Origin: Candidatus Tectimicrobiota bacterium
Lineage (GTDB): Bacteria; JACPUC01
Assembly (NCBI GenBank): GCA_016192455.1
Contig: JACPUC010000011.1
Location: 1-64,000, forward strand
Direction: 5' to 3'
Length of the DNA: 64,000 bases
Shown: positions 1 through 64,000 of the stretch, piece by piece
Layout of the letters: each line of letters begins with the position of its first letter
Position numbering within the stretch: position 1 is the stretch's first letter
Position numbers and translations under genes: made by a program
Notes under the pieces: generated by a model
Database searches by the model: none
What the model was told of the DNA's origin: nothing
What the model saw: the letters and a program-made list of their open reading frames with translations, nothing else

Positions 1-147
1 GCCGCGACGATCACCTGGCAGGTCGCATCGACGGCGGCCTGGGCGTTGTAGCTCTGCTCGAAGCTCTTGGTAGCACCATCGCGCATAATGCGCGAGTCGG
101 GATCGGTGAAGTTGCGCTGGGCCTTGTCGGGCGGCGTGCCGCGCGGC
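1..147 (-). mobile_element. IS1182-family transposase internal fragment (runs off window edge)
   Basis: Minus-strand translation PRGTPPDKAQRNFTDPDSRIMRDGATKSFEQSYNAQAAVDATCQVIVA has the TDPD..YNxQ signature of IS1182 DDE transposases; no start or IR visible. Confidence 0.75.
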
Positions 148-405
148 GCGGCGTAAGAGCGGCTCCAGTGACGCGTCGATCGCGATGGCCGCTCCACCGA
201 CCTCCCGTAGATCATGGGTCTTGCGGAAGGCGCGTTCGTGCCACACAAGGAAGCCCTTGCTGCTCTTCTCCGCTGCCTGCTGAGCGTGAAACAACGCATC
301 TTCCACAAGCGGCGGGCTGGCAGTCAACGCGTGCTCCCCGGCACGCAGGTCCTCGCGCGCCTTGGCGAACCAGCGACGCGCCTCTTCGTCCCGCTCAGCC
401 GGCAT
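148..405 (-). pseudogene. HEPN-domain protein, 3'-truncated at junction with transposase fragment
   Basis: ATG at 405 overlaps the MNT stop; MPAERDEEARRWFAKAREDL...FHAQQAAEKSSKGFL...RKTHDL, paralogous to 727-1140; homology stops at about 148. Confidence 0.8.
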
Positions 406-730
406 AGAGCATCCGTCCCTCCGCCTGAACGGTGGCGGTCAGCGACCTTCGCACCGATGACCGCGACTCGAACTCCTCGCGCGTCAACACGAGGACGTCC
501 GCCGCGGTCCAGATGCCCCAGAGCGCTTCCTGGGCATCCTGCGCCCTGCGATAGGGCGGGTCCTGCGACTCTCTCACCACCACCAGCAGGTCGTAGTCGC
601 TGTCCGGCCCCTCCTCTCCCCGCGCCTTTGAGCCGAACAGGTAGATGCGCTCCGGGCGCAGCGTTGCGACGAGCCGTTCCACCATCTCGCGCAACACGGG
701 GTCTTGGTGGAGCAGTGGATCGCGCTTCAT
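395..730 (-). CDS. Minimal nucleotidyltransferase (MNT) antitoxin
   Basis: IYLFGSKARG..DSDYDLLVV (GSx10DxD); start MKRDPLL overlaps the upstream HEPN stop. Confidence 0.9.
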   Translation of the reverse strand: MKRDPLLHQDPVLREMVERLVATLRPERIYLFGSKARGEEGPDSDYDLLVVVRESQDPPYRRAQDAQEALWGIWTAADVLVLTREEFESRSSVRRSLTATVQAEGRMLYAG

Positions 731-1140
731 GGCCGCGCCTCCTGCGGCAGGCGGGCCAGGATCGCCTCGTAGACCTCGCGGGCAAGCCCGAGCGCTTCTT
801 CTGCCTCCTCGCGCAAGGGCTCTTCTGGCTCGCCGGGGTAACGGAACACCCAGGCGTAGACTGTCAGCCGGTCGGCTCTTCTCCACAGCGGATGGAGAGA
901 GGCATCGAGCTCAGCGCATGCACTGCCGATTTCGGCGAGGTCATGGGTGCGGCGGAACGGACGGTCGCGCCAGAAGAGAAACGCTTTCAGCGCCTTCTCG
1001 GCGGCCTGTTGGGCGTGAAACACGGCGCCGCCCAAGACTGGAGGCTTGGCTTGCAAGGCGATGTCGCCCAGTCGCAGGTCTTCGGCGGCCTTCTTGAGCC
1101 ATGCCATCGTCTCGGCGATCCGGATAGGATCATGCGGCAT
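727..1140 (-). CDS. HEPN-domain protein (MNT-HEPN toxin)
   Basis: WLKKAAEDL..FHAQQAAEKALKAFL..RTHDL..RYPG. Confidence 0.9.
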   Translation of the reverse strand: MPHDPIRIAETMAWLKKAAEDLRLGDIALQAKPPVLGGAVFHAQQAAEKALKAFLFWRDRPFRRTHDLAEIGSACAELDASLHPLWRRADRLTVYAWVFRYPGEPEEPLREEAEEALGLAREVYEAILARLPQEARP

Positions 1141-1462
1141 GGAGCAACCTCCCCTCCCGCACCACAGTGGCCGGCAGCGAGGCAGCCAGATGCAACCGAC
1201 TGTCGAAGCGCTCCTTCGTCCATACCAGGATGTCCGCGGCCGTGCCGAGGTCCCAAAGCAGCGCATGGGCGGCCTGGGAGATGTGGTATCCGGGCGCACT
1301 GGCCTCTCGCACAATCATCATGAGGTCGTAGTCGCTGTCCGGCCCTGCGTCGCCACGCGCCTTCGAGCCGAAGAGGTAGATGCGCTCGGGCTGGTAGGCC
1401 TCCACCAGCCGCCGCACAATCTCGGCCAGTTTCGGATCCTTCTCCAGGATTGGGTCGGTCAT
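1130..1462 (-). CDS. MNT antitoxin
   Basis: IYLFGSKARGDAGPDSDYD; GGAGG RBS; overlaps the HEPN start. Confidence 0.9.
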   Translation of the reverse strand: MTDPILEKDPKLAEIVRRLVEAYQPERIYLFGSKARGDAGPDSDYDLMMIVREASAPGYHISQAAHALLWDLGTAADILVWTKERFDSRLHLAASLPATVVREGRLLHAA

Positions 1463-1840
1463 GCCCGTACCTCCGCTTTCCGTTTCTCTGTCATGCTCCC
1501 AAGGGGTCTCGGCACCGTGATCGCTTGCCGCCGCAAGGCATCCCTCTCTTGTGGTCTCTTGGGGCCAACGAGACGAACTGCCCTGAGCCGGGGATCAGGG
1601 CGCGGCTCCGCGCGCGCAAGGACGAACATGGCGGCAAAAGCGCCAAGCCGAAGGCGCGCGACGCCTTGCGGCGTTTCTTGTCGTCGAGCGCGCGCAGGTC
1701 AGCAAAAGAACGCAGGAACATCCACGACTGCTGCGTGACCATGGCGACGCGCCCGCGTTCAGCCGCAAGCTCCACGCAGCGGAGGATAAAGGCCGCGCAC
1801 AGGTCGCGCTTGCCCGACGGGAACGTGGCGTTCAGGTGGC
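1459..1840 (-). pseudogene. Fragment of BREX PglX/Eco57I-like adenine methyltransferase (frameshifted)
   Basis: FPSGKRDLCAAFILRCVELAAERGRVAMVTQQSWMFLRSFADLR resembles the post-NPPY region of PglX; a second frame continues MFVLARAEP..RLVGPK and its stop overlaps the MNT ATG. Confidence 0.65.
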
Positions 1841-2164
1841 ACGGTAGAGTTCCTTGCCTTCTTCCAGCGCCGGGCAAATCACCAGGGATGGCTCATCGGC
1901 GTAATCGCGGACATCGGATTCCGTGACCACAACAAGGTCTTTCGACATATCGAAATCGTGGAGGGTGCGGTAAAGGTGCCGCGCCGTCTGCCGGCGGTGC
2001 ACGCCGTCCGGCATCACCACCAGCACATCGAGATCGCTGTGCGGCCCCATCTGGCCCCTCGCGGCTGAGCCAAACAGAACGATGCGGTGGGGATGCACGG
2101 CTTCCACGATGCGCCGCACCAGCTCGTCGAGGATTTCCTGGCTGGCGGTCGAAGGGGTGCTCAT
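1832..2164 (-). CDS. MNT antitoxin (cognate HEPN apparently deleted)
   Basis: IVLFGSAARGQMGPHSDLDVLVV. Confidence 0.85.
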   Translation of the reverse strand: MSTPSTASQEILDELVRRIVEAVHPHRIVLFGSAARGQMGPHSDLDVLVVMPDGVHRRQTARHLYRTLHDFDMSKDLVVVTESDVRDYADEPSLVICPALEEGKELYRAT

Positions 2165-2289
2165 GCGAAGGCTCCGTTCACGAACGCACTGCATGTAGGA
2201 CACGACGGATTCTACCGCAGGCGTTTGCTCCAAGTCGAGCGTTTGATGAGCGGGCGAGGAGGCTGGCCCTTGAGTTCCATCACGTCGTT

Positions 2290-2410
2290 CGGCGAGCTGC
2301 GCAGCAGTTCTCGCGGGCAGGGGGCGCCTGTCTGCGTGCGGCCTGCCCGCACAGGCAGGTGGGGGAGCGATGGTCCCCCACAAGGAATCCCCCTTCCAAT
2401 GCTTCCCCCA
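2290..2410 (-). repeat. Partial copy of modular MITE-like repeat (family A)
   Basis: GTGGGGGACCATCGCTCCCCCAC hairpin plus CTGCTGCGCAGCTCGC shared with the 17770 and 36079 copies. Confidence 0.6.
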
Positions 2411-2454
2411 GGAACTAGGACTGAACTCCGGCACGGCGCCGGGATACGCGCTCC

Positions 2455-2664
2455 TCAGCCAAGGCCCCCATACACCTCCAGCGATTCAAGATGCTTCGCC
2501 AGCTCCTTGTGCCGGATGCGCCACTCGCCACCCAGCTTGAACGCCCCCGGCAGCCGCCCGCTCCGGCACATCCGCTGCACCGTCAGTGGACTCCGCACCA
2601 AGAACTCCGCCATATCCTCAACGTCGTAGAGAACAGTTTCCGCTTTTAGACCGGTCTTGTTCAT
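2455..2664 (-). CDS. Excisionase-like helix-turn-helix protein (HTH_17/MerR-like)
   Basis: LYDVEDMAEFLVRSPLTVQRMCRSGRLPGAFKLGGEWRI; start could be 2673. Confidence 0.8.
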   Translation of the reverse strand: MNKTGLKAETVLYDVEDMAEFLVRSPLTVQRMCRSGRLPGAFKLGGEWRIRHKELAKHLESLEVYGGLG

Positions 2665-3094
2665 ATTGACCATCCCTATCAATAGGTATTGCCACGTTGC
2701 CGTTCGTCCACTCCGCATCGTCCCTTGCCATGTATTCTACACCTGATCGTCGAGCAATGGTCACCTTGATTTCAAGCAATTTCTCCGCGGACCAACGCGT
2801 AGACAACGCAACATCATGAACGACCAAAAATCACCCCTTTTTGCACCCCTGATGATTCTTCTAACCATTGACCGTAACGAGAGTTACACCAACCTGTGGG
2901 ACCCGGGTTTGAACGAAACCAAAATGTAAGCATGATTTATTAAATTTCCTGCTCTCGCGGCCCGCCCACAACCATTAGAAACAATCCAGTCTACTCCGAA
3001 AAACTGCTCTCTCCCCTCGAAGACCTACTGTGTAAAGCAACACCAGCCCAGGAAAGCGGGAAAAATTCTGATGCCTCGTTCATGTAGGATTCTG

Positions 3095-3679
3095 TCAGCC
3101 GCCGTCGTGCAGAGAAGCAATACTGAAGAGGACACGAAATGGCTTGCAGTAGATCACGACACTCTGCTGGGAGGCCACACTCACGTTGGAGGGAAGGACG
3201 TAATTCTGGTTGCCGATGTTGCCCTTCAGGTTGCCAAGATCAAGATAGCCCTTGATGTCGTCCCGGCTCTCGGGATTGGGGTGCTGTGAGAGCAAGACGT
3301 GCAGGGCGGGGCCATTGGTGACCTTGAAGTTCTCCAAGCGCAGGAAGTAGGAGCCATCCGGCAGGCGGTAGATTGTCGCTCGGCCACTACCTTTATGGAT
3401 TGCGTCGGCGTCGCGGAAGCTGCCGCTCTTAATCTTCTCCGCCGACACCATCGCGCTCAACATCGGCTCTTCCATCGGCTCATCGACCTTGGCAAGCCCG
3501 GCCATAACCTGCTCTACTTCGCCGCGCTTCATATTTTCGGGAACCACAGCCGTCGCGGAAAACGGGAACTCCTCCCGCACCGTCTTACTGATGAAAAGAG
3601 GTGAGATGAGCCACCAAGCGAGCGGCCCCACAACCACGAGGATGATCGCGATGATCATCCACAGCTTCCGGCCGCGCAC
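3095..3679 (-). CDS. DM13-domain membrane-anchored protein
   Basis: N-terminal TM; HKGSG..LRLENF..NGPALHVLL..LGNLKGNIGNQNY..VVIYC; AGGAGG RBS, GTG start. Confidence 0.85.
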   Translation of the reverse strand: MRGRKLWMIIAIILVVVGPLAWWLISPLFISKTVREEFPFSATAVVPENMKRGEVEQVMAGLAKVDEPMEEPMLSAMVSAEKIKSGSFRDADAIHKGSGRATIYRLPDGSYFLRLENFKVTNGPALHVLLSQHPNPESRDDIKGYLDLGNLKGNIGNQNYVLPSNVSVASQQSVVIYCKPFRVLFSIASLHDGG

Positions 3680-4471
3680 AAGCGCATCCTCCTAATCTTA
3701 GCGGAGATTCCCCAGGTGACCTCTGCCTCGTTCCAACAGCAGTCGTTCTCCGGGCCGTGCTCTTACATCTGTTGGCGCCATACACGCTATGGCTGCGATC
3801 ATTGATCTCCACCAGCCTCACAGAGAGCTTTCTCGCAACCTTCCCAACCCCGCACCTCATCGCTCAGGAACTCAGCGTATCCTCTGACTGTCCTCTGTGA
3901 ACGCGGGGTAGAATCCGCAATTCATCATACGCGTCATTCCCTTCCTGGTAAAGACGAAAGATGGTCGTGTTGTAGTAGTCCCGAAAGATTGGAGGCTTGG
4001 AAAACGGAAGCGCAGGCTATCCAGCCAGGAGGTCCCGATGGGGAGCACCGTCAGGATAGGAACACCTTCTAGGACCTCTCTGCCGGTTTTCTAGGCTCAC
4101 GCAGTAACACGAGATCTTTTAGCATTCCCCATACCTGGGAAGAAGGAATGGCTTCGCCGTCGGAGCCGCTCATTTCAAGGGGGGTTTACGGGAGGAGCTA
4201 TGACTCGTCGACCTTGGCGGCGGCGAAAGTAGCGCGCAGTCACTTGAGCCAAGGGGCGAATCGCCAGCTCCATAGCTGGCGCTCTACGGATCATTTCTCG
4301 ACAGAAGACGGCTGGGCTTTGATCCGCCTCTGCGCAGCCTGACGGCTGTGAAGATGTGATTGGTTCTTTTGTGTTGGGCTGCCGTTGCCCTCATCGGCAT
4401 GGCGCCTTTCATGCGCCGCCATCAGTCCGGAGCACCCTGGCCGGGGGCGCTGCCGCGGCTGGGGGCCGGGG

Positions 4472-5146
4472 TCAGGTGCGCCCGGCGGTGTTCTTCACGT
4501 AGCTCCAAAAGCGCAGGGTGGCCTTCTTGCCAAGTTTGTAGCTGCGGTCCAGCTCCTCCTTGCTGAGCGGCACGTGCGTGCCGATCTGCATGGCCTGGTA
4601 CTGGAAACGGGCATTCTCCTCCAGGTAGTAGCATCCCGAGACGCAGGCCGACAGCTCCTCTCCCACCACGACGCAGCCATGACCGCGCATGATGACGGCG
4701 CGCCCGCCGGCCAGGGACCGCGCGAGGGCCTGTCCCTGCTCGCGCGTCACCACCAGGTCGGGATCGGGGTGCACGTTGATGCCGTCGCGGAAGATGGCTG
4801 CCAGGAAGAGCACCGGCTCCAGCTTCACGCCGGCGATCGGGAAGGTGGTGGCGATGGGGGCGTGGAAGTGGCAGATGCTCTGCACATCAGGCCGCGCCTT
4901 GTAAATCTCGGTATGGATGACGATCTCCGCCGGGACGACGTCGTTGCCGTCCACCACCTTCCCCTCCAGATCGACCGTCAGGAGCTGCTCGGCCCGCACG
5001 TCGCGCGCCAAGACGTTCAGTGGGTTGATCAGGAAACGCTGGCCGTCGTCGAGCCGCAGGCTGAGGTGGCCGGTGGCGCTGAGGAGCTTCTCCTGGTAGA
5101 GGAAGCGCACGGACATCGCCAGGTCTTCACGTTGTTGATCGCTCAT
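4472..5146 (-). CDS. Class II aldolase/adducin family protein
   Basis: GHLS..EIVIHTEIYKARPDVQSICHFH..MRGHG. Confidence 0.9.
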   Translation of the reverse strand: MSDQQREDLAMSVRFLYQEKLLSATGHLSLRLDDGQRFLINPLNVLARDVRAEQLLTVDLEGKVVDGNDVVPAEIVIHTEIYKARPDVQSICHFHAPIATTFPIAGVKLEPVLFLAAIFRDGINVHPDPDLVVTREQGQALARSLAGGRAVIMRGHGCVVVGEELSACVSGCYYLEENARFQYQAMQIGTHVPLSKEELDRSYKLGKKATLRFWSYVKNTAGRT

Positions 5147-5491
5147 CGTCTCCCCCTTCGTAGAGAATCGGGTGAACCGCGGGCTGGAGGCAGGAAGCGC
5201 CTGGCGTGGGGAAGAACCGGCGTCCCAGCCGCACTTCCAAGTTGACCTGCGCCGTGCCGTGGCCTACACTCCTCCGCGCGTGCTTCTCTCCCCGCGGGCG
5301 AAAGCAGCAACGACGGAGCGTCGCGCCGTGGCGGCGCGGAGGTGGAGAGGCGGTCTGTGCGCCGCACTCGTCCCGCCGGCAAGGCTGCCGAGACTCTGGA
5401 CCGACGAGGGCGCCGCCAGGAGAGGGCGACCCCGGCCGGCGCCGCGCCGTGCTCGCCATTCTAGTGGTAGCGCATTCGTTGGGGCTTGGCA

Positions 5492-6148
5492 ATGACGAAC
5501 CAGGACACCATGCTCGCCAAGCTTTATGCGCAGGCCCGCGCCGAGGTCCGCGCGGCGGTTGACTCCCCCTTGCGCGGAGAGGTGGAGCAGCTCTACGCGG
5601 CGGTCCTCGACGATGCCATGAATCCCCTCAGCTATATTGACCTGCTGCGCACCTCGCAGGAGCGTTTCGGGGCGGCGCTGACCCATTTCCTCCTTGGGCT
5701 GCTGCAACAGCATCAGAGCGATCTTGTCCGCTGCTTCGAGGAGCTCCAGTGCGAGCAGCAGATGGATGCCGCGGCCAGGGGGTGGCTGGAGAGCTTCTGC
5801 CAGCGTTTCAGCTTCCCGCTGCGGCGCGCCCTCGAGGTGAGCCACCTGCCACAGCGATGGCGCCTCCTGGTCACCAACTTCGCTTTCTTCGATCTCCAGA
5901 AGCAGTTGCGCACGGAAACCTCCATCGTCCGAGCTGACGGAGCCAGCTTTCAGTTCCAGAGCATTGGGGAGGACTTCATCGCCCTCCTGCGCCACTGGAC
6001 GGAGAAACTGGTGGAGCTCTCGCAGCATGAGGAAGGTCAGCGGTTCGTGGACCGGAATGCGCAGGCAGTCAGGGCCATCCGCGACCTCTTCGATCGAGTT
6101 CTGCAGGCGCACCCTCCCCAATCGTTGCGCACTCCCAATCACAAGTAG
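5492..6148 (+). CDS. Hypothetical protein
   Basis: About 218-aa ORF with host-like GC3 bias and helical composition; no motif recognised. Confidence 0.7.
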   Translation: MTNQDTMLAKLYAQARAEVRAAVDSPLRGEVEQLYAAVLDDAMNPLSYIDLLRTSQERFGAALTHFLLGLLQQHQSDLVRCFEELQCEQQMDAAARGWLESFCQRFSFPLRRALEVSHLPQRWRLLVTNFAFFDLQKQLRTETSIVRADGASFQFQSIGEDFIALLRHWTEKLVELSQHEEGQRFVDRNAQAVRAIRDLFDRVLQAHPPQSLRTPNHK

Positions 6149-6169
6149 CTCATCGCTGCAAAATCAAGG

Positions 6170-6412
6170 AGCGTCGTCCCATCCTGAGTTGGGGGGACGT
6201 GGGAATCTCCAGGCAGTTCCCCATGGGCCTGCGGCCCGCCCGCAAGGTCATGAAAATAAGCGGACACTTCTTTCTCCGCAGGCTTCCATCCCATCGACCG
6301 TTGGGGCGGTTCGCGAACCGCCCCTACCATCGGCATGCAAGGTACCGTGGAGCGAGGCGGTTGTCGGTGAGCATCCGTGTCGAGCGCTGGTTCCTTTGCC
6401 TACCTTCTCTGG
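6170..6412 (-). repeat. Composite intergenic repeat family B (contains REP hairpin)
   Basis: Reverse complement closely matches about 40410-40606. Confidence 0.8.
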
Positions 6413-6638
6413 TGAAGGACACCGGCCACGGGAGCGGTGAAGCGCAGAGGGGCGGTGAGGCGGCGCGGCACGACGAGGCGGCGCCCTGGCGCGGGAGGCT
6501 GCTCCCCCATCGGCGCGGGCGGCAACCTGCGCGCCGGCGGGAGCGCGCAGCTCTTCGGCCGTGGGCGATCGGTCTGAACGCCGTGTCGAGCGTCGGGCAC
6601 TTCTTCAGCTACGGAAGGGCCGCCGCGTCGGAGCAGCC

Positions 6639-7991
6639 ATGCGGTCTACGAAGTTGCACGTCGATGCGATTCGCAAGTTGCTGATGGCCGGGGCGACCAG
6701 CCGGCTTGACCGCATGCTGGTGCGGCTGCGCCCGGCTGATTTGGCCAACCTCTTCGGAGAGCTGAGCCCCGGCGAAACGCGAGCCCTCGTCGAGGTCCTC
6801 TTCACGGCTGAGCGCGCCGGCATCACCATGCGCGAGCTGCCGCGCGAGATTCTTCCCGAAGTTCTCGAGGTGCTGGAGGACCAGCGCATCGCCAAGATCC
6901 TGGAGCGGATGGAGCCCGACGATGCGGCGTCGTTCCTCTTCGCCCTTGACGAGGAGCGCCGGGGACCCGTGCTCGAACTCGTTGCCGAGCCGCGGCAGCA
7001 GGAGCTGCGCTGGCACCTCCTTTACCCCGAGGAGTCCGCCGGCAGCGTCATGACCCCGCGGGTGATGGTCGTGCATCCCGACGACACCGCCGAGCAGGCG
7101 ATCGACATGATCCGCAAGCAGGGCGACAAGTTCGAGGCGGCCTCGTACCTCTACGTCATCGATGTCGACCGGCACCTCCTCGGGGTGGTGCCGTTGCGGC
7201 GCCTCATCGCCGCCTCGCCCGATCAGCCGATGCGCCAGCTCATGGTGGCGGACCCCGTCTCCGTGAACGCCTGGTCAGACCGCGAGGAGGCGGCGGCGAT
7301 CGTCTCCCGCTACAACCTCCTGTCGCTGCCGGTGGTGGATGAGCAGCTCCACCTCCTGGGCATCATCACGGTGGACGATGTCATCGATATCATCCAGGAG
7401 GAGGCCACCGAGGACTTCTACCGCATGGCGGGGCTCTCCGGAGAGGACCGCGTCTTCAGCCCCATCGGCCGTTCCATCGTCAAGCGCTATCCCTGGATGC
7501 TCGTGAACCTGGGCACGGCGCTGCTTGCGGCCTGGGTGGTGGGCCTCTTCCAGAACACCATCGCCCAGCTCGTGTCGCTGGCGGTGTTCATGCCGGTGGT
7601 GGCGGGGATGGGCGGGAATGGCGGCATCCAGGCGCTGACGGTGATGACGCGCGGCATCGCCCTGGGAGAACTGGAGTTTGCGCGCGTCTCGCACGCCTTC
7701 CTGAAGGAGCTGACCATCGGGCTGGCGATCGGCGCCGGCGTCGGCGCGCTCACGGCGCTCCTGCAGTACCTCTGGCAAGGCAACCCCTACCTGGGTCTGG
7801 TGCTCTTTCTCGCCATGACGATCACCATGATCACGGGTGGCATCATGGGGGCCGCCGTCCCCCTCTTTTTGCGAGCCATCGGCCGGGACCCGGCCATGGC
7901 CGCCGGCGTCATCGTCACCACCTTCACCGATGTCGTGGGGTTCTTCACCTTCCTTGGGCTTGCCACGCTGATGCTGACCTACTTCCAGTAG
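6639..7991 (+). CDS. mgtE: Magnesium transporter MgtE
   Basis: YPEESAGSVM CBS pair, GIITVDDVID, RYPWMLVNL, GMGGNGG, DPA..VTTFTD. Confidence 0.95.
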   Translation: MRSTKLHVDAIRKLLMAGATSRLDRMLVRLRPADLANLFGELSPGETRALVEVLFTAERAGITMRELPREILPEVLEVLEDQRIAKILERMEPDDAASFLFALDEERRGPVLELVAEPRQQELRWHLLYPEESAGSVMTPRVMVVHPDDTAEQAIDMIRKQGDKFEAASYLYVIDVDRHLLGVVPLRRLIAASPDQPMRQLMVADPVSVNAWSDREEAAAIVSRYNLLSLPVVDEQLHLLGIITVDDVIDIIQEEATEDFYRMAGLSGEDRVFSPIGRSIVKRYPWMLVNLGTALLAAWVVGLFQNTIAQLVSLAVFMPVVAGMGGNGGIQALTVMTRGIALGELEFARVSHAFLKELTIGLAIGAGVGALTALLQYLWQGNPYLGLVLFLAMTITMITGGIMGAAVPLFLRAIGRDPAMAAGVIVTTFTDVVGFFTFLGLATLMLTYFQ

Positions 7992-8065
7992 CTTATTCCC
8001 GCTTGGCGCGTCGGCGAGGGGCTTGCCCAGGCGCGCGGAGCGGTTGAACAAACAAGGAGACGCCA

Positions 8066-8578
8066 ATGGACGAGAAGGTGAGCAGCCGTTTCTCGCGCCA
8101 GGGCCACGAGCTCACCGTGGTCGTCGAGGCGAAGGCGCTGGAGAAACAGCGCAAGGAGGCCGAGGTCACCCTCGTGGCGCCGCCGGGCCGGACCTTCACC
8201 CTGCACTGCGACGAGGGGGCCTACCTCAACGGCGACGACACCGCCCCCCCGCCCCTGGCCTTCCTCTCCGCCTCCGTCGGCTTCTGACTCCTCACCCACG
8301 TGTCGCTGTATGCGACCATGCTGCGCCTCAACCTCAAGGCCGCGCGCGCCAGGGTGAGCGCCAGGTTCCATGGCGAGGGCTCGGTGCGGGCGGAGACCGT
8401 GCTGACGCACTGCACCGGCGTGGAGACGACCTTGGAGCTGGAGTCGGAGGATGACCCCGCCCAGCTTGCCAAGCTAGCGCGCGTCGCCGAGGCGGGGTGC
8501 TACGTCATCCAGTCCCTCCGCCACCCCACGGAGGTGGCTTACAAGGTAAGCCTGAACGGCACGCCTCTGTCGCTGTGA
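8066..8578 (+). CDS. OsmC/Ohr-family selenoprotein (Sec at TGA 8285-8287)
   Basis: ORFs 8066-8287 and 8300-8578 are in frame; DEG..G.DTAPPPLAFLSASVGF-TGA-LLT puts TGA at the first OsmC Cys; second Cys in AEAGCYV; SECIS-like hairpin follows. Confidence 0.85.
8299..8320 (+). promoter_or_regulatory. Putative bacterial SECIS element
   Basis: CGT-GTCGC[TGTAT]GCGAC-C-ATG hairpin; 19 nt between TGA and loop; GT at loop positions 2-3. Confidence 0.7.
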
Positions 8579-8673
8579 GCGCCGCGGCCACGTCGTCAGG
8601 TTCCACGGAGGAGGAGGCCGCTCCCGCCCCGTGGCTCCCGTCGGGCTGGGGCGGTCACCCTGCGATTCCGCGC

Positions 8674-9228
8674 CTACACCCGCCCTTTCTTCAGGAGGCA
8701 GAAGCCGTTGGACTCGACGAGCAGCGCGTGGTTGAACTTGCTGCGGAAGTTCTCGAAGGCGATCGTGGCGGTGAGTTCGACGAGCGCGGCGGGTGGAAAC
8801 TGCGCTTCGAGCTGCGCGAAGAGGGCGCCGTCCGCGTCCTGGTCGCTGCGGGTGATGCGCTCGGCGTAAGTGAGCGCCAGCTTCTCGCGGCGGTTGAAGA
8901 GGGGGCTGGCGGCATAGTCATGCACGGCGGCCACTTGCTCTTCACTCAACCCTTCTTGCATCCCACGGGACGCATTGATGTCCGCTCAGAAGGGGCAGCC
9001 GTTCAAGCCCGCCACGTAGGTGTAGATGAGGCTGCGCAGCTTCAGGTCGATGTTGCCCGCCTGCTCGATCCCCATGGTGAGCGCGGCGGCGCCCTTCAGG
9101 ATCGTTGGGCAGTAGCCCATGAGGCGGGTGGGATTGAGCACCGTGCCGAAGCGCGCCTCCTGCTGCCGCATCACCTCCCGCACCTCCGGCGCCGCCGTCT
9201 CGATGGTCAGCTCGCGTAGTCGTGGCAT
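8674..9228 (-). CDS. AhpD/carboxymuconolactone decarboxylase-family selenoprotein (CxxU, TGA 8988-8986)
   Basis: MPRL..VAGLNGCPF-TGA-ADINASRGMQEG.. in frame with 8674-8961 (REKLALTYAERIT..ELTATIAFENFRSKFN); GAGGAG RBS. Confidence 0.88.
8957..8974 (-). promoter_or_regulatory. Putative bacterial SECIS element
   Basis: TGCGTCC[CGTG]GGATGCA hairpin; 18 nt between TGA and loop. Confidence 0.7.
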
Positions 9229-9583
9229 CGTCTCCTCCTCTCTTCCCCTGGTTCTGCTCCGCCCGCTGCGTGGTTCCGCCGCGCGGCGCGCGGCGGCTGC
9301 TGCGAATATGGCGCCACGCATTCCTTGCCGAGAGCCCGGCTCTCCGCCGCTCCTATCATCTACTACAAAGTGTGCGTTCAGGCTACCGCGGCGATGCGCG
9401 ACGCGGGTCGACGCCAAGCTTCTCCGCGGCGGGCCCCGCGGCGCCCAGCGTTGACGCAGGCCGACAGTCTGCTACGATAGCGGCGCGGACGCCGGCGTCA
9501 AGGTGGGCTCGCAACGGCCTTCCTAGGCGCCTCGGCGTCGCTTCGCAGTCCTCGCCGTCCTCGAGACCTCAGCGTACGCTTCC

Positions 9584-10450
9584 ATGACCCTGTACGTCCA
9601 AGCGATTCTGAACGGCATCCTGGTGGGCGGGGTGTATGGCCTCGTGGCGATCGGCCTGTCGCTGATCTTCGGGGTGATGAAGATCATCAACTTCGCGCAC
9701 GGGGAGATGCTGGTCCTGGCGATGTACCTGAGCTTCTTCCTCTTCACGCTGCTCGGGATCGATCCGTACATGTCGCTGTTCGTCTGCGCGGTCGCCGCTT
9801 TCATCCTCGGCTATGGCGTGCAGCGCTTCCTGGTGAACCGCATCCTGCATGTGCCGGAGGAGATGCAGGTGCTCCTCATGCTCGGCGTGGCGCTGGTGCT
9901 GCAGAACGCCACGCTGGTGGCCTGGGGACCGAACTTCCGCGCCGCGCAGACCCGCTACAGCCTGAGCACGGTGTGGCTGGGGCCGCTCGTGATGGATGTG
10001 CCGCGGCTCGTCGCTTTCGTCCTGGCGTTGGCCCTGGCGCTCCTCCTCTATCTCTTCCTGCGGCGCACCGAGCTGGGGACGACCATCCGCGCCGCCGCCG
10101 ACAACCGCGACGGCGCCGTGCTCATCGGCCTCGACGTGAGGCGCATCTACGCCTTCAGCTTCGGCCTCGGCGCCGCCTGCGTCGGCGCCGCCGGCTCCAT
10201 CATCCTGCCGTTCCTGCCGATGTCGCCCTACTCGGCGCTCAGCTTCACGTTGACGAGCTTCATCGTCGTCATCCTGGGCGGCATGGGGAGCTTCCTGGGG
10301 GTGCTCGTCGGGGGCCTCTTCGTCGGCGTGGCGGAGAACCTGGGCGCGGTGGTCCTGACCAGTTCGAGCAAGTACATCTTCAGCTACGCCTTGCTCATTC
10401 TCGTGATGGTGCTCCGTCCACAAGGGATTTTCCGAGGGCGCAGCGGATGA
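9584..10450 (+). CDS. livH: Branched-chain amino acid ABC permease
   Basis: GLSLIFGVMKIINFAHGE; VVILGGMGS. Confidence 0.9.
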   Translation: MTLYVQAILNGILVGGVYGLVAIGLSLIFGVMKIINFAHGEMLVLAMYLSFFLFTLLGIDPYMSLFVCAVAAFILGYGVQRFLVNRILHVPEEMQVLLMLGVALVLQNATLVAWGPNFRAAQTRYSLSTVWLGPLVMDVPRLVAFVLALALALLLYLFLRRTELGTTIRAAADNRDGAVLIGLDVRRIYAFSFGLGAACVGAAGSIILPFLPMSPYSALSFTLTSFIVVILGGMGSFLGVLVGGLFVGVAENLGAVVLTSSSKYIFSYALLILVMVLRPQGIFRGRSG

Positions 10451-11436
10451 GGGCGTTCACCGGGGAGAGAGCCGCGCGGCGAGGCCCCATGCTCGTGGGG
10501 GGGGCGCTGCTCCTGCTCCTGGCGGCGCCCCTCTACCTGGGCTCGTACTGGACCTCCACCCTCATCCTCGTCTTCTTCTATGCCTACACGGGACAGTGTT
10601 GGAACATCCTCGGCGGCTACGCCGGCCAGGTCTCCCTCGGGCATGCCGCCTTCCTGGGCATCGGCGCCTACACGAGCACGGCGCTCTTCATGTTCGCCGG
10701 CCTCACGCCGTGGCTCGGCATGCTCGCGGGGGGCGTGCTGGCGGCGCTCCTGGGGCTGTGCATCGGCTTTGTCAGCTTCCGCTTCCACATCCGCGGCGCC
10801 TACTTCATCCTCATCACCCTGGCCTTCGCCGAGATCTTCCACCTCCTGGCCCTGCACCTCGAGTCGCTGGGCGGGGCGCAGGGGCTCTTCGTCCCGTTCA
10901 CCGGCGCGAGCTGGGCGAAGATGCAGTTCAAGGGGAACACGAACTACTACTACGTGGCGCTCGCGCTCCTCGTCGTCATCACCCTGGTGGCGCGCGCCCT
11001 CGAGCGCTCCAAGCTCGGCCTCTACCTGGTGGCGATCCGCGAGGACGAGGACGCCTCGCGCGCCCTCGGCGTCAATACCATGCGCTGCAAGCTGGCGGCC
11101 ACGGCCATCAGCGCCTTCTTCACCGCCCTGGCCGGAGCCTTCTACAGCAACTATTTCTTCTACATCCATCCCGACGAGGTGCTCGACGTCGAGCTGTCGG
11201 TGGATATCCTCCTGCGGCCGATCGTGGGCGGCGCCGGCACCCTCTTCGGCCCCATCGTCGGCTCCTTCATCCTGACGCCGCTGGCGGAGCTGTCGCGCGC
11301 CTACTTCTCCAAGGAGGGGCTCATCGGCACGCACCTGATCATCTACGGCCTCCTCCTCATCGCGGTGGTGCTCTTCTTCCCGCGTGGGGTGGCGCCCTAC
11401 CTGGCGCGCCTCGTGGCGGGAAAACGGACCTCCTGA
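10447..11436 (+). CDS. livM: Branched-chain amino acid ABC permease
   Basis: WNILGGYAGQVSLGHAAF; AIREDEDA; ATGA overlap with livH. Confidence 0.9.
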   Translation: MRAFTGERAARRGPMLVGGALLLLLAAPLYLGSYWTSTLILVFFYAYTGQCWNILGGYAGQVSLGHAAFLGIGAYTSTALFMFAGLTPWLGMLAGGVLAALLGLCIGFVSFRFHIRGAYFILITLAFAEIFHLLALHLESLGGAQGLFVPFTGASWAKMQFKGNTNYYYVALALLVVITLVARALERSKLGLYLVAIREDEDASRALGVNTMRCKLAATAISAFFTALAGAFYSNYFFYIHPDEVLDVELSVDILLRPIVGGAGTLFGPIVGSFILTPLAELSRAYFSKEGLIGTHLIIYGLLLIAVVLFFPRGVAPYLARLVAGKRTS

Positions 11437-12239
11437 TGGTCATCCTGCAGGTCGAGAAGGTGGCGAAACGTTTCGGCGGCCTGCTGGCGGTGGACGACGT
11501 CTCCTTCAGCCTGGACGAGGGGGAAATCCTGGGTCTCATTGGTCCCAACGGCGCCGGCAAGACGACCCTGTTCAACCTCCTCACCGGCTTCCTGCAACCG
11601 GAGAGCGGCCGCATCCACTTCCGCGGCGCCGACATCACGCGCCTGCCGCCTCACGCCATCTGCCGTCTCGGCATGGTGCGCACCTTCCAGATCGTCCGTC
11701 CCTTCCTGCGCCTCAGCGTCCTGGAGAACGTCGTCGTGGCGGCGCTTCTGCGCACCAACGCCATGGCCGCCGCCAGGCGGCAGGCGGAGGACCTCCTCAC
11801 CTTCGTCGGACTGGAGGCCAGGCGCCACACCCCCGCCGCCACCCTCACCCTCCCCGACCGCAAGCGCCTCGAGCTCGGCCGCGCCCTCGCCACGCAGCCG
11901 CGACTCCTCATGCTCGACGAGGTGATGGCCGGCCTCACCCCCACGGAGTCGGACCGCTTCCTGGGCCTCATCCGCCAGGTGAACCAACGCGGCGTCACGG
12001 TGCTGCTCATCGAGCACGTCATGCGGGCCGTCATGGCGCTCAGCCACCGCGTCCTGGTGCTGAACTACGGCGAGCTGATCGCGGCGGGATCACCCGCCGC
12101 CGTGGTGCGGGACCGCCAGGTCATCGAGGCCTACCTCGGAGAAGACTACGCCTACGCTGGAACGGTTCGAGAAGGGAACCCCGGACCGCCTGGGGAGCCT
12201 ACCCAAGACCACGGTGCCAGCGCGCCCGAGCGGCGGTGA
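11436..12239 (+). CDS. livG: Branched-chain amino acid ABC ATPase
   Basis: GPNGAGKTT, RTFQ, LDEVMAG, IEHVM, EAYLG; extended non-conserved tail. Confidence 0.9.
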   Translation: MVILQVEKVAKRFGGLLAVDDVSFSLDEGEILGLIGPNGAGKTTLFNLLTGFLQPESGRIHFRGADITRLPPHAICRLGMVRTFQIVRPFLRLSVLENVVVAALLRTNAMAAARRQAEDLLTFVGLEARRHTPAATLTLPDRKRLELGRALATQPRLLMLDEVMAGLTPTESDRFLGLIRQVNQRGVTVLLIEHVMRAVMALSHRVLVLNYGELIAAGSPAAVVRDRQVIEAYLGEDYAYAGTVREGNPGPPGEPTQDHGASAPERR

Positions 12240-12350
12240 AGGCGGGGGCGGTGGCTCCCCCTCGAAACCTCTCCCTTCCGTCTCACCCCAGCACGCTTGG
12301 CAACCCCTCCAGCTCCTGCCGGCCAGGGGCCGCGTTGCCGCCTCGGTCCG

Positions 12351-15002
12351 CTACCGGAGCTGCACCTCCACGCTCCCGAAGGTTAAGCTGCCGGTGCTGA
12401 GCAGCCCGTCCATGAGCGTGTCGATCCCGAAGAAGAACGTGCGAGGCCCAGGCTGCATCGGCAGGCCGGCGAGCGGCAGGGGGAAGGAGGGGAGGTCGAA
12501 GAGTGGACCGGCGTAAGCGCGCCGCACCGCCTCCGAGCGCACCCAGCCCTCTTCCAAGGTGAACCAAAAGAGGCCCTCGGGGGTGAGGACCGCCACCCAC
12601 CAGTCGGCCGGCCGGCCATTGCTTCCGCCCGCCTCCAGGCTCACCGTAAGGAGGAGCGGCGCGCCCCGGTCGAGGCTGAGGGGGCCGGCCGAGCCGTTGG
12701 CCTTGATCATCACGTGCGCGCTTGCCGCCGGCGGAGGGGCGGCCGGCGCGATGCCGGCGGCGATGATCCCGTCCCCGAACGTGCCCATCAGGAGGCGGTT
12801 CGGGTCATCGGGGTAGAAGGCCAGCGAGTAAATCAAGTTGTGCGGCAGCAGACCCTGCAGCCGGGACCAGGTGGCGCCGTTGTCGGTCGAGCGGTAGATG
12901 CCGGCGTTCAGGTTGCGTCCCGTCAGGTAGCTTGTGGAAGCCGCGGCATAGAGGGCGCCAGGGGCGGCAGGGGCGTCGATGACATCCTGCACGTAAGGTT
13001 GCCCCAGGACCTCCGTGAAGGTGAGACCGTCATCGGAGACCAGCAGCGCTCCCCTGCCGAGCTGACCATCCTCCGAGGTAAACCCGCCCACGAAGAGGCG
13101 CCGCGGACTGCCGGCGAAGCGCACGGCGAGCACGTCGCTCTCGGGGTAACCCTGGACGCGCGTCCAGCGCCGGCCGCCGTCCGTCGAGCGCAGCAGGCCG
13201 CCGCTGGCGCCGAAGGGGCCGCCGAAGAGTCCCGGCTGATCGGGCCGCAAGCCGGCGTAGAGGGTGGTCGGCGTCGCGGGATCGATCGCCAGGCTGTAGA
13301 TGACCTGGCGCTCCTGCTCTGTCATGCCGTCGTCCGCGGTGCTCCAGGAGGCGCCGCCGTCGCGCGAGGCGTAGAGGCGGTCGCCGTGGAAGGCGACGTA
13401 GATGGTGTCGGTCGCCGGGGTGTCGCCCCAGACCACCGCCAGCGTGGTGCGGCCGGCCAGCGCCGGGACCTGCGCCGGGGTGATGTCCCGCATGCTGACG
13501 CCGCCGTCCGTGCTGGCGAAGAGAAGGGAGCGGTGCCCCTCGCGCAGACCGTTCGACCAGCTCGAGACCCCAAAGTAGCCGCGCCGGGAATCGGTCGGAT
13601 GCACCTGCATTTCCGACACCCCGTCCGGGCCGTCCGACCCCGTCGGCTGCCAGATGAGCTGGTTCCAGGACGCGCCGCGGTCGTCCGACCGCCACAGGCC
13701 AATATCTTCGAAGGCCGCGTAGAGCACCCCTTGCGAAACCTGCAGGTCATACACCCCCGTCACCTCGGCCCCCGTGCCAACCCATCTCTCCCCCACGCGC
13801 CGCGTCGAGAGCTGCGTCCAGGTTCGGCCGCCGTCGGCGCTCTTGATGACGGCGTTCTCGTTGCACGAGAGGAGTAGGTTCGGGTCGCTGGTCGAGACCG
13901 CAACGCACTCCGGGGCTGGCCGCCAGTCGCTGTTCCAGGTCGTCGGAAAGTTGGCCGTGAGATCGGTCCAGGCGGTTTCATAGCGGTAGGTTCCGCCCAA
14001 AGCCTCATTCGTCCGCAGGTTGAGGTAGAGAATGGCGGGGTTGGCGGGGTGGATGCGGGCGCCCTTGGCCCGCAGAATCTCATCGGTAACCTCATGGATG
14101 CGGGGTTGATCGGCCACCTCGCTCCAGGTGACCCCGTCAGCGGAGCGGTAGACTCCGCCCGACCAAGTGGCGGGATTGCCGTCCTCGCCCAGGGTCTCCA
14201 GCACGTACCAGTAGCGGCGTGCCGCGCCGCTGCCGGCAACGCCGATCCACTGGCCGTGATCATGGCGGAACGGCCCCGCCAGCTTCGTAAACGAGGCGCC
14301 GTTGTCGGTGCCGCGGTAGAGTCCGGCGCTGGTGGCGGCGAAGAGGCTGCCATCGCTGGTGTCGAAGGCGAGGGAGGCGATGACGGCTGCCTCCGGGATG
14401 CCCGGCGCCTGTACGCGGGTGAAGCTCTCGCCGTCATCGGTCGAGCGGTAGAGGCCGGCGCCGGTTTCCGGAGTGTGCCAGGTGCCGGTTCCCGCCAGCA
14501 CCAGCCCCGGCGTGGCGGGTGAGAAGGCCACGGAGCTGAAGGAGATCGGCTCCGGCGGCGGCGGTTCGGAGGGGCCGGGGACGACGGAGCGCCAAGTCTC
14601 GCCCGCGTCGTCGGAGCGCAGCAGCCCGATCCAGGTGGCGGCTAAGAAGACCTCGCCGCGGCTGGGGTGGGCGATCAGCTCCTCGATGCCGTAGGCGCCC
14701 GCCGTAACGTCAGGCCGCGAGACGCCCCCCTGATTGACGTGGCGCCAGCTCATGCCGCCGTCGGTGGTCTTGAAGATGCCGCCGATGTCCATGCCGAGCA
14801 GGATGATGTCAGGGTTTGTGGTATGGAAGACCCCCGCGAAGACTCCTCCGCCGCCCCCCGGTCCCAGGCTGGCGAAATTGCCCAAGGCGGGCGCCTCGCC
14901 TGCCTGCGCTTTCAGGCGCGGCGTGGCGCTCTCGGCAGGAGCGCTCGCGGCAAACCCGAGCACCATGGCCACGAGCAGAAACAGCGTGCGGCGCCGCGAC
15001 AT
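12351..15002 (-). CDS. Secreted BNR/Asp-box beta-propeller protein (sortilin/GH74-like) with C-terminal extra domain
   Basis: Signal peptide; many S/T-x-D-G-G-x-T/S-W Asp-box repeats; GGAGAGG RBS. Confidence 0.85.
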   Translation of the reverse strand: MSRRRTLFLLVAMVLGFAASAPAESATPRLKAQAGEAPALGNFASLGPGGGGGVFAGVFHTTNPDIILLGMDIGGIFKTTDGGMSWRHVNQGGVSRPDVTAGAYGIEELIAHPSRGEVFLAATWIGLLRSDDAGETWRSVVPGPSEPPPPEPISFSSVAFSPATPGLVLAGTGTWHTPETGAGLYRSTDDGESFTRVQAPGIPEAAVIASLAFDTSDGSLFAATSAGLYRGTDNGASFTKLAGPFRHDHGQWIGVAGSGAARRYWYVLETLGEDGNPATWSGGVYRSADGVTWSEVADQPRIHEVTDEILRAKGARIHPANPAILYLNLRTNEALGGTYRYETAWTDLTANFPTTWNSDWRPAPECVAVSTSDPNLLLSCNENAVIKSADGGRTWTQLSTRRVGERWVGTGAEVTGVYDLQVSQGVLYAAFEDIGLWRSDDRGASWNQLIWQPTGSDGPDGVSEMQVHPTDSRRGYFGVSSWSNGLREGHRSLLFASTDGGVSMRDITPAQVPALAGRTTLAVVWGDTPATDTIYVAFHGDRLYASRDGGASWSTADDGMTEQERQVIYSLAIDPATPTTLYAGLRPDQPGLFGGPFGASGGLLRSTDGGRRWTRVQGYPESDVLAVRFAGSPRRLFVGGFTSEDGQLGRGALLVSDDGLTFTEVLGQPYVQDVIDAPAAPGALYAAASTSYLTGRNLNAGIYRSTDNGATWSRLQGLLPHNLIYSLAFYPDDPNRLLMGTFGDGIIAAGIAPAAPPPAASAHVMIKANGSAGPLSLDRGAPLLLTVSLEAGGSNGRPADWWVAVLTPEGLFWFTLEEGWVRSEAVRRAYAGPLFDLPSFPLPLAGLPMQPGPRTFFFGIDTLMDGLLSTGSLTFGSVEVQLR

Positions 15003-15221
15003 TGGCTGATCCTCTCCTTCGAGGGAGGGCATGCGGGGAGACCCAGCTCCTCAACAGGAAGCACACAGAAGAGGCAGCGTAGTATACCCCAACGGCAGTG
15101 AAACTCCGCACCGTCTTGCGGAGCGTCTTCGCCGAGGCGCCGAAAGTGGAGGGCGACCCTGGTTGCGCGCGGCTTCAGAGTTCAGTAGGGTAGCCTCAGT
15201 TCGGCGCGGTGGGGGAGGACT

Positions 15222-15932
<711 letters not shown>

Positions 15933-16093
15933 CCGCGGGGAGGCGAGCCGCCGGGTCACTCGGCGCGCCGGCACAACCCCTGGCGGGGCCGGCCCCGCCT
16001 TGACAACCGCGGCGATTCTCGGCAAGAGATCATGCGGTGGGGTCCCTGGCGGCTCAGCTTCGTCTTCCCATTGTCATCCCTGGAGGCCGGCGC

Positions 16094-17734
16094 ATGGCGG
16101 AAAGCTACGAGGTGGTGGTGATCGGTGGCGGACACAACGGCCTGACGACGGCGGCCTACCTGGCGAAAGCAGGGCTCTCCGTCTGCGTCGTCGAGCGCCA
16201 GCACAACATCGGCGGCGGCTGCTCCACCGAGGAGGTGACGCTCCCCGGCTTCAAGCACAACCTGCACTCCCAGGGACACATGGGCGGACCGGTCTACACC
16301 ACCCAGGAGCTGGAGAAGCACGGCGCCACCTACGTCCGCCCCGACCCGCAGTACGCCTGCGTCTTTAGAGACGACCGCAGCGTCATCCTCTACCAGGACC
16401 TCGAGCGCACCATCGACACCATCGCGACGTTCTCGAAGCGCGACGCCGAGGCCTACCGCCGCATGTTCCAGAAGTTCCGCGACCTGCGGCGCATCATCAT
16501 CGCCTCCTGGTTCGCCCCGCCGATGCCGCCCAGCAACCTCTACCGCCTGTTCGAGAACACCGCCGACGGCCAGGAGCTCCTCTTCCTCCTCAACTCCTCC
16601 TGCAAGTCGGTGGTGGACCACTACTTCGAGAGCCAGCAGGTGAAGGTGTGGGTTCTGCTGGCGGCCATGCAGGGCTCCATCCCGCTCGATGTTTACGGCC
16701 TCGGCATCAACATCCCCACCCTCTTCACCGGTTTGCACCTGCGCCCTTACGGCGTCTGCGTCGGCGGCGCGCGCAACTTCGCCGAAGCGCTGGCGAACGT
16801 GCTGCGGCAGCACGGCGGCGTCATCAAGAAGAGCGCCGCGGTGGCGCGGGTGCTCGTCGAGGGCGGCGAGGCGCGGGGGGTGGAGCTGGCCGACGGAACG
16901 CGGATTCTGGCGACCAGGGCCATCGCCTCGAACACCAGCATCAAGCCGCTCATGCTCGAGCTGGTGGGCCGCGAGCGCCTGCCGGAAGAGTTCGCGCGCC
17001 AGGTGGACGGCTACCTGCCGGAGGAGATGACCCTCTTCACGCCGCACTACGCCCTGGACGGCCCGGTCTCCTACCGCGCCGCGCGCCTCAACCCCGACGT
17101 GGATCAGGCGATGTACGTGAGCTGGGGCGTCGAGACGGTGGCCGAGCTGCAGACGCAGATCAACGACATCCGCATCGGCCGGGCGTCGCGCGTCGTCGGC
17201 GCCTTCTCCCTCTCCCCCAGCAAGCACGACCCCAGCCAGGCGCCCGCGGGGAAGCATACCGGCATGATCTGGCAGTTCGCCCCCTTCCGGCTGCACGGCG
17301 CGGGCGAGAACTGGGTGCGCGCCGGGCTCGGCGAATGGGGCGAGGGAGGAAAAGTGCCGAAGGAGGCCTACGCCGACTACCTCACCGAGCGCTACCGCGA
17401 GGTAGCCCCCGACAGCTTCGCGCCGCGCAACATCCTGGGGCGCCACGTCTACTCGCCCTGGGACATCGTGCAGAACAACCCGGCGATGTTCGAGGCCTCC
17501 ACCCATCACGGGCGCTGCACCGCCAACCAGATGGGCATCTTCCGTCCCTTCCCCGGCTGGGCCAACTATCGCATGCCGATCAAGAAGCTCTACCTCTGCG
17601 GCGGCTCGGCGCACCCACTCGGCGGCGTGCACGGCGGACCCGGCTTCAACTGCGCCGGCGCCATCGCCGACGACCTGGGCGTGAAGAAGTGGTGGCTGCG
17701 GGAGTCGAAGACGCTGCGCGCGGCGGCGAGGTGA
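16094..17734 (+). CDS. Phytoene dehydrogenase-like FAD-dependent oxidoreductase
   Basis: VIGGGHNGL..ER..IGG Rossmann fold; LYLCGGSAHPLGGVHGGPGFNCA. Confidence 0.88.
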   Translation: MAESYEVVVIGGGHNGLTTAAYLAKAGLSVCVVERQHNIGGGCSTEEVTLPGFKHNLHSQGHMGGPVYTTQELEKHGATYVRPDPQYACVFRDDRSVILYQDLERTIDTIATFSKRDAEAYRRMFQKFRDLRRIIIASWFAPPMPPSNLYRLFENTADGQELLFLLNSSCKSVVDHYFESQQVKVWVLLAAMQGSIPLDVYGLGINIPTLFTGLHLRPYGVCVGGARNFAEALANVLRQHGGVIKKSAAVARVLVEGGEARGVELADGTRILATRAIASNTSIKPLMLELVGRERLPEEFARQVDGYLPEEMTLFTPHYALDGPVSYRAARLNPDVDQAMYVSWGVETVAELQTQINDIRIGRASRVVGAFSLSPSKHDPSQAPAGKHTGMIWQFAPFRLHGAGENWVRAGLGEWGEGGKVPKEAYADYLTERYREVAPDSFAPRNILGRHVYSPWDIVQNNPAMFEASTHHGRCTANQMGIFRPFPGWANYRMPIKKLYLCGGSAHPLGGVHGGPGFNCAGAIADDLGVKKWWLRESKTLRAAAR

Positions 17735-17769
17735 GGCGGGGCGCGACTGTATGGGAGGAGGGGAATTGC

Positions 17770-17880
17770 TTGTGGGGGACCCTCGTTCCCCCACACCCAA
17801 ACCCTGCGAGCTGCTGCGCAGCTCGCGTAAGTGGGGTGCGCCCATCGCTAAGATATGGGGGGCGCGGCTCCCTCGCAGAA
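17770..17880 (+). repeat. Partial family A MITE-like repeat
   Basis: GTGGGGGACCCTCGTTCCCCCAC, GCGAGCTGCTGCGCAGCTCGC and GGGGGCGCGGCTCCCTCGCA modules. Confidence 0.7.
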
Positions 17881-17980
17881 ATACATGCTGGAACTTCGGA
17901 GACGCGAGACTTGGGAGGGCGATGGCAGAGCCACGTTTCGAGACCCCAGGAAAGCTGTCGTGAGCAAAGGAGTAGATGTC

Positions 17981-18232
17981 ATGGCAAAGCTCTACAAGAT
18001 CCCCCTGCTTCTCAGTCCTCAACCGGAGGGCGGATATACCGTCACCAGTCCGGTGTTGCCGGAGTTCATGACCGAGGGAGATACGACCGAGGAGGTCATG
18101 CGCAACGTCCGCGACGCCTTGGAAGCCACCTTGGAGCTGTACGAAGACCAGGGCCGGCCGCTGCCGGCAAACCTCTGCCAAGACACCCAAACCGAACCGG
18201 TCTGGTTTGAATACCTGGTGCCTGAGCGGTGA
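17981..18232 (+). CDS. hicB: HicB-family antitoxin (short, no DNA-binding domain)
   Basis: PEGGYTVTSPVLPEFMTEGDTTEEVMRNVRDAL; AGGAG RBS. Confidence 0.85.
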   Translation: MAKLYKIPLLLSPQPEGGYTVTSPVLPEFMTEGDTTEEVMRNVRDALEATLELYEDQGRPLPANLCQDTQTEPVWFEYLVPER

Positions 18233-18441
18233 CCTACCGGGACGTGGCGAGAAAACTGGAGGTGCTTGGTTGCCGTGAGATTCCCCGGCGCGGGAACGGG
18301 TCGCACCGGAAATGGCTCAATCCGGCCACTGGTCGAGGGACCGTGGTTCCGGACTGGGGCAGGAGGGATTTGAAACTCGGAACGATAAGAGGCGCGGTGC
18401 GTCAGCTCGGCCTTGCGTGGAGCGATTTTGAGCAGGCTTGA
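18229..18441 (+). CDS. hicA: HicA-family mRNA interferase toxin
   Basis: GSH..VVP..DLKLGTIR; GTGA overlap with hicB. Confidence 0.85.
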   Translation: MTYRDVARKLEVLGCREIPRRGNGSHRKWLNPATGRGTVVPDWGRRDLKLGTIRGAVRQLGLAWSDFEQA

Positions 18442-18442
18442 C

Positions 18443-18544
18443 ATGCGCACCCTCGTTGAGAACCCTATTCTCAACAGCGCCTTTGAAGAACCGACGCGTT
18501 GCCATGATTTCGAGGCTGACGATGTGTACTCAGGACGGCGGTGA
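18443..18544 (+). pseudogene. N-terminal stub resembling a type III-like restriction (Res) subunit
   Basis: MRTLVENPILNSAFEEPTR resembles the ENPILNSPFxEPxRH N-terminus of such enzymes; collides with the ddl 3' end. Confidence 0.55.
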
Positions 18545-19690
18545 CACCGCCTCGTCGAAGGCCGTCAGGAGCCGCGCCCGCGCCGCGTGGCGCTCACGGG
18601 CCAGCTCGATGAGGCGGTCCAGGAGCCGGCGATAGGGGAGGCCCGCCGCCGCCCACAGCTTCGGGTAGGCGCTGATGGCGGTGAAGCCGGGGATGGTGTT
18701 GATCTCGTTCACGTAGACGCGCTGCGTCGGCTCCTCGAGGAAGAAATCGACTCGTCCCATGCCCGCCGCGTCCACGGCCTTGAAGGCGGCGACCGCCAAG
18801 CCGCGGACGCGCTCGGCAATCTCTTGCGGCAGGTTGGCGGGGATGATGACCTGGCTGCCGCGGTCGCCGTACTTCGCCTGGTAGTCGTAGAACTCGCCCG
18901 CCGGGATGATCTCGCCCACCACCGAAGCCGCTGGCTCGTCGTTGCCCAGCACGCCGCACTCCAGCTCGCGGCCCGTGATCCCTTGCTCCACCACGAGACG
19001 GCGGTCGTAGCGCATGGCGTCCTGCAAGGCCGCGGCGAGGTCGCAGCGCGTCGTCGCCTTGTGCACGCCGATGCTGCTGCCGGCGTTGGCGGGCTTCACG
19101 AAGAGGGGGTACCGCAGGGCCGCCTCGATACGGTCGATGACGGCACGGTGGTCGCGCTGCCAGTCGCGCGCCAGCACCGGCACGTAGGCAGGCTGCGGCA
19201 GGCCGGCGGCGGCGAAGAGCGCCTTCATGATAAGCTTGTCCATGCCGCAGGCCGAGCCCAGGACGCCGGCGCCGACGTAGGGCACGCCGCTCATCTCCAG
19301 CATCCCCTGCAGCGTGCCGTCCTCGCCGAACGTCCCATGGAGAACCGGGAAAACCACGTCGATGGGCATCTCGCCGGCCTCGCCCGGTGATCCCAGGCAG
19401 ACGAGAGAAGCCGATCCCCCGGCAGGCCGCAAAACCACCTCGCGCGCCGCCAGGCCGGCGGCATCGAGGCTGCGGAGGTCAGCCGGCTCGGCCACCAGGC
19501 GCCAGCGCCCGTCACGCGTGATGCCCACCGGCAGCACGTCGTAGCGCTGCCGATCCAGCGCCGCAAGCACGGACGCCGCCGAGCCGAGCGACACCTCGTG
19601 CTCGCCGGGGCCCCCCCCGAAGAGCACCGCCACGCGCAGCTTGGCCGGCTCGGCGTGTGGAGCAGCCTGCGTCTCGGGCGCCACGGGCAA
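18530..19690 (-). CDS. ddl: D-alanine--D-alanine ligase
   Basis: FGG..EHEVS, LHGTFGEDG, MDK, KPANAGSSIG, FYDYQAKY, NEINTIPGFT; start TTG 19690 or GTG 19684. Confidence 0.95.
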   Translation of the reverse strand: MPVAPETQAAPHAEPAKLRVAVLFGGGPGEHEVSLGSAASVLAALDRQRYDVLPVGITRDGRWRLVAEPADLRSLDAAGLAAREVVLRPAGGSASLVCLGSPGEAGEMPIDVVFPVLHGTFGEDGTLQGMLEMSGVPYVGAGVLGSACGMDKLIMKALFAAAGLPQPAYVPVLARDWQRDHRAVIDRIEAALRYPLFVKPANAGSSIGVHKATTRCDLAAALQDAMRYDRRLVVEQGITGRELECGVLGNDEPAASVVGEIIPAGEFYDYQAKYGDRGSQVIIPANLPQEIAERVRGLAVAAFKAVDAAGMGRVDFFLEEPTQRVYVNEINTIPGFTAISAYPKLWAAAGLPYRRLLDRLIELARERHAARARLLTAFDEAVSPPS

Positions 19691-19927
19691 CCCCTTTCCT
19701 TCCTGCCCGGCTGGGCTTTTCGCGTCTCCAGGCTCGCCGGCGGCGCCGCACCCTCCGGCACGCAGCGGCGCGCGCGGCGCCGCTTCCAGCCTCCCGCGGC
19801 GCTCCTTCCCCCTACGGCTGGTGCGCGACTCGGCAAGGGTAGCGCGACTGCCATGCCGCATGCAATCCCTGGCGCTGGCGTGGGGCCAACGGCTCGGACG
19901 CAGAGCCAGGCCGATCCCGCGCCCCTG

Positions 19928-20192
19928 CCTGGAAAAAAGAACCTCGAAGTGGTTGATTTCACGTGATGGCGAGGCTGACGTTCGTGCGGCCGGTCTCCTT
20001 CACCTCTGCGTGCTCTGCGCCTCCGCGGTTCAATGGAATGCACCGCGGAGACGCAGAGCACGCAGAGAAGGTAGGGGAAGGAACCGCAGACGGACGCGGG
20101 TTCACAGAAATATCGGTCGATGGCATGGAAGCCTGCTGAGAAAGAAGTGTCCGCTTCCTGGAAAAAAGAACCTCGAAGTGGTTGATTTCACG
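19928..20192 (+). repeat. Family B repeat bounded by a perfect 36-bp direct repeat
   Basis: CCTGGAAAAAAGAACCTCGAAGTGGTTGATTTCACG at 19928-19963 and 20157-20192; interior matches about 40290-40560. Confidence 0.85.
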
Positions 20193-20623
20193 ACCTTGCA
20201 GGTTTGCCGTCGTGCGTGTTACAGCGGACGGGATGTGCAGAGCCGTAGGGGCGGGGCTTGCCCCGCCCTCCGAGCCGCCCCCTCTGAGTCGCCAGGGCGG
20301 GGCGCAGCAAGTGGCGCCCCTACAGCCAGGGCGCCGAACCCTTCGACATGAGAGACAGTCGCTCCCTGTAAACCCCATGTTCATCCCTTCGCGGGTGGGC
20401 CGAAGGCCCATGGGAAACTGCCTGGGAGCGCCCTCCACGCCTTGACTTGGCGGCGGCGCTGTGGCAGATTTTCGAGCAGGTTCCGCGTCAAGCCCCAGCT
20501 TCGCAAACGCTCCGCCTTCGGTTCCGTTCCTGCTCATCACGTCACTCTTGCAGCAACCACGCGCGGGACTGCCAGCAGGCCGCGGATTCCGCCCCAACCA
20601 CCATCACCATACAAGGTCCCCCG

Positions 20624-23293
20624 ATGAAGAAGACGCAGTTGCCGAATGGCCTGACGGTCATTCTGGAAGAGAACCACGCGGCTCCCGTCGTCTCCCTGCA
20701 GATGTGGGTGAAGGTGGGGAGCGCGCTGGAGCAGCCGCACGAGTCGGGCCTCGCCCACCTCTTCGAACACATGCTTTTCAAAGGGACGGAGCGGCGCGGC
20801 GTAGGCGAGATCGGCATGCAGGTGGAGGCGTGCGGCGGCGACATCAACGCCTACACCTCCTACGATGAAACGGTTTACTACCTTGTCCTGGCCAGCCGCT
20901 TCTTCCCCACCGGCCTCGATATCTTGGCGGACGCTATCCAGCACTCCGCCTTCGATCCGGCCGAGCTGGCCAAGGAAGAGGAGGTGGTGATCGAGGAAAT
21001 CCGCCGCAGCGAGGACATGCCGTCGCGGCGCCTGAGCCAGAAGGTCTTCTCGACGAGCTACCGGGTGCACCCCTACCAGCGCCCCATCATCGGCACCGAG
21101 GAGTCCGTGCGCGGCTTCACGCGCGAGCAGATTCTGGACTTCTACCGGCGCTGGTACGTGCCGAATAACATGGTGCTCATCGTGGTCGGCGACCTGGAGC
21201 CGCGGCAGGCCCTGGAGGCGGTGCGCGCCACCTTCCGCGACTTCGCGCCGCGCGGCCTGCCGGCGCACCGCCTGCCCGGCGAGCCGCCGCAGGAGCGCCC
21301 GCGGCACGTCCTCCTGCATGACGAGGTGGAGGAGAGCTACCTGGATGCCGCCTTCCACATCCCGGCCATCAACCATGAGGATATCCTGCCCCTGGACGTG
21401 GCGTCGGTGCTCCTTGGGTACGGGGAGGGCTCGCGCCTCTACCTGGAGGTGCATGACCGGCAGCAGGTCCTCAATTCCGTCTACGCCTACTGCTTCACCC
21501 CGAGGGAGGCCGGGCTCTTCCTGGTCGGCGGCACCCTCAATGCCGAGACGGCCGAGGCGGGGTTGGCCGCCACCATGCGCGAGCTGCGCCGCCTCCACCA
21601 TGAGCCGGTGGAGAAGCAGGAGCTGGAGAAGGCGAAGCTGACCATCGAGAGCGAGTTCGTCTTCCACAAGGAGACGGTGCAGGGGCAGGCGCGCAAGCTG
21701 GGGTTCTTCGAGGTGCTGGCGGGCGACGTGGCCCGCGAACGCGACTACCTCCGCGATCTCCGGCGGGTTACGGCGGCCGACCTCCAGCGCGTCGCCCAGC
21801 GCTACTTCCTGCCGCAGAACCTCACCTTCGGTCTGCTGTCGCCGCCGCAGAGCGCCGGCAAGGTGCGGCCCGCCGCGCTCGTGCGAGCGGCCCGCCAGGG
21901 ATTGCGGCAGGCGCGCCGCCGCGCCCTCGGGGGCGCCGCGAACGGTCCCGGGCCTGGACGCGGCGGGGCCAGTGCGCCAGGGACGGCGAAACGGCCCAGG
22001 CTGGCATTCCACACCCTGGGGAATGGCGTGCGTCTCCTCATCAAGGAGAACCGCAACGTGCCAGTCGTCGCGGTGCGCGCCATGTGCGTGGGCGGGCTGC
22101 GCTACGAGACGACGGGCTCGAGCGGCCTGAGCAACTTCGTGGCGGAGATGCTGACGAAGGGCACCACCCAGTCCAGCGCGGTGGAGCTGACCCGGCGGGT
22201 GGAGGCCATCGGCGGGGTGCTGGAGGGGTTTTCCGGCCGCAACACCATCGGGGTGAGCGGCGAGTTTCTCAGCCGCTACACCAGGACAGGGCTGGAGCTG
22301 GTGAGCGAAGTGCTGCAGCAGGCCAGCTTCGAGCCGGAGGAAGTGGAGAAGCGGCGCACGGAGATTCTTGCCGACATCCGCGAGCAGCAGGATGATCTCG
22401 GCCAGGTGACCTTCAACCTGCTGAACCGTTGCTTCTACGGGCGTCACCCCTACGGCCTCGACCAGCTCGGCCGCGCAGCGACGGTCAGCCGCATGCAACG
22501 CCGGCACCTCGTCGCCTTCTCGCGGCGCTTCGTGCAGCCGCGGAACCTGGTCCTCAGCGTCGTGGGGGATGTGGATGCCGGGGAGGTGCTCGACCTCGCG
22601 CGGGGTCTGCTGGGCCGCTGGCAGGGGACCAACGCCGGCCGCCTGCCGGAGATTCCGCCGGCGCTGCCCCCCTCGCAGCCGCGGGTCAGGCAGCTCATTC
22701 GCGAGCGCCAGCAGGCGCACTTGGCTCTCGGCTTCCCGGGGCCGGGTCTCAGCGATCCGCGGCGCTACGCGATGATCGTCCTCAACGCCCTTCTCAGCGG
22801 TCAGGGGGGCCGCCTCTTCCTCGAGCTGCGCGATCGCCGCAGCCTGGCCTACGCGGTGACCTCCTTCCTGCAGGAGGGGCTGGACCTCGGCATGTTCGGG
22901 GTCTACATCGGCACCAGCCCGGCAAAGCTCGGCGAGGCGTACGGCGGCATGCTGCGGGAGCTGCGGCAGCTCCTTGAGAAGCCGTTGCCGGCCGAGGAGG
23001 TGCGGCGCGCCAAGAAGTTTGTCGTCGGCAGCTACGAGATCGGCCTGCAGCGCAACTCCTTCCAGGCCAACAACCTGGCTTCCAGCGAGCTGCTGGGCCT
23101 CGGCTATCGGCAGGTCGAGCGGTATCCCAACCTGATCATGCGCGTGCGCGCCGCTGACGTCCTCGCCGTGGCGCGCGACGCCTTGGACCTGCGGCGCTGC
23201 GCCGTCGCCCTCCTGCGGCCCCGCGGCATCTCCTTCCGGTTGGGCGCGGTGGAGGCGGCGCCCGGCCTGCACCTCAAGGCGGCGCGCCACTGA
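20624..23293 (+). CDS. M16 family zinc peptidase (pitrilysin-like, two-domain)
   Basis: HLFEH (HxxEH), NAYTSYD, second half with LRDRRSLAY. Confidence 0.92.
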   Translation: MKKTQLPNGLTVILEENHAAPVVSLQMWVKVGSALEQPHESGLAHLFEHMLFKGTERRGVGEIGMQVEACGGDINAYTSYDETVYYLVLASRFFPTGLDILADAIQHSAFDPAELAKEEEVVIEEIRRSEDMPSRRLSQKVFSTSYRVHPYQRPIIGTEESVRGFTREQILDFYRRWYVPNNMVLIVVGDLEPRQALEAVRATFRDFAPRGLPAHRLPGEPPQERPRHVLLHDEVEESYLDAAFHIPAINHEDILPLDVASVLLGYGEGSRLYLEVHDRQQVLNSVYAYCFTPREAGLFLVGGTLNAETAEAGLAATMRELRRLHHEPVEKQELEKAKLTIESEFVFHKETVQGQARKLGFFEVLAGDVARERDYLRDLRRVTAADLQRVAQRYFLPQNLTFGLLSPPQSAGKVRPAALVRAARQGLRQARRRALGGAANGPGPGRGGASAPGTAKRPRLAFHTLGNGVRLLIKENRNVPVVAVRAMCVGGLRYETTGSSGLSNFVAEMLTKGTTQSSAVELTRRVEAIGGVLEGFSGRNTIGVSGEFLSRYTRTGLELVSEVLQQASFEPEEVEKRRTEILADIREQQDDLGQVTFNLLNRCFYGRHPYGLDQLGRAATVSRMQRRHLVAFSRRFVQPRNLVLSVVGDVDAGEVLDLARGLLGRWQGTNAGRLPEIPPALPPSQPRVRQLIRERQQAHLALGFPGPGLSDPRRYAMIVLNALLSGQGGRLFLELRDRRSLAYAVTSFLQEGLDLGMFGVYIGTSPAKLGEAYGGMLRELRQLLEKPLPAEEVRRAKKFVVGSYEIGLQRNSFQANNLASSELLGLGYRQVERYPNLIMRVRAADVLAVARDALDLRRCAVALLRPRGISFRLGAVEAAPGLHLKAARH

Positions 23294-23364
23294 GGCGCGG
23301 CGCGGCGCGCGGGGGGAGCGGCGCGGGCGGCGTGGGTGGTGCGTGCCGCTCGGCGGCCGACTCC

Positions 23365-23391
23365 TTGCTCAAAGGTCGATACTGTGATAAC
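23365..23391 (+). promoter_or_regulatory. Putative sigma70 promoter conserved in both SBP paralogs
   Basis: TTGCTCAAA..TGTGATAAC here and TTGCTCAAA..TGTGATAAT at about 24630-24655. Confidence 0.5.
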
Positions 23392-23507
23392 GAATGGGGG
23401 CAGACGGCGCGCCCGGGGGGTGCGTTGAGCCGTCGGCCGGTCGCGGGGCGGCGGGAGGATGCGTTGGTCAGTGCGGCGGCACAATGGCGCGAAGAGGAGG
23501 AAACGCG

Positions 23508-24497
23508 ATGAGCAGGAAGCGGGTTCGGCGCGGCATTGGTTTAACGGTCCTGGCCGCGGTTCTGGCGGCGGCGTGGGGACTTGGCCTGAGTGCTCCGAGC
23601 TTGGCCCAGCCGAAGATCACCTTTGCGACGACCGCCACGGGAACCACCGGCCTCATCACCACCGTGCTCAAGCACCAGAAGTTCGATGAGAAGAACGGCT
23701 TTATCCTGGAGGCTCCGCCCTTCGATCCCGCCAAGTCCGAGAATGCCATTGTCTTCAAGCAGGTCGATACCGGTCCCATGACCCCCGTCTCCCTGGCGCG
23801 CGTCAATCTCAAGGGCAACGACATGCGCATCTTCGCGCCGCTGTTCTACAACCACATCTCCCTCATGGTGCAGAAGGACTCGCCCTCCGCCTCCCTGGCC
23901 GATCTGAAGGGAAAGAAGGTCGCCACCATGGCGCGCGTCACCGGCATGTACAATACCTTCGCCCTGGTGAACCGCTTCCGCGGCCTGGACATCGAGAAGG
24001 ACTACCAGCTCGTCTTCGGCGCCCCGCCGGTGATCCTGGGCCTCCTGAAGAAGAAGGAGGTGGACATGGGGATGACCTTCGAGCCGATCACCTCGAGGCT
24101 GCTCACCGAAGGGCAGTTGAAGGAGATCGGCACCATCAGCGGGCTGTGGCGGGAGAAGACGGGGCAGCCGATGCTGATGATCGGAGCGAGCGCCCACAAC
24201 GAGTGGCTGGAGAGTCACCAGGACGAGGCGCGCAGGTTCACGCAGGCGCTCCTCGACACCCTCGCCTACATCCATGCGAACCCGGCAGCGGTGATGCGCG
24301 CCAACCAGGAGAAACTGGGGTCAAAGACCGATGCGGTGCTCAATCTCCTCGGCGAGCGCATGCCGAAGATCCTCGCCAAAGAGTGGAATGACGCAGTGAT
24401 CCAGAATCTCCAACTCCAGGTGACGAAGGCGGTGGAGTTCGGCCTGCTGCCGAGAGACCCCGGCGGCACGATGTTCGTCAACTACCTGAAGAAGTAG
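23508..24497 (+). CDS. NitT/TauT (SsuA-like) ABC substrate-binding protein, copy 1
   Basis: Signal peptide; SLADLKGKKVA; GAGGAGG RBS. Confidence 0.88.
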   Translation: MSRKRVRRGIGLTVLAAVLAAAWGLGLSAPSLAQPKITFATTATGTTGLITTVLKHQKFDEKNGFILEAPPFDPAKSENAIVFKQVDTGPMTPVSLARVNLKGNDMRIFAPLFYNHISLMVQKDSPSASLADLKGKKVATMARVTGMYNTFALVNRFRGLDIEKDYQLVFGAPPVILGLLKKKEVDMGMTFEPITSRLLTEGQLKEIGTISGLWREKTGQPMLMIGASAHNEWLESHQDEARRFTQALLDTLAYIHANPAAVMRANQEKLGSKTDAVLNLLGERMPKILAKEWNDAVIQNLQLQVTKAVEFGLLPRDPGGTMFVNYLKK

Positions 24498-24820
24498 CGT
24501 GGCCAAGCGGCCGGGGCGGGACGAGTGGCGTCGCCGCGATGTCCTTGTGGCGGACCGCGGCGGGTGCGCTCCGCGGCGCGGCGCGGTTGCCATGACCGCG
24601 CGGTGGTGGTGAGGCGCGGCGGAAGGGCTTTGCTCAAACGCGTTCTTGTGATAATGAAGGGGAGGCGCCCGGCCACGGAGGTAGGGGGGCGCCGGGGCGG
24701 CCGTGTGAGCAAGGTGCCGCCGCGCAGAGGGGGAGGGTGCGTCGTTGGCTGACTGCGAGGCGGCCTGGGGCGATGTTCGGCCACGGCAGCGGTACCATCG
24801 GCGTGTAAGGAGGATGCGTG

Positions 24821-25807
24821 ATGCGCAGGAAGCGGGTTTGGCGCGGCATTGCTTTAACGGTCCTGGCCGCGGTCCTGGTGGGGGCGGCGGTGATTGCGCT
24901 GAGCGTCCCAAGTGAAGCCCAGCCGAAAATCACCTTCGCCACCACGAGCACTGGAGCTGCTGGTCTCATCACCACGGTGATCAAGAACCAGAAGCTCGAC
25001 CAAAAGAACGGCTTCACCCTGGACGCTCCGGCCTTTACGCCCGAAGCGGGCCAAAATGCCCTGGTCTTCAAGCAGGTCGATTCGGGTATCTTCAACCCCA
25101 TCGCCATGGCGCGGGCCAACCTGAAGGGGAACAGCATGCGCATCTTCGCGCCGCTGTTCTACAACCACATCTCGTTCGTGGTGCAGAAAGACTCGCCGTA
25201 CAAGTCCCTCGCCGACCTGAAGGGGAAAAAGGTCGCCACCATGGCTCGCGTCACCGGCATGTACAACACCTTCGCCCTGGTGAATCGCTTCCGCGGCCTG
25301 GACATCGAGAAGGACTACCAGCTCATCATGGGCGCCCCGCCGGTGATCTTGGGCCTCCTGAAGAAAAAGGAGGTGGAGATGGGGATGATCTTCGAGCCGG
25401 TGACCTCCACCGTCCTCACCGAGGGGCAACTGAAAGAGATCGGCACCATCAGCGACCTGTGGCGGGAATCGACGGGCAAACCGATGCTGATGATCGGCGC
25501 CAGCGCGCACGCCGAGTGGCTTGACGCGCACCAGAAAGAGGCGCGGCAGTTCACCCAGGCGATCCTCGACTCCCTCGCCTACATCCACAAGAACTCCGCC
25601 GAGGTCATGCGCGCCAACAAGGAGCAGCTCGGCGCCAAGACCGACGCGGCGCTCACCCTCCTCATCGAGCGCATGCCAAAGATCATCGCCAGCGAGTGGA
25701 ACGACTCCGTCGTCCAGAACCTGCAGCTCCAGGTGACGAAGGCGGTTGAGTTCGGGCTGCTGCCGAAGGTTCCGGAAGGGACGATGTTCGTGAACTACCT
25801 GAAGTAG
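24821..25807 (+). CDS. NitT/TauT ABC substrate-binding protein, copy 2
   Basis: Close paralog of 23508-24497; AGGAGG RBS. Confidence 0.88.
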   Translation: MRRKRVWRGIALTVLAAVLVGAAVIALSVPSEAQPKITFATTSTGAAGLITTVIKNQKLDQKNGFTLDAPAFTPEAGQNALVFKQVDSGIFNPIAMARANLKGNSMRIFAPLFYNHISFVVQKDSPYKSLADLKGKKVATMARVTGMYNTFALVNRFRGLDIEKDYQLIMGAPPVILGLLKKKEVEMGMIFEPVTSTVLTEGQLKEIGTISDLWRESTGKPMLMIGASAHAEWLDAHQKEARQFTQAILDSLAYIHKNSAEVMRANKEQLGAKTDAALTLLIERMPKIIASEWNDSVVQNLQLQVTKAVEFGLLPKVPEGTMFVNYLK

Positions 25808-26018
25808 GCGGGAAGAGGCGAGCGTTTCCCTGCCATGGGGAGCGAGGAGCGCTCCGCCGGGCGAGCCGCGGCTGCCGGCGCGCCGAGGGTTCCCGCGGCG
25901 CGGCTCGACGAACAGTCCCAGCACGAACAGGAGAGGGGCGCTCCCCGGCCAGGGAGCGCCCTAAGTGTCGGCGGGCGCCGAGTGCCGCCAGATGCTGGAA
26001 TCCGCCGTGGTGACGCCG

Positions 26019-26237
26019 CTACCAGGGGAGGGGGATGGGGCGCGCGCGCTCGGGCGTAAACTCGATGCAGTCCTCGGGGCAATCCAGCAGGCAGAGCAGG
26101 CAGAACATGCAATCTCCCTGGTACTCCACGAAGGCCAGGCGACGCTCGTGGTCGAAGCCGATGCAGTTGTCAGGGCAGGAGTCAACGCAAATCTCGCAGC
26201 CGGTGCAGCGGTTTTCATCGATACGAAAGATCGCCAT
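26019..26237 (-). CDS. 2x[4Fe-4S] ferredoxin (AprB/AsfB-like)
   Basis: CTGCEICVDSCP and CMFCLLCLLDCP. Confidence 0.9.
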   Translation of the reverse strand: MAIFRIDENRCTGCEICVDSCPDNCIGFDHERRLAFVEYQGDCMFCLLCLLDCPEDCIEFTPERARPIPLPW

Positions 26238-26336
26238 CGTCCCTCCGTTCCTCTCGGTCCTCCCCGTTCCCTCAGCAAGTCCCGGGAGACGCCACGCCGT
26301 GCTGCGCATGGAGCACCACGCTTGAGGCGCGGCGGG

Positions 26337-28136
26337 CTAGCGCACCACCGCGGATGTCCAGGTGCGCCGTTTCGGTTTCCCCGACGTCGTCTCCTGTTCG
26401 GCGGCGGATTTCTTCATGCCGGCAAAGACGGGATGCAGGGTTTTCTTCCGTTTCGGCTGGACAGGCCATTGCTCGAATGGCAGCTCGACCGTGTTGAGCA
26501 GAACCCCGCCCTCCGGCGCGCACTGAATAGTCACCCACTTCAACCAGTTGATGTTGTCCGTGTTGGGGCAGTCCTCGCGGACGTTCGAGCCGCGGCTTTC
26601 GGTGCGGTAGAGGGCGCTACGCAGGAGCAGCTCGGCGGTGGTCACCATGTTGGCAACCTCGACGCAGTTGCGCACGTCCTGCATGTCGCGCGCCTTCAGG
26701 TAGGGAATCTCGTGGTCGCGCAGGTACTCCACCTCCGTGAGGGCCGCCTGCAAACGGTCGCCGCGTCGGATGAGGAGGGTCTCGTAGGGGAAGAGAATCT
26801 TCTGCAGACGGTAGGTGACATCCTCCGGCAGCATGCCGGCGCGCCGCCGCAGGGGGGCGAAGACCATCTCCTTGAGCTGCTGCGCCTCGCCGGCATCGCA
26901 GCGCGCCTCCGGCTGGCCGGCGATGAAGCTCATGGCGGCGCGGGCGGCGATCTCGCCGGAGACCATGCAGTAGGCGAAGTTCGAGCCGCCGACGCCGCTC
27001 ACCCCTTGGTAGGAAGACCAGGCGGCGTCGCCGACGGCGTAGAGGCCGGGCAGGTTCGTCTCGCAGGCCTCGTTGATGCGCGCGCCGCCGCCGCGCCCGG
27101 TGCCGAAGCCGATCATCGCCGGCATCCACTCGATGGGCGCCTTGCGCACATCCACCCCGGTGGTTTCGAGGATGCGCATCGGCACGGGGTTGGTGAAGCG
27201 CAGCACCTCGAGCTGCTCGTCGGTGAGGTGCCGCGCATCGAGGTAGATGGGCCCCTTGCCGATCTTCACCTCGGCGGCCATCGAGGCGGTGAGCCGCGGC
27301 AGCGAGGCGCGATCGGCGTAGACCGGATCGTAGTGGTGCATGAACGGCTGACCAAGGCCGTTGATGAACTTGCCGCCCAGCCCCACGAGCATGTTCAAGC
27401 CGGCGAGGTCGTAGTCCTTCGGGCAGGTGTTGGCGGTGGCGAACTCGAGGCTGATCATCTCCACGCCGCGGCGGATCATCATCGCCCAGGCGTCGCCGGT
27501 GACGTTGCGCTGCCCCAGGAAGGTGCCCTTGTAGGCCACCGAGCCGGCCGCGTTGATGACGGCGCGCGCCTTGAAGATGTGCCAGTCGCCGCTGCGGCTG
27601 TTGAAGCCGACGGCCCCGACGACGCGGTTGCCGTCCACGAGGAGGTCGGTGACGCTGACGCGCTCGACCAGCCGCACCTGCGTCTTGCGCAGGCGCTTGC
27701 GCATCATCGTCATCATCTGGAAGTTCTGGCACATGACGTTGCGCTGCACGCGGTCTTCGCGCTGGCCGCGCCCCACCTTGCGCTCGAAGTCGCCGTCTTT
27801 CATGCGGAAGGTCACGCCGAAGGAGGCCAGCTCTTTGATCTTGTCGTAGCCGTGCTCCATCATGATCTGGATCCACCGCTGGTCGGCGAGGTACTCCGAG
27901 TGCTCGACCATCTCGCGCATCCAGGCTTCGTCGTCGTCATCCGGGAACTTGCAGAGCATGACGCCGGCGCCGAAGGCGCTCATGCCGGTGCGGCCCACCT
28001 TCCCCTTCTCGACCAGGATGACGTTCTTCTGGCCGAAGTCGCTCAGCTTCACGGCGGCGAAGGTGCCGGCCAGCCCGGCGCCGAGAACGAGCACGTCGCA
28101 GTCGTGCACTTCGCCCAGTTCGTCGAGGGAAGGCAT
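26337..28136 (-). CDS. FAD-dependent oxidoreductase, SdhA/AprA superfamily (AsfA-like)
   Basis: DVLVLGAGLAG, GLYAVGD, SALYRTESRG; GAGGAG RBS. Confidence 0.88.
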   Translation of the reverse strand: MPSLDELGEVHDCDVLVLGAGLAGTFAAVKLSDFGQKNVILVEKGKVGRTGMSAFGAGVMLCKFPDDDDEAWMREMVEHSEYLADQRWIQIMMEHGYDKIKELASFGVTFRMKDGDFERKVGRGQREDRVQRNVMCQNFQMMTMMRKRLRKTQVRLVERVSVTDLLVDGNRVVGAVGFNSRSGDWHIFKARAVINAAGSVAYKGTFLGQRNVTGDAWAMMIRRGVEMISLEFATANTCPKDYDLAGLNMLVGLGGKFINGLGQPFMHHYDPVYADRASLPRLTASMAAEVKIGKGPIYLDARHLTDEQLEVLRFTNPVPMRILETTGVDVRKAPIEWMPAMIGFGTGRGGGARINEACETNLPGLYAVGDAAWSSYQGVSGVGGSNFAYCMVSGEIAARAAMSFIAGQPEARCDAGEAQQLKEMVFAPLRRRAGMLPEDVTYRLQKILFPYETLLIRRGDRLQAALTEVEYLRDHEIPYLKARDMQDVRNCVEVANMVTTAELLLRSALYRTESRGSNVREDCPNTDNINWLKWVTIQCAPEGGVLLNTVELPFEQWPVQPKRKKTLHPVFAGMKKSAAEQETTSGKPKRRTWTSAVVR

Positions 28137-28344
28137 GGAGGTCTCCTCCGTTGCCGCCTGGGAAGCCCGGCCGTCCAGTCCGCTCACTCTACCACGAAGC
28201 AAGGCCCCTGCGAAGCCGCCCGCCGGCCGGAGCGCGCGGGACCCGGCTCGGTCCGCCCGCGGCGCCGGGCGACAACGTTCCCCTGGCTCGTCGCCGGATG
28301 CCGGCGCTTCCTGCTCTGGGGGCGCCGCGCGAGAGGGAGGCGCA

Positions 28345-29025
28345 ATGTCTGCTGAGCAGTCAATCCGAGAAGAGCTCGCCGAGGTGGGCCGCATCCTCGA
28401 GTACGAGAAGCTCATCGATGCCTTCGGACACGTGAGCTACCGGCTGGACGACGGCGCCCTCCTGGTCACCCCGCACATGCCTCCCGGCAAGGCCCGGCCG
28501 GAAGATTTCCTGCGCACCGACGCGCAGGGCAACGTGCTCAGCGGCGCCGGGCGCCCGCCGGGGGAGATGGCGATCCACACGGCGGTGTACCGGAACCGCC
28601 CGGATGTGCGCTGCGCCGCGCACTTCCACCCGCCCCGGTGCGTCTTGCTGAGTGTGCTGGGGCAGGAGATCATCCCCCTCACGAACATGAGCGCGCTGTT
28701 TCATGAGGGAACGCCGATCTACGATCACCCGGAGCTCATCCTCAACGATAGGCAGGGAGATGCGCTGTTGCAAGCGCTGGGGCGCTGCAAGGCGGTGCTC
28801 CTGCGCGGCCACGGCGTCGTGGTGGTGGCGGAGACGCCGGCGCAGCTTGCCGTGCGCGCCGTGGCGCTGGAGCGCAGCGCCGAGTTCCAGTACGCGGCGA
28901 TGCTGGCGGGCGCGCCGAAGCGGTACAGCGCCGAAGACCTGGCGCGCACCGCGGCGGACGAGCCGAAGCACGTGCAGCGCTGCATGCGCTACTACCGGGC
29001 GGTGCTGGGGGGCGGCGGCCAGTAG
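28345..29025 (+). CDS. Class II aldolase/adducin family protein
   Basis: GHVS, EMAIHTAVYRNRPDV..HFH, LRGHG. Confidence 0.9.
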   Translation: MSAEQSIREELAEVGRILEYEKLIDAFGHVSYRLDDGALLVTPHMPPGKARPEDFLRTDAQGNVLSGAGRPPGEMAIHTAVYRNRPDVRCAAHFHPPRCVLLSVLGQEIIPLTNMSALFHEGTPIYDHPELILNDRQGDALLQALGRCKAVLLRGHGVVVVAETPAQLAVRAVALERSAEFQYAAMLAGAPKRYSAEDLARTAADEPKHVQRCMRYYRAVLGGGGQ

Positions 29026-29038
29026 CCCAGGCCGGGTT

Positions 29039-29244
29039 CTGGTGTGCTGTTTCTCACCTGAGATCGCAGAGATGTGCGAGGGAGCCGCGCCCCCTCGCGC
29101 ACCCCGCCTTGTAGGGGCGGTTCGCGAACCGCCCCTACGGGAGTGGGGGGTGGGGGAGCAAGGGTCCCCCACAAAAACTTTCCCCCGTGTATGGCACAAA
29201 GAAGGCGTCAAATTAAGGATGCAACTTGTGCGACGTAACCCTAG
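29039..29244 (-). mobile_element. Family A MITE-like element (REP-hairpin variant)
   Basis: Imperfect terminal inverted repeats; CTAG at one end supplies the stop of the adjacent gene; colinear with 36079-36279. Confidence 0.7.
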
Positions 29245-29942
29245 GTGCGGCTTTGGGCTGGTTGCGGCGCGGGGCTGGCGATCTGTTCGAGCACCTGCGC
29301 CGTGGTCTTCACCTTGCAGTAGGCGTGTTCGAGGATGCGCAGGGCATAGCGGTGGTCCGCCTCGTTGCGGGCCGCGCAGCCGTCATCCACGAGGACGACG
29401 TTGAAGCCGCGGTCGCCGGCGTCGCGCACCGTGGTCTCGACGCAGAAATTCGTCACCACGCCGGTGACGATGAGGGTCTCGATGCGCAGGTTGCGGAGTA
29501 TCTGGTCCAGCGGCGAGGAGTTGAAGGCGCCGGAGCTGGTCTTGGCGATGACGATCTCATCCCCCCGCGGCTGCAGCGGCTCGATGATGTCGAACTCGCT
29601 CGAATCGCGCGGCGGCACGAGCTGGCGCTGCCGCCGGTGCCAGATGACCTCGCGGCGATCCCTGGTGAAGGCGCCGAGGACGATGTGGATGACCTCGATG
29701 CCCACCTCCCGACAGTGTCGCTGCAGCGCGGCGATGTTCGGCACCACGGTGCTGGCGAGGCGGTCGAAGTAGTAGCTCCACTGCTCGAAGCGCCCGGCCT
29801 CGCGGGCCCGCACCGCCAGGCCATGCTCCGGGTGGGCGTCGACCTTCTGCATGTCGATGATCAGCAGCGCCGTCGTCGCCGCCGCGAGATCGAAATCGGG
29901 AAACTCATAGAACCCCGGCAATGGGATGATACCCTGTCGCAT
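29241..29942 (-). CDS. Isochorismatase-family cysteine hydrolase
   Basis: ALLIIDMQ, K..SGAF, GVVTNFCVETTVRDA. Confidence 0.92.
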   Translation of the reverse strand: MRQGIIPLPGFYEFPDFDLAAATTALLIIDMQKVDAHPEHGLAVRAREAGRFEQWSYYFDRLASTVVPNIAALQRHCREVGIEVIHIVLGAFTRDRREVIWHRRQRQLVPPRDSSEFDIIEPLQPRGDEIVIAKTSSGAFNSSPLDQILRNLRIETLIVTGVVTNFCVETTVRDAGDRGFNVVLVDDGCAARNEADHRYALRILEHAYCKVKTTAQVLEQIASPAPQPAQSRT

Positions 29943-30370
29943 CTGCGTCCTCCTCACGGGGTAGGTCGTGAACGGCTTCCCTGCAGTTGGGATGCCTGAG
30001 ATTACTCCCTGATGCACCATCGTCGTCAAGCGCGCCGTCGCGGCGGAGCAGCAATCCCTCACCCTCTCCGGCGGCGGGAGTGCGGAGCAGACGGGGGAAA
30101 GGCGATTGACGGATCAGGCTTCGAGTAGGTAGCATGGGCAACCGGTTGCGGGCAGTCGGCCGGCGCAAGGGTGCCGGCGTGAGCGAGGACGAGGGCAGGA
30201 GCAAAGGTCAGCGGCGCGCCGGCATGGCCGCGCCGGCGGCGTCGCCAATCCGGAAGCGCGCCAGGTCCCCGAGGTGAAAGCGATCCCTCGCGGGCGGAAC
30301 CATCGCCCGGGGCCGCGAAGGGTCCCAGCTCGAGGGGAGCGTCGAGCTACGAAGCTGGAGCGGGGTCGGC

Positions 30371-31168
30371 ATGGATTTCAAGCACCACCTGCGCGGCGAG
30401 ACGAAGTTCACCGGCCTCCTCGTCATCCTCTTTTTCTTTGCCCTTTGGGAGTTCCTCTCCCGCCAGGGGATCATCTACACGGCGTACTTCCCGCCCGTGA
30501 CGACCATCGTCGAAGCCTTCGTGCGCGAGACCTTCCTGGGGGACCGGGAGCTCGTCACGCACGTGGGGTTCACGCTCTACCGCGCCTTCGCCGGCTACCT
30601 CTTCGGCATCCTCATCGGCACCTCCCTGGGAACCGTTACGGGCATCTGGCGCAGCCTCTACCAGACGCTCGAGCCGACCATCGAAATCCTCCGCCCCATG
30701 CCGTCAGTGGCCATCATCCCGATCGCCATCCTCTTCATGGGCATGGGGAGCCGCCTCAACATTTTCATCATCGCCTGGGCCGCCACCTGGCCGATCTTCG
30801 TCAACACCCTGGACGGCGTGCGCGGCGTCGACCTCACCCTGGTCAACACGGCGCGCACCTTCCAGCTTCCCCGCCGCGCGATCATCCGCAAGGTGATGAT
30901 CCCCTCGGCGCTTCCCTACATCATCAGCGGCTATCGCATCAGCCTGGGCACGGCCCTGGTGGTCGTGGTGGTGACCGAGATGGTGGTCAGCGGTAGCGGC
31001 CTCGGCTTCTACATCATGAACACGTCGCAATCGTTCCGCATCCCGGAGATGTTCGCGGGCATGCTCATGATCGCCATTGTCGGCTACCTCCTCAACACCC
31101 TCTTCGTGCGCCTGGACAACCACTTCATGGCCTGGCACAAGCGCCTGACAAAGAAGGAAGCGGTCTAA
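30371..31168 (+). CDS. NitT/TauT ABC permease
   Basis: RPMPSVAIIP; EAA-like loop NTARTF; VTEM. Confidence 0.9.
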   Translation: MDFKHHLRGETKFTGLLVILFFFALWEFLSRQGIIYTAYFPPVTTIVEAFVRETFLGDRELVTHVGFTLYRAFAGYLFGILIGTSLGTVTGIWRSLYQTLEPTIEILRPMPSVAIIPIAILFMGMGSRLNIFIIAWAATWPIFVNTLDGVRGVDLTLVNTARTFQLPRRAIIRKVMIPSALPYIISGYRISLGTALVVVVVTEMVVSGSGLGFYIMNTSQSFRIPEMFAGMLMIAIVGYLLNTLFVRLDNHFMAWHKRLTKKEAV

Positions 31169-31169
31169 G

Positions 31170-31970
31170 GTGGAGACGACGCGGGGGCAGACCAAATCAC
31201 GCGGCCTGCGCGGCTGGAAGGGAGCAATCTTCCTCCTCTGCCTGATCGGCCTGTGGGAGATGGTGGCGCGCCTGCACCTCGTGTCGGCGCTCTACTTCCC
31301 GCCGATGTCGAAGAACATGGGGGTCTTCTACCGGCTCACAGTCGACGGCACGCTGCCGCTGCAGGTGCTGTTGAGCTTCGGTCGCATGTTCGGCGGCTAC
31401 TTCCTGGCCATCGCCCTGATGGTGCCCCTGGGGCTCGCCATGGGGCTCTTCCGCTTCTGCTTCAATACGTTCGAGCCGCTGGTGGAATCGTTTCGGCCCC
31501 TCTGCCCGCCGGCGATCATCCCGGTGGTGATGCTCTTCCTGGGCATCGGCGACAGCATGAAGATGTTCGTCGTCTTCTATGCCTGCTCCTTCCCGATCCT
31601 GCTGAACACCATCGATGGCGTGCGCAACGTGGACGTGGTGCTGGTGAACACGGCCCGCACTTTCGGCCTGTCGCGCCTCGCCATCATCCGCAAGGTCGTC
31701 CTGCCGGCGGCCTCGCCGCAAATCATGAGCGGCCTGCGCATCAGCCTGCCCATCTCCCTCATCGTCGTCATCGTTTCGGAGATGATCGGCAGCACCAACG
31801 GCATCGGCCATTTCATCCTGCTCAACCAGCGCACCTTCAACGTGCCGGAGACCTACGCCGGGGTCATCATGGTCGCCATGGTCGGCTACCTGCTGAATCG
31901 CTTGTTCCTCGGCTTTGATCGCCGCTTCATGCACTGGCACCGCGGCTGGTCGGCCGAGCAGGCGGGCTGA
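31170..31970 (+). CDS. NitT/TauT ABC permease
   Basis: Paralog of the preceding permease; PAASPQIMSGLR. Confidence 0.9.
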   Translation: METTRGQTKSRGLRGWKGAIFLLCLIGLWEMVARLHLVSALYFPPMSKNMGVFYRLTVDGTLPLQVLLSFGRMFGGYFLAIALMVPLGLAMGLFRFCFNTFEPLVESFRPLCPPAIIPVVMLFLGIGDSMKMFVVFYACSFPILLNTIDGVRNVDVVLVNTARTFGLSRLAIIRKVVLPAASPQIMSGLRISLPISLIVVIVSEMIGSTNGIGHFILLNQRTFNVPETYAGVIMVAMVGYLLNRLFLGFDRRFMHWHRGWSAEQAG

Positions 31971-32224
31971 AAGGCTGGTCAGACGTCTCGTCCATCCCCC
32001 CCATCTCCGGGCAAAGCGCGCCGCCTCCCCAGCCCCGTTCCCCACACCTCATCTGGGCCCTCCAGCCAGCGGCGCAGGTTCTTGGCCGGCTCGGTTGCAA
32101 GGGCAAGGGGCGTGAGAGATCGGGGCTGCCCAGCAAAGCGTGCGGCGTCGAAACCGTGCCAGGCGCTGCGCTTCGCAGGGCACCGCAAACAGGAGGGAGG
32201 TGGAGAAGTTCAGGGGAGCCACGC

Positions 32225-33031
32225 TCAGGCAATCGACTGGGACGTCCGCTGCTGGCTGATCTGCTGGCGAATCTGTTCGTAGACGTGGTGGCGGTAGGCG
32301 ATGAAGGTGGCGTCCTCGCGGGTCTTCAGTTGATCGCGGGGACGCGGCAGGTCGACGACGACCTCGTCGAGAATCTCGGAGGGGCGCTGACTGAGCACAA
32401 ATACCCGATCAGCAAGGTAGATGGACTCTTCGATGTCATGGGTGACGAAGAGGATGGTCTGCGAGAACTCCTGCCACACGGCGAGGAGGACGTCTTCGAG
32501 GTCGGCGCGGGTTTGCGCGTCCACCGAGGCGAACGGCTCGTCCATGAGCATGATCTCGGGGCCGTAGGCAATGGCGCGGGCGATCGCCACGCGCTGCTGC
32601 ATGCCGCCGGAGAGCTCCCACGGATAGTGGTGCTCGAAGCCGTTCAGCCCCACGCTCTCGAGGGCGCGCTGGGCGCGCTCCAGGCGCTGCCGCTGGTTGA
32701 GCTCGGACTTCTGCTCCAGGCCGAAGAGGGTGTTCTTCAGCACGTTGCGCCACGGGAAGAGAGAGCGGCTGTAGTCCTGGAAGACGAGGACCAGCTCCGG
32801 CGGCGGGGCGGTCACCGGCTGATCGTTCAGCCGCACCTCGCCGCTGGAGTACGGCGCCAGCCCGGCGATGCTCATCAGGAGCGTCGTCTTGCCGCACCCC
32901 GACGGCCCCACCACCGAGACGAACTGACCCCGCTCGACCGAGAAATTGATGTCCCCGATGGCAATCACTTCATTCGGCAGCCCCGGGTTGTAGACCTTGC
33001 GCAGGTTGCGGGCTTCGAGAACTCGGTCCAT
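32225..33031 (-). CDS. NitT/TauT ABC ATP-binding protein
   Basis: [25 protein letters not shown]. Confidence 0.92.
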
Positions 33032-33568
33032 GCGTCCATCCCCGTGGCCTTGGGTGCTGAATTCTTACCTCAGGCACGCCGCAGCCGAACTCGAAACCGC
33101 CAACGCCTGTCCAATCGAGGAGGAACAAGGAGGTGGCGGCGCCGACGCTGGCGCGGTGCTTTCCCCCCTGCGCCGCGCCGGTGGGCCGGCCCGCTTCGTA
33201 TCGTACAGGACACTCGACTCGTGTCAAGGCGATTCCCGGACGGCGAGGCGCATCCCACCGCGACGCGGCAACTTTTCAGGCGGCGGACTGCCGGTTGCGC
33301 GAGGGCTCGAGGCGGCGTTCGGAGTGGCTGGGCGTGTTCCAGGGAGCATCGAGGTACGCTTTCCGGCCCCCCTGGGAAGCGGCTGATGGTCCGCCGCATG
33401 GACTTCGCGCAGGCAGGAAGGACTGGAGAAGTCCCGGGCCGGGACATACAATTCCATTGACCCTCGGCAAATCCAGGCAGTAGAGTGAAGTTCTCTTTAA
33501 CTTCAAGGTTCCCCAAAAGGCGAGGTCTCTTGGGCAGGGCTCCCCTGCTGGGTAGGAGAGTTGAAAAC

Positions 33569-34645
33569 ATGCGTGGCTTCCGGCAATGGCTCCCAGTGGG
33601 GCGGCTCTCCCTGCTGGCGGTGTGCTTCATCCTAGGCGGGGCTCTCGGCTGGGTCGGCGGCGCTGACGCGGCCACGGTCTATGTGAAGACAGAGAGCGCG
33701 AAGATTTACTCCACGGCGGGCAAGCAGTCGTTCGCCATCCGGGTGGTGGAGCGCGCCCAGCGAGGCGCACCTCTCAGCGTGCTCTCCGAGAGCCGAGTTG
33801 GAGGCGCGCTCTGGCTGCAGGTTCGCACCGCGACCGGACAGACGGGCTGGATTGAGGCCTCCGAGACGAGCGAGGGGTCGCAGGCGCTGCGGGGCGGCGG
33901 CCAGGCGGCAAGCTCCGAGGCGGCCCCTGGAGCCGCCGGGGCGGCGCCCTCGGCAGCCACAGGTGGCGAGAAGCGGGCGGCGGGGCGCGGCGATGGCGGC
34001 GCGACCACCTCAGACGATGCCTCCCCGGCGCCCGGCGGCGGAGGCGCCCTCGTGACACCGACCGCTGGGGCGGCTCAGCCCGGCCGGCCTGGATCGGCGC
34101 TTCCCGGCGAACTGCAGGCCTCGTCCGGAAGCCAGGGCAAACCGTCGGCCGACGCGTCGTATGGCCCGCCGCCGCCCGCCAGCCTGCCGGCGTCGCTGCG
34201 CTCGCGGGTCGATCAGCTCTATGCCTCCAAGCAGAGTGAGTCGCTCGATGTCGAGGGCATCTCGATCGAGTCGCAGGACCCCAAGTACAAAGACTACTTC
34301 GCGTCCCTCCTGAAGCTCATCGGCGGCAAGTTCACCTACCCCATGGAAGCCTTCCAGGCGCGCATCGAAGGCCGCGTCTACCTGAAGTTCGTGCTGAAGA
34401 AAGATGGCGTGCTGCGGGGGGTACAGGTCGTCACCACTTCCGGGTTCGACGTCCTGGATCACGCCGCCATCAAGGCTATTGACAACGCCGCGCCCTTCCC
34501 GCCCTTCCCGCCATCGGTGCAAAGCGAGGAGCTGGGTGTCCTCATCGACTTCCTCTATGCGCCGGTCTACCCCGAGGGTGGTCCGAAAGTCCAGTACGGG
34601 GGCGAGGATCTGATTGACGAAGCGCGCGGTTATAAGAAGCGCTAG
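33569..34645 (+). CDS. Exported SH3-like plus TonB C-terminal domain protein
   Basis: Signal/TM; WLQVRT..GQTGWI (SH3b-like); Ala/Gly/Pro linker; YP..A....IEGRV...SGFDVLD.AA..APFPPFP. Confidence 0.8.
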   Translation: MRGFRQWLPVGRLSLLAVCFILGGALGWVGGADAATVYVKTESAKIYSTAGKQSFAIRVVERAQRGAPLSVLSESRVGGALWLQVRTATGQTGWIEASETSEGSQALRGGGQAASSEAAPGAAGAAPSAATGGEKRAAGRGDGGATTSDDASPAPGGGGALVTPTAGAAQPGRPGSALPGELQASSGSQGKPSADASYGPPPPASLPASLRSRVDQLYASKQSESLDVEGISIESQDPKYKDYFASLLKLIGGKFTYPMEAFQARIEGRVYLKFVLKKDGVLRGVQVVTTSGFDVLDHAAIKAIDNAAPFPPFPPSVQSEELGVLIDFLYAPVYPEGGPKVQYGGEDLIDEARGYKKR

Positions 34646-34874
34646 GCGGTCCTCCTTCCATCAAGGCAGAAGGCGCAGGCGGGCTGCCGGGGAGCGACCC
34701 CAAGGGGGCGACCGCGGCCGGGCAGCGCGCCTGTTCCTTGGCGCACGCTGGGGCCGCGGATGAAACGGGCCCGCAGGCATCCCGCCTGCGGGCCCGCGCG
34801 TGGCCGGGGAATCGCATCGGTTTCGGCGGCGCGCGCCTCCCCTTTTCCCTTGCCGCGCCGCGGGGCGCTCCCCG

Positions 34875-35717
34875 CTACCAGCGGCGCGGTTTCCCCTTTT
34901 TCAAGGTGCGCCGCTCCCGCCGCGTCAAGCTGCCCATCCCGTGCCGCGAAATCTTGTCGAGAATGGGGTCGATCTCCTTGCGGATGAACTCGTCCCGGCT
35001 CAGCTCCTCCTCGACCTGGTGACGGAGGAGCATCTCCCGTTTGCGGAGTTTGTAGTGGTGGTAGCGCCGCTCCATGTGCCGCTCGTAGCGCAGGAACACG
35101 AAGCCGAAGAGCAAGCCGCCCAGGTGGGCGAAATGGCTGACCCCGCCGCCGCGCGCCGGCACCGCCAGGTAGAGCTCCAGTAACCCGAAGAGCACCACGA
35201 AGTGCTTGGCCTTCATCGGGAAGAGGAAGAAGACCAGCACCTCACGGTTCGGGAAGAGCATGCCGAAGGCGAGGAGAATTCCGAAGACGGCGCCGGAGGC
35301 GCCGATCGTGGGCGCGTAGAACCCACTTACGGCCCAGCCGAGGAGCTCGGCGGATAGGCTGGTCAAGACGATGGTCAGCCCTGCGCCGATGCCGCAGAAG
35401 AAGTAGTAGAGCAGGAACTTGCGCTCGCCCACCTGACGCTCAACGTCGCTGCCGAACATCCACAGGGCCAGCATATTGAACAGGATGTGAAAGACGTCGG
35501 CATGGAAGAACAGGTACGTGCCAAGCTGCCAGATCATGCCCTGGCCGATGAGGCGCGCCGGCGTCAAGCCAAAGTAGGACCAAAAACCTCCCGGCGACAT
35601 GCCGCCGATCTCGAGGAGCCACTGCAGGATGAAAATGCTGGTGTTGACGGTAATGAGCAGCTTCACCGCATTGGTCAGCGGGCCGCCGAAGCGCAAGGTC
35701 GACCCTTCCCTGAGCAT
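34875..35717 (-). CDS. Rhomboid-family intramembrane serine protease
   Basis: HILFNM, GASG, AHLGG; C-terminal ILDKIS..G..SLT. Confidence 0.92.
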   Translation of the reverse strand: MLREGSTLRFGGPLTNAVKLLITVNTSIFILQWLLEIGGMSPGGFWSYFGLTPARLIGQGMIWQLGTYLFFHADVFHILFNMLALWMFGSDVERQVGERKFLLYYFFCGIGAGLTIVLTSLSAELLGWAVSGFYAPTIGASGAVFGILLAFGMLFPNREVLVFFLFPMKAKHFVVLFGLLELYLAVPARGGGVSHFAHLGGLLFGFVFLRYERHMERRYHHYKLRKREMLLRHQVEEELSRDEFIRKEIDPILDKISRHGMGSLTRRERRTLKKGKPRRW

Positions 35718-36078
35718 AAGCTCTCCCCACCCTGGATGCAATCCCCACCTTCCGGCGCTGGTCGAGGCCGAAGTGGCCCACGGGCTCGGACGTGGCGCCG
35801 GCGCAAGCCGCTGCAGCAAGGCCCTTGCGGCGCTCCTCCGGCAGGCCAGTCCTGGGCCCCGCTGCTGCGTAGTGCGCGCCCGCGGGAGAGGAGGGAGAGC
35901 CTTTGGGGAGCAGGCCTGAAGTGCCATGCCCGGTGCGCGGCTGCGGTGAACGGCTGGGGCGAGGCGCGGGGAAGGATGCCCGGCCGGACGCGAAGCGGGG
36001 CGGCGCGGCGCCGCCCGCGAGACTTGACGATCAGCCTGCCGATCGAGCACGGCGATCGCGCCGATTGCCGCTGGCTCG

Positions 36079-36279
36079 CCAGTGTGCTGTTTCACAAATT
36101 GTATCGCAAGAATTTGCGCGGGCGCCTCGCCCCTCGCGCACCCCAACTACGCGAGCTGCGTAGCAGCTCGCGGGGAGTGCGGGTGTGGGGGAGCAAGCGT
36201 CCCCCACAAAAAATTCCCCCCGCAGATGGCACGAAGAAGGCGTCGAATTTAGGATGGAACTTGTGAGACGTAACACTAG
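36079..36279 (-). mobile_element. Family A MITE-like element
   Basis: TIRs AGTGTTACGTCTCACAAGTT / AGTGTGCTGTTTCACAAATT (15/20); CTAG end is the HD-GYP stop. Confidence 0.75.
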
Positions 36280-37304
36280 CCGGACAAGTCGCCGTGCAGC
36301 ATGAGGATCATGCGCCGGAAGACCTCGTCCTCGAAGTGGCCGGCCATCTGATTGCGCATGAGCTGCAAGGCCGGATAGGGCGCCATGGCGTCCCGATAGC
36401 AGCGTTTCGTCGTCAGTGCGTCGTAGACGTCGGAGACCGCGGCGATCTTGGCGTAGTCGGCGATCTCGGCACGGAGGAGTCCGCAGGGGTAGCCGCTGCC
36501 GTCACACTTCTCATGGTGTTGGAAGATGACCTGCTGCGAGGTCTCGACGATGGAAGGCTTGTCCTTCACCATCTCAAGGCCGAAGAGCGGATGTTGCTTC
36601 ATGACGGCCCACTCCTCATCGCTGAGGGGGCCTGGTTTATTCAGGATGCACTCGGAGATCTGGCTCTTGCCGATGTCGTGCAGGAGCGCGCCCAGCCCGA
36701 TGTCGTGGAGCTGCTGCTTCTCGCTGACCCCCAGGGCGCGGGCGAGGGCGATGGAGAAGGTGGCGACATTCACCGAGTGCGTGTAGGTGTAGTAGTCATA
36801 GGAGAGGAGTTTCAGGACCGAGAAGAGCGCCATCCTGTCCGAAAGCAGGTACTCCACCATGTTCGCCACGAGATCGTGGGACTTCTCGATGTTATTCCCC
36901 GAGCGTGGATCTTCGAGAATCTTGTACACTCGGAACTTGGCCGCGTCGTAGACGATCTTGGAGCGTTGCTCGAACGGAATCGTCTGATCACGGGCCAGCA
37001 TCCCCAGGTTGCGCTCGACGAACTCGCAGTACGTGTCGCGGTCTTCCTGAAGGATATAAACGGTGCTGACGTTATTCTTCAGCAGGCGCTCGCAGTCCTT
37101 CCTGGTGAAGGGGGTTTGCCAGTCCCGGTAGCGGACGAAGCGATGGTTCGAGTACTGCAGGTAGATGTCGAAGTCGGTCTGGCCGTAGAGGTGGAGGTCT
37201 TTCAGCGGCAGGGGGACGTAGATGCGGCCGTCGCGTTCATCGGTGCAGGCCCGGTCCGCTTGCACACCAGGAAATTGCACGGGCTGGAGAGTTGCCTGCT
37301 GCAT
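36276..37304 (-). CDS. HD-GYP domain c-di-GMP phosphodiesterase
   Basis: HSVNV, LHDIGK, HHEKCDGSGYP, DVYDALT. Confidence 0.92.
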   Translation of the reverse strand: MQQATLQPVQFPGVQADRACTDERDGRIYVPLPLKDLHLYGQTDFDIYLQYSNHRFVRYRDWQTPFTRKDCERLLKNNVSTVYILQEDRDTYCEFVERNLGMLARDQTIPFEQRSKIVYDAAKFRVYKILEDPRSGNNIEKSHDLVANMVEYLLSDRMALFSVLKLLSYDYYTYTHSVNVATFSIALARALGVSEKQQLHDIGLGALLHDIGKSQISECILNKPGPLSDEEWAVMKQHPLFGLEMVKDKPSIVETSQQVIFQHHEKCDGSGYPCGLLRAEIADYAKIAAVSDVYDALTTKRCYRDAMAPYPALQLMRNQMAGHFEDEVFRRMILMLHGDLSG

Positions 37305-37729
37305 GCCGCAAACCCGCCTCTCCGTTCGGCCTTCGCCGCACACCTGGGGAGGTCACCCGGCGAGGGATCGGTAGAGGAAGAGGTGTCCGTCACTCTCTGG
37401 CGCCTTGCATGCTGTCCCGCATCGGCGCGTCGCTGCCCACGTGAGCGGGGCAAGGAGATGTTGGGCGGTGACCTGCTGGGAGGGGCCGGCTGGTTCACCG
37501 GGCGCCTGCTCGCAAGCCTGGCCTCGTGAGCCAAGAGCCGTCCGTCACCACCTCGTGGTGGGATCTCTCCCTTTCCCTAGCACCCCGTGATCGTCGCGCG
37601 GTGATCATCAGGGCAATCCACTGGGACCTCCTCAATCCAGGCTGCTCGGGCCACACCTGGGCCACGATGGCGCCACCTGTGGGGGGACGTTCGAGCACGA
37701 GGCTGTCTCCAACGTTCTGCCCGTTCTTT

Positions 37730-37756
37730 GTATCGGCATTTTGGGCGAAAGCTTGA
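37730..37756 (-). promoter_or_regulatory. Putative sigma-28 (FliA-type) promoter
   Basis: TCAAGCTT-N11-GCCGATAC versus consensus TAAAGTTT-N11-GCCGATAA; points toward the HD-GYP gene. Confidence 0.7.
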
Positions 37757-38110
37757 TAACGGGCCTGGAATTGGAGAGGGGGTGCGGTCAAGGCGCGACA
37801 TGGCGCCGGGAGCGGGACGCGCTGGGCGCCGCTGCAGGCGCGGCGAAGCCGGGGGGCGTCAGCTCGGCCCCGCAGCCGCGCCCTGCTCCGCCACCACCCT
37901 TGCCTCCGGTGCGGCTGGGCGACGCGGACGAGATGAGTGTGTGACATAGTAGTACGAGGACAGAGCGATTTGTTCTCTTGCCGGCAACATTCTCCGCTTT
38001 GCGCGGTTGCCGCCAAACGGGTGCGGCCTCGGCATATCAGCAGGAAAGACCAACCTCGGCGATGCCGCGCCGCCACCCGTCGCTTTCCGTTCCAGGCGTT
38101 TCACCCCCTC

Positions 38111-38581
38111 TCACGGCGCGCGGGCGATCCACGTCTCCTCGAAGGGCGCCTTCGCCGCCCGCAGCATCAGGTTGATGGGGCAGTGCCGGCGCACCACGGC
38201 GGCCAGCTCCTCCACTTTCTCCTGCGGCTGCTCGGTGGTGATGGTGACGCGCAGCGTCACCTGCTGGAACCCCGGGTAGCTCTCCTCGATCCCCCCCAGG
38301 GCGCGGGGGTTCAACACTCCGTCCGCCTCGGCCTCCCAGGCGCTGTACTTGAGTCCCACCCTGCGGGCGTGAATGCGCGACATCACCGAGGTGCAGCTCA
38401 CCAGGGCCCCGAGGAAGTAGTCCATCGGCGCCGGCGCCTTGTCGGTGCCGCCCCGGTTGCGCTTCTCGTCGGTGCGGAACGGCGGGTAGTCTTCGGCGTA
38501 GACGAGGTTCTCAACACGGTCAACCCACACAGCCTTGACGTGCATGGTGAGGGCGCCGGGAATTGGTTCGATGCCGGGCAT
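38111..38581 (-). CDS. OsmC-family protein (Cys form)
   Basis: DE..GGTDKAPAPMDYFLGALVSC..RHCP. Confidence 0.88.
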   Translation of the reverse strand: MPGIEPIPGALTMHVKAVWVDRVENLVYAEDYPPFRTDEKRNRGGTDKAPAPMDYFLGALVSCTSVMSRIHARRVGLKYSAWEAEADGVLNPRALGGIEESYPGFQQVTLRVTITTEQPQEKVEELAAVVRRHCPINLMLRAAKAPFEETWIARAP

Positions 38582-38854
38582 AGGGTTTCCTCCCATCCAA
38601 CTCCAGCTTCAGGGCGCGGAGAGGCGCCGCTGTTCCAGACCCGACGAGGCGGCGCGCGGCGGCAACGGCAGGAGCAACGAGAGGTGCGCGCCCGAGCCGC
38701 GCCGTGAGCGAGCGCGCTCGTCATCCCTGGCGGCCGCGGGCAGGGGCCACCTGACCAGGACCTGCCGCGGCGCGGCTATCCTACACCGTTTCGTGCCTCG
38801 GGTCATGCCGGTTCGCGCCGTCGCGGCAGGCTGCTCGGCCGCCGGGTGGGCTGG

Positions 38855-39598
38855 CTACACCGCTGTCAGGTTGGTCAGGAAGGGGAAAGCCTGGAGGAGG
38901 TAGCTGGAGAGGATTGTCATGTAGTTGGTCACCATGAGGACGCCGATGAAGATGAGGAAGACGCCGCTGGCCGCTGAGACGAGCGGCATGTAGCGCCTGA
39001 TGCGGCTGAAGGAGGCGAAGGCCTTCTGCGTCACCACCGCTGAAGCGATGAAGGGGATGGCCAGGCCCAGGGAGTAGGCCCCCAGCAGCATGACGCCGGT
39101 GGTGAGCTTCTCCTGGGTGCCGGCGAGAAAGAGGATGGTTCCCAGCACCGGCCCGATGCAGGGCGTCCAGCCGGCGCCGAAGGCGGCGCCCACGGCGGTG
39201 GAGCCGATGTAGCCCGAGGGCTTGTTGTGGAAGTGGAAGCGCTTCTCGCCCATGAGGAACTTCAGCTTCAGCACGCCGGAGATGTAGAGGCCGAAGGCAA
39301 TGACGATAATTCCGGCGCCGAGCGTCAAGGCGCGCTGGTAGGCCAGGAGGAGCTGTCCGAGGAACGTCGCCGTGGCGCCGAAGGCGACGAAGATGAGCGA
39401 GAAGCCGAGGACGAAGGCGAGGGTATGCTGCAGGGCGAGCCGCATGTGGGTGCGCGTGGCGCCCTTCATCAGCTCCTCGTGCGACATGCCGGTGATGAAC
39501 GACAGGTACGAGGGAACCAGCGGCAACACGCAGGGTGAGATGAACGAGATGAAGCCGGCGGCGAAGGCCAGAAAGATAGAGACTTCGGGTGCAGCCAT
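38855..39598 (-). CDS. ccdA: Cytochrome c biogenesis / thiol-disulfide transporter CcdA
   Basis: SPCVLPLVP and WTPCIGP. Confidence 0.92.
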   Translation of the reverse strand: MAAPEVSIFLAFAAGFISFISPCVLPLVPSYLSFITGMSHEELMKGATRTHMRLALQHTLAFVLGFSLIFVAFGATATFLGQLLLAYQRALTLGAGIIVIAFGLYISGVLKLKFLMGEKRFHFHNKPSGYIGSTAVGAAFGAGWTPCIGPVLGTILFLAGTQEKLTTGVMLLGAYSLGLAIPFIASAVVTQKAFASFSRIRRYMPLVSAASGVFLIFIGVLMVTNYMTILSSYLLQAFPFLTNLTAV

Positions 39599-39689
39599 AT
39601 GCGCGTCTGCCTTTAGATTGCTCTCAGCTCACCTCTCTCGAGAGCTGAGCATCGAGGGGAACTTCACTTTCGCTCTTTCCCTGGTCATG

Positions 39690-39775
39690 AACCACGGATG
39701 AACGATGAACCACAGATGAACACAGATAAACACAGATGATCCCTCTCCCCCTGGGAGAGGGTCAGGGTGAGGGGC
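39690..39775. repeat. Short tandem (C)ACAGATGAA units plus CCCTCTCCC..GGGAGAGGG REP-like hairpin
   Basis: Directly visible. Confidence 0.6.
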
Positions 39776-40269
39776 TAAAGGCTATCCCTGTTCATCAGTG
39801 GTTCTTACCAGTGTTCACTCTCAGGTTTCTTGCTGCCTCGTCGAGCCGACTCCGGCGGGGCGCGTTGGCACTCCCCCTTTGGCGCCGCGTCCGCGGGGCG
39901 GCTTCCGCCCCTGGCGGTTACCAGCCTGCTTGGCTCGGCGCGGCGGATTTCCCCGCCCCAGGCGGAAGGGGGTCGCCTCCGTTTCACTGCCTGGTAACGC
40001 CCGCGCGGGCTTCTTTATTCCATACCTGGTGGAGAGTGGCGCTTGAGCCGCGCCGGCCGGCTTCCGGCAGCGCGCCGAGGCGTCATGGCGCCGTCGGCCC
40101 GCGCTGCAGGAGGCCGTTCCGAAACCTTCCCTACAATCTGCGTCCTAAGCCGCCGCCAGGCAATACCCTGAACGACCTATTGCATCAAGAACGGCGGTTG
40201 GCCCGCGGCGAATACCTCCCACGCAGGGGGCAGGGGCGCTTCGGCAGCCTCGCCGTCGATTTCGCGCTG

Positions 40270-40606
40270 CCTCGAAAATAAGCGTCTACGTGGTTGATTT
40301 GATGACGTGACGGTGAGGCTGACGTTCGTGCGCCCGGTGTCCTTCACCTCTGCGCTCTTTGCGTCTCTACGGTTCAATGGAGTGCACCGCGGAGACGCAG
40401 AGGACGCGGAGAAGGGAGGGGAAGGACCCAGCGCTCGACACGGATGCACACTGACATCCGCCTCCGTCCACGGTTCCTTGCATGCCGATGGTAGGGGCGA
40501 TTCGCGAACCGCCCCTACGGTCGATGGCATGGAAGCCTGCTGAGAAAGAAGTGTCCGCTTCTTTTCATGACCTTGCCGGCGGGCCGCAAACCCATTGGGA
40601 ACTGCT
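40270..40606 (+). repeat. Family B repeat, longest copy
   Basis: Shares blocks with 6170-6412, 19928-20156 and 42428-42625. Confidence 0.8.
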
Positions 40607-40746
40607 TGGTCAACCGGCATGTGGCGGCCGGCTCGGCGGCGCCCAACCAGCGGCACGAGCGCCCCTCGCGGCTCGGCGCGCCGGACGCCCGCCGGCGGCC
40701 CGAGGCGGCATCGAGCTGCTGAGGCGCGGCGCTGCCCGGCTGGGCG

Positions 40747-41733
40747 TTACGACAGGCCCAGCAGCTTCTGCGCCGTGCCGCCGAGGATGGCTTGCTGCTC
40801 CGCCTCGCTGAGACCCAGGTTGCCCACCGACTTCATGGCCCCGGTGAGGTCGCCGATGCCGAACGGATAGTCGCTCCCCAGCACCATGTGATCGGCGCCG
40901 AAGAGGGCATGGGCGCAGCGCATGGCGGGATCGTAGAAGGAGACCGTATCGACGTACGCCCGGCGGAACGACTCCATCGGCGGCGCCTTCAGGTTGTTGC
41001 GCACCTCCGCGTAGTGGTAGCCGCGGTTCAGGCGTTCGGCGAGGAACGGCAGGGCGCCGCCCAGATGCGGGAAGACCACCTTCAGGGTGGGGAGCTGCTC
41101 GAAGAGGCCGTTGTACACCAGGGTGGTGAACAGGAGGGTGGTCTCGAACATGTAGCCCACCAGGGCGCCCAGGTGGTAGCGCGTCATCATCGGGTTCGCG
41201 GCCGGCAGGTTCGGATGGATGAAGATCGGCACGTCCAGCTCGGCGGCCCGCCGGAAGAAGGGGACGAAGCGCTCCTCGGCAAGCGAGACGCCGTTCACAT
41301 TCGAGAAGATGCCCACCCCCAGGAGGGCGCATTCCTTGACGGCGCGCGTCAGCTCCTCGCAGGCGGCATCCACATCCCGCAGCGGCACGCTCGCCAGACC
41401 GGCCAGGCGCCCGGGGTAGTCGCGCTGCACGCCGGCCAGGTAGTCATTGATGCGGCGCGCCATGGCGACGCCGTCGTCGAGGTCCATGAAGCTGATGCCG
41501 GGGCCGCCGAAGGTCAGGACCTGCGCATCGAGACCGGCGCGGTCCATCTTGCCGAGGCGGCTCTGCGGATTGAGGAGCGGCTCGCCGATCGGCCCGAAGT
41601 CAAAGCCGCGGTAGTAGAAGAAGGTGCGTCCCTGCTCGTCGCGCTCGTAGCGAAGGCCGTACTTCTCGCCATACTCATCCAGGTACTCGAAGTATGGCTC
41701 GAACCAGAAGTGGCTGTGGAAGTCGATGCGCAT
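40747..41733 (-). CDS. Amidohydrolase_2 family protein (ACMSD-like decarboxylase/hydrolase)
   Basis: IDFHSH, IFIHP, HLGGALPF, GSDYPF. Confidence 0.9.
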   Translation of the reverse strand: MRIDFHSHFWFEPYFEYLDEYGEKYGLRYERDEQGRTFFYYRGFDFGPIGEPLLNPQSRLGKMDRAGLDAQVLTFGGPGISFMDLDDGVAMARRINDYLAGVQRDYPGRLAGLASVPLRDVDAACEELTRAVKECALLGVGIFSNVNGVSLAEERFVPFFRRAAELDVPIFIHPNLPAANPMMTRYHLGALVGYMFETTLLFTTLVYNGLFEQLPTLKVVFPHLGGALPFLAERLNRGYHYAEVRNNLKAPPMESFRRAYVDTVSFYDPAMRCAHALFGADHMVLGSDYPFGIGDLTGAMKSVGNLGLSEAEQQAILGGTAQKLLGLS

Positions 41734-42306
41734 GATCTCCTCCCCCCGCTGGGCTTGGAACGTGGCTCCAAAGGCGTTCACCGGGCACGCGCGGCAGAAG
41801 CGCGCCGCACCTCGGAGCTGGCGCCTGCGCCGAGACGTCCTCCGCCGGGCAGGCCACGCACCGCCGCGGCGATGCCTCCGCGCGCCGTTCCACGAGTAGA
41901 GAGCATTCGCGGCTTGATCGCCGGCGCAAGCGGCCGGGGCACCCGCGCCCTCGCCCGCCCCGCGTCCGCCAAAGGGCGGCCCGGTGAGAGGACAATACGA
42001 GCCTGGCGCCGGGCTGTCAAGACATCCGGCGGCGCGCCCGACGACGACGAACGCGCCTACTCCCCGCGGCTCACGGGGGCGGCAAGGAATAGCCGGACAG
42101 GCGCCGTCGTTCTAGAAAAGGGTTGCGTAAGCACGGTGGTGCCTCTGGCGGTGGCTGTTTTCTATTCTATCTTCGAAGCGGTATCATGAGGTCTCGCGCC
42201 GCATGGGAGGCGCCCACCGCGAAGGAAGGAGGGGCGCCGCTGCGGGGCGAGGCTTGCAGCCCTGACACATTCCTGCACGCACAAGTAGAGAAGAGGAGAG
42301 ATCGAC

Positions 42307-42417
42307 ATGGGGAACTGGTGGAGCCTTGGCCTCGGCATCGCGCTGGTGGTCGGCGTGCTGCTCCTGCGCTGGCGCCTGGGCGTCGGCTGAAGCGTCGACC
42401 CGAAGGACTCCGTGTGA
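42307..42417 (+). CDS. Membrane micropeptide, candidate selenoprotein (27 aa, or 36 aa with Sec at 42388-42390)
   Basis: AGAGGAG RBS; MGNWWSLGLGIALVVGVLLLRWRLGVG-TGA-SVDPKDSV-TGA; SECIS-like hairpin after the first TGA. Confidence 0.6.
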
Positions 42418-42424
42418 GTCGTTC
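42402..42424 (+). promoter_or_regulatory. Putative bacterial SECIS element
   Basis: GAA-G-GACTC[CGTGT]GAGTC-G-TTC; 20 nt between TGA and loop. Confidence 0.5.
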
Positions 42425-42427
42425 TTA

Positions 42428-42625
42428 TCCTCTCCTTGCATCTCTGCGATCTCTGCCTCTCTGCGGTTCAATGGAGTGCACCGCCGAGACGCAGAGGGCG
42501 TCGAGGAAGCGTGATCCACGGATCGAGACGCATTTGCACGCCGATCAGTGGCCATCAGTGCTTACCAATGGTTCCTGGCGTCCCGCTTGGAGGGACGGTT
42601 CGCGAACCGCCCCTACGGGCGATGG
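42428..42625 (+). repeat. Family B repeat, partial
   Basis: CTCTGC..GGTTCAATGGAGTGCACCGC..GAGACGCAGAG plus REP hairpin. Confidence 0.7.
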
Positions 42626-43002
42626 TATGCCTGCCGGGCCTCGGCTTCATCCCTCGGTGACGGCAGCGCGCGGGTCGCGCCCGGTCGCCGGCATCTCCCC
42701 TCCACCGCGCCAGTAGCTCCTCGCTGCCACTCCTCGCTCTTCCCACGAACGAGCCGGCTGCGTTGACAGAACGCCGCCGCTGCTGCACCATTTGCTTCGT
42801 CCAGGTGATGACGTATCCGGTCCCACGGCAAGGAACAGGTCGTCCACCGTTCCAGCCTGCCGCGGCGAGCGGGTCTTCGCGGGCCGCGGTGCGCGGCGTT
42901 GCTCCATGGTTCGCACCGGGAGCCCGGAAGCCCGCGCCGCCCGGCGAAGGCATGCCTGGCCGGTCCTTATTGTTCAGCGAAGCATGACCACGAGGGGCAT
43001 GT

Positions 43003-44910
43003 ATGGCCACAGCACCCAGCCACAGTATCGACGCCTTGCTGGAAGCGCAGAAGGTGTACCAGCCGCCGCAGGCGATCCTCGCCCAGGATGCCATCATCAA
43101 GGATTGGGACGCCGAGTACCAGCGTTCGATCCGGCAACCCGAGGCCTTCTGGGAGGAGGAGGCCCGCGCCTTCGAATGGAGCAAGCCCTGGGAGAAGGTC
43201 CTGGAGTGGAACTATCCCTACGCCCGCTGGTTCGTGGGCGGGCAGACCAACATCACCATCAACGCCCTTGACCGCCACACTCGCACCTGGCGCAAGAACA
43301 AGGCGGCCCTCATCTGGACCGCCGAGGACGGCAGCGAGCGCATCCTGACCTATGGGCAGCTCCTGCACTGGGTGAACAAGACCGCCAACGCCTTGAAAAA
43401 CCTTGGAATCGTCAAAGGCGACCGCGTCTGCATCTACATGCCGCTGACGCCGGAGGGGATCATCACCATGCTGGCGTGCGCCCGTCTCGGCGCCATCCAC
43501 AACGTCGTCTACGCCGGCTTCAGCCGCCAAGCGCTGCGCGACCGCATCGTGGACGCCCAGGCGAAGCTCCTCGTCTGCGCCGACGCGAGCTGGCGGCGCG
43601 GCAAGGCGGTGGACTTGAAGGCGATCGTGGATGACGCCGTCGCCGGCCTCGACGTGGTGGAGACCGTCCTCGTGCACCGCCGCCGCCAGCCGAAGATCGA
43701 GCTGAAAGGCAGGGAGCGCGATTTCACCGACCTCGTCAGCGCCGCCTCCCACCACTGCGAGGCCGAGGTGATGGACGCCGAGGACCCGCTCTTCATCCTC
43801 TACACCTCCGGCACCACCGGCAAGCCGAAAGGCGTCGTCATGGTGCACGGCGGCTACATGGTCGGCACCACCTACCACGCCAGGGCGTTCTGGAACCTCG
43901 GCGACAACGACGTCTACCTCTGCACCTCGGACATCGGCTGGATCGTCGGCCACAGCTACATCGTCTATGCGCCGTTCTGCCTCGGCGTCACCTGTCTGGT
44001 GCGCGAAGGGGCCCCCGACTACCCCGACCCCGGAGTTTTCTACCGCCTCATCGAGCAGTACGGCGTGACGCGCATCTTCACCGCGCCGACCCTGGTGCGT
44101 ATGCTCATGAAGTACGGCAGCGACCTGGCCCGCCGCTACGACCTCTCCAGCCTGCGTCAGCTCACCTGCGCCGGCGAGCCGATGAACCCCGAAGCCTGGG
44201 AGTGGGCTTACGCCCATATCTGCGGCGCGGGGCACGCCTGGATGTGCGACAACATGTGGCAGACCGAGACCGGCGGGCCGCTCGTCTGCAGCCCCCTCAC
44301 CAAGCCGGGAAAGCCCGGCTGGTGCGGCCTGCCGACCATCGGCACGGTCGCCGACGTGGTCGATGGTCAGGGAAACTCGCTGCCGCCCGGCAAGGGAGGC
44401 AACTTCGTCATCAAGAACCCCTGGCCGCACATGTTCCGCACCGTCTTCGGCGACGCCAGCCGCTACGAGGAGTACTGGACCACCTTGCCGAACTGCTACA
44501 TGACCGGCGACATCGCCACCAAGGACCACGACGGCTACATCATGTTCCTGGGGCGCTCGGACGATGTCCTGAACGTCGCCGGGCACCGCATCGGCACGGC
44601 TGACGTGGAGAGCACCCTGGTGAGCCACCCGGCGGTGGCCGAGGCGGCGGTCATCGGCAAGCCGGACGAAATCCGCGGCGAGGCGATCAAGGCGTTCGTC
44701 ACCCTGGTCGCCAGCGAGAGCCCCTCCGAGGAAATGCGCCGGCAGCTCGTGCGCCACGTCCAGGAGAACCTCGGGCCGATCGCCGCACCGTCGGAGATCG
44801 ACTTCGTGGACAAGCTGCCGAAGACCCGCAGCGGCAAGATCATGCGCCGCTACCTGAAGGCCCTCGAACTGGGCGACGACCCGGGCGACCTGTCAACGAT
44901 AGAGGATTAG
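43003..44910 (+). CDS. acs: Acetate--CoA ligase
   Basis: YTSGTTGKPKG, WQTETGG, GRSDD, LPKTRSGKIMRR. Confidence 0.95.
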   Translation: MATAPSHSIDALLEAQKVYQPPQAILAQDAIIKDWDAEYQRSIRQPEAFWEEEARAFEWSKPWEKVLEWNYPYARWFVGGQTNITINALDRHTRTWRKNKAALIWTAEDGSERILTYGQLLHWVNKTANALKNLGIVKGDRVCIYMPLTPEGIITMLACARLGAIHNVVYAGFSRQALRDRIVDAQAKLLVCADASWRRGKAVDLKAIVDDAVAGLDVVETVLVHRRRQPKIELKGRERDFTDLVSAASHHCEAEVMDAEDPLFILYTSGTTGKPKGVVMVHGGYMVGTTYHARAFWNLGDNDVYLCTSDIGWIVGHSYIVYAPFCLGVTCLVREGAPDYPDPGVFYRLIEQYGVTRIFTAPTLVRMLMKYGSDLARRYDLSSLRQLTCAGEPMNPEAWEWAYAHICGAGHAWMCDNMWQTETGGPLVCSPLTKPGKPGWCGLPTIGTVADVVDGQGNSLPPGKGGNFVIKNPWPHMFRTVFGDASRYEEYWTTLPNCYMTGDIATKDHDGYIMFLGRSDDVLNVAGHRIGTADVESTLVSHPAVAEAAVIGKPDEIRGEAIKAFVTLVASESPSEEMRRQLVRHVQENLGPIAAPSEIDFVDKLPKTRSGKIMRRYLKALELGDDPGDLSTIED

Positions 44911-44982
44911 GGGGGATGAGGCAGGGAGATCGTGGCGCGAGGGCGATACGTGGCTCACCCACGCCCCCTGTCCCCCCGAGCC

Positions 44983-45010
44983 GTAGGGGCGGTTCGCGAA
45001 CCGCCCCCAC
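44983..45010. repeat. GTAG-type REP palindrome
   Basis: GTAGGGGCGGTTCGCGAACCGCCCC; other copies near 6300, 29111, 40491, 42589, 52858 and 57265. Confidence 0.85.
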
Positions 45011-45124
45011 GATTAGGGCTGCGCCTACCTGCCGCCTGTTCGCCGTCAGGCGGGGCAGGCAGGCGAGGGGGCAATGCTCCCTCGCTTCAAAACCTGCCCC
45101 TGCTCTGAAGCGGGGCCGGCGCCT

Positions 45125-45652
45125 CTACGCCCCTAACCACCCTTTCCCTTGCCGCAGGCCGCGCAGGTAGGCGATCTGGCCGGCGTGCTGCAGGTTGTCG
45201 CTGAGGATGCTGATGAGGCGCACCCCCACCGTCGGCAGGGGTTGATACTGCGGCTCGTTCAGCTCGCGCCCGAGGCCCGCGTCCGAGAGCGCGGCGAGGT
45301 AGCCTTTCGAGCGCTCGTAGACGGCGCGGTGGTAGGCCAGGAGCGTCTCGGCGTCGGCGGCCTGGAAGCGGGCGACCTCGTCGCTGCCGTGGCCGAAGCC
45401 GATGTCCTGCGCGTCCGCCGGGCGGTCGAACTTGGCGTGCCAGCCGTCGCTGAGGTAGAGCTGCGGCGCGTCGAGGAGCGCCGCGATATGGTGATCCTGC
45501 ACCCGCGTCAGGTGCCAGGCTAGCCAGCCCATCGAGTTGCCGTCCGGCCGCGGCTGCCAGCGTAGGTCCTCCGGCGACAGGCCGGTCAACGCTTTTCTTA
45601 GAATCTGGTAGATGCGCCCATAGCCATCAACAAGCAGCTCCTGCCACCGCAT
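45125..45652 (-). CDS. DinB/YfiT-family (thiol transferase-like) protein
   Basis: NSMGWLAWHL..D..QHAGQIAYLRG. Confidence 0.85.
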   Translation of the reverse strand: MRWQELLVDGYGRIYQILRKALTGLSPEDLRWQPRPDGNSMGWLAWHLTRVQDHHIAALLDAPQLYLSDGWHAKFDRPADAQDIGFGHGSDEVARFQAADAETLLAYHRAVYERSKGYLAALSDAGLGRELNEPQYQPLPTVGVRLISILSDNLQHAGQIAYLRGLRQGKGWLGA

Positions 45653-45874
45653 CGCTTCCGCTCTCCTTCCACTATTGCGTCTGGATCGCCTCTCCGCCCC
45701 TCCGGACCGGCTTTCCTGCGATCCGGCCTGGAAGTGCGACCGGGCGGCCGGCCTCCGCCAGCCACCCGGCTGCCTGCACGTCGCCACCCTGGAGGGAGCA
45801 ACGCTCGCCCACGCCTCTCCTCCCCTGCCGGTTGCAGAACGCCGCGGCGGATTGAAGGGGCGCCGACTGCTCCG

Positions 45875-46903
45875 CTACTTCATCTTCTTCATGCGCTCGG
45901 TGGCGGCTTTGATCTGCGACAGATCGGTGTACTTGCGCACGTCGATGGTCCCCTTCGTGATGCCGGTCTCCTGGAGGAGATTGACGTTGCGCTGCAGGGC
46001 GTCGAGATCAGGGATGCCGTTGGGATCGTGGTAGAAATCCTCCTTAGTGAGGAACCACTCTTCAAAGGCGGAGCGCGGTTGCTTGCTCACCTTGGCGGTG
46101 ATGTCGAGGGCCTCGTTGCGGTTCTTCGGATCGAGCCACCATGCCAGGGCGCGCAGCCAATCATCCCAAAAATCGCGCAGCACCACCTCGTTCTTCTTCA
46201 AGAACTCGGGGCGCATGACGAGGATGACGAACTGGTTGCGCCCGGTGGCCTCGGTGCCGGTGAAGATCGTTTTTAGGCCGCCCTTCTTCTTGGCGATGGA
46301 GTAGAACGGCTGCACGAGGACGCCGGCGTCGATCTTGCCCTCGCGCAGGAAGGTCTCGATGTGCGGGAAAGCGACCTCCACGACCTGATAGTCCTTCTTG
46401 AACGTCATCCCGTGCTTCGCCATGACGGCCCGCATAGCGGCGTCCACCCCGGCGCCGAAGACGTTGATGGCGATGGTCTTGCCGCGCAGGTCTTCAACTT
46501 TCTTGTAGCCGGATTTCTCCGTCACCATCCAGGGGATCGCCATGTAACCCGGCACGCCGTCCTGGAACAGGTCGGCCACGACGCGCAGGTCGAGCTTGGC
46601 GTTCATGATGGCATTGGCGAAGCTCGAAAAAGCCAGCGACGCGCCCTCGAGCTCGCCCGCCGCCAGCGCCTGAATCTGCGGCGAGCTGCCCTGGAAATGG
46701 AAGTACTCCACAACGTAGGACTTGCCGTAATTCTTCAGGATGTCGGTCTTCTGGTACAGCATGATGTTCCAGTCCACCGGCGCGACGACGTAGCCCATGC
46801 GGATTTTCAGGGGTGCGGCCTGGAGCTCGCCCGCCGGCATGGCGAGGAGCGCCAGCACAACGACGAGAGTGAGAATACACGCGCGCCTGACCTGTCGGTT
46901 CAT
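45875..46903 (-). CDS. NitT/TauT ABC substrate-binding protein
   Basis: Signal peptide; ALAAGELE; DLRGKTIA. Confidence 0.88.
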   Translation of the reverse strand: MNRQVRRACILTLVVVLALLAMPAGELQAAPLKIRMGYVVAPVDWNIMLYQKTDILKNYGKSYVVEYFHFQGSSPQIQALAAGELEGASLAFSSFANAIMNAKLDLRVVADLFQDGVPGYMAIPWMVTEKSGYKKVEDLRGKTIAINVFGAGVDAAMRAVMAKHGMTFKKDYQVVEVAFPHIETFLREGKIDAGVLVQPFYSIAKKKGGLKTIFTGTEATGRNQFVILVMRPEFLKKNEVVLRDFWDDWLRALAWWLDPKNRNEALDITAKVSKQPRSAFEEWFLTKEDFYHDPNGIPDLDALQRNVNLLQETGITKGTIDVRKYTDLSQIKAATERMKKMK

Positions 46904-47277
46904 CGGTCCTCCTCCTCAGATGATGCTGACGGATGACGGATGGGGCCGGCCTGGGTGCGGGGCGAGGCCGCTGCGATCCTCCCCCGGGAAGTGCGCCGGC
47001 ATCGCCACGGTGGCCGTGGCTGGCATTATGGGAAACGTGGCGAAAGATTGTCAATGCGGTCGGCGGGCCTGGCGGGGAACAACGAGGCTGGGAAGTAAGG
47101 GGACACCTGCACAACGTGAACGACGGTGCCCCTGCGGCAGCCGACGCCGAGCCGGGGTGGGCGCGGGCGCGGCCGCCTCAGGAGAAGCCGCGCTGCGCCC
47201 CTGGACCTTGCACCGCAGGCGCGGGCCGTGGCGCGCCGGGGGGACCGACGCGCCGGCCAGGACCGCCGCAGGCCGCT

Positions 47278-50001
47278 TCAGGCGTCGCCGGAAGGAGCCG
47301 CGCCCGCGGCCGGCGGTTGATCGGGAGCACTTGCCGCGGGCGTCGAGGGGGCTGCATCGGGTTTCTTGATCCCGGCCGCGCGGCCAGACCTGCGCCTGGG
47401 GGAGCGCGGGCGCGCCGCCGCGCCGCCGCGCGACCCGGCGGGTGCCGCCTCCCCGCCTTGCCGGCCGGCTGCCTTGGGGGCCGAGCCCTCGCCCGCCGCG
47501 CCCTCTTCCGCCTGCGGCGCGCGGCTGGCTGCCGTCGCGGGGGCCTCGCCTGCCGCCGGCGGCGACGCCCTTCTCGAGCGTGGCGGCCGTCGACGGGGGC
47601 GCCTGGCGGCAGCGACTTTCTCCCTGGCGCCTGTCGCCTGATCTGATGCGGGCGCCTGCTCGGCGGCAGGGGTGTCCGCGGTTGCCGCTTCCCTCGTTGG
47701 AGGCTGAGGAGCAGCGGCTGCTTTCGGCTTCAGCGGCGGCCGCGCCTCGGCTGGGGGTGTGGCGCCGCGCTGCTTTGGACCCCCCTCGCCGGGGAGGGCC
47801 ACCGAGGTTGCCTCGATCACAAACGGGGCGCTGACGCGGCGATCCGGGCGCACCGGCCGCTGCCCGGTCGGCTGCGTGGTCGGCGCCTGCTGCGCGGCCG
47901 CGGCTACCTGCGCCCCGCCGGGCAGGCCAACCTGCCGCGTCTCCGCCGCCGTGGCGCCGCGCGCCGGCTGCTGGGCGACCTTGGTGGGCGCCTCCGCCTT
48001 GGCCTGCGCTGGGGCGGCTGGAACGGGGCGCGGCGGACGTTGGACGCCTGGCCGGGGAGGACGACGCTCTCGTCCCCTCCCCTCTTCTCCTCGGCCGCGC
48101 GGGCGAGGCGCGGAGGGTCTCTCAGGGCGCCTGCCGGCAGCGGACGGGGCGGCAGTTCTGCCCGAGTTCGTGCCGCCGGCAACCTCCGCTTTCTCCGCCT
48201 CCTCCGCGGCGGCCGGCTCGCCCGCCGCCCGCGGCCCGAGGCCCGCGCGTCCATTGCCCTGCGCCGCCTCCTCCGCCTCGCCCTTGCCGCGCCGACGCCG
48301 CGACCGCCGCCGCCCGCCACGGCTGCGCCGCTTGCGCTTCTCCGCCGCAGCTGCCTCCTCCCGCGCCTCGCCGGCGGGGACCGCCGTCACCAGCGCCTCG
48401 CTCTCCTGCGCCTCGCCGGCCACGGCCTCCGCCCGCGCCGCGGCGATCTCCACCTGTTCCTTCGGCAGCCTCTCCTCCGCCGCGGCGGCCTCTTTCCCTT
48501 TCTTCTCCTCCCGCGGCGGCTGCTTTACGTATTCCCATTGAGGCTCGCCGTCCTTCAGGCCTGGCGTCCCTTCCAGAATGATGGTCATGCCGTGGTCGCG
48601 TTCGATCTGATTGAGGTCCTCCCGCTTCTGGTTCAGGAGGTAGCTGGCGATCTCCGGGGAGATGCGCCCGCGGATGAGCTGGTAGGTGTTCGTCGTGGCG
48701 GCATCCTGGAGCTGCCGCAGGATGGCGAGGGCCGCGGATTCGCGCGACTTCACCAGGCCGCTCCCCTGGCAGGTCTGGCAGGTGACGTACGAGCCTTCCT
48801 GGATGGCGGCGCGCATGCGCTGGCGCGACAACTCGAGCAGGCCGAACTTCGAGATGCGCGACACCTGCACCTTCGCCTTGTCTTTCTTCAAATCCGCCCG
48901 CAGGACACGCTCCACCTCGCTGCGGTGCTCGGCTTCGTACATGTCGATGAAGTCGATGACGACGAGGCCGCCGAGGTCCCGCAAACGGAGCTGGCGGGCG
49001 GCTTCCACCGCCGCTTCCAAGTTGGTGGTGAGCGCGGTCTCCTCGATCCCCCGGGCGCGCGTCGCGCGGCCGGAGTTGACGTCGATCGAAACCAGGGCCT
49101 CCGTCGGCTCGATGACGATGCTGCCGCCGGACCTGAGCAGCACCTTCTTGTTGTAGATCGCCTCGATCTGCGGCTCGATCTTGTGGTGCGAGAAGATCGG
49201 CTGCCGCTCGCTGAAGAGCTTCACCCGCCGCAGGTAGCGGGGCATCACCATCTTGATGAACTCGCGCGTCTGGCGGTAGACCTCCTTGTCGTCAATGAGC
49301 ACCTGCTCGATGTCCGGCATGAAGTAGTCGCGAATGGTGCGGATGATGAGGTCGCGCTCTTTGTAAACCAGGGCGGGAACCGTCTTCTCCTGGGCGCTCG
49401 TCTCGATGGTCGTCCAGAGCTTCACGAGGTAGTTGAGGTCGCTGGTGATCTCGGTCTTCGTGCGTCCCAGGCCGGCGGTGCGCACGATGAAGCCCATGTT
49501 CTTCGGCGGCTCGAGCTGCGTCAGAATCTCCTTCAGTTTCTTGCGCTCCGCCTCGTCTTCGATCTTGCGCGACACGCGCGTGGCGCCGCCGATATGCGGC
49601 ATGAGAACGAGGTAGCGCCCCGGCAGCGAGATGTGCGTGGTGAGCGCCGCCCCCTTCGTGCCCATAGCTTCCTTGACAACCTGGACCATCACCTCCTGCT
49701 TGCGTTTCAGCACCTCCTGGATGCGGGGATGCCCGCCGGGCCCCAGCGCCGCCCCCGGCCTGATGTAGTACTTCGGATGCACGTCGCCGATCGGCAGGAA
49801 CCCATCCCGCACGCCGCCGTACTCGACGAAGGCCGCCTGAAAACTGGGCTCGATCTTGACGATCTGCCCCTTGTAGATGTTGCCCTTGATCTGCTCGCGG
49901 CTGGCAGTCTCGGTGTAGATGTCCTCGAGAACGCCGTTCTCGACCACGGCGACGCGACTCTCTTCTTCGTCGCGCGCGTTAATCAGCAGCAGTTTTCCCA
50001 T
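47278..50001 (-). CDS. rne: Ribonuclease E/G
   Basis: GNIYKG, KGAALTT, DVNSGR, LRDLGGLVVIDFIDM, CQTCQG; long disordered Arg/Ala/Pro-rich C-terminal half. Confidence 0.95.
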   Translation of the reverse strand: MGKLLLINARDEEESRVAVVENGVLEDIYTETASREQIKGNIYKGQIVKIEPSFQAAFVEYGGVRDGFLPIGDVHPKYYIRPGAALGPGGHPRIQEVLKRKQEVMVQVVKEAMGTKGAALTTHISLPGRYLVLMPHIGGATRVSRKIEDEAERKKLKEILTQLEPPKNMGFIVRTAGLGRTKTEITSDLNYLVKLWTTIETSAQEKTVPALVYKERDLIIRTIRDYFMPDIEQVLIDDKEVYRQTREFIKMVMPRYLRRVKLFSERQPIFSHHKIEPQIEAIYNKKVLLRSGGSIVIEPTEALVSIDVNSGRATRARGIEETALTTNLEAAVEAARQLRLRDLGGLVVIDFIDMYEAEHRSEVERVLRADLKKDKAKVQVSRISKFGLLELSRQRMRAAIQEGSYVTCQTCQGSGLVKSRESAALAILRQLQDAATTNTYQLIRGRISPEIASYLLNQKREDLNQIERDHGMTIILEGTPGLKDGEPQWEYVKQPPREEKKGKEAAAAEERLPKEQVEIAAARAEAVAGEAQESEALVTAVPAGEAREEAAAAEKRKRRSRGGRRRSRRRRGKGEAEEAAQGNGRAGLGPRAAGEPAAAEEAEKAEVAGGTNSGRTAAPSAAGRRPERPSAPRPRGRGEEGRGRERRPPRPGVQRPPRPVPAAPAQAKAEAPTKVAQQPARGATAAETRQVGLPGGAQVAAAAQQAPTTQPTGQRPVRPDRRVSAPFVIEATSVALPGEGGPKQRGATPPAEARPPLKPKAAAAPQPPTREAATADTPAAEQAPASDQATGAREKVAAARRPRRRPPRSRRASPPAAGEAPATAASRAPQAEEGAAGEGSAPKAAGRQGGEAAPAGSRGGAAARPRSPRRRSGRAAGIKKPDAAPSTPAASAPDQPPAAGAAPSGDA

Positions 50002-50465
50002 TCAGGGTTCCTTCAGGAGTTGGACCACAGCCCACACGAAGCCAACAACTTCGTTGAAGAAAGAAGCGGCGGGAGCTGGAAGTCAAAGGTGAACACGCAG
50101 GGGAGAAGGGGGTTGCGCCAGACAATGGGTGTCTCTTCAGAAACGGAGTCATATGCCAAGTGTACATACTATACACCATCCGCGCCTCACCTGCAAAGGA
50201 AGAAGCAATCCCGACGGCAAACCCCGCCCGGCGCCCCGGCCGCATCGCCGCCACGGCCGCGACGCCTTCGCGCCGGCAGTCGCCAAGCGCGCCGCGCCAT
50301 GCTAGAGTGGGAGGGAGCGGGAGGGCGGACCTGCCGCCCGCGTCCCCCGGTGCGCCAGGCGCGCCGCATCATTGCCACGTGCCGGGCGCGGGCCGCGCAA
50401 CGGAGACGCCTCAAGGTCTCGGGGCTGCGTGAGCGCGACGGGCCCCGCTCGCCGCTGAGGGTGCC

Positions 50466-51272
50466 ATGCCCGGTGAACTCGCCATGCCCGCCGCGCCGCC
50501 GCAGCGCTACCACGTGCGCGCCCGCGTTGTCGCCCATGAGCCGCTGGGGGGCAAGTACCGCCGCATGGTGCTCGAGGCCCCGCAGGTGGCGGCTCATGCC
50601 CGCCCCGGGCAGTTCATCCACGTCGACTGCTCGCAGGGCTGGGTGCCATTCTGGCGCCGACCGTTCAGCCTCTCGGGGCGCAGCGGCGACTGCATCTCCT
50701 TCATCTACGCCGTGGTGGGGCCGGGGACGCGGAACCTGGCGAAACGCCGCCTCGCCGAGGAGGTGGATTTCCTCGGCCCGCTGGGCAACGGCTTTCATCT
50801 CCACCCCACCGCCTCGCCCTTGATCTTCGTGGGCGGAGGCTATGGGGTCACCCCCTTCTTCTGGCTTCTCGAGCAGGCGGCCGGCCGCGCCGTCCACCTC
50901 ATCCACGGCGCCCGCAGCGCAAGCGAGCTGCTGCGCGCCGCGCCAAACGGGGCGCAGGTCATGTATACTACCGATGACGGCAGCTACGGCGAGCGCGGCC
51001 TCGTCACCGATGCGCTGCGGCGGCGGCTCAGCTCGCCCTCGGCTCGACAGGCCGCCGTCTACGCCTGCGGGCCTCGTCCCATGCTGCGCGCCGTGGCGCT
51101 CCTGGCGCGGGAGTTCGGCGTGCCCTGCCAGGTGGCGATGGAGGAGCTGATGGCCTGCGGCGTCGGCGGCTGCTTCGGCTGCGCCGTCAAGGTGCGCGGC
51201 GCCTACCGGCTGGTCTGCCGCGATGGGCCGGTCTTTGCCGCGGACGAGGTGGACTGGGATGAGCCAGCATGA
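50466..51272 (+). CDS. pyrK: Dihydroorotate dehydrogenase electron transfer subunit
   Basis: RRPFS, GPLGNGF, MACGVGGCFGC..CRDGPVF. Confidence 0.92.
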   Translation: MPGELAMPAAPPQRYHVRARVVAHEPLGGKYRRMVLEAPQVAAHARPGQFIHVDCSQGWVPFWRRPFSLSGRSGDCISFIYAVVGPGTRNLAKRRLAEEVDFLGPLGNGFHLHPTASPLIFVGGGYGVTPFFWLLEQAAGRAVHLIHGARSASELLRAAPNGAQVMYTTDDGSYGERGLVTDALRRRLSSPSARQAAVYACGPRPMLRAVALLAREFGVPCQVAMEELMACGVGGCFGCAVKVRGAYRLVCRDGPVFAADEVDWDEPA

Positions 51273-52299
51273 TGCAACCACCGACCGCGCGCCGGGCCGC
51301 GCCCCCGCCGCGCCGGCGAAGGGCGGCTCCGCGCCGTCGCTCGAACCCTCCCCGGCGCTCGACCTGGGCGTGCAGCTCGGCGGCCTGCGCCTGAAGAACC
51401 CGGTGCTGACGGCCTCGGGCACCTGCGGCTACGGCGAGGTCTACGGCGATCTCATCGACTACAACCGCCTCGGCGGCCTGATGTTGAAGGGGACCTACCT
51501 CGAACCGAAGCTGGGCAACCCGCCGCCGCGCATCGTCGAGACGCCCGCCGGCATGCTCAACTCGATTGGGCTGCAAGGGGTCGGCGTCGAGGCCTTCCTG
51601 CGGGACAAGCTGCCGGCGCTGCGCCGCCTCGACACGGCGATCATCCTCAACATCAACGGCTCCACGGTGGACGAGTTCGCCGAGCTGGCGGCGCGCCTGA
51701 ACGGCGTCGCGGGCCTGCACGCTCTCGAGGTGAACATCTCCTGCCCGAACGTGAAGGTGGGGGGCATGGAGTTCGGCGTTGATCCGCGCGCCGCCCGCGA
51801 GGTCACGGAGGCGGTTTGCCGCGCCTCGGAGCTGCCGGTGATCGTCAAGCTGACGCCGAACGTCACGGACATCACGGTGATCGCCCGCGCCGTGGAGGAC
51901 GGCGGCGCCGCGGCGCTGTCGGTCATCAACACCCTGCGCGCCATGAGCATCGACGTGCGCACCCGCCGCCCGAAGCTCGCCAGCATCACCGGCGGCCTCT
52001 CCGGCCCCGCCATCCGCCCGGTGGCGGTGCGCATGGTGTGGGAGACGGCGCGGGCGGTGCGCATCCCCATCATCGGCATGGGCGGCATCACCACCGCCGA
52101 GGACGCCCTCGAGTTCCTCATCGCCGGCGCCGGCGCCGTCGCCGTCGGCACTGCCAGCTTCCACAACCCCAGCGCCCCCCTCGCCGTGCTCGACGGCATC
52201 GAAGCCTACCTGCGCGAACAGGGGATGACGCGCCTGAGGGACATCGTGGGGAGCCTGGAGACTGCGTTGTACCGTTCAACCAAAATGGAGGAGAAGTGA
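51259..52299 (+). CDS. pyrD: Dihydroorotate dehydrogenase (family 1B)
   Basis: KNPVLTASGT, GMLNSIGL, NISCPNV, KLTPN, GGLSGPAI. Confidence 0.95.
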   Translation: MSQHDATTDRAPGRAPAAPAKGGSAPSLEPSPALDLGVQLGGLRLKNPVLTASGTCGYGEVYGDLIDYNRLGGLMLKGTYLEPKLGNPPPRIVETPAGMLNSIGLQGVGVEAFLRDKLPALRRLDTAIILNINGSTVDEFAELAARLNGVAGLHALEVNISCPNVKVGGMEFGVDPRAAREVTEAVCRASELPVIVKLTPNVTDITVIARAVEDGGAAALSVINTLRAMSIDVRTRRPKLASITGGLSGPAIRPVAVRMVWETARAVRIPIIGMGGITTAEDALEFLIAGAGAVAVGTASFHNPSAPLAVLDGIEAYLREQGMTRLRDIVGSLETALYRSTKMEEK

Positions 52300-52300
52300 A

Positions 52301-52438
52301 ATGGCAAAAGGCAAAACCGGAAAAATCGGGCGCGATGCAAAGAGCGGAAAGTCCATCCCCGTGAAGGAGCCAAAGCAGCGTCCCAAGACCACAGTGGTTG
52401 AGACCACCCCCCGCAAGTCCAAGAAAGCAGGAAAGTGA
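52301..52438 (+). CDS. Small basic protein (45 aa, GRDAKSG..PKTTVVET)
   Basis: GGAGGAG RBS; MAKGKTGKIGRDAKSGKSIPVKEPKQRPKTTVVETTPRKSKKAGK; A-rich relative to host. Confidence 0.7.
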   Translation: MAKGKTGKIGRDAKSGKSIPVKEPKQRPKTTVVETTPRKSKKAGK

Positions 52439-52446
52439 CGTGGAGT

Positions 52447-52751
52447 CGCCGGAAGCGCGCGGCAAGCCGGTGATCACCGGCGGCCTCTCCGGCCCCGCCA
52501 TCCGCCCGGTGGCGGTGCGCATGGGGTGGGAGACGGCGCGGGCCGTGCGCATCCCCATCATTGGCATGGGCGGCATCACCACCGCCGAGGACGCCCTCGA
52601 GTTCCTCATCGCCGGCGCCAGCGCCGTCCGCACCGCCAGCTTCCACAACCCCAACGCCCCCCTCGCCGTCCTCGAAGGCATCGGAGCCTACCTGCGCGAG
52701 CAGGGGATGAGCAGCTTGGCGCAACTCGTGGGCAGCCTGAAGATGGGGTAA
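52447..52751 (+). pseudogene. Chimeric duplicate: btuF-like 5' stub fused to pyrD 3' end
   Basis: 52447-52480 matches 53087-53120 (31/34); 52473-52738 matches pyrD 51985-52257 with a 6-nt deletion. Confidence 0.85.
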
Positions 52752-52766
52752 TGACGCGGGGCGACA

Positions 52767-52955
52767 AGCGTTATGTCTTAAGAGTTCGCAGCACATTTGA
52801 TGCGTTACAAGCTTTATTTCATGTGGGGGACCCATGCTCCCCCACACCCCCTATTCCGTAGGGGCGGTTCGCGAACCGCCCCTACCAGCCGGGGTGCGCG
52901 AGGGGGCGCGGCTCCCTCGCACAGTTTCGTCAACGAACTTAAAAGAGATGACACT
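52767..52955 (+). mobile_element. Family A MITE-like element (REP variant, divergent ends)
   Basis: Same internal modules as the 29039 copy; imperfect TIRs ..AGAGTTCG / CGAACTT..GATGACACT. Confidence 0.6.
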
Positions 52956-52989
52956 CAACCCCTCAGCATACCCCCTTCGGGAGACCCCC

Positions 52990-53913
52990 ATGACCATCTG
53001 CTCGCTCCTTCCCAGCAGCACGGAGATTCTCTTCGCGCTTGGGCTGGGGGATGACGTGGTGGCGGTGACGCATGAGTGCGACTATCCGCCGGCGGCGCGC
53101 GGCAGGCCGGTGATCACCGGAAGCGTGCTGGACCGCAAGGACCTGCCGGGGGCGGAGATCGACGCGCGCAGCCGCGAGCAGCTCCACGGCGCCGGCAGCA
53201 TCTACCACCTCGACACGGCGCTGCTGCATCGGTTGGCGCCGGACCTCATCATCACCCAGGCGCTTTGCGAGGTCTGCGCCGTGGCTTATCCCCTGGTGGA
53301 GGAGGCGGCGCTCGGGCTGGAACGGCCGGCGCGGGTCCTTGCCCTGGAGCCGACGACGCTGGACGAGGTGTGGCGCAGCATCGAGGAGGTGGGCGAGGCG
53401 ACGGGGCGGCTGGCGGCGGCGCGCGCCTGCGCCGAGCTGTTGCGGCGGCGTGTCGCCAGGGTGGCCGAACGCGCCGCGAGCGCCCCCTCGCGCCCCCGCG
53501 TCCTCTGCCTGGAGTGGATCGACCCGCCGTTCGGCCCCGGCCAGTGGCTGCCGGAGATGGTGGAACTGGCGGGTGGCAGCGGCGGCCTGGGTGAGGTGGG
53601 CAAACCCTCGCGGCGGCTCGCCTGGGCCGAGGTGGAGGTGTTTCGGCCGGACGTCATCGTCATCATGCCGTGCGGCTTCGGGCTGGAACGCGGGCGCCAG
53701 GAGCTGGCGAGGGCGTCGCTGCCGGAGTTCTGGCCCGCTCTCCCCGCGGTGCGCCAGGGGCGGCTGCACGTGGTGGACGGCAACGCCTACTTCAACCGGC
53801 CCGGCCCCCGCCTGGCGGAGAGCCTCGAGCTGCTCGCCCACCTCATCCATCCCGAGCTGTTTGCGGCGCCCACGGCGGCGCCGGAGGACGAGTACGTCAC
53901 CATCACCCCATAG
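52990..53913 (+). CDS. BtuF-like cobalamin/iron-siderophore-binding protein (no signal peptide)
   Basis: SLLPSSTEILFALG, VTHECDYP, PDLIITQ..C.VC, FNRPGPRL. Confidence 0.85.
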   Translation: MTICSLLPSSTEILFALGLGDDVVAVTHECDYPPAARGRPVITGSVLDRKDLPGAEIDARSREQLHGAGSIYHLDTALLHRLAPDLIITQALCEVCAVAYPLVEEAALGLERPARVLALEPTTLDEVWRSIEEVGEATGRLAAARACAELLRRRVARVAERAASAPSRPRVLCLEWIDPPFGPGQWLPEMVELAGGSGGLGEVGKPSRRLAWAEVEVFRPDVIVIMPCGFGLERGRQELARASLPEFWPALPAVRQGRLHVVDGNAYFNRPGPRLAESLELLAHLIHPELFAAPTAAPEDEYVTITP

Positions 53914-54745
53914 TCGAGCGTCCCGCAAGTTCGCCCCCCGCGTCCATGGGCGGCCAGCATGGAGGCGGGCCGTCACGCAGGCGCGCGCAGGTGCTCATTA
54001 TCGCGGGGATGGCCTATCCCCCTCTGCCGCTTACCTGTCCGTCGCGGCGGCCGCGGGCAAGGGCGACCATGCCGCCCGCGCGGAAGAAGACGCCGGGAGC
54101 GCTGCGGCGGTGACGATCCCTGGCCGTCCGTCCTCGGCTGCAAGGGGCTTCAAGGAGCGTGAAGACCCTTCCTCTGAAGGATGAAAGCGCTTGATTTTCT
54201 TGCAAATGGGACAAAATGGCCCTGTGGAATAAAAGGGACAAATCGTTCCCTCTACGAGACAGAGTTGCTGCGTGAATGGACGGCAATCCTTGGAGTTTGC
54301 GGCCCTCCGCGACCGGTTTCCAGGTGGTGGTTGTAGCAGAGGGGAGTGTATCTTCTTTGTCCGCCACCCCGCGACGAGGCAGGGAGTCCCCGCAACTGCA
54401 ATCAGTCGGCGGGTGTCGATTGGGCGGCTCGGCCCGCCGCTCGTTCTGGAAAGGGGCGAACGCCATCCACACTGCCGCTGCTAGGGAGAGGCGGCATACA
54501 TTTTGCCTGATTGCAATCGGGATGCGTCGCCACGGACGTTGGTTGGTCGCAGAGGGTGCTTCGCGTCGTGGGCGGAGCGGGAAGGGGGTAGTCTGCCTCG
54601 TGTCTGTCTCGCGGTCTCAGGTAACGCGGCAAGGAGGTGCGCGCCTGCCGCGGCGAGACGGAGCACGAGACGACCGGTGTTGACGAGGCGCGGGGCGCGA
54701 CGCTTGCCTTTAGCTAGGGGGGGAGCCTGGTGCGAGGGAGGCTTG

Positions 54746-55441
54746 ATGTATTTGAAGTGTACCTCGTGTCGCATCCTCCACCACTGTCTGTGGGATTCGC
54801 TCAGCCGCACACTCCTCGAGGGCCTGCTTGAGCACAGCCTTGTCTCGACCTACGAGCCGAAGGAGTTCATCTTCCACGAGCGCGACGAGGCCTACGGGCT
54901 TTATGTCCTCTGTCAGGGCCTTGTGAAGCTCATCAAGTCAGCGCAGAACAACAAGCAGATGATCGTTGCGCTCGTCCATCCGGGGCAGCTCCTGGGGGTG
55001 ACGTTCGCCCTCAACGGCGGGCTTTTCCCGATGAGCGCCCAGGCGGTCGATCTCTCCACGGTGCTCTTCCTGCACCGGAAACACTTTGACGATCTCCTGC
55101 AGCGCGATCCGTCGCTCTCCCTTCTCCTGCTCTCTTACTCCAACGAGCAGCTTGGGCAGACCCTCAACACCCTGATCGATCTCGTGGCGCTGAATGTGGA
55201 GCAGCGCCTGGCCGGCGCCCTGCTGCAGTTCGCCGAGAGCGCGGCGAACCACACCAACAGCGGCCTCGTCTGCCGCTTGCCGCTGCGGCGCGCCGAGCTG
55301 GCCGACTACATCGGCACGACGCCCGAGACCACCATGCGGGTGCTCGGCAAGCTGAAGCGAGAGAATGTCATCAAGATCGAGCGGCGGATGATCACCTTCC
55401 TCGACATACAGCGCCTGCGGGAGCTGGCTCATTCCGCCTGA
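54746..55441 (+). CDS. Crp/Fnr-family transcriptional regulator
   Basis: N-terminal CTSCRILHHC; cNMP-like domain; HTH RAELADYIGTTPETTMR. Confidence 0.9.
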   Translation: MYLKCTSCRILHHCLWDSLSRTLLEGLLEHSLVSTYEPKEFIFHERDEAYGLYVLCQGLVKLIKSAQNNKQMIVALVHPGQLLGVTFALNGGLFPMSAQAVDLSTVLFLHRKHFDDLLQRDPSLSLLLLSYSNEQLGQTLNTLIDLVALNVEQRLAGALLQFAESAANHTNSGLVCRLPLRRAELADYIGTTPETTMRVLGKLKRENVIKIERRMITFLDIQRLRELAHSA

Positions 55442-55973
55442 CGCCGCCGCCGCCCTCCCGGCATGGCTGCCAAGTTCCGGTGCAACAAGCTTCCGGGCCG
55501 CACCCACGCGCCGCGCGCCGCGCCGACTGACCTGCCGGGAACTTTCCGAGAGCATTCTTCATCTCCTGCTCCTCTGGCGGCGCGAGGGCGCCTCGGTCGC
55601 GTGGGGTGCGTTGTTTCTGGAGGCGGGCGATCAAGGTCTCCCCAGATGAAGCCTGCCGCGGCTCAGCTACCCTCCCGCCGTGAGTCCGCCCTCCTCCATT
55701 CCCCTCCTGCCCATGCCGCAGTCGTGCGCCAGAGGCTGGCGCCTCGCCCCCTGCGCGTCTCCCGCAAGGACAGGCGCCCCCCTCCCTTCTCCACCGTGGC
55801 ATCTGCCGCTATACTTGGAAGCCGGGATTGGCTCATTGGTGCTGGAAGGCCAGCATTTCCAAGCTGGCGAAACGGCTGGCGGCGGGACGAGCCGGCGGCA
55901 GAGGAGCCGCGCCGCGCCGCCAAGGTGCGCTACCAACGCCGGGATACTGAGCGGCGCAGGGAAAGGGGCGATC

Positions 55974-57200
55974 GTGAGCTTCGGCGAGCGAGGCGCGGCG
56001 CCAGGCGAGGGGGCAATCCCACGCCCGGCGTCCGGCGCGAACCGGGACAAGGGGCGGATGTTCGCGCTGCTGCGGCAGGTGTTGCGGCGGCAAGTGGCGC
56101 CGCGCAGCGCGGAGATCGACCGGCTGGGGGAATTCCCGAGCGACCTGCGCAGGAGCTTCGCCGAGCTGGGCCTCTTTGCGTTGCTCGCGCCGCTCGAGCT
56201 GGGCGGCATGGGGGCCAGCCTGACGGAGTACTGCCAGGTCATCGAAACGATCTCCACCGTCGACGCTTCCCTGGGGCTCCTGGTGCAGAGTCACGGGACG
56301 GCGCTCAAAGCGCTGCTCCTCGGCAGCAGCGACGAGCAGCGCCCGTCCCTCTGCCGGCGCATCCTGGACGACGGGCTGTTGCTCGGCATTTGCGCCACCG
56401 AGCCGCATGCCGGCTCCGATTTCAACGCCATCAGCAGCCGCGCCGACCGCTGTGCCGGCGGCTATCGCCTGAACGGGCGCAAGCGTTTCGTCACCAACGG
56501 CGGCGTCGCCGATGCGTACGTCATCTTCGCCCGCACCGCCGAGCCCCGGCAGAGCAGTGGCAGTCATCGCGGCATCACCGCCTTCTGTGTGGAGGCTGGA
56601 ACCGCCGGGCTGAGCGTGGGGAAACCTGAGGAGAAGATGGGGATGCGGGGCTCCGCCACGAGCGACATCATCGTGGAGAACCTGGTGGCGCCCGATCACT
56701 GCCGCCTCGGGCAGGAGGGAGACGGCTTTCTGACCTTCATGCGCACCCTGGAGACCTCGCGCCCCGCCATTGCCGCGCAGTCGGTCGGCGTGGCGCAGGG
56801 CGCGTTGAACGCCGCCCTCGCGTATGCCGCGGAGCCCCGAAACGGCGGGTCGCCGCGGGGGGAGCAGCAGGCCGTCCAGTTTCTGCTGGCCGACATGGCA
56901 ACCCAGGTGGAGGTGGCCCGCGCCTTCCTCTACCAGACGACGCGGCGCCTCGACGCCGGCGAGTCGGACCGCGCCGCCTCGGCCATGGCGAAGCTCTTCG
57001 CCAGCGATGTGGCGGCCCGCGTCACCGCCGACGCCGTGCAGGTCTTCGGTGTTGCCGGCACCTCGGCGGAGCACCCCGTGGAGCGCATGCTGCGCGACGC
57101 CAAGGTGCTGCAAATCTACGAGGGCACGAACCAGATCCAGCGGCTCGTGATCGCCCGGCAGTTGCTCGAGCAGCAACGCGCCCAGGCGGGCGCGGAGTGA
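55974..57200 (+). CDS. Acyl-CoA dehydrogenase
   Basis: TEPHAGSD, GRKRFVTNG, KMGMRGS, RDAKVLQIYEGTNQIQR; start GTG 55974 or ATG 56058. Confidence 0.92.
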   Translation: MSFGERGAAPGEGAIPRPASGANRDKGRMFALLRQVLRRQVAPRSAEIDRLGEFPSDLRRSFAELGLFALLAPLELGGMGASLTEYCQVIETISTVDASLGLLVQSHGTALKALLLGSSDEQRPSLCRRILDDGLLLGICATEPHAGSDFNAISSRADRCAGGYRLNGRKRFVTNGGVADAYVIFARTAEPRQSSGSHRGITAFCVEAGTAGLSVGKPEEKMGMRGSATSDIIVENLVAPDHCRLGQEGDGFLTFMRTLETSRPAIAAQSVGVAQGALNAALAYAAEPRNGGSPRGEQQAVQFLLADMATQVEVARAFLYQTTRRLDAGESDRAASAMAKLFASDVAARVTADAVQVFGVAGTSAEHPVERMLRDAKVLQIYEGTNQIQRLVIARQLLEQQRAQAGAE

Positions 57201-57583
57201 GCGCAGGGGAGGGGCTTGCCCCGCCCAATGCCCGCAGCGGGATCAGGCGCGCGCGGAGCAAGGTGGCAGGAGCGGTTCGCGAAGGGATCGATGATCCCAA
57301 CCGCCCCTACGCCTGACCCCACACGTACGCGCAGGATCTAGCCTCGTAGGGGCAGGGCTTGCCCTGCCCGCCCGCACCTGACCTCATGCGCGCGGGATCG
57401 AGCCGGCGGGGGAAGGGCGGGACAAGATCATTGATCCTCGCCCGCCCCACCTCACCCCACGCACGCGGGATCGGGCCGGATGGGAAGGGCGGGGCAAGCC
57501 CCGCCCCTCCGGGATGCTCCGTGCGCCTCCGTCGTGCCCATCGCCGCCGCGCCGCCCTGTCCCCTCCTGAAGGAAGCACGCCG

Positions 57584-58075
57584 ATGAAGAAGCTGACGGT
57601 TCTCCTCTTTGTGGCGCCGGCGATCTTCGCCGCCTCGCTGGTGATCTACACCTTCGCCATTCGAGAGCCGCCGCCGGAGCCGGTGAGGACCACCGTCGGC
57701 CAGGTGCAGGCGGAGTTTGTGCGCGCCGTCGAAGGGGATGTCATCGAGGTGCGCATCACCGACTACGTCCGCCTCATCGGCGTGCGGGCTCCCAAGGGAG
57801 AGAAAGGGCGCGCCGACGCGGCCCGCCGGTTCGTCGAGGAGACCCTGCGGGGGCGCACCCTGGTGCTGCGCAGTGACCACCTCAGCCCCGCCAGGGACCA
57901 ATACCGCCTGCTGCTGGCGTACCTCGAGGCGCCGGCGGCGGACAACCGCCCCGCCCTGGACCTCAACGCCGAGCTCCTGCGCCGCGGCCTGGGCGAGGTG
58001 GACGCGGACTACGAGTTCACCCGGCGCGACGAGTTCCAGCGCCTGCGCGAGAAGGCCGTGCCGGCGTCGCGGTAG
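57584..58075 (+). CDS. Thermonuclease (SNase)-like membrane-anchored protein
   Basis: VEGDVI..VRLIGVRAPK..DQYRLLLAYL..NAELLRRGL; catalytic residues partly degenerate. Confidence 0.75.
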   Translation: MKKLTVLLFVAPAIFAASLVIYTFAIREPPPEPVRTTVGQVQAEFVRAVEGDVIEVRITDYVRLIGVRAPKGEKGRADAARRFVEETLRGRTLVLRSDHLSPARDQYRLLLAYLEAPAADNRPALDLNAELLRRGLGEVDADYEFTRRDEFQRLREKAVPASR

Positions 58076-58422
58076 CGCCGTATCCTGGAACATCCCCTGC
58101 AGTCCGTTGGTTTCTGCCTCTGGCGGAGCGGGCTTGGCGCGGGGGCCGGTCGAGATCGGCGCCGAACCATGGATGCCGCGCCGCCGGGACGAACGCCGGA
58201 GCAGCGCAAGGATCAGGGTCGCATCACCTCGGTTGGCAGGCGCGACCAGTTGCGCCCCGCGCCGTCGCCCCGCCAAGCTCGTTGACAAGAACCTGCGCTT
58301 TGTCTAGGGTAGGATGCCAGGGGGTACTACCCAGGGCGCTCCGGCATGGCCGCCAGGAGGCGGGTCGCGCGGTGATCGCAGCCGGCGGAGGGGTCGGTCG
58401 TTCCAACGCTCAGGAGGGTGAC

Positions 58423-59646
58423 ATGAAGCGTCATCGCGGCAGTCGTGGCTGGTGGGTCATGGCGCTGGCTCTCACGCTGGGTGTCGCCGGGATGCCGCCG
58501 GGAAGCGCGGCGGCGGCGGCGGAGCCGCTGAAGATCGGCCTTGCCCTGCCGCTCTCCGGCACCTTCGCCGATTCCGGCGGGCGCATGCGCAACGGCTTCG
58601 AGCTGGCGCGCGAGGAGATCAACGCCGCGGGCGGCATGGCGGGACGTCCCATCGAGTACGTCATCCGCGACACCGAAGGCAAGGTGAATGTAGCCGCCGC
58701 CGAGCTGCGCAAGATGGTGCTGGCCGACAAGGTCGGCGTCGTCATGGGATTCCAGAACAGCGGCGTGGTCTTGGGGAACGTCGATTACCTGATGGACCAA
58801 AAGGTGCTGACGATCGTCACCACGGCCGCATCCCCGGCGATCACCGCCAAGGTGCGGGAGAACAAAGCGAAGTACCTGTATCTCTTCCGCGTCGGCATGA
58901 ATGCGCATCAGGCCGCCAACCTCGTCAAGCCGGCGCTCAGCGGCGCCTTCTTCCCGGTGAAGCGGGTGTACTTCGTGGCCGAGGATACCGAATGGGGTCA
59001 TTCCCTGGTGGAAGGGATCATGAAGTTGGGGGTGATCAGCCAGCAGCAGGCGGCGGGCTCCAGCTTCGTGAGCATGCAGCAGAAAGATTTCACCGCAGTC
59101 ATCGAGGACATCAAAGCGAAAGACCCTGACCTGGTGGTGACCGCTCAGGTCGGCGGCGATTCCGTCCCCTTTGCGACGCAGTTCTACGACGCCAAGCTGC
59201 GCATGCCGCTGCAAGCTATCGCCGGCATCCTCACCCGCACCCCGATCGCGCAGAAGATGTCGCCGAAGTCCGACTTCATCATGTATGGTCAGGCGACGGC
59301 GGACATCCCGATCACGCCGAAGACCAAACCATGGTACAAGAAATACCAAGAGAAATTCGGCTCGCCGCCTGACGCCTACGTGGACGTGCGCAGCTACGAT
59401 GCCGTCTACATGTTGAAGCAGGCGGTGGACAGCGTGGGAGGGTTCGACCGGGCGAAGGTGGCGGCGGCGCTGGAGAAGGTTCGCTGGGAGGGCGCCGGCG
59501 GCGCCTATTACTTCGACGACTCCCACCAGGTCAACTGGCCGGCCACCGTCGTCATGCAGCACCAGAACAAGGGCCTGTCGCGGGTCATCATCTGGCCGAA
59601 AGAGCACGCCACCGGCCAGCTCCAGCGCGCCGCCTGGTGGAAGTAG
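58423..59646 (+). CDS. Branched-chain amino acid ABC substrate-binding protein (LivK-like)
   Basis: LKIGLALPLSG, EINAAGG..GRPIE; AGGAGG RBS. Confidence 0.9.
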   Translation: MKRHRGSRGWWVMALALTLGVAGMPPGSAAAAAEPLKIGLALPLSGTFADSGGRMRNGFELAREEINAAGGMAGRPIEYVIRDTEGKVNVAAAELRKMVLADKVGVVMGFQNSGVVLGNVDYLMDQKVLTIVTTAASPAITAKVRENKAKYLYLFRVGMNAHQAANLVKPALSGAFFPVKRVYFVAEDTEWGHSLVEGIMKLGVISQQQAAGSSFVSMQQKDFTAVIEDIKAKDPDLVVTAQVGGDSVPFATQFYDAKLRMPLQAIAGILTRTPIAQKMSPKSDFIMYGQATADIPITPKTKPWYKKYQEKFGSPPDAYVDVRSYDAVYMLKQAVDSVGGFDRAKVAAALEKVRWEGAGGAYYFDDSHQVNWPATVVMQHQNKGLSRVIIWPKEHATGQLQRAAWWK

Positions 59647-59988
59647 CGGCGCGCGTCGGCGGTTCCGGACGTCAAGGGTTCTTCCATGGGAAACTCAAGG
59701 GATGACACTAGAGGGCGGCTCAGATAGCCAAGAAAGAAGGAACTACTTGTAAGAAAGGGCCAAGGTCCGGACGTTCGGCAGCCTGGGCCGAAGACGTTAC
59801 GTTTCGAATCGCGGAGGAAAAGTTAACAGCGTAATGAAAACGTTGAATTCTACATAAGATTTCTGGCAATATTTCTTGGCCAGCTTGTGGGGGTGCCTAT
59901 AAAGTCAGTATACCAGATGCGATGAAAAGACCAGCTTTCAAGTTGTAAAACGCACGACTGCCCGAAACTAGTTTTTCAGCAGCCTGCT

Positions 59989-61617
59989 ATGGCTATAATC
60001 ATGATTCCACAGGAAATTGCAGAGAATCTGAAGGACACACGCGAGCAACAAACCGTTGTGGGTCCCCTCGTCGTTTACCTCATGAGAATTGGGTGGCGCC
60101 GGGATCAGATAGTTTTCGGTAGATCTGAGTGGCGCGTGCCAAAAAGTCCGTCGGAAGCGACAAGACGAGAAAAAGGGCAATCTTTTAACGGCTTTCCCGT
60201 TGACATTGCCATTTTTGACGACCCGTCGACGGTCGGAGACCCTCGCCACCTACTTTTCATAGTTGAGTGCAAGCCGGAAACCGAAACCGCCGGGGTCTCA
60301 CAGCTCGAATGGTACTTTGGCAGTGAGCCGCATGTGCAACTCGGTATCTGGGCAAATAACCCAACGGCCAGCGCCTCCGCGATCTTTCTCTACCGAGAAG
60401 CTGACGGTCGGCTCGTCCTGAAGCGCCGAAAAATAAATGATTTACCACGGCCAGACGTTGCGATACGTTTGGTGAGCGAGCGACTTACCTTCGGTGACCT
60501 AATCACGCCAACTGACATTATTCTGAAGAAAATGATGGAGGACCTGCTCGATAAAATTGCAATTAGCGATAGTAATGTCACACGACGAGAGGACCAACTT
60601 GACCAAGTTTGCAACCTCCTTCTCTTGAAGCTAGAAAGCGACAAAGAGGGAAAGTCCGACCCGTCAGCGCCTGTCTTCTTTCGGCCAATGGAGTCAGCGG
60701 CGAGGACGGCGACGGGCATTCGCGCGCGTTACAGAAACTTCGTCGACCTCTATCCTGAGGTTTTTGTCACGGAGCAAGACAAGACGCTGCGCTTCAGTGA
60801 CGGGACGCTCGCGTCCTGTGTGGAACAACTGTCCGGGCTGAAGCTGATCGACCTTGGCGTTTCGACCATCTCCCTCGCGTTTCAGGTCCTTCGGAGCGAG
60901 GCATTAAAGCAGGGTGAAGGCCAATATTTTACGCCACAAGCAGTTATTGAAGCCGGTGTTCGCCTTATGGAGATCGAGTTCCAGGACCTCATACTTGATC
61001 CCGCGTGCGGAACGGGTGGTTTCCTGGTCGAGGCCATGCTTGAGATGCAACGTACCCACCCCACGATGCCTCTCGACGAGCTTTCCCGTTGGGCACAGAC
61101 GCACGTTTTTGGGATCGACAAAGACGCAATCGGCGTAAAGCTGACCAAAGCCATTATGCAAATTGCTGGCGACGGTTCGGCGCATTGTGTTCGTGGTGAT
61201 TCAATCCGCACACACAATTGGTCGCGTGATTTTCCACACCTAGCACACGCGAACTTTAAGGACAATCGTTTCACGGTTATTACCACCAACCCACCCTTTG
61301 GGAAGAATCTGAGGATAGCTGCTCAGGATAGCCGTCTTGCGACGCTTGAACTCGCGAAGAAAGGGACCAATACGTACTCCGACTTAGAGATTGGCCTATT
61401 GTTTCTTGAACGCGCTTACCACTGGTTGAAGAAGGGCGGTCGGCTAGGGATCATTCTGCCAGAGACATATTTCTTTTCCCCGAACTATAGCTTTGTATTC
61501 GACTGGATTAAGACCCGTTTCAGACCGCTCATTGTGGTGAACATTCCCATGGAAGCCTTCCAAGGCTTTTGCCGGGCCAAAACAAATTTCTATATATTTG
61601 AGAAGATTGGCCAATGA
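59989..61617 (+). CDS. Fused restriction nuclease / N6-adenine methyltransferase (type IIB/IIG-like)
   Basis: PVDIAIF..IVECK (PD-ExK), GQYFTP, DPACGTGGFL, TNPPF; visibly lower GC than flanks. Confidence 0.85.
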   Translation: MAIIMIPQEIAENLKDTREQQTVVGPLVVYLMRIGWRRDQIVFGRSEWRVPKSPSEATRREKGQSFNGFPVDIAIFDDPSTVGDPRHLLFIVECKPETETAGVSQLEWYFGSEPHVQLGIWANNPTASASAIFLYREADGRLVLKRRKINDLPRPDVAIRLVSERLTFGDLITPTDIILKKMMEDLLDKIAISDSNVTRREDQLDQVCNLLLLKLESDKEGKSDPSAPVFFRPMESAARTATGIRARYRNFVDLYPEVFVTEQDKTLRFSDGTLASCVEQLSGLKLIDLGVSTISLAFQVLRSEALKQGEGQYFTPQAVIEAGVRLMEIEFQDLILDPACGTGGFLVEAMLEMQRTHPTMPLDELSRWAQTHVFGIDKDAIGVKLTKAIMQIAGDGSAHCVRGDSIRTHNWSRDFPHLAHANFKDNRFTVITTNPPFGKNLRIAAQDSRLATLELAKKGTNTYSDLEIGLLFLERAYHWLKKGGRLGIILPETYFFSPNYSFVFDWIKTRFRPLIVVNIPMEAFQGFCRAKTNFYIFEKIGQ

Positions 61618-61627
61618 TAGGCGCGCT

Positions 61628-62656
61628 ATGACAAAAGTGGTTTTCCTGAATCCGAGTACCTGCGGCATTTACAAGGACGGTGGCACCCGGTACAAGACCG
61701 ACCCGTCGAGTGGCAAAAGGACAATCGAGGTAGACAACGAATTGATTGAGCATGTGAACGCCTACCTCGACGGTCAACTTCCAACAGGCGCGGCCAAGGT
61801 TGAACTTGACTTGATCTTTGGTCGGCAAGTGCTCGTCCCGACTTATTATGACAACCGCTATAATGAGAAGATCAAGGAATTTCTTGAAAAGGAATGCCTT
61901 GATGGTATCACACTTGGTGAGCTGATTGAAGGTCGCATCATCCATATGCGCTATGGACATGGCAGCCCTGGGAACGATCAGCGTTCGGGGCATATCCCGT
62001 ACGTGAAAGTGTCGGACGTTCGTGGGCTACGGATTAACATCAACCCGACGAATCTCGTTAGTGAGAGTGTTGCTAAGAGGTTTTGGCGGGGGACTGACAG
62101 CGGCCTTACAGCGTGGGACCTCATCACCCCTAATCGGGCCAGCAGCAACATCGGCGAGTTTGCAATTCTCCTTCCTGGCGAAGAGCGGATCGTGATCACC
62201 AAAGAGGTGTTCGTTTTGCGCGTTATAGATTCAACACTACTCGATCCCTTTTATCTACTCTGGGCTCTGTCGCTGAAAGCAGTGCGTGATCAGTGGCATC
62301 GGATTGCCCTAATGCAGACAAACCGAGAGGATTGTGGGTTGCGATTTCGCGAAGTGCTTTTACCGAAACCTATGAATAAGGCATGGGCAGAGAAGGTCTC
62401 TGAACCCTTCCGTAGCTACTTTACGAGAATCTCTAATGCAAAGTCGGCATTTATTGATCGGGTTCGGAGTAGTCAGTACCAGTATGTCGCGAACGTGATT
62501 TCTGCATTGCCGCTTACGATGGCTGAGGTTAATGAATCTGAGTCCGAAGCTGAAGGCACAGTAGCGGAAATAGAGGCTCTAAAGCGTCCGCTGCCGGGCG
62601 TGAAATCTTCGCGGGGGCGAGGTGCGCCGCGGGGCAGGAGAAGAGAATGGAGCTGA
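61628..62656 (+). CDS. RM specificity (TRD-like) subunit
   Basis: TLGELI..GHGSP..IPYVKVSDV..DPFYLLWAL; follows the methylase; frame runs into the livH start; start uncertain. Confidence 0.65.
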   Translation: MTKVVFLNPSTCGIYKDGGTRYKTDPSSGKRTIEVDNELIEHVNAYLDGQLPTGAAKVELDLIFGRQVLVPTYYDNRYNEKIKEFLEKECLDGITLGELIEGRIIHMRYGHGSPGNDQRSGHIPYVKVSDVRGLRININPTNLVSESVAKRFWRGTDSGLTAWDLITPNRASSNIGEFAILLPGEERIVITKEVFVLRVIDSTLLDPFYLLWALSLKAVRDQWHRIALMQTNREDCGLRFREVLLPKPMNKAWAEKVSEPFRSYFTRISNAKSAFIDRVRSSQYQYVANVISALPLTMAEVNESESEAEGTVAEIEALKRPLPGVKSSRGRGAPRGRRREWS

Positions 62657-63519
62657 GTGGTTTCCTCCAACTCGTGGTTGCCGGCATTCTCCTCGGAGCC
62701 CAGTACGCCCTCATCTCGATCGGCATGACCCTCATCTTCGGCGTCATGCGCCTCTTCTCCTTCGCCCACGGCGGCTTCTTCGTCCTGGCGGCCTACCTGA
62801 CCTTCCAAGGAAACATGGTGATGGGGCTGCCGTTCTTCCTGGCGGCGGCCCTGACCGCCGTGCTGATGTTCGGCGTCGGCATGCTGGTCGACCACGTCTT
62901 CATCCGGCCGATCCGCAGGCGCGTGGGGGCGGTGGTGGTCGCCACGCTGATGCTGGCGTTCATCCTGCAGGAGGGGACGAAGGTCGTGTGGGGGACTGAT
63001 TTCCACACCTTCCGTCCCTTCCTGACGGGGACCGCGAGCCTCTGGGAGGTGCGCTTCGAGTACCAGCGCAGCGTCACCTTCTTCATCAGCATGGCGGTGA
63101 TCGGCGGCTTTCACCTCTACCTGAAGTGGAGCCGCTTCGGGCGGGCGATGCGCATGGTGGCCCAGGACCGCGATGCGGCCCAGCTCCTCGGCATCAACGT
63201 CAACCGCGTGTACCTGGTGAGCTTCGGGCTGTCGGCGGCCTTCGCGGGCCTGGCGGCTTCCTTCGTCACGCCGCTCGAGGTGCTCTACCCGGCGATGGGA
63301 ACGGAGTACCTCCTCATCGCCATGGCCGTCATGCTGCTGGCCGGGCTGGGACGCATCAACGGCTGCATCGCCACGGGCTTCATCTTCGGCATCATTCAGA
63401 ACTTCACCGGCTACTTCCTGAGTCCCAAGCTGGCCATCGTCAGCATCTTCATCGTCCTCATCCTGGTGCTCCTCTGCCGTCCCACCGGCCTCTTCCGCGG
63501 CGAGGTCTTGGGAGTCTGA
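62647..63519 (+). CDS. livH: Branched-chain amino acid ABC permease
   Basis: GMTLIFGVMRLFSFAHG; GRAMRMVAQD. Confidence 0.88.
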   Translation: MELSGFLQLVVAGILLGAQYALISIGMTLIFGVMRLFSFAHGGFFVLAAYLTFQGNMVMGLPFFLAAALTAVLMFGVGMLVDHVFIRPIRRRVGAVVVATLMLAFILQEGTKVVWGTDFHTFRPFLTGTASLWEVRFEYQRSVTFFISMAVIGGFHLYLKWSRFGRAMRMVAQDRDAAQLLGINVNRVYLVSFGLSAAFAGLAASFVTPLEVLYPAMGTEYLLIAMAVMLLAGLGRINGCIATGFIFGIIQNFTGYFLSPKLAIVSIFIVLILVLLCRPTGLFRGEVLGV

Positions 63520-63522
63520 TCC

Positions 63523-64000
63523 ATGCTGGACGAGCGCGAACCCCAGCCGGCGGAACCGCGCGGCGCAGGCGGCGGGCGGGGCTGGATGTGGAGGGCGGGG
63601 CTGATCGCCGCGGCATTCGCCGCGCCGCTCTTTCTCAATGATCTCTGGCTCTACCTCCTGGTGATCGTCAATATCTGGGCGCTCCTCGCCGTAACCTGGG
63701 GGTTCAAGATCGCCGTCGTCGGCCTCATTGACCTGGGCCACGCGGTCTTCTTCGGCGCCGGCGCTTACGCCACGGCCTTCCTCACCACTCGCTTCGGGGT
63801 TGATCCCTGGCTGGCGCTCGCGGGCTCCGGTTTCGTCGCCGTGCTGGTCGGCCTGGTGGTGGCGCTGCCCGCGCTCCGCCTGATCGGCGGCTACCTGGCC
63901 ATCCTGACCCTCGCCTACTCGGAGGCGATGCGCATCTTCGCCACCACCGCCAGGGACTACACCGGCGCCGAGGAGGGCATCCGCGACATCCCCCCGCTCC
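63523..64000 (+). CDS. livM: Branched-chain amino acid ABC permease (partial, runs off window)
   Basis: GLIDLGHAVFFGAGAY; RLIGGYLAILTLA; TGAEEG. Confidence 0.85.
   Translation, partial: MLDEREPQPAEPRGAGGGRGWMWRAGLIAAAFAAPLFLNDLWLYLLVIVNIWALLAVTWGFKIAVVGLIDLGHAVFFGAGAYATAFLTTRFGVDPWLALAGSGFVAVLVGLVVALPALRLIGGYLAILTLAYSEAMRIFATTARDYTGAEEGIRDIPPL

Follow-up and report, generated by a model that had tools for sequence, protein, structure and literature searches.

Does a very small reading frame in a Candidatus Tectimicrobiota genome end at its first TGA, or is this TGA read as selenocysteine (Sec)? The frame lies in a 64,000-nt stretch of contig JACPUC010000011.1 (positions 1 to 64,000, hereafter the window), where a sequence-only reading had proposed a membrane-anchored micro-selenoprotein. 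Prokaryotic selenoproteins are discovered through homologues that carry Cys, and in ORFs of a length that gene callers accept; a 36-codon orphan escapes both kinds of detection. The two parts of the proposal come out differently: a small membrane-protein gene is well supported, whereas Sec at its TGA has only about even odds, below the level that the title of the proposal implied.

A probable self-contained micro-gene

The ORF, not previously annotated, figures in the ORF list at 42307–42390 as a 27-aa frame with an ATG start. All elements of the unit lie on the forward strand. A Shine-Dalgarno-like AGAGGAG (42292–42298) stands 8 nt upstream of ATG 42307. Codons 1–27 (42307–42387) are translated as MGNWWSLGLGIALVVGVLLLRWRLGVG, a hydrophobic helix at about residues 4–20 (Kyte-Doolittle mean 2.23) followed by RWRLGVG. 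Codon 28 is a TGA (42388–42390), candidate Sec codon or true stop. It is followed by eight codons, SVDPKDSV (42391–42414), which with read-through of the TGA would encode a C-terminal tail, and by a second TGA (42415–42417) that closes the 36-codon reading and lies within the loop and 3′ arm of a hairpin (42402–42424). The Shine-Dalgarno sequence, both TGAs and the order of helix, TGA, tail and second TGA are all read directly in the DNA as first described. Cysteine is absent from the 36-residue peptide, as is any known redox motif.

The repeat element that had been noted right after the hairpin is real. BLAST against the genome places a copy of a dispersed repeat of about 200 nt at 42431–42636, where it bounds the unit from outside, and returns 40 near-full-length copies among 64 matches. 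The sequence to the left of the repeat at this locus is unique, differing from what precedes the 39 other near-full-length copies, so the hairpin is not part of the repeat. Nor is the ORF what is left of a longer gene that the repeat interrupted, since coding periodicity is absent past the repeat. The stretch 42292–42424 is in all likelihood a self-contained micro-gene.

Codon usage in the ORF and in the tail

Codon usage gives the ORF a log-odds score of +16.4 bits, versus -15.7 and -22.4 bits in the shifted frames, and the other five frames over the same stretch score between -42 and +2.9. Codons ending in G or C make up 26 of 27 in the ORF and all eight in the tail. Frame-specific GC periodicity is confined to about 42290–42420. 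The antisense ORFs 42184–42555 and 42162–42338 were considered as its source and rejected, the reverse frames falling in the same range of -42 to +2.9. Ranked by codon score, the ORF is 8th of 509 intergenic ORFs of 20–40 codons with ATG and Shine-Dalgarno sequence, several of those above it being pieces of real genes; with any start codon allowed it is 205th of 21,117.

These figures bear on the simplest objection, that there is no gene here, only a chance ORF in a GC-rich spacer within a conserved block that acts at the RNA or DNA level. Helices rich in Leu, Gly, Val and Ala arise readily from GC-rich DNA, and no homologue was found among 1.84 billion representative proteins, as such a chance ORF would lead one to expect. 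The frame specificity of the signal, the codon endings and the rank among intergenic ORFs speak against this objection, as does the conservation described below, and we consider it improbable.

The tail is short, eight codons of which three lie inside the hairpin, so that its score of +5.3 bits (codons 29–36) and the hairpin are not independent. This score is reached behind 0.9% of 1220 ordinary TGA stops, and its per-codon value is matched by none of the 127 stops with a 6–12-codon extension. Beyond the second TGA the codon score drops to -8.8 over 20 codons. Several thresholds in these and the other comparisons were fixed after the candidate had been seen.

Conservation in a groundwater relative

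Comparative evidence comes from one related groundwater population, seen in two runs (X5 and X6). In X5 the gap counts reconcile (23 of 23), and substitutions beyond those listed probably fall, by count, in the repeat and in the diverged leader. Among the differences listed, the ORF shows three synonymous and one non-synonymous substitution (G27S) in 81 nt and no indel, which gives pS 0.136, pN 0.018 and a pN/pS of about 0.13. The 129-nt 5′ leader has at least 17 substitutions and six indels. From the Shine-Dalgarno sequence to the start codon (42292–42306) none of 15 positions is changed and there is no indel, with indels just upstream at 42283, 42286 and 42291; across 42292–42440 there are none at all. 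The relative carries the repeat in this position too, longer by 14 bases at 42440. Runs X13 and X14 contributed essentially just the repeat and short GC-rich look-alike pieces, with no informative variation at the ORF; X13 also contained a near-identical stretch at 42716–43200.

The block made of Shine-Dalgarno sequence, ORF and hairpin is therefore conserved in this one relative. Substitutions alone separate the ORF, or the whole block, from the leader only marginally (Fisher P = 0.06), a point in favour of a chance ORF. The conserved Shine-Dalgarno sequence and ATG, the three synonymous changes out of four and the absence of indels, against six in the leader, count the other way. The ORF, conserved in this sister population, is very probably a real gene, and we are confident that it encodes an unannotated single-helix membrane peptide of 27 codons.

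The same comparison is less decisive past codon 27. Both TGAs are identical in the relative and the frame to the second one is intact; a TAA or TAG at codon 28, which the sequence-only reading had expected of a plain stop, does not occur in the sole relative found, and none of the 23 hairpin positions is changed (P about 0.04 if neutral at the substitution rate of the leader). The tail carries V30V and D31K, no indel, and a codon score of 5.39. Among the differences listed, the amino-acid changes are confined to one residue on either side of the UGA, G27S at -1 and D31K at +3. Three changes fall in the 9 nt past the TGA, versus four in the 81-nt ORF (Fisher P = 0.02), and pN in the tail is 0.107 versus 0.018 in the ORF, with pN/pS about 0.57 versus 0.13, values drawn from eight codons and one relative. 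Such a pattern fits equally well a neutral spacer behind a true stop and a loosely constrained tail.

Here the main alternative to Sec comes in, namely that the product is a plain 27-residue membrane protein, that UGA 42388 is its stop, and that the hairpin, followed by a T/C-rich tail, delimits or shields the 3′ end of a short transcript. All evidence for the reality of the gene serves this explanation identically. The interval between TGA and hairpin evolving like the neutral leader (three changes in 9 nt) and the change of the residue before the TGA agree with it. The coding score of the tail, in the top 1% behind ordinary TGA stops and kept in the relative, does not, and would have to be coincidental. 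We give the plain stop a substantial chance, though somewhat short of even.

Selenocysteine machinery and genuine Sec sites

The sequence-only reading had envisaged that the genome might lack selA, selB or selC. The machinery is complete: a tRNA-Sec(UCA), i.e. tRNA-SeC (tca), lies on contig C8, SelA (491.5 bits) and SelB-wing_3 (75.8 bits) matches on C23, and a selD match (389.3 bits), itself carrying one in-frame TGA, on C3. At least 15 Sec genes are present. For the 15 Sec sites taken as genuine, the grounds were a frame that is coding before and after the TGA, a redox motif, or a Pfam domain extending across it.

Two clear Sec codons had been claimed within the window, and both exist. One, in an OsmC-like gene, is TGA 8285 (forward strand), followed at 19 nt by a loop UGUAU; the other is TGA 8988 (reverse strand) in a CMD/AhpD-like gene, with motif CPFU and a CGUG loop at 18 nt. 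CGUG-loop SECIS elements also follow the Sec codons of an AhpC/TSA-like gene (C27:116801, WUPYC, element GAGAG[CGUGC]CUCUC), of a DUF1573/Ig-like gene with a GCU motif (C20:52390), and of two UxxC paralogues that match no Pfam family (C25:23015 and C30:50950), whose motif, we assume, recalls reductase selenoprotein B.

The hairpin as a candidate bSECIS

The hairpin GAA-G-GACUC[CGUGU]GAGUC-G-UUC (42402–42424) can be viewed as a bacterial SECIS (bSECIS) or as a 3′-end or terminator hairpin. Its core, GACTC/CGTGT/GAGTC, occupies 42406–42420, and GAA (42402–42404) pairs with TTC (42422–42424) across a G.G mismatch, adding 3 bp to the 5-bp stem, just as proposed. The distance of 20 nt after the TGA that had been given for the hairpin holds for the apical loop; the stem begins at 15 nt, or at 11 nt when extended. 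The centroid fold has an energy of -10.3 kcal/mol, a stability that is not unusual (z = -0.17; 77 of 200 shuffles fold as well or better).

With its CGUGU loop, 5-bp stem and 20-nt spacing the hairpin satisfies the published bSECIS model (loop 3–9 nt, stem of at least 4 bp, G in loop positions 1–2, 16–37 nt, MFE ≤ -7.5), a loose model that 11 of 13 genuine sites and also 279 of 1374 ordinary TGA stops pass. The candidate passes too under criteria derived from this genome, which retain 12 of 13 genuine sites and 88 of 1374 ordinary stops when G-U pairs are allowed, and 10 of 13 and 30 of 1374 with Watson-Crick pairs alone. Its geometry and loop are rare behind ordinary stops. Genome-wide, 128 of 110,450 TGA triplets have a CGUG-loop hairpin 14–23 nt downstream, and the six of these 128 with the highest upstream coding scores are the candidate and the five genuine Sec genes. 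If the hairpin were not a SECIS, it would have to match the 20-nt spacing and the CGUG loop by chance, against a background of about 0.11% of TGA triplets. Counted over the genome, however, a coding frame should coincide with a CGUG hairpin by chance 0.33–1.22 times, according to where the coding threshold is set; that roughly one such coincidence, with its TGA, is to be expected favours a plain stop. An alignment of four CGUG-type SECIS elements had gaps inconsistent with the stems, and a hairpin-only covariance model would hold too little information for significance in 128 kb.

A consensus terminator scan also flags the hairpin (five pairs, three of them G-C, tail GTTCTTATCC), which has 5 T in 8 nt and a short stem. 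No other site on the two strands of 41700–43100 is flagged as terminator-like, a finding that would suit a plain stop followed by a weak intrinsic terminator or stabiliser; this form of the explanation is again credible, if on the lower side of evens. In this genome, however, sites with a hairpin and a T-run are not enriched after genes (30 of 1200 in sense versus 40 of 1200 in antisense), so a conserved hairpin need not be put down to a terminator by default. At the thresholds of Rfam nothing was found in the window, and 41700–43100 gave only three weak sub-threshold matches to miRNA models (E 0.2–4.7).

Homology and gene context

In a search of 1.84 billion representative proteins the 36-residue reading found no homologue, its two matches at E ≤ 0.001 both being long, internally repetitive proteins. 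The alternation of TGA and Cys at codon 28, suggested as a check at the outset, was consequently not found, and no Cys form was found among these proteins. Pfam holds no family matching the 27- or 36-residue reading at E ≤ 1 and NCBIfam gave no match to the peptide, and the sequence-only reading had likewise recognised no matching selenoprotein family. The lack of a Cys homologue and of a redox motif is in keeping with a plain stop. Within its own genome the peptide matches itself alone. The matches of the DNA of 42100–42430, in 40 other genomes related at the level of 'same domain', were no better than chance; this genome is the lone member of its phylum among those searched.

An acyl/acetyl-CoA synthetase-like gene (43003–44910) lies downstream on the same strand and was used for a search by synteny. 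Nine homologous loci were found on genome contigs (best 70% identity) and seven on metagenome contigs (best 64%), with no close relatives among them, and a hydrophobic small ORF led by a Shine-Dalgarno sequence was present upstream of the synthetase at none of the eight genome loci examined.

This arrangement suggests a further possibility, a selenium-sensing leader ORF in which stopping or read-through at UGA-28, depending on the supply of Sec-tRNA, would alter RNA folding. The change of fold would then set the expression of the synthetase-like gene 600 nt downstream. The position of the ORF upstream of this gene is compatible with the idea, as is the MFE fold, where the Shine-Dalgarno region pairs with a CCUCUCC just past the hairpin. 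Yet this fold is no better than those of shuffled sequences (z = -0.71), the 200-nt repeat and about 370 more bases separate the ORF from the synthetase-like gene, the eight homologous loci have no similar ORF, and the helix is under strong purifying selection, which points to a functional peptide. We hold such a leader ORF to be very unlikely, and the proposed control of the synthetase-like gene equally so.

A possible course of Sec insertion

The recoding of codon 28 as Sec is plausible, with chances that we put near one half; the case for it rests on statistics within one genome and on one close relative. Under Sec insertion, translation would start at ATG 42307 behind the strong Shine-Dalgarno sequence and first yield one transmembrane helix, with the N-terminus outside and the C-terminus inside as predicted by the positive-inside rule (R21, R23). 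When the ribosome reaches UGA codon 28, SelB with Sec-tRNA(Sec) would dock on the hairpin at 42402–42424, whose CGUGU loop offers G and U at positions 2–3 and starts 20 nt past the UGA. Sec would be inserted and eight further codons translated up to UGA 42415. The resulting peptide of 36 residues would have a short polar tail, with its single selenol at the cytoplasmic membrane face. Ribosomes failing to recode would release the 27-residue helix. Since the peptide has no cysteine, we infer that it would work together with a partner and serve as a redox or selenium-handling group tethered to the membrane, in contrast to a CxxU centre, which is self-contained.

A 36-residue single-helix selenopeptide of this kind, with no Cys, no Cys homologue and a SECIS straddling its own stop, has roughly a one-in-two chance of being real, and would then be smaller than any natural selenoprotein yet described. 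With the UGA recoded, the membrane-tethered lone selenol would be of a kind absent from the main text of the 2026 catalogue review, where 'transmembrane' does not occur and 'membrane' occurs twice, in other senses. The locus would also provide a natural bacterial SECIS running across a stop codon, a convergent bacterial counterpart to the membrane selenoproteins K and S of eukaryotes, and an instance of a micro-selenoprotein class missed by homology-based searches. Read conservatively, the locus still encodes a conserved small membrane protein that annotation had missed, in a deep-branching groundwater lineage.

Comparison with known systems

The closest systems to compare are the bacterial genes decoded by SelB, for which the bSECIS consensus, with E. 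coli fdhF as prototype, is given under 'Prokaryotic SECIS elements' in PMC13188914. Like these genes, the candidate has a UGA followed by a small stem-loop, with G-U at loop positions 2–3, at 20 nt and with an MFE < -7.5, in a genome that has selA, selB, selC and selD. Unlike them, it is only 36 codons long, its hairpin spans the stop into the 3′ UTR, and it has no Cys homologue, partner Cys, recognisable fold or family. The likeness to the five CGUG SECIS of its own genome is closer: the loop starts with CGUG in all of them, 17–18 nt past the UGA in the five and 20 nt in the candidate, and the closing stem is perfect, with 5–7 bp. The element on C27 even shares the architecture of a 5-bp stem and a 5-nt loop. 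However, the five genes are long, with a Pfam domain spanning the UGA or an adjacent Cys, and the candidate has neither.

Among bacterial small membrane proteins and type I toxins of about 20–40 residues, such as TisB, AcrZ and KdpF, the candidate finds its like in size, in its one hydrophobic helix, in its strong Shine-Dalgarno sequence and in being a stand-alone intergenic gene missed by annotation. It matches no type I toxin or named small membrane family in Pfam or NCBIfam, and we know of no Sec-containing member of this class.

SELENOK and SELENOS are eukaryotic single-pass membrane selenoproteins with Sec near the C-terminus, in a cytosolic tail. The candidate resembles them by analogy alone, in having one transmembrane helix and a short tail with a lone Sec near its end; they are eukaryotic, about 3–5 times longer and served by a 3′-UTR SECIS of a different type. 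Neither the 27- nor the 36-residue reading matches their profiles in Pfam at E ≤ 1 (which we take to be SelK_SelG and Selenoprotein_S), so that the likeness is architectural only.

For a SECIS that crosses the stop codon there is an engineered parallel. Section 5.4 of PMC10778597 describes recombinant thioredoxin reductase produced in E. coli with a bacterial SECIS in the 3′ UTR, and states that such an element is functional in this host even when part or all of it lies downstream of the stop codon. That construct shows that a UGA near the end of an ORF can be recoded by SelB with the SECIS left untranslated, whereas the micro-gene described here would be a natural bacterial example.

Locus layout and coding potential of the 27-codon ORF

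The assembly comprises 4.46 Mb in 31 contigs with 66.8% G+C, and the window is a portion of its contig C6. The candidate micro-gene is located within a 1.2-kb spacer, between an Amidohydro_2 gene on the minus strand (40747-41781) and an acetyl/acyl-CoA-synthetase-like gene on the plus strand (43003-44910). Direct reading of the plus strand shows an SD-like AGAGGAG (42292-42298) and an ATG at 42307 opening a 27-codon ORF (product MGNWWSLGLGIALVVGVLLLRWRLGVG), followed by a first TGA at 42388, an 8-codon tail (SVDPKDSV) and a second TGA at 42415. A hairpin core GACUC[CGUGU]GAGUC (42406-42420) is extended to 42402-42424 by GAA/UUC across a G.G mismatch. All these elements had been named by the sequence-only reading and are present. 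Its 20-nt spacing holds as the distance from TGA to loop but not for the stem, the 5-bp stem starting at 15 nt and the extended one at 11 nt.

Other features of the surroundings can be mentioned. Upstream of the amidohydrolase gene, about 320 nt (41782-42100) have 0.73-0.81 G+C without codon periodicity, and a good sigma-70-like promoter match lies on the minus strand (42020-41992). The SD region 42292-42300 (AGAGGAGAG) is complementary to CCUCUCCUU (42427-42436), just 3' of the hairpin, and the two are paired in the MFE fold of 42280-42445; this pairing may mean nothing, because the fold is no better than those of shuffled sequences (z = -0.71). About 3 kb from the micro-gene, at 38111-39598 (minus strand), a second OsmC-like gene adjoins a gene for a DsbD_TM/CcdA-type membrane thiol-disulfide transporter, forming a small redox cluster with no evident operon link.

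Coding potential was evaluated with a codon-usage log-odds score contrasting 2,938 long, high-GC3 ORFs with the unmasked remainder of the genome. The ORF scored +16.4 bits, as compared to -15.7 and -22.4 in the shifted frames and -8.2, +2.9 and -42.0 in the reverse frames. Frame-specific G+C (0.93/0.77/0.47) was limited to about 42290-42420, with no periodicity in the remaining spacer. Of the 21,117 unmasked ORFs with 20-40 codons, it ranked 205th; of the 509 that have an ATG and an SD, it ranked 8th, several of those placed higher being visibly the ends of real genes.

Comparison with a groundwater relative

Part of the region is present in 15 public runs, and 14-20% of sampled words were found in 8 groundwater runs from two other studies, which suggests a relative. 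Four runs were compared; in two of them, X5 and X6, a single contig (618 and 439 nt long, respectively) covers the spacer, and both contigs show the same differences from the window. Among the differences listed, the leader (42163-42291, 129 nt) carries 17 substitutions common to both contigs as well as 6 indel events, and the block 42292-42430 carries 8 substitutions and no indel. In the X5 contig, 23/23 gap letters were accounted for, further substitutions being counted to the repeat and the diverged part of the leader.

The four changes within the ORF are synonymous at L20 (CTG to TTG), G25 and V26, plus G27S (pS 0.136, pN 0.018). Substitutions alone, which are few, gave a Fisher P of 0.06 for ORF against leader. 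This synonymous bias, the lack of indels and the intact SD and ATG form the pattern expected of a translated gene, and the comparison provides the best evidence that the gene is real. Taking codon usage and conservation together, the 27-codon ORF is very probably a genuine gene; a chance ORF and a regulatory leader are unlikely even when considered jointly.

Both TGAs are kept in the relative. None of the 23 hairpin positions is changed (P about 0.04 given the substitution rate of the leader) and no indel occurs. The 9 nt between TGA and hairpin carry three changes, one synonymous at V30 and two that together give D31K, a rate above that of the ORF (Fisher P = 0.02), and G27S alters the residue preceding the UGA; the surroundings of the putative Sec are thus under less constraint than any other part of the peptide. 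Such variability is what a true C-terminus would show if a neutral spacer and then a functional hairpin came after it, and would also fit a floppy tail bearing a lone Sec. That the product is simply a 27-residue protein, its gene ending in a conserved 3' hairpin, is a possible reading, albeit a tentative one that we rate somewhat below Sec decoding. In a simple scan this hairpin was the only terminator-like site flagged in 41700-43100. However, among 1200 genes sampled from the whole genome, hairpin-plus-T-run sites are no more frequent downstream of genes on the sense strand than on the antisense strand (30/1200 vs 40/1200; 13/1200 inside genes), so a terminator is not the default reading of the conserved hairpin. 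The lineage may not depend on canonical intrinsic terminators.

A dispersed repeat, about 200 nt long (42431-42636), does start right after the hairpin, as had been cautioned, but the hairpin does not belong to it, since the other 39 copies carry different left flanks. BLAST gave 64 hits to the repeat in the genome, 40 of them near-full-length copies. The repeat is modular, with a palindromic core GGTTCGCGAACC...CCCCTACGG; further copies lie in the window at 40340-40531 and 19994-20058, and short palindromic cores at about 6287-6346, 29103-29141, 44981-45011 and 52856-52892. Most copies are embedded in a longer composite element whose conserved flanks are missing from the copy beside the micro-gene, and some copies are arranged in tandem. 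All four metagenome runs compared contain the repeat in abundance (depth 435-815 at 42572-42625).

Selenoprotein genes of the genome

Judging from its genes, the organism is capable of selenoprotein synthesis. The possibility that selA, selB and selC might be lacking can be set aside: a tRNA-Sec with anticodon UCA is found on contig C8, SelB and SelA side by side on C23, and selD, with one in-frame TGA of its own, on C3. A genome scan gave 59 candidate TGAs with coding-like frames on both sides, and 15 were accepted as genuine Sec sites on the basis of redox motifs (CxxU, UxxC, WUPYC, GCU) or Pfam domains spanning the TGA. These include the two Sec codons of the window already recognized as clear: an OsmC-like protein (8048-8578, plus strand; VGFU, Sec at 8285) and a CMD/AhpD-like protein (about 8674-9230, minus strand; CPFU, Sec at 8988). 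The two genes are convergent, gene callers would split both, and in each a SECIS-like hairpin follows the UGA at a distance of 18-19 nt. Probable selenoproteins elsewhere are a secreted DUF1573/Ig-like protein with a GCU motif and a Pfam match across the UGA (C20:52205-52747) and two paralogous UxxC proteins without Pfam match (C25:22599-23624, C30:50600-51574), whose motif resembles that of reductase selenoprotein B. Two more are probable by motif only (C4:28924, C22:15285): one resembles a ThiF/MoeB protein, the other a CxxxxU-containing pyridine-nucleotide disulfide oxidoreductase.

The hairpin as a candidate SECIS

The stability of the hairpin is ordinary (-12 kcal/mol, z = -0.17; 77/200 shuffles fold at least as well). 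It satisfies all four constraints of the bacterial SECIS model given in the Fig. 2 legend of PMC13188914, a model that is loose as implemented here, 279/1374 ordinary TGA stops passing vs 11/13 genuine sites. Stricter criteria were derived from genuine sites only: a loop of 3-7 nt beginning [N]G[G/U] 16-21 nt after the UGA, on a perfect stem 5 bp or more in length. With G-U pairs allowed, 12/13 genuine sites and 88/1374 ordinary stops passed; with Watson-Crick pairs only, 10/13 and 30/1374. The candidate passes both versions.

Hairpins of at least 5 bp with a CGUG loop lie 14-23 nt downstream of 128 of the 110,450 TGA triplets. Among the 86 with 20 open codons upstream, the candidate (16.8 bits) shares the top six places by coding score with five genuine Sec genes, those below having the appearance of off-frame translations. 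This ranking is the sharpest SECIS evidence, yet it is not proof. At the 0.11% background, the chance conjunctions expected are 1.22 among 1,100 TGAs with an upstream score of at least 7, 0.77 among 694 (at least 9) and 0.33 among 303 (at least 12).

The tail scores +5.3 bits, with 8/8 codons ending in G or C, a value reached behind 0.9% of the 1220 ordinary TGA stops that are followed by 8 open codons; its per-codon value is reached by 0/127 stops with a 6-12-codon extension. Genuine Sec sites average 2.5 over the same span, and beyond the second TGA the score falls to -8.8 over 20 codons. The relative's tail scores 5.39, a value matched or bettered in 24% of simulations with three random substitutions. 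This evidence depends partly on the hairpin, because 3/8 tail codons lie inside it; what it adds independently, as estimated by hand, amounts to a likelihood ratio of about 3-4, not 10 or more.

Homologues and weighing of the Sec reading

The 36-residue reading (C for U) found no homologue among 1.84 billion representative proteins; both hits at E <= 0.001 were long proteins matched many times over through a short internal repeat. Pfam and NCBIfam gave no match, in keeping with the earlier statement that no selenoprotein family is matched, and on these searches the peptide appears to be a member of no known protein family. This genome is the sole member of its phylum among those searched, its 40 "relatives" being all domain-level only. 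For the synthetase-like neighbour, no relative above 70% identity was found in two contig collections, the nearest homologues (70%) being in Dethiobacter and Clostridia MAGs. The main text of a 2026 catalogue review lists no transmembrane micro-selenoprotein, and literature searches brought up no comparable small-ORF or C-terminal bacterial Sec case.

Starting from a prior in which a few of the roughly 1,900 genes ending in TGA hold an undiscovered Sec site, we assigned likelihood ratios for Sec of about 14-40 to hairpin geometry, 3-6 to loop class, 3-10 to tail score, 3-5 to hairpin conservation and 0.3-0.5 to the variable UGA neighbourhood. The posterior varies from about 0.25 to about 0.9 with the discount for thresholds chosen after the fact, and decoding of UGA-28 as Sec seems to us evenly balanced. 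Under the Sec reading, SelB bound to the CGUGU loop would deliver Sec-tRNA to UGA-28, and translation would end 8 codons later, inside the hairpin; in E. coli constructs, a SECIS partly behind the stop codon works (PMC10778597, section 5.4). R21 and R23 suggest an N-out, C-in topology, and the product may act as a membrane-tethered selenol working with a partner.

If the Sec reading holds, the candidate would work in the same manner as bacterial SelB/bSECIS genes. Its extended stem starts 11 nt after the UGA, the same UGA-to-stem spacing as in the E. coli fdhF minimal element (11 nt). In architecture only, its nearest analogues would be the eukaryotic SELENOK and SELENOS.
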